Below, piece after piece: positions 1-35,013 of a stretch of 35,013 nt of DNA. The stretch is from IMG/VR virus record IMGVR_UViG_2579778606_000008, one strand, 5' to 3'. Numbering within the stretch: the first letter of the stretch is position 1; each line of letters starts with the position of its first letter. The position numbers were made by a program, and so were the translations under genes. The notes under the pieces were generated by a model. The model had not been told where the DNA came from. It saw only the letters and a program-made list of their open reading frames with translations, and did no database searches. This DNA is from a virus (taxonomy: Duplodnaviria; Heunggongvirae; Uroviricota; Caudoviricetes).

Positions 1-1119
1 TCAAATAACCAACTTAACCCATTCCTGACCTCGAGTATCGTTATAGCGATCGGTGGTTGCCTGGACTTTATGTCCTAGTAATGTTTTTGTATCGATACCC
101 TGTGCACGGTACAGCCGTTCTGATAGAGAGCGTTGTTCATGAAATGTTGGCGGAGTTTTTCCTGCTGGTGGAATTATCCCAGCCAGATCCCGTGCTTTGG
201 CAAAGTAGTCGCTCAGGTTGTCTTTACTCATCGGCTTCGGTTGTTTCTGGTGCCGACTATGGATTAGATATGGACTTAATATTCTGTCTCGGCACCCATC
301 AATAACTTCTTTTAACGTTATCCCAATGGCATCACAGCGTAGTGTAAGCGGTAACGCCAGACGCATTCCGGTTTTTCCCTGGGTGATATGCAAGTGTTCG
401 TTCCACACATCTGAAAAACGCATGTGGCAAATGTCATCACGGCGCTGACCAGTAACAATCGCAAGAAGCATTGCGTTACGGATAAAGTGTTTTTCAGGCG
501 TTGCATTGTAAATTTTTTGCCAGTCTTCCATGGTGAGCCTGGCTCTGGTTACTTTAGGGATCGGTTTACGGGTAGCCTCCGGAGGATTCCATCCAGGAGG
601 AACTTCCCCTGCATGCTGTGCTTCTTTATAAATATCAACCCATAATCCACGATTTACTCTCGCTGTGCTGACCATGTCTTTATCCAGCCACTCATCCAGT
701 ATTAATGCAAAGTCTCTTACTTCCAGTTCTTTCAATGGGTGGTTTCCCAGACGGGAAACCAGGTATGCAGCCATTCGAGTTTTTTCTTTGTGAGTTGTAG
801 CTGCAATATCTCCATTTTTCAGTCGCGTGTCCTGTATTTTCAGATATCGATCAACCCATGCCTTTAATCTGATACCCCGACGTTTTGTTGCTGACGGACT
901 TTCATCAATTTTGCGCATGAAATATTCAGCTTCTGCTGCAGCTATTCGCTGATTGGCTGTGGAAGCGATTTTTTCTGCCTTACCTTTGTCTGTTCCGAGT
1001 CCGTGAAATTTTCCAGTCACAGGATTTTTATACTGGTAGTAAACTCTGCCAGTTCTGCGATCAAACTTTTCGTAAAGACCGGCTACGTCAGTGCTGTTTT
1101 TTCGTGGCCTCGGTGACAT
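1..1119 (-). CDS. int: Tyrosine-type site-specific integrase (lambda Int family)
   Basis: 372-aa ORF; C-terminal region (TGQR...HELRSLS...LLGH...Y) resembles the lambda Int catalytic domain; stop codon is at window position 1-3; overlapped by an upstream xis-like ORF as in lambda. Confidence 0.9.
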   Translation of the reverse strand: MSPRPRKNSTDVAGLYEKFDRRTGRVYYQYKNPVTGKFHGLGTDKGKAEKIASTANQRIAAAEAEYFMRKIDESPSATKRRGIRLKAWVDRYLKIQDTRLKNGDIAATTHKEKTRMAAYLVSRLGNHPLKELEVRDFALILDEWLDKDMVSTARVNRGLWVDIYKEAQHAGEVPPGWNPPEATRKPIPKVTRARLTMEDWQKIYNATPEKHFIRNAMLLAIVTGQRRDDICHMRFSDVWNEHLHITQGKTGMRLALPLTLRCDAIGITLKEVIDGCRDRILSPYLIHSRHQKQPKPMSKDNLSDYFAKARDLAGIIPPAGKTPPTFHEQRSLSERLYRAQGIDTKTLLGHKVQATTDRYNDTRGQEWVKLVI

Positions 1120-1357
1120 GAGTTAAAATCTCCTTCAGTGCATCATCATCGCCAGTATGAATTTCCGGCGCAATTCCCGTTTCACCAGGCCCAACAAATA
1201 CTGCTCGGCGATCTATCAGCCAACGCCCACGAATTTTTTGTGGTCTTGGAACGATGTATCCTAGTTTTCCGTATTTCACCAGGGTAGTGTTTGTTATTGG
1301 GAGACTGAACCGTTTTGGTTTCCACTCGTCGAGCGTTATCAGGTACTGTTCGCTCAT
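1088..1357 (-). CDS. xis: Excisionase-like protein
   Basis: Small ORF immediately upstream of and overlapping int; N-terminus YLITLDEW resembles lambda Xis YLTLQEW; internal ATG at 1357 preceded by GGAG chosen over the GTG at 1366. Confidence 0.6.
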   Translation of the reverse strand: MSEQYLITLDEWKPKRFSLPITNTTLVKYGKLGYIVPRPQKIRGRWLIDRRAVFVGPGETGIAPEIHTGDDDALKEILTHVTEATKKQH

Positions 1358-1418
1358 GGCTATCACTCCGGAACGCGCCAGTTGCAGAATATCAACGACA
1401 ACTGGCGACGGTTGAACA

Positions 1419-3875
1419 TTAAAAATCAGCCTGACTCGGGATCAGTTTTTGCCAGATAACTGAAACGTATTTTGCCTGGTAACGGGCGTCATCAAGTGCA
1501 TTATGGCGCTCACCTTCGAATGGAATAGCCGTTCTGGCATCGAAGTCTATGGCTTTCCCCAGCTCAACGATTGTGCGTACATCGCGATCGTTGTAGTAAC
1601 GCCACGGGCAGGGGATCCCCTGCCGTTCGTATGAACGGCGCAAAATCGTGTTGTCGAAGTTGGCTCCATTTCCCCAGACCTGAACAAAAAATTCACCGGA
1701 GTTTTCGTCGATAAATTCCCGCAATTGTAACAGTGCATCATCTAACGGGATTTCATCGGTCATAATGGCAGATTGCGCTTCGCGTGATTGCTTAAGCCAC
1801 CATTTAATGGTGTCCCGATCAATGACTCCGCCAGCAGTTTCCAGATCGATAGTCTTACTAAATTCCGGTCCCATATCTCCGGTTTGCGGATCGAAAAATA
1901 TTGCACCTATTGAGATAATCGGGGCATCTGGATTTTTTCCCATGGTTTCAAGGTCGATCATTAGATGGTCACACGTCCCGCTGGTGGATGTGCCTTTATG
2001 ATGACCGTTCACCTTAACTGAGTGATCTGTCGCCTCGCCAGTTTCACTATCGCTATCGTGATGCTGATTGCCGCCAGGGTTCTCCTTGTGTGGATGTTCA
2101 GTGCCTTCCATTTCCTCCGGATCATTTTCCTGAACTTCAACCTGATTCTCTTCATTGAATGTTTCCTGGTATGTTGCGTCGCCCATCACCGCGCCACAAT
2201 CAGGGCAGTTGCCGCCGCCGGTCTGACCGCAGGCGGTGCAGATCTTTTCCGGTTCCTGTTGCACTACTGGTTCAGGTTGTTTCGTTTCTGGCTCGTTTTG
2301 TAACGCATTTGGGCTGTTTTGTTCCGCTTTCTGGCCGTTCTGTTCCGTTTCTTGCTGGTTCTGGTTCACAGAATCGCGGGTTTCCATCCCCTTGACCCAT
2401 TTCGGATCATTCGGGTCGCTAATCCCTGCAACAAATTCTCCGCGAGAGGCCGCAAGCAACTTATCGGCGTCAGGCTGGCTGATATTGGCTGCCTGCATAA
2501 TTTTGTTTACTTCGTCAGCGGTAACTTTTACCTGATTAACCGGATCTATCTGTGCCTGAGTATCCAGCGATTGCGTGTCCTGGCGATGTTCAGTTGTATT
2601 CGGCTCCATTGCTTCAGTCGTTGCCTGTTCATCTGCCATTGCGTCAGACGGTTGTGATTTTTCCTCATTATTTTTTTCTTCTTCTGTTTCGCGTTCAGCA
2701 GCCAGTTCGCGGTTAACTTCTTCCAGGATATCTTTTTCCGGTGTATGTCGTGCAGCAGCGAGAGTTTCCTCGGTAGGGTTCTCGTGATCAGTTTCCGTCA
2801 AATAGGCGTTGATATACCCCTGAAGGCGTCCCGGGTAGTGATAAAATTCAGGGTGTGCGCTTCGGATAAGTGCAAAAATAGCGGCGCGGGAATAATCCAG
2901 GATACCCGGGATTGCGCGAAGTGCTGCGGACCATTCTTTGAACGGACTTTCTTTCTTCCGGACGACTTCTTTTGCGCGACGATAAACGCTGCCCGGAATT
3001 TCATAAATATTAAAATCCATCGGAAGTGTGGCCGCTGCAATCTCCACATCCAGCGTATCGAAGGTGTGTACTAAATTCGGATTGCGATCGGTTTTGTTCC
3101 CTCCACCGGCATTAGCACCGGAAGCCGTGCGGGTGATGCGTGAAACACGATTTCCTTTCATCCACTCTTTTGTCAGCAGACCGCGATCGGTGTAGTCAGC
3201 GCCCAGGTATGCTTCGAAAAAAGCAGTCATCAGTCCCAGGTCTGAATTACCAGGATTAGGGAAAACTTTGTCCGTGTCACGAACCAGTTTGTGGAGATCG
3301 CGAATTTCCAGCGGTTCGAGTTGCGCTGCTTTATTTGAGATGGCCAGCGCGGTAACGGCGGGAAGTTTTTCATCCTGTGCGTTATGTAATGTGCGCAGTT
3401 CGTCCCGCGAAACGTGTGTGATCGGTTTTTCGCTGCCGTGCTGTGCCAGCCATCGAACAGGCAGAATCTGACCTGAAACCGGCAGGAGCATGTTCTCCTC
3501 AATCTCAGCCATGTCTTCGCCGTTGACGTTGGTATTGTCAGTGCTGGCTGGTTTATCCTGAACAGAGGGCGAGGGCGCGATAAGTACCATTGTGATACCA
3601 TCTTCACCGCCCTTTTCGTATCGGTTGCAGAATTCGGTATCAAACACGCCTTCCGGAGGAAGGTCATTCACAACGGGTAAATGGACGCGAACAGGTTTTT
3701 TAAAATCCTCTTTGTCAAATCCGGCATCGTCCATTGCGACAACACCGCGTGATATTGCAACCGATAATTTTTTTGCTGTGCGCCAGTAAAAACCGCCTTT
3801 AATTCCAAGACGTTTTCTGATTTTGTCATTTTTGGCTTCGTAATATAGTGCAATTTCTTCTTTATCAGTGCTCAT
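1419..3875 (-). CDS. Multidomain exonuclease: unknown N-terminal domain, acidic Q/E/N-rich low-complexity linker with a Cys4 zinc ribbon, C-terminal DEDDh (DnaQ-like) 3'-5' exonuclease domain
   Basis: 818-aa ORF; C-terminus has the motifs DLETMG, NGANFD and H-x4-D (HNALDDARY); CTACGQ...CPDCG zinc ribbon; start ATG at 3875 preceded by GAGGT. Confidence 0.7.
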   Translation of the reverse strand: MSTDKEEIALYYEAKNDKIRKRLGIKGGFYWRTAKKLSVAISRGVVAMDDAGFDKEDFKKPVRVHLPVVNDLPPEGVFDTEFCNRYEKGGEDGITMVLIAPSPSVQDKPASTDNTNVNGEDMAEIEENMLLPVSGQILPVRWLAQHGSEKPITHVSRDELRTLHNAQDEKLPAVTALAISNKAAQLEPLEIRDLHKLVRDTDKVFPNPGNSDLGLMTAFFEAYLGADYTDRGLLTKEWMKGNRVSRITRTASGANAGGGNKTDRNPNLVHTFDTLDVEIAAATLPMDFNIYEIPGSVYRRAKEVVRKKESPFKEWSAALRAIPGILDYSRAAIFALIRSAHPEFYHYPGRLQGYINAYLTETDHENPTEETLAAARHTPEKDILEEVNRELAAERETEEEKNNEEKSQPSDAMADEQATTEAMEPNTTEHRQDTQSLDTQAQIDPVNQVKVTADEVNKIMQAANISQPDADKLLAASRGEFVAGISDPNDPKWVKGMETRDSVNQNQQETEQNGQKAEQNSPNALQNEPETKQPEPVVQQEPEKICTACGQTGGGNCPDCGAVMGDATYQETFNEENQVEVQENDPEEMEGTEHPHKENPGGNQHHDSDSETGEATDHSVKVNGHHKGTSTSGTCDHLMIDLETMGKNPDAPIISIGAIFFDPQTGDMGPEFSKTIDLETAGGVIDRDTIKWWLKQSREAQSAIMTDEIPLDDALLQLREFIDENSGEFFVQVWGNGANFDNTILRRSYERQGIPCPWRYYNDRDVRTIVELGKAIDFDARTAIPFEGERHNALDDARYQAKYVSVIWQKLIPSQADF

Positions 3876-3952
3876 TGATAAACCTCATTACAGATTTAAG
3901 GGTGAACAAATCCCTGCCATTGCTGGCATATAAAAATGAAACCGGATATTAA

Positions 3953-4162
3953 TTACGGTGCTGTTTTAAGCCCCGCCGGGATTTCGTTATTGTCCATGTG
4001 AATAACTTTATCGACCGGATAACAGTTGCCGGGAATTTTCTGTTCCGCTGCGGCAGCCATGCATTCTTTCATTGAGTTGTACATGCCGGTGATTGCATCA
4101 AGCGACTCACCAGTATTGAGATGTACAGTCAGAATGAGTACGAATAATGTGTTCATCGCCAC
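3953..4162 (-). CDS. ydfD: YdfD-like small membrane/lysis protein
   Basis: 69-aa ORF with hydrophobic N-terminus (NTLFVLILTVHL); position and sequence match what I recall of Qin YdfD, downstream of dicB. Confidence 0.6.
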   Translation of the reverse strand: MAMNTLFVLILTVHLNTGESLDAITGMYNSMKECMAAAAEQKIPGNCYPVDKVIHMDNNEIPAGLKTAP

Positions 4163-4341
4163 TCTCCGAAAATACCGAGTTTAAGAAGGGCAATTCTGGA
4201 GAGTATGGAATTGTCATTCAGCAGGTAGGGTTCATATTTTCTCATATTGATTGCATCCTCGGTGAAATCCCTGTTACTGAGCAGAACACCAATATTAAAG
4301 CACCCGTCAGACGTATTAACGTTTGGTAGTGACGTTTCCAT
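4153..4341 (-). CDS. dicB: DicB-like cell division inhibitor
   Basis: 62-aa ORF; motifs LPNVNTSDGCF.IGV and FTEDAIN.RK match my recollection of E. coli DicB; lies in the dicA-controlled minus-strand operon. Confidence 0.7.
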   Translation of the reverse strand: METSLPNVNTSDGCFNIGVLLSNRDFTEDAINMRKYEPYLLNDNSILSRIALLKLGIFGEWR

Positions 4342-4351
4342 TATCGCGTCC

Positions 4352-4909
4352 TCAACAATGAATTTTTAGCAATTGCTCCACAGTCATATTTTTAATTGCG
4401 CTCCGGTTTACAAGAGTCCATCCTTGTTTCTCCAGATAAAACCGGAAGGTATCCAGGGTGCAGACCATTGCGCCGTCAGGAACGGTTTCAGTGAATTTGA
4501 TATTGCCGTGTTCGTCGAGACGGATAACCAGGGTGCGTCCGTCCCCGTGAATCATTTTGTCGGGAGACGGGGCGTTATTCTGGCGCAGTTCTTCCTCCAT
4601 GCGATCGAACTCAGCGATGTAGGCTTCTTTGAAAGTTGCGGCTTTTTTACCTGTGAACCCCATCACCAGGAAAACGAAGCCGTTTTTGGTGATTTGGTAC
4701 ATGGGGCGTTTTTCGCCTTTGGCGTCGGTGTAGGTAACGGGCGTAAAATTGCGCTCGTTAAAATCTTCAGAGCATTCTAGCGTTTCAATTTTGCGCAGAA
4801 CGTCCTTGTGCATTTTGCGGAAGAACTCTGCAACCGCAACAGACGTAGTGACAGCGCGACCATTTTCGATGGTTACGTCAGGGTGAGAAAGGGTAGGGAT
4901 AGTAGCCAT
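4352..4909 (-). CDS. Rha-family phage regulatory protein
   Basis: 186 aa from internal ATG at 4909; N-terminal TTSVAVAEFFRKMHKDVLRKI...MYQITKNGFVFLVMGFTGKKAATFKEAYIAEF fits the Rha domain; the longer 284-aa track ORF (4352..5206) would run through a terminator. Confidence 0.65.
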   Translation of the reverse strand: MATIPTLSHPDVTIENGRAVTTSVAVAEFFRKMHKDVLRKIETLECSEDFNERNFTPVTYTDAKGEKRPMYQITKNGFVFLVMGFTGKKAATFKEAYIAEFDRMEEELRQNNAPSPDKMIHGDGRTLVIRLDEHGNIKFTETVPDGAMVCTLDTFRFYLEKQGWTLVNRSAIKNMTVEQLLKIHC

Positions 4910-5075
4910 AATGGCAGCCTCTTGGTTGAGTATTAATAACTCACCACCAAGGTTTTCCACGACCATAAGGGTGGTGAGGCGTACAGGGGTGGAAATACCG
5001 GTCAACCAAGAATCCGGCCAGCCTTGCAGCTGCCCTGCACGCCCCACCATAATCTGAATGTGGCTGTGCTTGACG

Positions 5076-5101
5076 CATAAAAAAACCGCCTGAGCGCGGT
5101 T
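5076..5101 (-). terminator. Putative intrinsic terminator (minus strand) between dicF and rha
   Basis: Minus-strand hairpin AACCGC-GCTCAG-GCGGTT followed by a T-run (plus-strand A-run at about 5077-5085). Confidence 0.4.
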
Positions 5102-5389
5102 ATGCGCTTGATTGAATTCCGGGTTTCCACGCCCGGCACCCGTTTTATGAGGTGCAGGTGCACTATAATTCCACCCGTTCTGGTTTTCAATAGCTACATT
5201 CAACATTTTCTCTTACCTTTCATCACCGAAGTGAACTTTGTTGATGCGGTGCCTGGTGCCTCCAGGTGACGTTAACCAGTTAACAATTAACGCCGGATAC
5301 AGAGAATCCACCCATAACACTGTTTTTGGTTTTAACTGTTCCGCGTGCGCTTAGCCGCATTCACCGCATCACAAAATTCACTTTAAAAA

Positions 5390-5442
5390 GGGTGGCAGAG
5401 CAGTCACGGAGTAGAACTGATGCCACCAAAGACTACACATGG
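5390..5442 (-). ncRNA. dicF: DicF-like small RNA (ftsZ-targeting sRNA of Qin-type prophages)
   Basis: Minus-strand sequence UUUGGUGGCAUCAGUUCUACUCCGUGACUGCUCUGCCACCC followed by a U-run closely matches DicF as I recall it, including the terminator hairpin; lies downstream of the ydfABC-like genes as in E. coli K-12; ends are approximate. Confidence 0.65.
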
Positions 5443-5736
5443 GTATTGTGGCGGGGCTGTCACTTAAGCGTATGGTCAACCTGACAACCCGGTGCATTTT
5501 CTGGAGCAATGGAGGAAACCCCAGCCATACTTACCGCCGCGCCATTTCGCGGATTGCCACAACCGGAAGCGCACGATCGAATTAAATTTAACGACGACCT
5601 ATACAGAGAGACTAACTTCGCCGGGCGCTTTCGTGTTATGCCCTGACTTTTCAGGGATATATCCTTTTTAGTAAACTGTCAGTGCCGGATTCTTATCCGT
5701 GTCCGGCGCACGCACTCTACCTCACCTGTGAATAAA

Positions 5737-6123
5737 TTAATGATTAATTGATATTTTGTTGTTTGATTCAACTTTCCCATCGGATGTGTGATGCTTTAAA
5801 TCACAGGAATTAATACTGCTCGCTGTAAAATGATTTTCAAGGGGAGCTATTCGAATCCCTTTCTTTTTCATTAACAAGCCAAATCCTTTATTAATGATGT
5901 CCATTAATTCCAGGAAGTATTTTTCATGTAAATCCTGGTTATCAGAGAGCTGCTTCTCTTCGTACAGACCGATAAAGGCACGACGCACGTTACCGGATAT
6001 AGTATCGATGGTTTCTTTTTCTACGGTACTCAGGTCAAGAGTCGCCAGTTGAGAGCGAACCACATTCGATGCCATTTCCTGGAATGGTACTGGTAAATCT
6101 TTAAATTCCATCGTCAACCTCAT
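5737..6123 (-). CDS. YdfB/YdfC-like protein (single ORF here)
   Basis: 128-aa ORF whose ATG overlaps the ydfA-like stop (ATGA); an alternative ATG at 6111 has a GAGG RBS; position matches the K-12 Qin ydfB/ydfC genes. Confidence 0.6.
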   Translation of the reverse strand: MRLTMEFKDLPVPFQEMASNVVRSQLATLDLSTVEKETIDTISGNVRRAFIGLYEEKQLSDNQDLHEKYFLELMDIINKGFGLLMKKKGIRIAPLENHFTASSINSCDLKHHTSDGKVESNNKISINH

Positions 6124-6275
6124 CAGTCAGTGTTTCTGGTTAACCAGCGACGCGCGCCAGCTTCAGTTTGAAACGTTTTGCTTCTGGTATACGTCATCGC
6201 GGTAAACGTGCCGTCCTGGTTGGGAAACACGCCGCATACCAGAGATTCGTTGTTGCCAAGATCGATAGTATCCAT
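6123..6275 (-). CDS. ydfA: YdfA-like small protein
   Basis: 50 aa from ATG at 6275 (GAGG RBS): MDTIDLGNNESLVCGVFPNQDGTFTAMTYTRSKTF... matches recalled YdfA; first gene downstream of dicA. Confidence 0.65.
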   Translation of the reverse strand: MDTIDLGNNESLVCGVFPNQDGTFTAMTYTRSKTFQTEAGARRWLTRNTD

Positions 6276-6417
6276 GCTGACCTCATTTCCCCTTAACGCC
6301 AGGGTAGCGGAACTGTTTGCTGAGAACACCGTGCGGTGTCTTGATGAGTAGAATTTAGAATAACCTAAGAATTATGGTCAAGCTTTTTGTGTAGAAAAAC
6401 CTAAGTTTTTTGATGTA

Positions 6418-6452
6418 AAAAACACAAGCATTTGAAAGTTTGTGCTTTTTAT
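6418..6452 (-). terminator. Weak putative terminator downstream of the dicA-like gene
   Basis: Minus-strand 7-bp stem (one G-U wobble) with a 12-nt loop, followed by a T-run. Confidence 0.3.
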
Positions 6453-6481
6453 TACAGAGAGTGGCGAAAAAAAAGGGAGGG

Positions 6482-6889
6482 TTATTTATTTGCGCTTCTT
6501 TTGCGAGCTTTGAGTAGTTCTTCAAAAAGTTTGTTGAAATTCTCAACTCGAGCACGCATCTCTGACAACAGAGCCTTTTGCTCTGACTCAGGCAGTGCGT
6601 CGAACAGTTGAAGCAACTCTTTTTGATCTTCTGTCAGATTAACTGGCTGATTATCTGGGATCGGTTCGCCTGGTTGCTTATCTTCATCTCCAAAAAGAAG
6701 CCAAGTCGGCGAGCACTGAAGCGCCTGGCTCAGTGCGAATAATCTCTTCCCCGCTGGCTGTGTTTCATCTCTTTCCCATTGAGAAATTGTTACGTGAGCC
6801 ACTTTGACCAGCTTACCTAATGCGGCCTGAGACAGTTTTAATTTTTTACGCCTGTATAAGAGGCGAGCACCGAAGGTTTCGTTTTTCAT
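6482..6889 (-). CDS. dicA: DicA-like HTH (XRE-family) repressor
   Basis: 135-aa ORF; HTH region and C-terminal LFGDEDKQP...LPESEQ...EMRARV.NFNKLFEELLKA closely resemble recalled E. coli DicA; divergent from a dicC-like gene. Confidence 0.85.
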   Translation of the reverse strand: MKNETFGARLLYRRKKLKLSQAALGKLVKVAHVTISQWERDETQPAGKRLFALSQALQCSPTWLLFGDEDKQPGEPIPDNQPVNLTEDQKELLQLFDALPESEQKALLSEMRARVENFNKLFEELLKARKRSANK

Positions 6890-6910
6890 ATTAGGTAATT
6901 CTAATTTTTC

Positions 6911-6965
6911 TTGACTTAGGTTTCTCTACGATCTAGTTTCCTTAGGAAAATCTAAGGAGTTCGAT
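6911..6965. promoter_or_regulatory. Divergent dicA/dicC promoter-operator region with palindrome CCTTAGGAAAATCTAAGG
   Basis: Perfect 6-bp inverted repeat (CCTTAG/CTAAGG, 6940..6957) overlapping the dicC RBS; TTGACT -35-like hexamer at 6911; related CCTAAG motifs at about 6366 and 6399. Confidence 0.45.
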
Positions 6966-7193
6966 ATGTTGAAAATTGATGCTATAGCGTTTTTTGGCAG
7001 CAAAACAAAGCTTGCCAATGCCGCAGGAGTTAGGCTGGCAAGCGTTGCTGCATGGGGGAAACTGGTTCCTGAAGGTCGCGCGATGCGTCTACAGGAGGCA
7101 TCCGGCGGGGAACTTCAGTACGACCCCAAAGTTTATGACGAATATCGTAAGGCAAAGCGGGCGGGGCGGTTGAACAATGAAAATCACCCCTGA
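6966..7193 (+). CDS. dicC: DicC-like Cro-type regulator
   Basis: 75-aa ORF; ...FGSKTKLA.AAG.RLAS...LVPEGRAMRLQEASGGELQYDPKVYDEY matches recalled DicC; divergent from dicA. Confidence 0.8.
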   Translation: MLKIDAIAFFGSKTKLANAAGVRLASVAAWGKLVPEGRAMRLQEASGGELQYDPKVYDEYRKAKRAGRLNNENHP

Positions 7194-7728
7194 ACAGGTT
7201 TGTGAGGCTCTGGATGCCTGGGTATGTCGACCAGGAATGACACAGGAGCAAGCGACGATATTAATCACGGAAGCATTCTGGGCTCTGAAAGAACGCCCGA
7301 ACATCGATGTTCAACGCGTCACGTTTAATGATGGCGAGGTTGATCAACGGGCGCTGGGCGTTAACCGGGTGAAGATATTCGAACGCTGGAAAGCTATCGA
7401 CACCAGGGATAAGCGGAAAAAATTCACGGCGCTGATTCCGGCAATTATGGAGGCTATCCGAATTAGTGATTTCAGGTTGTATCGTGAGATCAGTGATGGA
7501 AAAAGCATTACGTACATGATCGCCGGATTAAACAAAGAATATGGCGATGTGGTGGAGTCCGGGCTGCTTTTTGCGGATCCAGCTGTTGTGGAACGTGAGA
7601 CTGACGAGCTTATAGAAAAAGCTATTGCTTTCAAGCATGCGTATCGTCAGCAATATCAATATTACTTTGCAGATAAACAAATGTCTGCCAGGGGTTTGTA
7701 TGAGTATCGATGCACTACGATGGGCTAA
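7177..7728 (+). CDS. cII-like / YdaT-family protein (putative regulator)
   Basis: 183-aa ORF directly after the Cro-like gene, overlapping it; the family assignment is from weak recollection. Confidence 0.45.
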   Translation: MKITPEQVCEALDAWVCRPGMTQEQATILITEAFWALKERPNIDVQRVTFNDGEVDQRALGVNRVKIFERWKAIDTRDKRKKFTALIPAIMEAIRISDFRLYREISDGKSITYMIAGLNKEYGDVVESGLLFADPAVVERETDELIEKAIAFKHAYRQQYQYYFADKQMSARGLYEYRCTTMG

Positions 7729-8740
7729 AAAGGTGAAAACCGGCAGTTCATCCAGTAAGTCTGTATTGACCTGGCTTGCTGATATGTGCGGTGCCGATTT
7801 GTGTGCATACCCGTCTGTATCTGCACTGGCAGAAGTAACGGAACTGAACAAAAAGACTGTGCAGGACAGCTTACGACACCTGATGGAGATTGGGTTAATT
7901 GTTGATACCGGTGAGAGAAAAGGCAGAACAAAGCAAATTGTGGTGTACCGACTTATCGGTGTAGAAGAAAGTGTTGCCGAGCCTGAATACACCCAAAAAC
8001 GGGAGTCTTTAAAGGTGGGTAAAATTGGTGCTGTTAATAAAAACAGTACCGAAAATGGTTATGTTTCAGCACAAAACAGACCCAAAAACGGAACTCTTAG
8101 CTGCATGGAAAATAACCAAAGACACCCAAATTTTCCATCAAAGACACCCAAAAACGGATCACGGAACCCAAAGGAACCCAAAGATCTAAACCCCACACAT
8201 AACGCACGCGAGAGTGCTCCGACCAGTGAGCAGGAAGTTTTGTCGTTACAGGCAGCACCCCTTGTATTCCTGGATGGCCTGAGCGAACCCATCGGAAAAT
8301 TTCCGATGACCGATAGCTGGTATCCGTCACGGGATTTTCGACGACGGGCTGCGTTGTGGGGGATGGCTTTGCCGGAGACAGAATTTACACCTGCTGAACT
8401 TGCCGCCTTCCGGGACTACTGGGCAGCGGAGGGGAAAGTGTTTACGCAGATTCAGTGGGAGCAGAAATTCGCCCGTCACGTAAATCACGTCAGGGCGCAG
8501 GTTAAACCAGTCAGCAAGGGGGTAAACCATGCAGCAGCACCAGGTGGCACCGCATCACGGGCAGTTCAGGAAATTCGGGCAGCACGTGAGCAGTGGGAAC
8601 GTGAAAACGGATTTATCAGCGACGGAAACGGTCTGGAAGCTGTGGGAACTCATGGGGGAGGTTTATTCGAACCGCTGGACCCAGAAGAACGGGGCCGCAC
8701 CTTCGAAGCTCTGGATTGCACAGATTGGCGCGATGACTGA
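7700..8740 (+). CDS. Replication initiator, lambda O-like (N-terminal HTH, low-complexity linker carrying the origin, DnaT-like C-terminal region); 3' end uncertain
   Basis: ATG at 7700 with AGGGG RBS; basic linker encoded over the iterons; the frame runs 211 nt past the P-like start at 8529. Confidence 0.6.
   Translation: MSIDALRWAKKVKTGSSSSKSVLTWLADMCGADLCAYPSVSALAEVTELNKKTVQDSLRHLMEIGLIVDTGERKGRTKQIVVYRLIGVEESVAEPEYTQKRESLKVGKIGAVNKNSTENGYVSAQNRPKNGTLSCMENNQRHPNFPSKTPKNGSRNPKEPKDLNPTHNARESAPTSEQEVLSLQAAPLVFLDGLSEPIGKFPMTDSWYPSRDFRRRAALWGMALPETEFTPAELAAFRDYWAAEGKVFTQIQWEQKFARHVNHVRAQVKPVSKGVNHAAAPGGTASRAVQEIRAAREQWERENGFISDGNGLEAVGTHGGGLFEPLDPEERGRTFEALDCTDWRDD
8078..8186. repeat. Putative replication origin iterons inside the O-like gene
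   Basis: Five direct copies of an ACCCAAA-containing unit, two nearly identical (GACCCAAAAACGGA at about 8079 and CACCCAAAAACGGA at about 8145); same arrangement as lambda ori within O. Confidence 0.45.
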
Positions 8741-9194
8741 GCAGCAAATCCGACAGGTCTGCCGCCAGTGCATGGACCGCTGCCGGGCGGGTGAAACATG
8801 GCCTCCGGACCTGGCTGAGTTTGTGGCGCTGATTTCAGAAAGCGGGGCCAATCCATTTGGCCTGACGGTGGATGCTGTGATGGAGGAGTACCGCCGCTGG
8901 CGTGATGAGTCCTGGCGATATGACGGAAGCGACAAATATCCGTGGCCTCAGCCTGTGCTGTACCACATCTGCCTCGAAATGCGTACCAGAGGGATTGAGC
9001 GCCAGATGACGCAGGGTGAGTTAAAACGACTTGCAGAACGGCAACTGACGAAATGGGCAAAGCATGTTGGTAACGGGATGAGTGTTCCGCCAGTGCGACG
9101 ACAACTGGAAGGGGCGAAACACCCGCAAGGGCCAACGCCAATTGAACGGCTGAAACAGGAATACGAACGCCGGAAGGCAGCTGGTTTTATTTGA
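8529..9194 (+). CDS. Replication protein P-like (helicase loader)
   Basis: 221 aa; PDLAEFVAL..., YPWPQPVLYHICLEMR and TQGELKRLAERQL align with lambda P as I recall it; GGGGG RBS. Confidence 0.75.
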   Translation: MQQHQVAPHHGQFRKFGQHVSSGNVKTDLSATETVWKLWELMGEVYSNRWTQKNGAAPSKLWIAQIGAMTEQQIRQVCRQCMDRCRAGETWPPDLAEFVALISESGANPFGLTVDAVMEEYRRWRDESWRYDGSDKYPWPQPVLYHICLEMRTRGIERQMTQGELKRLAERQLTKWAKHVGNGMSVPPVRRQLEGAKHPQGPTPIERLKQEYERRKAAGFI

Positions 9195-9227
9195 ATCTGA
9201 GAAACGATTTTGTCGGAGGAAATTTTA

Positions 9228-9998
9228 ATGGAAACCGTATTTGACGCACTGAAAGCAATGGGAAAAGCCACATCGGTAGAACTGGCCGCGCGACTTGATA
9301 TCAGTCGTGAAGAGGTTCTCAACGAGCTGTGGGAACTCAAAAGAAATGGCGTCGTTGATAAAACTGGTCACACCTGGTTTCTGGCTGGCGAAGGTGAATC
9401 CCGGGTAACCGAAGAGCGGCCAGTAAAATCTGAAGCACAGGATATGCTGACCGGGGAGGTCGAACAAAAAGTTACCGCAGACATGATGATTGAGTTTATC
9501 GGTCAGGATGGTGCTAAAACGTGTGAGGAACTGGCGGGTAAGTTCGGCGTCAGTACTCGCAAGGTTGCCTCCACGCTGGCGGTGGTAACCGCAACGGGGC
9601 GGCTGGCACGCGTTAATCAGAACGGTAAATTTCGTTACTGCATGCCGGGCGATAATTTACCAGCAGAGCCGAAAGCCGCGCTGGTAACGGAAAGTGATGG
9701 TAAGGCCTTTCCTCAGCCAGCAGGTGCTGCGTTACCAGTCCGGGAAGCCGCAACACAGGAAGAAATTAAAACAGAAACTGTGGCGGACATTGTGCAGCCG
9801 TTGCCATCGTTTACCGAAACGCAAGCAGATGAGCTGATTTTTCCGTCCCTTCGCAGGGCAAACCTGGCGCTGCGCAGGGCGAAAAGTGATGTTCAGAAGT
9901 GGGAGCGAGTCTGCGCCGCGCTGCGGGAGCTGAACAAGCACCGGGATATTGTTCGACAGATTAGTGATTCTTCCCGCCGTGTTGTATCGGAAAAGTGA
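9228..9998 (+). CDS. Hypothetical protein
   Basis: ATG at 9228 with GGAGG RBS; no motif I can assign. Confidence 0.5.
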
Positions 9999-10013
9999 TT
10001 GCCGGAGGCGCTT

Positions 10014-10406
10014 ATGGCAAAAGTATTTACACCAGAAGAGCGGGAAGAAGTGAAGGCGCGCATTGTGGAATTCGTGCGCCTGAGCGGACGAGAAACTTTT
10101 CGACAACTGGCAGATAAAACGGGTGTCAGTAAGACCGCTATTCGTCGTTTATCTGGTGCGCTTGCGGCCAGTGGTGATGTCTGGCTCTCTGGTTGCGGGG
10201 TATTTCCATCAGAGCAGGCGTATCGCGTATGGCGTAAGACACCGGAGAAGGCTGCTGACCCGACACTGATTCGAAAGTTACCTGACGGAGAAATACGTCG
10301 TTACAACAGACGGCAGAACATAATTTGTCGTGAGTGCCGCCAGAGCGAAGTCATGCAGCGTGTGCTGGCGTTCTATCGGGGAAACTTTCAGGAGGTGATG
10401 GAGTGA
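10014..10406 (+). CDS. Hypothetical protein
   Basis: ATG at 10014 with GGAGG RBS; stop overlaps the next start. Confidence 0.45.
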   Translation: MAKVFTPEEREEVKARIVEFVRLSGRETFRQLADKTGVSKTAIRRLSGALAASGDVWLSGCGVFPSEQAYRVWRKTPEKAADPTLIRKLPDGEIRRYNRRQNIICRECRQSEVMQRVLAFYRGNFQEVME

Positions 10407-10699
10407 GGGTGAGAGTTTATATTGCCGGTCCAATGACGGGATATGAAAATTTCAACCGTGAGGCGTTTCACAAGGCGGAAGAGGAACTGAAACGGGAAGG
10501 GCATACCGTCTTAAACCCGGCAGTACTTCCGGACGGGCTGACACAGCCGCACTACATGGATATTTGCATGGCAATGATTCGTTGTGTGGATGCGATTTAC
10601 ATGCTGAATGGCTGGCAGCGGTCAGCGGGCGCTAAGGCAGAGCTGGCACTGGCGGAGAAACTGGGGCATGCGGTGATTTATCAGGAGGTGGCTCAATGA
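10403..10699 (+). CDS. DUF4406-like protein (nucleoside 2-deoxyribosyltransferase-like fold)
   Basis: GTG start overlapping the upstream stop (GTGA) with AGGAGG RBS; VYIAGPMTG...NPAVLP motif. Confidence 0.55.
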   Translation: MRVRVYIAGPMTGYENFNREAFHKAEEELKREGHTVLNPAVLPDGLTQPHYMDICMAMIRCVDAIYMLNGWQRSAGAKAELALAEKLGHAVIYQEVAQ

Positions 10700-11157
10700 G
10701 AGAGGTTAACTATGAGGCGCTTCGTGAGGCAGCACAAAACTATCAGTCGACGCTGGCGTGGTATCAGGCTATCCCGGACAGCCCAAATGCTGAACGGGAT
10801 TGTGATGCGGCTCTTGCTGCGTTTAAGCGTCACATCCGTCATCGGGAAGCGGATATTATCGCTGATTTGCTGGATGGACTGGAAGAAGCAAAATCACAAC
10901 TCAACGAGCAGCGTGAGTATTACGAAGGCGTTATCTCTGATGGGAGTAAGCGTATTGCTGAACTGGAAGCGCGGGAAGTTCAATTACCGACTCGCTACGA
11001 CCTTCGATATGGACACCCGATAAATGCAGATGAGCGACATGTCATGATACCTAAAGAAAATGGCAGTTGGCTTTACCTGATTGACCTAGAACACGCATTA
11101 CGCGTCGCTGGCATTCGCATCAAAGGAGAGGAGCATGGAAATAAAACCAGAGGATGA
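10696..11157 (+). CDS. Hypothetical protein
   Basis: 153-aa ORF translationally coupled to the upstream gene. Confidence 0.45.
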   Translation: MREVNYEALREAAQNYQSTLAWYQAIPDSPNAERDCDAALAAFKRHIRHREADIIADLLDGLEEAKSQLNEQREYYEGVISDGSKRIAELEAREVQLPTRYDLRYGHPINADERHVMIPKENGSWLYLIDLEHALRVAGIRIKGEEHGNKTRG

Positions 11158-11491
11158 GTTAAGCAATATCGTTTTATTTCCGGTAAAAGAGGATGACCCT
11201 CGTAATCAGGTTAATTTTCTTTATGAGTCATCGGAAAGACCATATTGTCATCACGCCTCTGTTCGGGTTGACGAAAAAGAGCGTCAGGTCCGCTGTAAAA
11301 TCTGCGGTGCAGTTGTGGAGCCGTTTGACTGGATGCTCTCTGTGGCGAAAAGAGAAACCAGACTGGCAGATGATGTAAGGCTATTGCGCCAGGAGGAACA
11401 GGAAAGGCGGAAAAATATAGAAAAGTTAATTCAGATTGAGCGTAACGCGAAAGCGCGGATATGCAGGGCGACAAAATCCAGAACTGAATAA
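11135..11491 (+). CDS. Hypothetical protein with CxxC...CxxC-like zinc-ribbon motif
   Basis: ATG at 11135 with AAGGAGAGGAG RBS; CHH...CKICG motif. Confidence 0.45.
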   Translation: MEIKPEDELSNIVLFPVKEDDPRNQVNFLYESSERPYCHHASVRVDEKERQVRCKICGAVVEPFDWMLSVAKRETRLADDVRLLRQEEQERRKNIEKLIQIERNAKARICRATKSRTE

Positions 11492-11586
11492 TTAAATTTA
11501 GCACTGTTAAAAATTTTATCCTTAACCGGAGGGATTTCTGCACCCTCAGAACATCAGGAGGCCGCCCGAAAGGGCGGTAATGAAAA

Positions 11587-11994
11587 ATGACTGAATTAAC
11601 AAAAGAGCAATTAATCGAAGAAGCCAAATTAAAAATAGCGATTGCGAAATGCCACACGAATTCAGGGATGGCACGGGTAGAGGGTGAGTTATTCAAAATT
11701 GCACTGGCATCGCTAGAAGCGGAACCGATAGCGTGGAAATGCGGCGAAAACATAATCCTGTTTAATCCTGACACAGTTGAAGCATACGCAAAACGTGCGG
11801 AGATATCACCTAAACCACTATTCGCAGCTCCACCTGTGCCGGTTGTGTCTGAAGGACTGGTTAAAGCCGTGCGCTTCTATGAAAAGGTTAAGCGTGAAAA
11901 TCCGCCAGTCGAAACCGGAGCATGGAAAGACGCTGTTGACTGGGTGCTCAAAGAGGCCTGCCAGGTTGTAAACACTGGCATCAAAGGAGACTGA
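11587..11994 (+). CDS. Hypothetical protein (shares an AEP.A...AAPPVPVVSE module with the 12358 ORF)
   Basis: 135-aa ORF; the shared ~50-aa module is seen directly in the translations. Confidence 0.45.
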   Translation: MTELTKEQLIEEAKLKIAIAKCHTNSGMARVEGELFKIALASLEAEPIAWKCGENIILFNPDTVEAYAKRAEISPKPLFAAPPVPVVSEGLVKAVRFYEKVKRENPPVETGAWKDAVDWVLKEACQVVNTGIKGD

Positions 11995-11995
11995 T

Positions 11996-12361
11996 ATGGC
12001 ACTGACGAAAAAACAACGTGCAGAATTGCGCATGAAGTTTGGCGGTCGCTGTGCTTATTGCGGCTGTGAACTTGGCGAAAAGTGGCATGCAGACCATGTA
12101 AAACCGGTCATTCGTTTTAATGGAAATATGCTTCACCAGGAACGTGACGATATATCCAACATGGTTCCGGCATGCCACCCATGCAATCTGCACAAGCATT
12201 GCAGTAGCCTGGAAGACTATCGGCGAATTATCAGTGATGGTCGTCGTGAATTCCTTGCGTCCGGGAAAGGCAAAGCGCTGGTTCGTATGGGATTGGTTGA
12301 AATGAAATCTGACCCGGTTGTGTTCTGGTTTGAAAAATATCAAGAAGGGGCTACAGCATGA
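11996..12361 (+). CDS. HNH endonuclease
   Basis: 121 aa; CxxC, HADHVKPV and NMVPACHPCNLHKH motifs typical of HNH nucleases. Confidence 0.75.
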   Translation: MALTKKQRAELRMKFGGRCAYCGCELGEKWHADHVKPVIRFNGNMLHQERDDISNMVPACHPCNLHKHCSSLEDYRRIISDGRREFLASGKGKALVRMGLVEMKSDPVVFWFEKYQEGATA

Positions 12362-13344
12362 CCACTATTACCAATAAGAAACAGTATCCCAGCGAGCAAT
12401 ATCTTAATGAGCTTATCACCAACATAGAGTTTGCTGCAAGGGCACCAGTTGAAGTCGTGAGCGCAATGGCAGCAGAGCTACAGAAGCGGCGCGAAGCTGA
12501 TAGCGCAGAACCAGTTGCTTATATTTTCAAACATCCGGCCGGGAAATTATTCTGGGCTTTAACGGATGAAAGCAATAAAGAGCAAGCGGACGTTATTCCT
12601 GTTTATGCCGCCCCTCCAGTGCCAGTAGTATCTGAAGAAAAACCAATGCCTAACCCTCTTAAAATGTACGCGGTCGATGATGTTGCCGCTATTGCAGAGG
12701 TGAGAGGCTGGAATGCCTACCGCGCCGCCATGCTTCAGAGTCAGGGGGAAGGCAACCCTCATGTAACCCCGGCTCGCCTGCCTGGTGGTTTCACCATTGA
12801 GGATGCGAAGGTGTTACATGAAGACCTTGTACGTAGCCACATAAGCCAGGCTTTAAGTGGCGAAAAGATGAAAAAGAAAGATCGCGATGCTGATTTGCGC
12901 TGGATTCATGGCGTAATAGTTCAGGCCGCGTGGTTTGTAAAGGCATCACTGGAGCAGAATGCACTATCGGGCAACTCTCCGGTAATTCCTGGTGAGGTGT
13001 TGTCCGCAATCCGGGAGGTTGCCAGGATTCGCGCCGATTTCGATGATTTTGACGGTGACAGGCGAGGTATCGGTGATTGTCTGGATGAGGCCGAGCAAGA
13101 GCTTATCGTTACCATTAACAAATATGCCAGTCAGTTGGCAGTAGAGCCGGTAGTACCTGATGACGTTCTGGAACAGACAGTAGCGTCGCCAGCGCTAGGT
13201 AACCAGGTTAGCGAATTAACAATGTGGGTTAAACGACTGGTCAGTCAACTGAAAAAAGCTCAGCCGGACTGCAAATTACCGGAGAAGGCGATGGATTACC
13301 TGAAACGAAATGGACTGATAAGCGTGGAGGATGTTTTACGATGA
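12358..13344 (+). CDS. Hypothetical protein
   Basis: 328-aa ORF overlapping the HNH stop; N-terminal module shared with the 11587 ORF. Confidence 0.5.
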   Translation: MTTITNKKQYPSEQYLNELITNIEFAARAPVEVVSAMAAELQKRREADSAEPVAYIFKHPAGKLFWALTDESNKEQADVIPVYAAPPVPVVSEEKPMPNPLKMYAVDDVAAIAEVRGWNAYRAAMLQSQGEGNPHVTPARLPGGFTIEDAKVLHEDLVRSHISQALSGEKMKKKDRDADLRWIHGVIVQAAWFVKASLEQNALSGNSPVIPGEVLSAIREVARIRADFDDFDGDRRGIGDCLDEAEQELIVTINKYASQLAVEPVVPDDVLEQTVASPALGNQVSELTMWVKRLVSQLKKAQPDCKLPEKAMDYLKRNGLISVEDVLR

Positions 13345-13464
13345 ATATTTAGACTAAAGAGTTTGTAACGCTATGTAAGTGATTTTTTCTGGTTTAGATA
13401 TTTATATGTCCGGCCAAATTGAGGTGTGTTTAAATGTTATTGCACATTGATTGTAGGGGGAATA

Positions 13465-13644
13465 ATGAAAAACGCATTGCAGTTTTTGTTTGTTGCGTTC
13501 TGGTTGTTCGCATCATGTATGCCCATCATCTTCACAGCAAGGTATATGGAAAAAATTGATGTTTTGATATTAATGTTTGGACATATAAATGCCCTTTTTT
13601 TAGGGGTGTTCATGGCGGTCATGTGCATTGAATACTGGCGGTAA
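13465..13644 (+). CDS. Small hydrophobic (two-TM) protein
   Basis: 59 aa from ATG at 13465 with GGGGG RBS; AT-rich locus flanked by imperfect direct repeats. Confidence 0.4.
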   Translation: MKNALQFLFVAFWLFASCMPIIFTARYMEKIDVLILMFGHINALFLGVFMAVMCIEYWR

Positions 13645-13689
13645 ATACAGCGAACGCCATTGGTTTAGTTGGATATTTACTGTGCCGGA

Positions 13690-13902
13690 CAAAAACGGTT
13701 TGCGGGGAAATCTTAGTTAAGTAGAATAACTGCGGGTGCTTGAGGCTATCTGTCTCAGGCATGAACACCAAAAGGCAGATAGAGAAAAGCCCCAGTTAAC
13801 ATTACGCGTCCTGCAAGACGCTTAACATTAATCTGAGGCCATATCTATGCGACACATAGAGATTAGCCTCTTACGGACCGAAAGGTCAAGGAGAAGCAGG
13901 CT
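13690..13902. promoter_or_regulatory. hok leader region (expected site of the mok-like leader ORF and Sok antisense RNA)
   Basis: 20-codon leader ORF (13847..13906) whose stop overlaps the hok ATG; a Sok RNA was not delineated, so boundaries are not resolved. Confidence 0.35.
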
Positions 13903-14058
13903 ATGAAGCAGCAAAAGGCGATGTTAATCGCCCTGATCGTCATCTGTTTAACCGTCATAGTGACGGCACTGGTAACGAGGAAAGACCTCTGCGAGGTACG
14001 AATCCGAACCGGCCAGACGGAGGTCGCTGTCTTCACAGCTTACGAACCTGAGGAGTAA
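13903..14058 (+). CDS. hokD: Hok/Gef-family type I toxin (HokD/RelF-like), 51 aa
   Basis: Translation MKQQKAMLIALIVICLTVIVTALVTRKDLCEVRIRTGQTEVAVFTAYEPEE matches HokD/RelF as I recall it; below the ORF-track length cutoff; GGAG RBS. Confidence 0.9.
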   Translation: MKQQKAMLIALIVICLTVIVTALVTRKDLCEVRIRTGQTEVAVFTAYEPEE

Positions 14059-14126
14059 GAGACCCGGCGGGGGAGAAATCCCTCGCCACCTCTGATGTGG
14101 CAGGCATCCTCAACGCACCCGCACTT

Positions 14127-14157
14127 AACCCGCTTCGGCGGGTTTTTGTTTTTATTT
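14127..14157 (+). terminator. Intrinsic terminator after hok
   Basis: Hairpin AACCCGC-TTCG-GCGGGTT followed by TTTTGTTTTTATTTT. Confidence 0.6.
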
Positions 14158-14166
14158 TCAACGCAT

Positions 14167-14196
14167 TTGAAGTTCTGGACGGTGCCGGAATAGAAT
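14167..14196 (+). promoter_or_regulatory. Candidate sigma70 promoter (TTGAAG, 18-bp spacer, TAGAAT)
   Basis: Hexamers read directly from the sequence, upstream of the 14275 ORF and just after the hok terminator. Confidence 0.35.
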
Positions 14197-14274
14197 CAAA
14201 AATACTTAAGTAGCGCGCAGGGATAAGAGGGATGGTCCCTTAAAGGGGAGAGCTAATTATCCGGAAGGATTCTG

Positions 14275-14526
14275 ATGATGAACATCGAAGAACTGCGTAA
14301 AATTTTTTGTGAAGATGGCCTCTATGCTGTGTGCGTTGAAAATGGAAATATTGTTAGCCATTACCGCATTGTGTGTTTGCAAAAAAATGGGGCTGCGTTA
14401 ATTAATTTTGTGGATGCCCGAGTGACGGACGGATTTATCTTGCACGACGGTGAGTTTGTCACTTCATTACAGGCATTGAAAGAGATCGGAATAAAAGCTG
14501 GCTTTTCTGCTTTTTCAGAAGAATAA
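14275..14526 (+). CDS. Hypothetical small protein (in the position of Qin rem)
   Basis: 83-aa ORF between hok and the ydfU-like gene. Confidence 0.5.
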   Translation: MMNIEELRKIFCEDGLYAVCVENGNIVSHYRIVCLQKNGAALINFVDARVTDGFILHDGEFVTSLQALKEIGIKAGFSAFSEE

Positions 14527-14592
14527 ACTCATCTACAATCTTGCGCGGGGCTGAACTCCCGCTGAGTAACACCGTGCCACCGGAGAAAACCG

Positions 14593-14871
14593 ATGGCACG
14601 CAACGCAAAATATTACAATCATGATAATTCGACCGTTCTTGCCCACACGCACGAGCGGTATTCTCATGCATTTAAGTCAGACTGGTACCAGCATCCCCCA
14701 TGCACTGAAGAACAGGCCGAGTGGCTAATTCAGTGCTACCGCAGACACGGATACGAGATTAAGAAAGCCCTCAGCCTCGATTATCGTCACTGGATAATCT
14801 CCGTCAGGCTCCCTTACTCCGAACGGCCACCGCGTCCGTCCCGCACATTCCAGCAACGCATCTGGAGGTAA
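14593..14871 (+). CDS. Hypothetical protein
   Basis: 92-aa ORF; its stop abuts the GTG start of the next gene. Confidence 0.45.
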   Translation: MARNAKYYNHDNSTVLAHTHERYSHAFKSDWYQHPPCTEEQAEWLIQCYRRHGYEIKKALSLDYRHWIISVRLPYSERPPRPSRTFQQRIWR

Positions 14872-14872
14872 C

Positions 14873-15931
14873 GTGCGGGTATTACTTCGACCTGTTCTGG
14901 TACCGGAACTTGGGCTGGTGGTGCTAAAACCGGGCCGTGAATCCATGCCGGTATTCCACAATACCCGGGTACTGGTGGAGCCGGAACCGAAAAGCATGCG
15001 TAATCTGTCGTCCGGGGTCGTTCCTGCCGTTCGCCAGCCGCTGGCGGAGGATAAATCATTACTGCCATTTTTCAGCGACGAACGAGTGATTCGTGCTGCT
15101 GGTGGCGCTGGCGCATTGTCTGACTGGTTACTGCGCCATGTTAAATCCTGCCAGTGGCCACACGGCGATTATCACCACAGTGAAACCGTCATTCACCGTT
15201 ATGGTACCGGCGCAATGGTGTTGTGCTGGCACTGCGACAACCAGCTGCGCGACCAGACCTCCGAATCACTCGGGCAACTTGCTCACCAAAACCTGTCTGC
15301 ATGGATGATTGACGTCATACGCCATGCAATGAATGGCTCGCAGGAACGGGAATTATCGCTGGCTGAATTATCCTGGTGGGCGGTCCGCAATCAGGTGGCG
15401 GACGCGCTACCGGAAGCGGTATTACGTCGTTCGCTGGGGTTGCGTGCGGAAAAAATCCGCTCAATGTACCGTGAAAGCGACATCGTACCGGGAGAGCAGA
15501 CCGCCACCAGCATACTGAAACAGCGCACAAAAAATCTTGCGCCGCTGCCTCACGCCCACCAGCAACAGAACCCACCACAGGAAAAGACGGTGGTCAGCAT
15601 TGCCGTTGATCCGGAATCTCCGGCTCAGTATCTCCAGCGCCAGAAACCACAACGGGAAGAGATGCCTGTATACACGCGCTGGGTAAAAACGCAGAAATGC
15701 ATGACGTGTGGCAATCAGGCAGATGATCCGCATCACATCATTGGTCATGGACTGGGAGGGATGGGAACAAAGGCTGACGATTTGTTTGTTATTCCGCTGT
15801 GTCGTAAATGCCATAACGAACTACACGCCGGGGTAAAAGATTTTGAAGAAAAACACGGTAGTCAGTTGTTGTTGCTGATTCGTTTTTTAATGCACGCGAG
15901 AAATTCGGGTGTTCTGAAGTGGAAAGCATAA
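14873..15931 (+). CDS. YdfU-like (DUF968) protein with Cys/His-rich HNH-like C-terminus
   Basis: 352 aa; GTG start with GGAGG RBS; CQWPHGDYHH and C.TCG...HHIIGHG...CRKCHNELH motifs; gene order matches Qin ydfU. Confidence 0.6.
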   Translation: MRVLLRPVLVPELGLVVLKPGRESMPVFHNTRVLVEPEPKSMRNLSSGVVPAVRQPLAEDKSLLPFFSDERVIRAAGGAGALSDWLLRHVKSCQWPHGDYHHSETVIHRYGTGAMVLCWHCDNQLRDQTSESLGQLAHQNLSAWMIDVIRHAMNGSQERELSLAELSWWAVRNQVADALPEAVLRRSLGLRAEKIRSMYRESDIVPGEQTATSILKQRTKNLAPLPHAHQQQNPPQEKTVVSIAVDPESPAQYLQRQKPQREEMPVYTRWVKTQKCMTCGNQADDPHHIIGHGLGGMGTKADDLFVIPLCRKCHNELHAGVKDFEEKHGSQLLLLIRFLMHARNSGVLKWKA

Positions 15932-15934
15932 ATG

Positions 15935-18300
15935 ACCGAACGCAGAAAACTTACCAAAACATAACCCCCCAAAATCAACAAAAACGAGCGACGACGCGCC
16001 AGCAAAAAGCACCGATCAAAAAACAAGGACCGATATAACCGCACAGCAGCGCATAGTGCACGCCAAAACACAACGAAATTAAGCCTGTCCGGACGGCTGG
16101 CAATAAAAATTATTGCAGAGCCACCGGATAAAAGGCCTCCTAAACTACACAATAGCACGAAAGAACCACACAATGAACAAACGCACGCAAGAAAGCCAAT
16201 GGACGATGAGCAGTTTGATGAAATCAATATTGTACGTGGCCAGCCACAAGCCGGCGGAAAGCAAGACACAAGAAGAACAGAGGTCAGGGACCAGAAATAA
16301 CAAGGAATTACACGAAGTGCGGAAACAACACAGAAGCGCCAAAGCAGAAATCAAGGAAGAAACAAAAAACCAACTAGAACACCAGCACCAAAATAACCGC
16401 GAAGACACAACACCGTACAGACGCAAAAAAAGTAAAGACAGCGATCAGGAAAAAAAAAAAATGATCACGCGGGATAATCCCCCGATCCAGGGTAAACAAT
16501 CACTGGCGAAAGGCTCATCAATTGCGCTACCCACCACGCTGGAACGACCAAAAGCACAGAAGCGGCGACCAGACCTGGAACTGGAAGAACATCAGAAGGC
16601 GTAGGCGGACGGCAGTGATAAACGAAAAACAAACTGCGAGCAGCAAAAAGCAAAAACGCAAGCGCAATGGAGTGAATTTAAAACTCAGTCCGGCTCCAGA
16701 AAAATTGCAGTGAAAACGCTGGAGCGTGTGAAGAAATAGAGATAAAAGGCGGCACAGGATGTCAGAGGAAGACCCAACGGGAAGAAAAACTACAAAACAC
16801 ACGAACGAGCCAGACTGTGTGGAGTTAAGCCTGATAACTGGAGCCATAATTATGCGAACTACTGGCGTGAGATGTGCGATATTTTTAAGCGCCTCGATAG
16901 AGAATCCTTGATGTGCAAAATGAAAATAAGAGCGCAACAAAAACCAAACACAACACGACGAGATATTGCAAAAGTCAATTAAATCGCACAGCCAAAGTAC
17001 AAAACAAACATTTAAACCAAATCAAACAGGAAGCAAAACAAACAAAAAAACACAGAAAAACGCTCCATGTGAGATCCGAAAAGCCCGGAAATAAAAGAAA
17101 CAAGATAGCGCATGAAAAGAAAACACTGGCAGCTGAACGGCCACGCAGACAAGAGATACGGCAAAATCACACGAACAAGAAAAGGGAAAAAGACATGCTA
17201 AAACAGAAGGATATGACAGAAGCCGCCAGAGGGACATCGAAACAACCAACCGATACCGACACAACAACAGTCACGCAGATGGCACAGAATACTTACACAA
17301 CACCCGAAAGCTGACAGGAAAAAAAAACCCAGCAAGACAGAGAACGTCGCGCACAATACAAACGTGCCTGAAAAAAACAACAGCAGTCCGAAAGGCTTGA
17401 AGATGGCTGGAAAACGAAAAGAAACAGGGCGTCATAGGTGCAACTTTCCCGTTGCTGAAAAAGAAAACGCCAGAACAGAAGACAGACAAAAGAGAGCACG
17501 AAAAAAGTTCAAATACCACACAATACACACGGATGACTGCTGTCAGGCTCGCCAAGAAAGTACGAAAAGAAACTGGCATGGTGAATCCCCCTGTGCGGAG
17601 GGGCAATCAGCGAGTAGGTATATGGGAAAATAAAAGAACCAGGTGAGGAAAATGAATTAACCGGGAGGCACCCGGCACCATGCAATGGCACATAGCGCCA
17701 AGCAAAAACCCCTCTCCGCAGGGGCCGGCGATACAGAATGAGAAAGATCGAACCAAACTCCAAAGGCAAAAGGTTACCTTAGCCAAAAAGAACAGAGCTA
17801 AAGAGCCCAAAGCAGAAAAAAGCATCAATACAAAACAAAATCCATAGCTCGACGGCATACCAGAACGAAGAAGACTAAAGCCCAAAAAGAGATACGGAAA
17901 GAGAAGACAATATAAAAGCTCACAAATAAAAAGTAAGGAGGGACAATAAAACAAACAAGAGCCAGCATAAATAGAAAAACAGGAAGCAAGAAAACAACCC
18001 AAACAAACCAGATGAAGAACAGGATTGCACCACATATGACTGAAAAAGATATTCCGCATGATGGCTGGATAAAACAAACAACCAAAATCCACGACACCCA
18101 CAAAAAGCACCAAAACCTCAAACCCGATCAGCCGAAAAGTATAAAGGACACAGAAAACCCCAAACCAGACAGCAGAATCAGGAAACCGATCAGCTTTAAG
18201 CCAGATATAAAAACACCGTGGGATATATCAAAACACCTAGCGGACCCACAAATACAAGCGTCAAAAAAAAAATCAAAAGGAAGGCACAATGGGGAACGAA
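15935..18300. other. About 2.4 kb compositionally extreme block: plus strand A/C-rich and strongly T-depleted, with no convincing gene
   Basis: By eye only a few T per 60 nt across most lines; the resulting overlapping ORFs in many frames encode K/Q/E/N/T-rich (plus) or F/L/C/S-rich (minus) low-complexity peptides; two short islands of normal composition (about 16810-16920 and 17580-17730). Confidence 0.8.
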
Positions 18301-18357
18301 AACAGCATTACATGTCAGGTATTTTAAAGAATCATTTTTCAGATGGTGGAAAGAACC

Positions 18358-35013: not shown

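Follow-up and report, generated by a model that had tools for sequence, protein, structure and literature searches.

DicF and DicB are the textbook prophage-encoded inhibitors of cell division, and functional studies of them nearly all concern the allele and operon layout of E. coli K-12. In the prophage stretch analysed here (35,013 nt, referred to throughout as the window) the layout is different. An initial annotation had noted a DicF-like sequence with an altered stem, then a terminator and a Rha-family gene ahead of dicB, and had proposed that this arrangement would uncouple DicB/YdfD expression from DicF. This raises the question of what the additional DNA is, and whether it isolates dicB from its operon or provides it with a further input. 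The best explanation, which we regard as probable, is that the insert carries an antirepressor gene together with the RNAs that would control it, a self-contained cassette of the kind represented by P1 c4, P4 CI and Gifsy-1 IsrK, accompanied here by a minority 'type B' allele of DicF.

Genomic context and borders of the insert

The window carries a lambdoid E. coli prophage that resembles Qin and appears to be complete, from integrase through to tail genes, in contrast to the cryptic Qin prophage of K-12, which is defective. A search of the window for tRNA and tmRNA genes found none. The early-left operon includes, in order, dicA-like, DUF1391, a 128-aa ORF, dicF, the cassette, dicB, ydfD-like and exonuclease genes (Table 1). 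The DicA-like, DUF1391, DicB and DUF1482 genes retain the K-12 order, which places the locus at the DicA-controlled ydfA..dicF..dicB location. Qin (ydfABC-dicF-dicB-ydfD) shares this gene order and a DicA/DicC-type immunity region, and both prophages include DicB and YdfD homologues, the DicF core, its terminator stem and its anti-ftsZ seed. Only in the window does an 865-bp cassette separate the dicF-dicB spacer from dicB.

The borders of the insert were located by blastn and alignment. Homology to K-12 spans window positions 5730..5232 and resumes at 4366; the break at 5231..4367 therefore represents about 865 bp that are present here and absent from K-12 Qin. It is thus borne out that additional DNA lies between dicF and dicB and that both a terminator hairpin and a Rha-family gene are real components of it. 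They are not a bare pair, as had been supposed, but parts of a full IsrK/C4/antirepressor cassette with its own predicted promoter. The insert stops some 25 nt short of the dicB ATG and is bordered by imperfect direct repeats, CAAAGTTCACTTCGGTGA and AAAAATTCATTGTTGAGGA. The adjoining spacer differs from K-12 by only 3 substitutions over its aligned part. A portion of it (5320..5237) is entered in RefSeq as a 'DicB fragment' pseudogene because a GTG at this point in K-12 is in frame with dicB.

Among the matches listed, the cassette occupies the identical position in 17 loci. It accompanies type B DicF in 12 of 36 loci and the majority type A in 5 of 114 (the latter again among the matches listed), while 23 type B loci have dicB directly downstream. 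Strict linkage between DicF allele and cassette was considered and rejected because all four combinations exist. Many complete E. coli genomes are 100% identical to window positions 4100..5600, and at least 80% of this segment is present in 313 of 5426 complete E. coli genomes.

Table 1. Features of the early-left operon discussed in the text, in window coordinates.
Feature	Position	Strand	Basis or remark
Cro/DicC-like gene, divergent from dicA-like	6966..7193	+	
DicA-like HTH repressor	6482..6889	-	operon head; K-12 layout
DicF sRNA, minority 'type B' allele	5390..5441	-	Rfam RF00039, K-12 alignment, allele tally
Conserved dicF-dicB spacer	5232..5389	-	alignment with K-12
IsrK/C4/Rha cassette, about 865 bp, absent from K-12 Qin	4367..5231	-	blastn, alignments
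284-aa open frame, RefSeq ('Ash'-like stretch fused to Rha)	4352..5206	-	
Sigma-70-like promoter, TTGAAA-17 nt-TATAGT	5162..5190	-	10/12 consensus matches
IsrK-family sRNA	5079..5155	-	Rfam RF01394, terminator scan, covariation
IsrK target-mimic site a1, GUGGAAA	5130..5124	-	
IsrK target-mimic site b1, UCAAUCAAG	5115..5107	-	
C4-type antisense RNA (STnc1160 / P4 CI equivalent)	4967..5054	-	Rfam RF01695, covariation
C4 recognition element b', UCUUGGUUGA, hairpin-2 loop	5011..5002	-	
C4 recognition element a', UUUCCAC, junction	4995..4989	-	
rha leader with downstream C4 targets	4918..4960	-	
C4 target a2, GUGGAAA, rha leader	4960..4954	-	
C4 target b2, UCAACCAAGA, rha leader	4929..4920	-	
Rha-family regulator, putative antirepressor (AnrP-like), 185 aa	4352..4909	-	Pfam, TIGR02681, PHROG, substitutions in excess at codon position 3
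dicB, 62 aa	4153..4341	-	Pfam DicB, 111.7 bits
ydfD-like gene (DUF1482), overlaps dicB end	3953..4162	-	Pfam, 69.6 bits

IsrK, the C4-type RNA and their pairing sites

The Rfam matches for DicF, isrK and C4 are all three full-length and above their gathering scores. IsrK is matched over model positions 1-77 with 69.2 bits (RF01394, threshold 50) and C4 over positions 1-87 with 78 bits (RF01695, threshold 45). IsrK has three hairpins in all, two at the 5' end and an intrinsic terminator (5101..5079), and the terminator scan identified a terminator-like hairpin and U-run at 5101..5077 with a U7 tail. The 'second terminator' previously placed at 5076..5101 is therefore a genuine hairpin and U-run, but it is the 3' end of an IsrK-family sRNA that has its own predicted promoter. 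The -10 element of this promoter, recognized as a consensus match, ends 6 nt upstream of IsrK model position 1. The promoter is conserved in 11 of the 12 cassettes; locus L099 and the phage cassettes have other promoter-like hexamers in its place.

Covariation shows that the single-stranded a' and b' elements of the predicted C4 RNA are complementary both to a2 and b2 in the rha leader and to a1 and b1 in IsrK. The b2 site overlaps the rha Shine-Dalgarno sequence GAGG (4921..4918), 8 nt before the ATG at 4909. In an alignment of 12 distinct cassettes, hypervariable patches are restricted to the predicted interaction sites. For a1:a' and b':b2 taken together, 97.9% of cells pair, with changes on both sides in 11 of 17 pairs, a score reached by none of 500 shuffles; slid controls gave 40–49%. 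Taken alone, the a1:a' interaction is paired in every cell (100%), and b1:b' reaches 91.9% (slid controls 27–50%); each has compensatory changes. A 3-nt indel shifts the register of a':a2 in two variants, and for this interaction a matrix of run lengths between cognate and non-cognate partners replaced the fixed-column test; cognate runs of 7 against a background of 5–6 make it permissive and supportive only. Early duplex folds of C4 with the leader and with IsrK produced over-extended duplexes, and explicit complementarity and covariation were used instead. The cassettes fall into at least 12 types by their b sites and at least 5 by their a sites, and further specificity types occur in Stx, cdtI, mEp460 and Salmonella phages.

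This architecture resembles three known systems. The first is the immI region of P1 and P7, whose c4 antisense RNA-icd-ant organization was reportedly described by Citron and Schuster and by Heinrich, Riedel and Schuster. The c4 RNA of these phages (RF01695) carries two recognition elements complementary to an upstream and a downstream pair of targets on its own transcript. The downstream target lies over the ribosome-binding site of the gene that heads the antirepressor operon, and specificities vary from phage to phage. In P1, the cell-division inhibitor gene icd is part of the same operon and mature C4 is released by RNase P. A two-element C4, upstream and downstream targets, coverage of a ribosome-binding site and multiple specificities are thus common to both, and dicB takes a position in the window comparable to that of icd in P1. 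The window differs in that the regulated gene is of the Rha family rather than Ant, and in that the upstream copy of the targets resides in an sRNA of its own, IsrK, which ends at a terminator.

The second is the immunity region of P4, seqA-CI RNA-seqC, in which the same succession of target, antisense RNA and target is observed and which is likewise overlain by a Pfam 'Phage_ASH' frame. IsrK has been equated with P4 seqA and C4 with P4 CI (Barquist et al. 2013; PMC3632133). The outcome in P4 is premature transcription termination of the replication genes; the downstream site in the window instead coincides in part with a Shine-Dalgarno sequence, which points to control of the antirepressor at the level of translation.

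The closest likeness in gene order is with isrK-orf45(STnc1160)-anrP of Salmonella Gifsy-1, for which the IsrK promoter, its leaky terminator, IsrK pairing with the orf45/STnc1160 region and AnrP have been described (Hershko-Shalev et al. 2016; PMC4825925). Both loci present, in the same order, a promoter, a 77-nt IsrK, a structured RNA and an antirepressor-like gene; in both, the central part of IsrK shows complementarity to the RNA that follows it, and an AUG at transcript position ~107 is conserved. Their places differ: the window cassette lies in the early-left operon upstream of dicB, with rha followed by dicB, whereas that of Gifsy-1 lies downstream of antQ, with anrP followed by isrJ. 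A second difference concerns coupling. Gifsy-1 orf45 is translationally coupled through a stop-start AUGA overlap. No such overlap with the antirepressor was found in the window, where the AUG at 5050 is in the rha frame and is followed by no stop, so that the orf45 equivalent is fused in frame to rha; the coupling step must therefore differ from that of Gifsy-1. A 45-aa ORF at 5078..4941 was examined as a candidate 'orf45' and rejected, since its frame is wrong relative to transcript position 107; it is also shortened to 2 or 28 aa in 7 of the 12 variants.

The rha gene, its upstream frame and probable transcription into dicB

The rha product matches Phage_pRha (Pfam) with 108.7 bits and TIGR02681 with 109.7 bits, and its PHROG families are named regulator and anti-repressor. 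These family names and the analogy with AnrP (PMC4825925) make it a putative antirepressor. The Rha domain begins immediately after the ATG at 4909, which is preceded by a conserved Shine-Dalgarno sequence. The dicB ATG follows the rha stop by 10 nt and the dicB Shine-Dalgarno sequence overlaps the end of rha; the terminator scan found no terminator-like site in these 10 nt, and dicB-ydfD are therefore probably co-transcribed with rha.

We propose the following sequence of events. The near-consensus promoter would fire the 77-nt IsrK, which would end at its intrinsic terminator. By analogy with Gifsy-1, read-through past this terminator would continue across the C4-type RNA and into rha. C4, or the folded leader itself, would occlude the rha ribosome-binding site, and free IsrK, with its mimic sites, may titrate or refold C4 or the leader and so switch on Rha synthesis. 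Rha could then act as an antirepressor or regulator, and for dicB-ydfD there would be a second route of expression, independent of DicA and gated by RNA. A simple uncoupling of dicB from dicF is at most equally likely, and we infer that it is less likely than such a second input.

The opposite view would be that an ordinary rha 'moron', bringing one more terminator with it, inserted after dicF and ahead of dicB, and that it mainly insulates DicB/YdfD from the transcription which produces DicF. The DNA is truly extra relative to K-12 and does contain a terminator-like hairpin with a U7 tail followed by a Rha-family ORF. However, a full-length IsrK match with a promoter of its own has its 3' end in this hairpin, a C4 RNA whose interaction sites covary lies between the hairpin and rha, and the homologous terminator of Gifsy-1 is leaky by design (PMC4825925). 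With no terminator found between rha and dicB, the cassette would supply transcription into dicB besides blocking it. We consider the moron view unlikely, and, given also the near-consensus cassette promoter, the suggestion that DicB/YdfD are uncoupled from DicF finds no support in the tests made here.

The 284-aa frame annotated in RefSeq raises a different possibility: that the true product is an 'Ash-Rha' fusion (5206..4352), with isrK and C4 as RNA-level signals lying within a coding sequence or subordinate to it, and with translation through them forming part of the control or overriding it. This frame traverses the promoter, IsrK and C4 and includes, at 5050..5048, an ATG that corresponds to the first AUG of orf45 in Gifsy-1. 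Over about 300 nt upstream of rha there are zero stops in the rha frame in 12 of 12 dicB-linked cassettes, against 4–12 in the other frames. Another 7 phage cassettes, with identities as low as about 69%, also keep this frame open and have it fused to 57–363 nt of additional upstream ORF. The translated 'Ash' stretch matches Pfam Phage_ASH with 52.6 bits, and the ATG at 5206 is preceded by AAGAGA, which is Shine-Dalgarno-like. Against a fusion protein, variable columns upstream of Rha are distributed 26/25/30 over the three codon positions, with no third-position excess, and pairwise substitutions are 8/10/11 in this stretch compared with 15/13/40 in the Rha domain. Variation is moreover clustered in patches which covary as RNA pairs, a promoter and an intrinsic terminator lie inside the ORF, and the Rha domain starts just after an ATG with its own conserved Shine-Dalgarno sequence. 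In Gifsy-1, experiments revealed stable IsrK and STnc1160 RNAs and an AnrP that starts at its own AUG (PMC4825925). A fusion as the true product thus appears quite improbable, and the 284-aa 'Rha family' ORF and Pfam Phage_ASH probably reflect either a mis-annotation or a dual-coding puzzle. The stop-free frame through IsrK and C4 is nevertheless present in every cassette examined and is unexplained by an RNA-only model.

The riboregulated cassette could be extended to accommodate this frame. DicB, with YdfD, may have been captured behind the IsrK/C4 switch and be expressed with the antirepressor from a DicA-independent promoter, a lambdoid re-invention of P1 c4-icd-ant in many orthogonal specificities; in addition, the 'Ash' frame may truly be translated from the upstream early operon, melting and overriding the switch, so that the same stretch would be both coding and non-coding. 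Taken as a whole, we hold this extended scheme to be speculative and rather unlikely.

The type B DicF allele

The DicF-like sequence on the minus strand is confirmed by a match to the full Rfam model (RF00039, positions 1-52, at 5441..5390) of 61.1 bits (E 3.3e-11), well above the gathering score of 48; K-12 dicF scores 76.7 bits. Its U-run extends to about 5385. Direct alignment with MG1655 dicF shows a stem GGCGGU...GCCGCC in K-12 and GGUGGC...GCCACC in the window, so that the K-12 stem had been given correctly and the change indeed preserves pairing. At stem pair 3, C-G has become U-A by alteration of both sides; at pair 6, U.G has become C-G by alteration of one. The type B stem is thus GGUGGCA/UGCCACC, and one loop U is replaced by C. 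The two molecules fold with the same architecture, a 3' stem-loop and U-run forming an intrinsic terminator, at -15.8 (window) and -15.9 kcal/mol (K-12). A U.G intermediate at pair 3 folds at -15.4 and mismatched pair-3 variants at about -12 kcal/mol, showing that one double and one single substitution keep the terminator stem at equal predicted stability.

The allele statistics derive mainly from IMG/VR loci, with type A figures taken among the matches listed. Pair 3 is C-G in at least 123 copies, U-A in 39, U.G in 3 and mismatched in 9. The U-A pair is accompanied by a variant 5' end in every copy, and the U.G intermediate is found on the same DicF backbone. Among the 17 distinct DicF sequences in the matches listed, both-side changes affect one stem pair only, a count reached in 367 of 500 shuffles, and the pair traces to a single allele lineage. 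The earlier claim that the stem change argues for selection on RNA structure was thus overstated: stability is kept and the intermediate exists, but a single compensatory pair is weak evidence for structural selection. A scan for the DicF core in genome contigs, with one genome per species, yielded 7 loci; among complete E. coli genomes, the share with type B is about 4%.

The 5' end has changed more profoundly. Relative to K-12, the first 12 nt are replaced, giving a new 5' seed, CAUGUGUAGUC, and 14 nt upstream are deleted; the AU-rich site and RNase E context found 5' of DicF in K-12 are missing. DicF as known is an Hfq-binding RNA of ~53 nt that RNase E processing and termination give rise to. 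The 3' and 5' seeds of DicF were assigned experimentally (PMC5069750; PMC5861419), and the consequences for them were assessed here by simple duplex predictions. A whole-molecule duplex with the ftsZ leader, which did no better than shuffles (-33 compared with -29 ± 4), was abandoned in favour of separate tests of the 3' and 5' regions. The ACUCCG seed facing the ftsZ Shine-Dalgarno sequence CGGAG is intact, and in the predicted duplex C31-G35 are still paired with -8..-12. The 3' region gives -21.3 kcal/mol, matched by 2% of shuffles, compared with -27.9 for K-12; the duplex is weaker because the G-to-A change in the 3' arm loses one distal predicted pair. The K-12 5' region forms 13 contiguous pairs with xylR (-20.3), whereas that of the window reaches -13.5, matched by 25% of shuffles, a predicted complementarity no better than theirs. 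Of the two seeds, that for ftsZ therefore stands and that for xylR has been replaced. Type B DicF would still repress ftsZ, somewhat more weakly; it appears to have lost xylR as a target and may have a different set of 5' targets.

It is highly improbable that this copy is a decaying relic kept only as a terminator for the upstream genes, with the U-A pair a neutral hitch-hiker: the covarying pair is single and statistically weak, the original 5' seed is gone, predicted ftsZ pairing is weakened and the stem forms an intrinsic terminator whatever else the RNA does, but the Rfam score is well over threshold, the ftsZ Shine-Dalgarno seed is intact and a 37-nt core is invariant in 39 type B copies, unpaired loop and seed included, neither of which a mere terminator needs.

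Both the DicF variant and the cassette belong to known families; known systems are extended to a new context and nothing is overturned. Type B DicF, present in some 4% of complete E. coli genomes, probably has a regulon that differs from that of K-12 DicF, with loss of xylR. In roughly 6% of genomes, dicB lies behind an IsrK/C4-controlled antirepressor cassette, an arrangement which would alter the timing of DicB production. The cassette family itself provides 12 or more naturally occurring RNA-RNA specificities, orthogonal to one another, which could serve studies of heteroimmunity and provide parts for synthetic regulation.

The IsrK/C4/Rha cassette between dicF and dicB

The window looks like a complete lambdoid prophage: one end carries an integrase, and ORFs of the size of head and tail genes lie at the opposite end. 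The gene layout around dicF is that of the K-12 Qin dicBF operon, except that the operon here sits in an apparently complete lambdoid prophage. An Rfam scan of the whole window revealed three successive minus-strand matches to curated RNA families, all full-length (see table). Elsewhere, a full-length sok match implies that the prophage, like Qin with its hokD, has a toxin-antitoxin locus of the hok/sok type, and an STnc100 match probably lies in the Q/late-regulatory region. Many complete E. coli chromosomes match positions 4100..5600 at 100% identity, and at least 80% of this stretch is present in 313 of 5426 complete E. coli genomes.

Features of the dicF-dicB region and related loci
Feature	Position	Strand	Basis or remark
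Cro-like gene			divergent from the DicA-like repressor
DicA-like HTH repressor	6889..6482	-	Pfam; upstream part of operon
DUF1391 protein and 128-aa ORF	upstream of dicF-dicB region, with the DicA-like repressor		Pfam check
DicF	5441..5390	-	Rfam, 61.1 bits (gathering score 48)
"DicB fragment"	5320..5237	-	RefSeq pseudogene ("DicB, missing C-terminus") in dicF-dicB spacer
284-aa "Rha family" protein	4352..5206	-	RefSeq
Promoter TTGAAA-17-TATAGT	5190..5162	-	motif; 6 nt upstream of IsrK model position 1
isrK	5155..5079	-	Rfam, 69.2 bits (gathering score 50)
a1	5130..5124	-	IsrK hairpin-2 loop
b1	5115..5107	-	in IsrK; complementary to b'
C4 antisense RNA	5054..4967	-	Rfam, 78 bits (gathering score 45)
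b'	5011..5002	-	C4 hairpin-2 loop, UCUUGGUUGA; complementary to b2 and b1
a'	4995..4989	-	C4 junction; complementary to a1 and a2
a2	4960..4954	-	complementary to a'
b2	4929..4920	-	UCAACCAAGA; runs into rha Shine-Dalgarno GAGG
rha (Phage_pRha)	4909..4352	-	Pfam
DicB	4341..4153	-	Pfam
DUF1482 (YdfD-like)	4162..3953	-	Pfam
Exonuclease	3875..1419	-	Pfam
sok antitoxin RNA	13734..13905	+	Rfam, full-length, 106.7 bits
STnc100 sRNA	17547..17730	+	Rfam, 82.5 bits
Stop-free frame in phages mEp460 (L177), cdtI (L182) and Stx1_699 (L181)	L177:2141-3292; L182:541-1689; L181:673-1695		annotated as one long "Rha/antirepressor" ORF

Homology to K-12 ends at position 5232 and picks up again at 4366, leaving about 865 bp of extra DNA (5231..4367, minus strand) which stops some 25 nt before the dicB ATG. 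The initial annotation placed a terminator and a Rha-family gene here. Both are present, but IsrK with its promoter and the C4 RNA had been overlooked, and the "second terminator" is the hairpin and U7 tail ending IsrK. This is followed by the C4-type RNA, a 58-nt leader and rha. The rha stop is separated from the dicB start by 10 nt, a gap in which no predicted terminator was found.

The cassette is bordered by direct repeats that match imperfectly, CAAAGTTCACTTCGGTGA and AAAAATTCATTGTTGAGGA (5200..5260 and 4335..4395, minus strand), and the final 15 nt of the rha frame are still present ahead of dicB in K-12. The K-12 layout could therefore have arisen by deletion from an ancestor with the cassette as easily as the window form by insertion. 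The K-12 spacer includes a GTG in frame with dicB (L002:4505-4609, the K-12 locus), which provides 35 extra codons and accounts for the N-terminal extension of some DicB models. The cassette splits this frame; the in-frame GTG of K-12 and the RefSeq "DicB fragment" of the window show that an apparently once-contiguous spacer has been split.

The cassette occupies the same place in 17 loci (12 distinct sequences, 81-100% identity), and their alignment is nearly invariant apart from short hypervariable patches, which covary. In an 11-sequence alignment including phages mEp460 and Salmonella 118970_sal3, 97.9% of the cells of a1:a' plus b':b2 are paired and 11 of 17 pairs are changed on both sides; this score was reached in none of 500 shuffles, and slid controls gave 40-49%. 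Pairing of b1:b' is 91.9%, versus 27-50% when slid. Further matched specificities occur in the more divergent cassettes of the Stx1, Stx2c, cdtI and PhiR49_2 phages, which brings site b to at least 12 specificities and site a to at least 5.

A minority DicF allele

Direct alignment with MG1655 dicF bore out the K-12 stem as originally given (GGCGGUA...UGCCGCC in K-12, GGUGGCA...UGCCACC in the window). Pair 3 is altered on both sides (C-G to U-A), pair 6 on one (U.G to C-G), and one loop U is replaced by C. Predicted stability is the same (-15.8 kcal/mol in the window and -15.9 in K-12), and reverting either side of pair 3 gives a predicted value of about -12 kcal/mol. Public collections were scanned for alleles using degenerate patterns that allowed any base on either side of pairs 3 and 6. 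At least 123 DicF copies have C-G at pair 3, and at least 9 have a mismatch there (C.A or C.U), all of the latter on a K-12-type backbone. Among the matches listed, pair 3 is U-A in 39 copies and U.G in 3, which share the backbone of the U-A copies and are the expected intermediate. As all 39 U-A copies have the other window changes in common, they form a single lineage, here called type B, and the change arose essentially once.

The DicF stem is also an intrinsic terminator. The pair 3 change had been taken to argue for selection on RNA structure. Pairing is indeed kept, as selection for the stem would require, but taken alone the change is weak evidence, since it represents one event and its count of both-side changes (1 of 11 pairs) was equalled in 367 of 500 shuffles. 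The DicF core is present in 4030 of 5426 complete E. coli genomes and the full type B allele (≥95% identity) in about 208.

Two further differences had escaped notice: the 5' 12 nt of DicF are wholly different (CAUGUGUAGUC versus UUUCUGGUGACG) and the 14 nt directly upstream, the AU-rich context of the K-12 DicF 5' end, are missing from the window. K-12 DicF uses its 3' portion to pair with ftsZ, pykA and manX, and its 5' portion to pair with xylR (PMC5069750, PMC5861419). The window RNA retains the predicted ACUCCG:CGGAG pairing over the ftsZ Shine-Dalgarno sequence, at the cost of one distal pair due to the 3'-arm G-to-A change (predicted -21.3 versus -27.9 kcal/mol for K-12). With xylR, K-12 DicF forms 13 contiguous predicted pairs (-20.3) and the window allele reaches -13.5, a value that shuffled sequence matches. 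The window allele thus has an undisrupted ftsZ seed, but its second, 5' seed has been replaced.

Among the matches listed, 114 loci have the K-12-type (type A) allele, 5 of them with the cassette, and 36 have type B, 12 of them with the cassette; type B has dicB directly downstream in 23 loci. Since the cassette occurs with both alleles, and type B also without it, the two are independent.

How the cassette might work

By analogy with homologous systems, the promoter would make short IsrK, and read-through would yield a long RNA in which the C4 elements sequester the rha ribosome-binding site. Free IsrK, bearing mimics of the target sites, would lift this sequestration; Rha would then work as antirepressor or regulator, and dicB-ydfD would be carried on the same transcript. 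The cassette has the corresponding promoter and terminator motifs, family memberships, covarying complementarities, b2-Shine-Dalgarno overlap and 10-nt gap. It had been proposed to uncouple DicB/YdfD from DicF. On this view it probably does more than insulate dicB from dicF, and is likely to give DicB an additional, RNA-gated route of expression that does not depend on DicA.

Translation of the upstream frame would be a rival explanation or an additional layer of control. In each of the 12 dicB-linked cassettes the rha frame stays open for about 300 nt upstream (4-12 stops in the other frames), spanning the IsrK promoter, IsrK with its terminator and the whole C4 RNA. It is likewise stop-free in 7 further phage cassettes, where it is fused to more upstream ORF, and its translation matches Pfam Phage_ASH. 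An excess of third-position substitutions is present in the Rha domain and was not found in the upstream stretch. Either read-through translation of the frame has a regulatory function, or Pfam and RefSeq have modelled conserved RNA as protein.

Related systems and novelty

The cassette is built like P1/P7 c4 (a'b' against a1b1 and a2b2) and like P4 seqA-CI-seqC. Barquist et al. had already treated IsrK as the counterpart of seqA and C4 as that of CI, and had noted systems of this type among lambdoid prophages of Salmonella (PMC3632133); the Gifsy-1 form, isrK-orf45(STnc1160)-anrP, was studied in detail by Hershko-Shalev et al. (PMC4825925). The AUGA stop-start coupling of Gifsy-1 orf45 is missing from the window cassette, as the equivalent AUG (5050..5048) is in frame with rha without an intervening stop. 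A 45-aa ORF (4941..5078, minus strand) was rejected as orf45: the length is a coincidence, the frame is wrong, and 7 of 12 variants keep only 2 or 28 aa of it, so that it is unlikely to be a gene.

In one IMG/VR contig (L099:4337-5650) a K-12-type DicF is followed by the cassette after about 1.1 kb, and both the sequence ahead of the cassette and its promoter-like site (TTGACG-17-TATATT) are different; the cassette therefore moves as a unit starting at IsrK position 1. In the annotated phages 118970_sal3, mEp460, Stx2a_1447, PhiR49_2, Stx1_699 and cdtI it is found in the early-right operon, away from dicB, with a cII- or roi-like gene on one side and the replication genes on the other. This comparison covers annotated phages only, Stx2c_JNE072859 being without annotation at the cassette locus. 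Its position, early-right in these phages and next to dicB in the window, is thus flexible.

Every component belongs to a described family (DicF, IsrK, C4, Rha, DicB), the exceptions to type being the DicF 5' seed and an IsrK without orf45 overlap and in another genomic neighbourhood. As far as the literature consulted shows, an IsrK/C4/Rha cassette directly upstream of dicB in a Qin-like operon, a minority DicF allele whose 5' seed has been exchanged and so wide a range of matched cassette specificities are undescribed. These features extend known kinds and are not a new kind of system. They refine the initial picture, correct its reading as a terminator plus rha, and point to a probable over-extended (misannotated) or dual-use ORF in the RefSeq 284-aa annotation.

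What the first reader, a model, noticed from the sequence alone, without database searches (positions are those of the whole stretch)
13690..14160. HokD/RelF-type type I toxin locus missed by the ORF track
A 51-aa ORF (13903..14058) translates to what I recall as the HokD/RelF toxin. It is preceded by a 20-codon leader ORF whose stop overlaps the hok start (ATGA) and followed by a strong terminator. No relBE genes lie upstream as in E. coli K-12; a small two-TM ORF does instead. Whether a Sok-like antisense RNA and the fold-back elements are intact decides whether this is an active toxin-antitoxin module or a silenced relic.
Basis: partly seen in the sequence, partly recalled or inferred. Interest (0 to 1): 0.5.

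Follow-up and report, generated by a model that had tools for sequence, protein, structure and literature searches.

The report
Intact hokD/sok toxin-antitoxin locus in prophage
This is the well-known hokD (relF) membrane-toxin gene, here with its full antisense-RNA control region inside a lambda-like prophage of E. coli; that is the usual wild form of a locus that is truncated in the K-12 laboratory strain, so it is ordinary.

Summary
Window 13903..14058 (+) encodes a 51-aa peptide whose DNA is identical to E. coli K-12 hokD. It matches Pfam HOK_GEF (82.9 bits), and RefSeq annotates it as hokD in the best-matching E. coli genomes.

K-12 keeps homology only from the hok Shine-Dalgarno onward, because relBE is fused upstream. 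The window carries the whole roughly 450-bp hok/sok module:
- the hok promoter
- the 5' tac element, pairing with the 3' fbi element (probability 0.99)
- the ucb/mok-SD and mok-SD/dcb alternative pairings, and a metastable 5' hairpin
- a short mok leader
- a convergent Sok promoter, with a roughly 70-nt antisense hairpin RNA
- a 3' protective hairpin and a terminator

The Rfam "sok" model matches full length (106.7 bits) and is absent from K-12 Qin. [quoted passage not shown]

Small variations:
- mok is 19 codons and ends in a UGA overlapping the hok AUG. This occurs in 12 of 81 related loci; most have an in-frame 70-codon mok.
- The Sok-recognition loop is the shortest seen and lacks a U-turn motif.

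Verdict: an already known system, structurally intact and probably functional. Activity itself is untested.

The parts
13700..13727 (+). hok promoter: -35 TTGCGG (13700-13705), 16-nt spacer, -10 TAGAAT (13722-13727). Predicted transcription start is about 13734.
   Evidence: Read from the sequence. GTTAAGTAGAAT is conserved in Sp5 hokW and phage Evi, and differs by one base (GTTAAGTAGGAT) in PPompW. The Rfam model starts at 13734. The simple promoter scan did not list it, because the -35 matches only 3 of 6.
13734..14148 (+). Full-length hok (mok-hok) mRNA, about 415 nt.
   Evidence: MFE -168.9 kcal/mol with z = -7.9 against shuffles, closed by 5'-3' pairing. Conservation profile of 68 unique loci.
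13734..13745 (+). tac (translational activator element): GGGUGCUUGAGG at the mRNA 5' end.
   Evidence: It pairs with fbi at probability 0.99 in the full-length RNA. After 3' truncation it switches to the 5' hairpin or to ucb. The element is near-invariant in relatives.
13736..13762 (+). Metastable 5' hairpin of the nascent transcript (13736-13746 pairs with 13752-13762).
   Evidence: The 32-nt nascent RNA folds at -16.9 kcal/mol. The hairpin appears in the RNAalifold consensus of 24 alleles.
13787..13795 (+). ucb (upstream complementary box, the anti-SD of mok): AAGCCCCAG.
   Evidence: It pairs with the mok-SD region 13833-13839 at probability 0.85 in the full-length RNA. It pairs with tac in 5' fragments and truncated RNA, and this is the outer stem of the Rfam model.
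13835..13838 (+). mok Shine-Dalgarno sequence GAGG.
   Evidence: It lies 8 nt upstream of ATG 13847. It is homologous to the GAGG mok SD of R1, whose mutation abolishes toxicity (PMC9841398).
13847..13906 (+). mok leader ORF: 19 codons (MRHIEISLLRTERSRRSRL), with stop UGA overlapping the hok AUG (AUGA).
   Evidence: The same allele occurs in 12 of 81 related loci, while 66 of 81 have a 57-nt in-frame 70-codon mok.
13835..13870 (+). Sok-target hairpin: mok SD (GAGGC) pairs with dcb (GCCUC), the inner stem UCUAUG/CAUAGA contains the mok AUG, and the loop is CGACA (13850-13854).
   Evidence: Folds at -12.9 kcal/mol. The same architecture is seen in all but two of the 18 distinct alleles folded (L033 and L068 are predicted to fold differently), with a variable loop. 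It coincides with the variability hot spot at 13840-13859.
13783..13853 (-). Predicted Sok antisense RNA, about 70 nt. It has a 5' single-stranded tail complementary to the mok AUG and loop, a long hairpin (13839 to 13790) and the tail CUUUUCUCU.
   Evidence: Folds at -32.2 kcal/mol with z = -5.6. Its ends are inferred from the promoter position and from homology to sokW, and were not measured.
13860..13889 (-). Sok promoter on the minus strand: -35 TTGACC (13889 to 13884), 18-nt spacer, -10 TAATCT (13865 to 13860).
   Evidence: It sits at the position homologous to the sokW -10 TAACCT. That hexamer is changed to GAGCCG by the 'pro-less' primer YO-421 in PMC8621323 (alignment). The consensus scan did not flag it, because the -10 matches only 3 of 6.
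13866..13897 (+). hok-SD hairpin: GCCUCUU (13866-13872, dcb/anti-SD) pairs with AAGGAG..GC, where the hok SD AAGGAG is 13888-13893. The hairpin lies inside mok.
   Evidence: RNAalifold consensus pairs are kept in 23-24 of 24 alleles.
13903..14058 (+). hokD coding sequence, 51 aa.
14066..14087 (+). 3' UTR hairpin GGCGGGGGA-GAAA-UCCCUCGCC, the probable 3' end protector of the processed (truncated) mRNA.
   Evidence: It is present in the MFE and centroid folds. The role is inferred by analogy to the last stem-loop of Tr-hok in R1 (PMC9841398).
14108..14120 (+). fbi (fold-back inhibitory element): CCUCAACGCACCC.
   Evidence: It forms 12 base pairs with one bulge to tac. It was also found as inverted repeat I5.
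14127..14154 (+). Intrinsic terminator of the hok mRNA.

Best explanation
The region is a complete hok/sok-family type I toxin-antitoxin module, the hokD allele. It is carried as cargo in the nin region of a lambdoid prophage, between the replication genes and rem-DUF968-rusA-Q, on the same strand as the early-right operon.

The proposed mechanism is inferred from conserved anatomy together with experiments on R1 hok/sok and Sp5 hokW-sokW.
1. A weak constitutive promoter makes a roughly 415-nt mRNA. Its 5' end (tac) is first trapped in a metastable hairpin and then pairs with the 3' fbi element.
2. In this closed form, ucb sequesters the mok SD, so the RNA is neither translated nor bound by Sok.
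3. Slow 3' trimming back to the 14066-14087 hairpin removes fbi. tac then pairs with ucb, and the mok SD/dcb target hairpin forms.
4. The abundant, unstable roughly 70-nt Sok RNA is made from the convergent promoter inside mok. Sok binds the mok initiation region and the duplex is degraded.
5. If Sok falls, ribosomes translate the 19-codon mok. This can happen on loss of the element, on transcription shut-off or on prophage induction. Translation melts the hok-SD hairpin and terminates on the UGA that overlaps the hok AUG. HokD is then made, inserts into the inner membrane and depolarises or kills the cell.

Shown here: identity of the gene, presence and complementarity of every element, and conservation across relatives. 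Inferred: transcript ends, processing, Sok expression and in vivo activity.
For: - Gene identity: the DNA is identical to K-12 hokD, matches Pfam HOK_GEF at 82.9 bits, and is annotated hokD in all 25 best E. coli records listed.
- Leader: Rfam RF01794 matches full length at 106.7 bits on the hok-sense strand and ends at the hok AUG. The same model hits an R1-type plasmid locus and Sp5 hokW but not K-12 Qin.
- Structure: tac-fbi pairing probability is 0.99 and ucb-mok SD is 0.85 in the full-length RNA. After removal of 40 nt or more from the 3' end, tac shifts to the 5' hairpin or to ucb. The nascent 32-mer forms the metastable hairpin.
- Conservation: the hok-SD hairpin and the ucb/SD hairpin are kept in 24 alleles, with three compensatory pairs.
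- Sok: the predicted RNA folds as a tail plus hairpin plus U-rich end, z = -5.6. Its -10 lies at the position of the experimentally inactivated sokW -10.
- Functional precedent: the module is 90.7% identical to VT2-Sakai/Sp5 hokW-sokW. That locus is toxic, is neutralised by sokW and is induced on prophage induction (PMC8621323).
- mok: translation is needed only as far as the hok SD/start (PMC9841398), so the 19-codon mok meets the known requirement.
- Selection: regulatory elements are near-invariant (entropy 0.0-0.25), while the flanks reach above 1.
- Prophage context.
Against: - No expression data exist for this locus.
- Chromosomal hok loci tested earlier (hokA, hokB, hokC) did not mediate post-segregational killing and were judged inactive (cited in bioRxiv 10.1101/2025.08.07.668861).
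- The Sok and hok promoters are weak matches to consensus and were not found by the simple scan.
- The Sok-target loop of this allele (CGACA) is the shortest seen and lacks the YUNR U-turn motif present in R1-type, hokW and several other alleles. My own recollection, not checked here, is that this motif speeds Sok binding.
- The thermodynamic predictions show a shift rather than a clean switch. mok SD accessibility hardly rises in the truncated models.
- HokD has a Tyr where other Hok peptides have a C-terminal Cys, so full toxicity may depend on TadA editing.
Confidence: 0.85

Rival explanations
1. The locus is a structurally complete but physiologically silent passenger. The module is conserved because it spreads with phage mosaics, but HokD is never produced at toxic levels. 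Tight fold-back, the short mok, the missing U-turn or the missing second cysteine could each contribute.
For: Earlier work judged the chromosomal hokA, hokB and hokC loci unable to mediate post-segregational killing. The 19-codon out-of-frame mok is a minority allele, found in 12 of 81 loci. The target loop lacks YUNR. The coding DNA is nearly invariant even at synonymous sites, which fits recent spread as well as it fits selection.
Against: Every regulatory element is retained with near-zero variability, whereas the flanks are unrelated. The 90.7%-identical hokW-sokW locus is active and affects phage release (PMC8621323). Single substitutions in tac, ucb, the mok SD or the 3' hairpin readily inactivate R1 hok (PMC9841398), so a relic would be expected to carry such changes, and none is evident in the alignments. 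The window allele occurs at 99% identity or more in 1217 E. coli records.
Confidence: 0.2
2. The module is active, but its main role is not prophage maintenance. It could be a lysis-timing helper expressed on induction, as proposed for hokW-sokW. It could also be an abortive-infection defence that fires when a superinfecting phage shuts off host transcription and Sok decays.
For: In Sp5, sokW disappears and HokW accumulates after mitomycin C in a RecA-dependent way, and deletion halves phage release. R1 hok/sok reduces T4 plating (cited). Here hok lies in the early-right operon orientation, so read-through from pR would run against the Sok promoter (inference).
Against: Nothing in the sequence discriminates between these roles. 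hokW sits in a different part of the Sp5 genome. No enrichment of hok next to defence systems was found.
Confidence: 0.4
3. The Rfam 'sok' hit marks a sense-strand small RNA gene, and the 51-aa ORF is incidental.
For: The RF01794 match is on the + strand.
Against: The model also matches the hok-sense strand of the R1-type and Sp5 loci and ends exactly at the hok AUG. It therefore describes the hok mRNA leader. The ORF is a full-length, above-threshold HOK_GEF member identical to HokD.
Confidence: 0.01

Closest known systems
E. coli K-12 hokD (relF, b1562) in cryptic prophage Qin
   Same: DNA differs at one base from the hok SD (window 13889) through hok, the 3' UTR, fbi, the terminator and the start of rem. 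The downstream neighbours are the same: rem, a DUF968/ydfU-like gene and Q.
   Different: K-12 has relB-relE fused upstream and lacks the hok promoter, tac, ucb, mok, the Sok target and the Sok promoter. It gives no Rfam sok hit. The window has them all. Only 2 of 80 IMG/VR loci encoding an identical HokD have the K-12 relBE arrangement.
hokW-sokW of Stx2 prophage Sp5 / VT2-Sakai (E. coli O157:H7)
   Same: 90.7% DNA identity over 93% of the module. The element order is the same, including the extended hairpin in the Sok region. The HokW peptide is 51 aa and differs only near the C terminus. It also lives in a lambdoid prophage and has been shown to be a type I TA (PMC8621323).
   Different: mokW is a 70-codon in-frame extension of hokW, with 57 nt between the two ATGs. 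Here the distance is 56 nt, giving a 19-codon ORF that stops on the hok AUG. The target loop is CUGAACA with a U-turn motif, against CGACA here. The Sok promoter is TTGCCT-17-TAACCT, against TTGACC-18-TAATCT here. The position in the phage genome is different.
hok/sok of plasmid R1 (parB), the paradigm of the family
   Same: All named elements are present: tac, fbi, ucb, dcb, mok, sokT, a convergent Sok promoter inside mok, the metastable 5' hairpin and the 3' hairpin (element definitions from PMC9841398). Hok is 45% identical to HokD.
   Different: R1 is carried on a plasmid rather than a prophage. Its mok is 70 codons and out of frame, running far into hok. The window has about 20 extra nucleotides in the Sok hairpin and lacks about 15 nt of the R1 5' leader.

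Membership tests
Hok/Gef toxin family (Pfam PF01848) | A peptide of about 50 aa with an N-terminal transmembrane helix and the conserved C-terminal Hok domain, scoring above the curated threshold. | tested here: met
   HOK_GEF scores 82.9 bits against a cut-off of 22, covering model positions 1-42 of 42. The hydropathy peak lies at residues 5-25. The DNA is identical to K-12 hokD. The NCBIfam Hok and HokA HMMs score below their cut-offs, at 48.5 versus 73 and 40.2 versus 89.
[quoted passage not shown] | Long-range 5' tac to 3' fbi pairing that closes the full-length mRNA. | tested here: met
   12 bp plus one bulge between 13734-13745 and 14108-14120, with pairing probability 0.99 and MFE z = -7.9. 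Both elements are almost invariant, so no covariation test was possible.
[quoted passage not shown] | Alternative pairings: ucb with the mok SD (closed form), tac with ucb and the mok SD with dcb (open form), plus a metastable 5' hairpin. | tested here: met
   ucb-SD pairing is 0.85 in the full-length RNA. The tac-ucb stem forms in 5' fragments and reaches up to 0.76 in truncated RNA. The nascent hairpin folds at -16.9 kcal/mol and the SD/dcb hairpin at -12.9 kcal/mol. These are thermodynamic predictions only.
[quoted passage not shown] | A mok leader ORF with its own SD, translated at least up to the hok SD/start, with the hok SD sequestered in a hairpin. | tested here: met
   GAGG lies 8 nt before ATG 13847. 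The ORF covers the hok-SD hairpin and stops at 13904-13906. Its length of 19 codons differs from the usual 70. The functional requirement is taken from PMC9841398.
[quoted passage not shown] | A cis-encoded antisense Sok RNA gene with a promoter inside mok, a 5' tail complementary to the mok initiation region, and a terminator hairpin. | tested here: inconclusive
   Sequence homology to the experimentally defined sokW promoter, and a stable tail-plus-hairpin fold, support it. The hexamers match consensus weakly, and transcription was not and cannot be measured here.
[quoted passage not shown] | A YUNR U-turn motif in the Sok-target loop.
   The loop CGACA has no YUNR. The motif is present in R1-type, hokW and several other alleles, and absent also from the commonest allele, CUCUACACA. 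It is a kinetic enhancer rather than a family-defining feature.
[quoted passage not shown] | 3' exonucleolytic processing to a translatable truncated mRNA, RNase III cleavage of the Sok duplex, and toxicity with its neutralisation. | not testable with these tools
   A protective 3' hairpin (14066-14087) exists upstream of fbi. Function is known only for the relatives R1 and hokW (PMC9841398, PMC8621323).
Rfam RF01794 'sok' | A score above the gathering threshold of 59 bits. | tested here: met
   106.7 bits, E = 2e-24, model positions 1-157 of 157, at 13734-13905 on the + strand. As matched here, the model is sense to hok.

The most novel reading that the evidence does not exclude
The segment around the mok AUG (13840-13859) is the one hypervariable patch in an otherwise almost invariant module, and it is the site where the 5' end of Sok first contacts the mRNA. 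It could act as an address label that keeps the several hok/sok copies carried by co-resident prophages from cross-regulating. On this reading, the window allele is a distinct, functional coupling design: a 5-nt loop without a U-turn, and a 19-codon mok that terminates on the hok AUG.
Probability: 0.25. Interest if true: 0.35.

Novelty: already known. Interest (0 to 1): 0.15.

Why it matters
It matters little beyond correct annotation. It shows that the textbook K-12 hokD, with relBE upstream and no Sok, is the rearranged exception. The common wild-type hokD is a complete hok/sok module riding in lambdoid prophages, and there it probably influences prophage retention or lysis, as the closely related hokW-sokW does. 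The natural variation in mok frame (56, 57 or 58 nt) agrees with the experimental conclusion that only the act of translating mok up to the hok start matters. The variable Sok-contact loop is a small, testable lead on specificity among co-resident type I systems.

Tried and rejected
- Covariation test of tac-fbi: not possible, because both elements are almost invariant in the 68 unique relatives. Only the ucb/SD hairpin gave compensatory pairs.
- Simple sigma-70 scan: it found neither the hok nor the Sok promoter. Both were placed by homology and by the published sokW mutations instead.
- NCBIfam HMMs for Hok and HokA: both below their cut-offs.
- Sub-threshold Rfam hits in the 3' UTR and leader (isrK at 25 bits versus 50, rsmX, ceN48): treated as chance or as terminator similarity.
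- Imperfect 11-nt direct repeats flanking the module (13679/14179 and 13714/14203): considered as insertion scars. About four such pairs per kb are expected by chance (my own estimate), so they were dropped.
- The upstream 59-aa hydrophobic ORF: searched in Pfam, NCBIfam, PHROGs and 5.8 billion proteins. Only unnamed E. coli/Shigella homologues turned up.
- Clean switch in mok-SD accessibility on 3' truncation: equilibrium folding gave only a partial shift.
- My recalled R1 mok frame: the R1-type IncFII plasmid I fetched has an in-frame mok. R1 proper is out of frame, according to the numbering in PMC9841398.

Full report
**Observation**

Window 13903..14058 (+) is a 51-aa ORF, MKQQKAMLIALIVICLTVIVTALVTRKDLCEVRIRTGQTEVAVFTAYEPEE. 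It scores 82.9 bits on Pfam HOK_GEF against a cut-off of 22, and E = 2.8e-33 on PHROG 251 'MokW-like host killing'.

A megablast of 13690-14160 against 5,426 complete E. coli genomes finds matches in 4,938 of them. Of the matching records, 1,217 are at 99% identity or more. In all 25 records listed the feature under the match is 'hokD: type I toxin-antitoxin system toxin HokD'.

- The leader ORF runs ATG 13847 to TGA 13904-13906, which is 19 sense codons, with the stop overlapping the hok ATG.
- The terminator is at 14127-14144, followed by a T run.
- relB and relE are not in the window.
- A 59-aa ORF with two hydrophobic segments lies upstream at 13466..13644.

**Comparison with K-12**

I aligned the window to MG1655 Qin. 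The two sequences differ at one base from window 13889 (the hok Shine-Dalgarno) through hok, the 3' UTR, the terminator and into rem. Upstream of 13889 they are unrelated, because K-12 has relE-relB there.

The Rfam family RF01794 ('sok') matches the window full length at 13734-13905 on the + strand, with 106.7 bits and E = 2e-24. The same model hits an R1-type IncFII plasmid locus (87.2 bits) and the Sp5-type hokW locus (113.5 bits), but nothing in K-12 Qin. In all three hits the match is on the hok-sense strand. In the window and the plasmid locus it ends at the hok AUG, and in the Sp5-type locus three bases beyond it. Despite its name, then, the model describes the hok mRNA leader, within which sok is encoded on the opposite strand.

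The K-12 arrangement is the exception. Among 80 IMG/VR viral contigs encoding an identical HokD, only two have relBE upstream.

**Anatomy**

Element names follow the R1 literature as summarised in PMC9841398.
- **hok promoter:** TTGCGG (13700-05), 16-nt spacer, TAGAAT (13722-27), with the transcript start near 13734.
- **tac and fbi:** tac GGGUGCUUGAGG (13734-45) pairs with fbi CCUCAACGCACCC (14108-20). In the full-length 415-nt RNA this pairing has probability 0.99. The MFE is -168.9 kcal/mol, z = -7.9.
- **ucb:** in the same closed fold, ucb (13787-95) pairs with the mok-SD region (13833-39) at probability 0.85.
- **After 3' truncation:** removing 40 nt or more from the 3' end abolishes tac-fbi. 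tac then partitions between the 5' metastable hairpin (13736-62; -16.9 kcal/mol in the nascent 32-mer) and a tac-ucb stem.
- **Target hairpin:** the mok SD GAGGC pairs with dcb GCCUC (13866-70) in a hairpin that carries the mok AUG in its upper stem and CGACA as its loop.
- **hok-SD hairpin:** GCCUCUU (13866-72) also pairs with the hok SD AAGGAG (13888-93). This hairpin is kept in 23-24 of 24 aligned alleles, which explains why hok needs mok translation.
- **3' protector:** a 9-bp hairpin at 14066-87 lies just upstream of fbi, where a protector of the processed 3' end is expected.

On the minus strand, TTGACC (13889 to 13884), 18 nt, TAATCT (13865 to 13860) lies at the position of the sokW promoter. 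The sokW -10, TAACCT, was inactivated by the substitutions encoded in primer YO-421 of PMC8621323. A transcript starting near 13853 would have three parts (-32.2 kcal/mol, z = -5.6):
- a tail of about 13 nt complementary to the mok AUG and the loop;
- a long hairpin;
- a CUUUUCUCU end.

Transcript ends are inferred, not measured.

**Relatives**

In the phage collection the module is 88-96% identical to loci in many lambdoid and Stx phages. These are variously annotated 'host killer protein', 'MokW', 'gef' and 'RelF'. It is 90.7% identical to VT2-Sakai/Sp5, whose hokW-sokW locus is a demonstrated type I TA (PMC8621323):
- HokW is toxic, and sokW expressed from its own promoter neutralises it.
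- RNase III and Hfq contribute to the neutralisation.
- After mitomycin C, sokW disappears and HokW accumulates in the membrane in a RecA-dependent way.
- Deleting the locus halves phage release.

**What is slightly unusual**

1. **The mok frame varies.** In 66 of 81 related loci the mok ATG lies 57 nt before the hok ATG. mok is then an in-frame 70-codon extension of hok, and it is annotated that way in Stx2a_WGPS9. In the window and 11 other loci the distance is 56 nt, which gives the 19-codon ORF ending in AUGA. An in-frame TAG at 13864-66 excludes an extended Hok. In R1 proper the distance is 58 nt by the numbering of PMC9841398. In an IncFII plasmid encoding the identical R1 Hok it is 57.

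   PMC9841398 concludes that mok must be translated up to the hok SD but not beyond the hok start. The window's short mok satisfies this known requirement, and stop-start overlap is a classical coupling arrangement (established knowledge).

2. **One patch is hypervariable.** Across 68 unique relatives the module is almost invariant, with column entropy of 0.0-0.25. The exception is 13840-13859, at 0.65-0.8. This is the loop and upper stem of the Sok-target hairpin, the site facing the 5' end of Sok.

   Loops differ by allele: CGACA here, CUGAACA in hokW, and CUAGACA and CUCUACACA elsewhere. The window's loop is the shortest and has no YUNR U-turn motif. Two prophages from one genome carry different alleles. 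This may tune specificity or binding kinetics, but I did not test that.

**Context**

The window is 98.4% identical, over its first 17 kb, to a prophage next to potC/potD in E. coli EBJ003. It begins with the integrase gene and runs through the following regions:
- xis, exo and dicB;
- the repressor and cro genes;
- replication genes;
- a set of small nin-type genes;
- the hok module;
- rem, DUF968, rusA and Q;
- lysis genes, terminase, portal, capsid and tail genes.

hok points the same way as the early-right operon. Read-through on induction would therefore collide with the Sok promoter. This could explain the loss of sokW seen in Sp5, but it is inference.

**Verdict**

[quoted passage not shown] It is already known and annotated, and it is close to an experimentally characterised prophage system. 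In vivo activity remains to be shown.

The main caveats:
- Earlier reports found tested chromosomal hok loci inactive in post-segregational killing.
- The promoters are weak matches to consensus.
- The target loop of this allele lacks a U-turn motif.
- Toxicity may depend on Tyr-to-Cys RNA editing.

Noticed in passing
window 13840-13859 (the loop itself is 13850-13854): This is the only hypervariable patch inside the otherwise near-invariant hok module. It forms the loop and upper stem of the Sok-target hairpin just after the mok AUG. The loop sequence and length differ by allele, and the window's CGACA is the shortest and lacks the YUNR U-turn motif. Two prophages of one genome (L045, L062) carry different alleles. 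The patch may act as a specificity label for Sok.
   Followed up: partly
window 13847-13906; L003 1656-1868; L086 394-609: The mok reading frame is not conserved. The distance from the mok ATG to the hok ATG is 56 nt here (19 codons, with UGA overlapping the hok AUG). It is 57 nt and in frame in most prophage loci and in an IncFII plasmid encoding the R1 Hok peptide. It is 58 nt in R1 proper, according to published numbering.
   Followed up: yes
window 14041-14044: The hokD Tyr47 codon UAC is followed by G (UACG) and flanked by CAG/CUG. HokD toxicity may therefore depend on editing.
   Followed up: no
window 13466-13644 (+): A 59-aa ORF with a GGGGGA Shine-Dalgarno and two hydrophobic segments. 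It has only unnamed E. coli/Shigella homologues and no Pfam, NCBIfam or PHROG family. It sits at the same distance upstream of hok in 15 of 80 IMG/VR loci, and PGAP did not annotate it in the near-identical EBJ003 prophage.
   Followed up: partly
window 13734-13905; L003 1544-1718; L086 282-453: Rfam RF01794, named 'sok antitoxin', matches the strand that is sense to hok. It ends at the hok AUG in the window and L086, and three bases past it in L003. It therefore models the hok mRNA leader rather than the antisense RNA, so strand calls from this family should be read with care.
   Followed up: yes
window 14167-14196 (+): A promoter-like site, TTGAAG-18-TAGAAT, lies directly after the hok terminator and upstream of rem (14275-14526). 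It was the only site reported by the consensus scan in 13500-14350.
   Followed up: no
window 13679-13689 / 14179-14189 and 13714-13724 / 14203-14213: Two imperfect 11-nt direct repeats bracket the hok module in the same order. About four such pairs per kb are expected by chance (my estimate), so this is probably not an insertion scar.
   Followed up: partly
window 12358-13344 (+): A 328-aa ORF upstream of the module matches several different PHROGs of unknown function in separate segments, which suggests a mosaic protein. In the EBJ003 record only its C-terminal 204 codons are annotated.
   Followed up: no

Follow-up and report, generated by a model that had tools for sequence, protein, structure and literature searches.

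Hairpins of a probable STnc100 small RNA gene within a Qin-like prophage block that appears to have been overwritten computationally

STnc100 RNAs and the copy at this locus

The STnc100 small RNAs (Rfam RF02076) constitute a catalogued family of gammaproteobacterial RNAs carried by prophages. Eleven copies are found in EDL933, most of which are transcribed, and one of them (STnc100_4) has been confirmed by Northern blot (PMC5331693). In O157:H7, an STnc100 prediction overlaps the Hfq-binding sRNA EcOnc27/sRNA103, which is located just downstream of stx2B and whose overexpression is reported to raise the fimZ and espA transcripts (PMC12711010). STnc_100 has also been detected in the outer-membrane vesicles of STEC (PMC12370729). 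A 2026 preprint connects STnc100 with the PasD sRNAs and with prophage contexts linked to Q: PasD1 and PasD2 of EPEC, which are prophage-encoded, Hfq-dependent and Q-linked, are reported to have structural homology to STnc100 and probably a common origin with it, although, according to the same preprint, the sequences are too divergent for BLAST and the seed regions differ (bioRxiv 10.64898/2026.05.13.724894).

The window, i.e. the whole stretch of 35,013 bases that was analysed, aligns gaplessly to E. coli DA33135 (NZ_CP029576.1), in which it corresponds to a Qin-like lambdoid prophage. Two C4/G4 hairpins, to which a sequence-only reading had drawn attention, are located inside a block that departs strongly from this native sequence. 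With a probability of about 90%, we read the locus as an STnc100 sRNA gene at 17547-17736 (+ strand) inside a block of the prophage that was overwritten computationally, not biologically. The features considered are the following.

15945..18306, no strand: altered ("biased") block, native prophage sequence carrying 764 substitutions without gaps, each of them downward in the order A<C<G<T
16809..16912, + strand: second island of the sequence-only reading, 104 nt of unaltered sequence within the native coding region of antiterminator Q (16293-16982)
17547..17730, + strand: Rfam RF02076 (STnc100 sRNA) match over the full model (positions 1-206), 82.5 bits, E 3e-18
17577..17583, + strand: 5' strand of the closing helix, CAUGGUG, intact, which closes the multi-branch core (Rfam structure line)
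17587..17603, + strand: hairpin 1, CCCCC-UGUGCG-GAGGGG region, untouched; it is the first stem-loop of the core and corresponds to the conserved 5' stem-loop of STnc100
17628..17659, + strand: altered patch over the middle helix, which destroys the native GGAUUCAG...CUGAAUUC helix
17661..17675, + strand: third hairpin, CCGGG-AGGCA-CCCGG, a conserved STnc100 stem-loop, untouched, -8.8 kcal/mol
17676..17682, + strand: 3' strand of the closing helix, CACCAUG, intact, paired with 17577-17583
17706..17737, + strand: native Rho-independent terminator, CAGCCCCUC-UCCG-GAGGGGCUG followed by UUUAUAUUGA

The copy in the window exceeds the RF02076 gathering score of 47 bits with the covariance model across its full length, and the native element, which extends to about 17736, scores 132.4 bits. 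With regard to the damage, 37 of the 190 positions of the element are altered in the window. The closing helix, the 5' CCCCC/GGGG stem-loop and the CCGGG/CCCGG stem-loop are all intact, whereas the middle helix (GGAUUCAG/CUGAAUUC), which is present in the native copy, is absent from the window copy; this loss is due to the corruption at 17628-17659 and not to the locus itself. Folding of the native RNA reproduces the Rfam structure at -74.6 kcal/mol. The published forward qPCR primer for STnc_100, CATGGTGAATCCCCCTGTGC (PMC12370729), is identical to positions 17577-17596 of the window.

The native terminator, with its 9-bp stem and T-rich tail (-20.3 kcal/mol, z -4.74), is detected by a consensus scan. 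In the window, only its core at 17709-17724, which is hairpin 2, survives: the stem is shortened to 5 bp, with one pair broken by the change of G17719 to C, the outer stem has disappeared and CCGGCGAUAC stands in place of the U-rich tail. A scan of the window sequence found no terminator on the + strand. Hairpin 1 is thus the 5' stem-loop, and hairpin 2 what is left of the terminator, of a member of a known, already catalogued sRNA family.

The element at 17547-17736 is most probably a copy of STnc100 in the usual slot of the family, downstream of the late-gene antiterminator Q. In the native RNA, the CAUGGUG/CACCAUG helix is predicted to close a multi-branch core comprising hairpin 1, the covarying middle helix and the CCGGG/CCCGG hairpin, with a strong intrinsic terminator, of which hairpin 2 is the core, following after a short linker. 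By analogy with the characterised copies, this RNA would be transcribed from the + strand, end at its own terminator, bind Hfq and base pair with mRNAs. The copy as written in the window would not be functional.

This locus has in common with STnc100 the same closing helix, the same CCCCC/GGGG and CCGGG/CCCGG stem-loops, the GCCCCUCUCCGGAGGGGC terminator in its native copy and the prophage late-region context downstream of Q. In contrast, the window copy is corrupted and lacks the middle helix, the outer terminator stem and the U-tail. The genomic neighbourhood is also different, as this locus adjoins an iraM-like gene and not stx2. The biological significance of the hairpins is small: they belong to a catalogued prophage sRNA family to which this copy adds no new knowledge.

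As for the hairpins themselves, the first (CCCCCTGTGCGGAGGGG) is located at 17587-17603, exactly where it had been placed, and the second (CCCCTCTCCGCAGGGG) does exist, at 17709-17724, one base to the left of its estimated position. Neither is statistically notable as a sequence pattern. The CCCC-N4-10-GGGG pattern occurs five times in the window versus 2.64 +/- 1.89 times in shuffled sequences, 17 of 100 of which show five or more occurrences. Both hairpins fold, at -8.8 kcal/mol for hairpin 1 (z -0.93) and -7.8 kcal/mol for hairpin 2 as written in the window (z +0.06), but neither does so better than shuffles of its own composition. Their significance derives from homology and not from the sequence pattern. 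In the minimum-energy fold of the window, hairpin 1 pairs with hairpin 2, whereas in the native RNA each folds separately; we rejected this long-range pairing as a real structure and regard it as a by-product of the corruption. The native hairpins have a 9-mer in common, CGGAGGGGC (17596-17604 and 17716-17724), the second copy of which reads CGCAGGGGC in the window; the match probably arose by chance between two C4/G4 stems.

We examined the conservation of the element in IMG/VR with a scan anchored on the central hairpin, which gave more than 120 loci and 40 distinct 200-nt variants, i.e. 41 aligned sequences with the native copy. The native variant is the commonest in this sample (28 of 111 extracted copies). 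The stem of hairpin 1 is unchanged in 40 of the 41 distinct variants, and GGTGAATCCCCCTGTGCGGAGGGGC is almost invariant, with one stem change and the loop forms TGAGCGG, TAAGCGG and TATGCGG. Hairpin 1 is thus conserved but, because its stem is invariant, it exhibits no covariation, and its pairing is supported by the Rfam model and folding energy, not by compensatory changes. Among the 41 variants, five pairs of the middle helix have changed in a compensatory manner. RNAalifold pairs columns 42-48 with columns 161-167, which correspond to the closing helix, with invariant pairs or G-U changes only. The CCGGG/CCCGG stem-loop is likewise invariant, or almost so, across the 41 variants. The terminator is the same in 36 of the 41 variants, the other five carrying a different one. 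Directly after the terminator stem, columns 219-245 of alignment A1 (IMG/VR loci L004-L123) exhibit at least four unrelated sequences, with the forms TGTTTATATTG, TTTCTTATGGAC, TTTTCTGTGCC and TTTTTTATGGGT. This varied downstream sequence and the swapped terminators place the 3' end of the sRNA at a recombination junction of the prophage mosaic.

Composition and substitutions of the altered block

The block at 15945-18306 had been described as biased in composition, and this anomaly is real: its bases are A.446, C.229, G.213 and T.111, versus approximately.25 each in the rest of the window. The AT skew ranges from +0.4 to +0.8 from about 15950 to 18300, and is roughly 0 elsewhere. Relative to the native sequence, A rises from 26% to 45% and T falls from 29% to 11%.

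Comparison with NZ_CP029576.1 revealed 764 differences inside the block and only six outside it, the latter being ordinary SNPs in both directions over 32.6 kb. The same picture was obtained with NZ_CP195459.1 as the reference. When positions 15900-18400 were searched by megablast in complete E. coli genomes, the matches were collinear, gapless and of equal length, but only 77-79% identical. The matched native segment is an ordinary lambdoid prophage, in which rusA, the antiterminator Q, small ORFs and an iraM-like gene are annotated; under the block itself lie rusA, Q, the pR'/tR' region, two small ORFs, STnc100 and the iraM-like gene. The block diverges from this sequence by 32% with zero indels, and no long ORF remains in it, rusA, Q and the iraM-like gene being destroyed together with the native tR'-like terminator. 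The exact altered sequence is absent from IMG/VR, from the contigs of GTDB species-representative genomes and from JGI metagenome contigs, and no place covering at least 80% of the query was found in 5,426 complete E. coli genomes or in phage records. The product of the ORF at 18012-18368, the one ORF from the block that was tested, is not on record, and a tRNA scan of the native region found none.

The substitutions follow a strict order. None of the 620 native A residues is changed, and the observed changes from native to window are C to A (103), G to A (153), G to C (91), T to A (178), T to C (116) and T to G (123). No upward change occurs, which makes the matrix strictly triangular with respect to the alphabet. 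In the altered patches, the frequency of the target base is independent of the source base: the probability of becoming A is.349 for native C,.350 for native G and.326 for native T, and that of becoming C is.210 for native G and.212 for native T. This matches a model in which the window base is min(native base, X), where the implied X has approximately A.34, C.21, G.225 and T.235, independently of the native base. When the partly known X was slid over the window and over the restored native window, as well as their reverse, complement and reverse complement, X was not found; the search gave only the trivial self-match, the best other matches being at about z 4-5.

We know of no mutational process that yields such an alphabetical one-way pattern, nor of any chemistry that orders the bases A<C<G<T, and on these grounds we read the block as a computational product. 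The alphabetical one-way substitution is a software or editing signature, not a biological one. At about 47% of the positions of the altered patches, the native base would have become the alphabetically smaller of itself and an unrelated base. Such overwriting would raise A to 45% and lower T to 11%, and would destroy rusA, Q, the iraM-like gene, the middle helix of the sRNA and the tail of its terminator.

Several models of the change were rejected. A change of G to C cannot arise from the clearing of bits in a 2-bit code, subtraction of a random decrement predicts a G to A frequency of about.54 versus the observed.35, and a one-way rate matrix with equal rates predicts a T to G frequency of about.15 versus.225. 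Natural divergence between prophage alleles requires two-way substitutions and indels, whereas all 764 changes are downward and there are no indels at 32% divergence. The responsible process could be a consensus tie-break or first-in-list choice, the resolution of ambiguity codes or deliberate in-silico editing. Artefacts of the consensus, tie-break or ambiguity-code type, which take the first base in the order A, C, G, T, give a smallest-base output that reproduces both the triangular matrix and the source-independent frequencies. Nevertheless, this resemblance is one of outcome only, and a plain tie-break leaves unaccounted for the preference of the untouched stretches for native sequence with A>T.

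In terms of quality control, the 2.36-kb stretch is not genuine sequence, and findings that rest on its composition, on its scarcity of hairpins and ORFs or on the contrast between islands and background are to be discounted. A test for one-way alphabetical substitution against a close reference offers a quick detector of the same corruption elsewhere.

Untouched stretches and alternative explanations

Two islands of normal composition had been proposed within the block. We found at least 18 untouched native stretches of at least 12 nt, with a total of 727 nt; further examples are located at 16075-16131, 16457-16528, 16668-16735, 17179-17231 and 18033-18072. The region at 17580-17730 is not a single island but three untouched native pieces separated by altered stretches (17565-17627, 17660-17700 and 17709-17725, the last with one changed base at 17719), and at a resolution of 100 nt its AT skew is still +0.45 to +0.51. 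The other proposed island (16810-16920) does correspond to an untouched stretch, 16809-16912, which is ordinary internal coding sequence of Q.

The placement of the islands is not random. The native AT skew is positive in 17 of the 18 islands (permutation p < 2e-4), and the T content is 18% in islands versus 33% in patches. However, local skew predicts island status only in part, with a best AUC of 0.79, and no simple composition threshold reproduces the islands; the largest of them, 16809-16912, has a native AT skew of -0.02. As the islands favour native stretches with A>T and skew explains their placement only partly, a random-patch model is incomplete. The islands are places where the overwriting did not occur, and they consist mostly of ordinary coding sequence.

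The block could instead be a genuine long unstructured transcript or region in which the islands are functional sites under selection, an explanation that we consider very unlikely. It would agree with the fact that the native hairpin 2 is a real terminator in a structured RNA region and that two larger islands fall inside the STnc100 RNA. However, the unstructured background is the coding sequence of rusA, Q and iraM overwritten alphabetically, with a triangular substitution matrix, and the damage extends to the sRNA, 37 of whose 190 positions are altered, those of the terminator tail among them. Most islands are, moreover, arbitrary internal pieces of those genes. The mean conservation depth among 120 related prophage loci is 38 in islands versus 42 in patches, for which reason we rejected the islands as conserved modules. 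The structure-poor background, on which the sequence-only reading had relied, thus provides no functional contrast. As it is overwritten sequence and not a natural transcript, standing out from it says nothing about function, and the island-like appearance of the hairpin region results from the overwriting of 15945-18306 around it. What survives from the proposed types of site (binding, processing, promoter or terminator elements) is that the native hairpin 2 is an intrinsic terminator within a structured RNA gene, of a family associated with Hfq (PMC12711010).

Slightly less probable still is that the hairpins belong to the remnant of a protein-coding gene, maybe with no role at the RNA level. 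In the RefSeq annotation of the native sequence, the minus strand carries a pseudogene at 17566-17691 labelled as a partial "hypothetical protein", but this reading comprises just 42 codons and has no annotation beyond that label. The + strand, in contrast, provides a structured-RNA match of 132 bits, compensatory pair changes and a strong terminator, and homologous copies have been detected as RNAs (PMC5331693). The pseudogene call is probably a spurious call over the RNA gene.

We regard as highly improbable that the block is real DNA produced by strand-specific hypermutation or T-purging, e.g. a DGR-like process on the minus strand, from which the islands were spared. Seen from the minus strand, all A residues are targets and are replaced by any of the other three bases, a superficial resemblance to the adenine mutagenesis of DGRs; the change also has sharp boundaries, beyond which the flanks are essentially those of the reference. 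In a DGR variable region, substitutions are confined to the adenines of the template repeat, with a template repeat and a reverse transcriptase nearby. Here the altered minus-strand bases include, besides A, both C (to T or G) and G (to T), 35-56% of which are changed in the patches, and this rules out adenine specificity. The target frequencies are independent of the source, as expected for min(a, b), and the allowed classes follow the alphabet. The window contains no template copy, i.e. no second copy compatible with the block, and no reverse transcriptase is annotated by RefSeq in the near-identical native prophage. In addition, three genes were destroyed without one indel. A DGR variable region was rejected because A, C and G of the minus strand all change and on account of this missing second copy. 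It is scarcely credible that the A-rich, T-poor block is physical DNA, engineered or from an undescribed strand-specific mutagenesis, with the islands, including the STnc100 core, as protected elements.

Other terminators and RNAs of the prophage

With regard to the minus strand, terminator-like sites were observed at 17660-17726 and 17795-17808 in the window only; they are absent from the native sequence and are spurious, since the enrichment of the + strand in A creates T-runs on the minus strand. Hairpin 2 was also considered as a bidirectional terminator serving the convergent iraM-like gene, and this was rejected: its minus-strand tail, CTGGAGAGTGGCGC, is not T-rich, and the native sites are on the + strand only. 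A further strong native terminator, AAAAAACCACCGCCAGGTGGTTTTTTTT, is located at 17045-17072 (4146-4173 in L001), shortly after Q and at the place of a pR'/tR' leader. Its Rfam similarity to STnc370 (35.9 bits) and isrK (19.4 bits) is weak and below threshold, and in the window this terminator is fully overwritten.

Four other RNAs match Rfam families above the gathering score in unaltered sequence of the window.

4967-5054, - strand: C4 antisense RNA
5079-5155, - strand: isrK-like RNA
5390-5441, - strand: DicF
13734-13905, + strand: sok antitoxin RNA, next to hokD

The sok, C4, isrK-like and DicF matches are all expected for a prophage of the Qin/dicB type.
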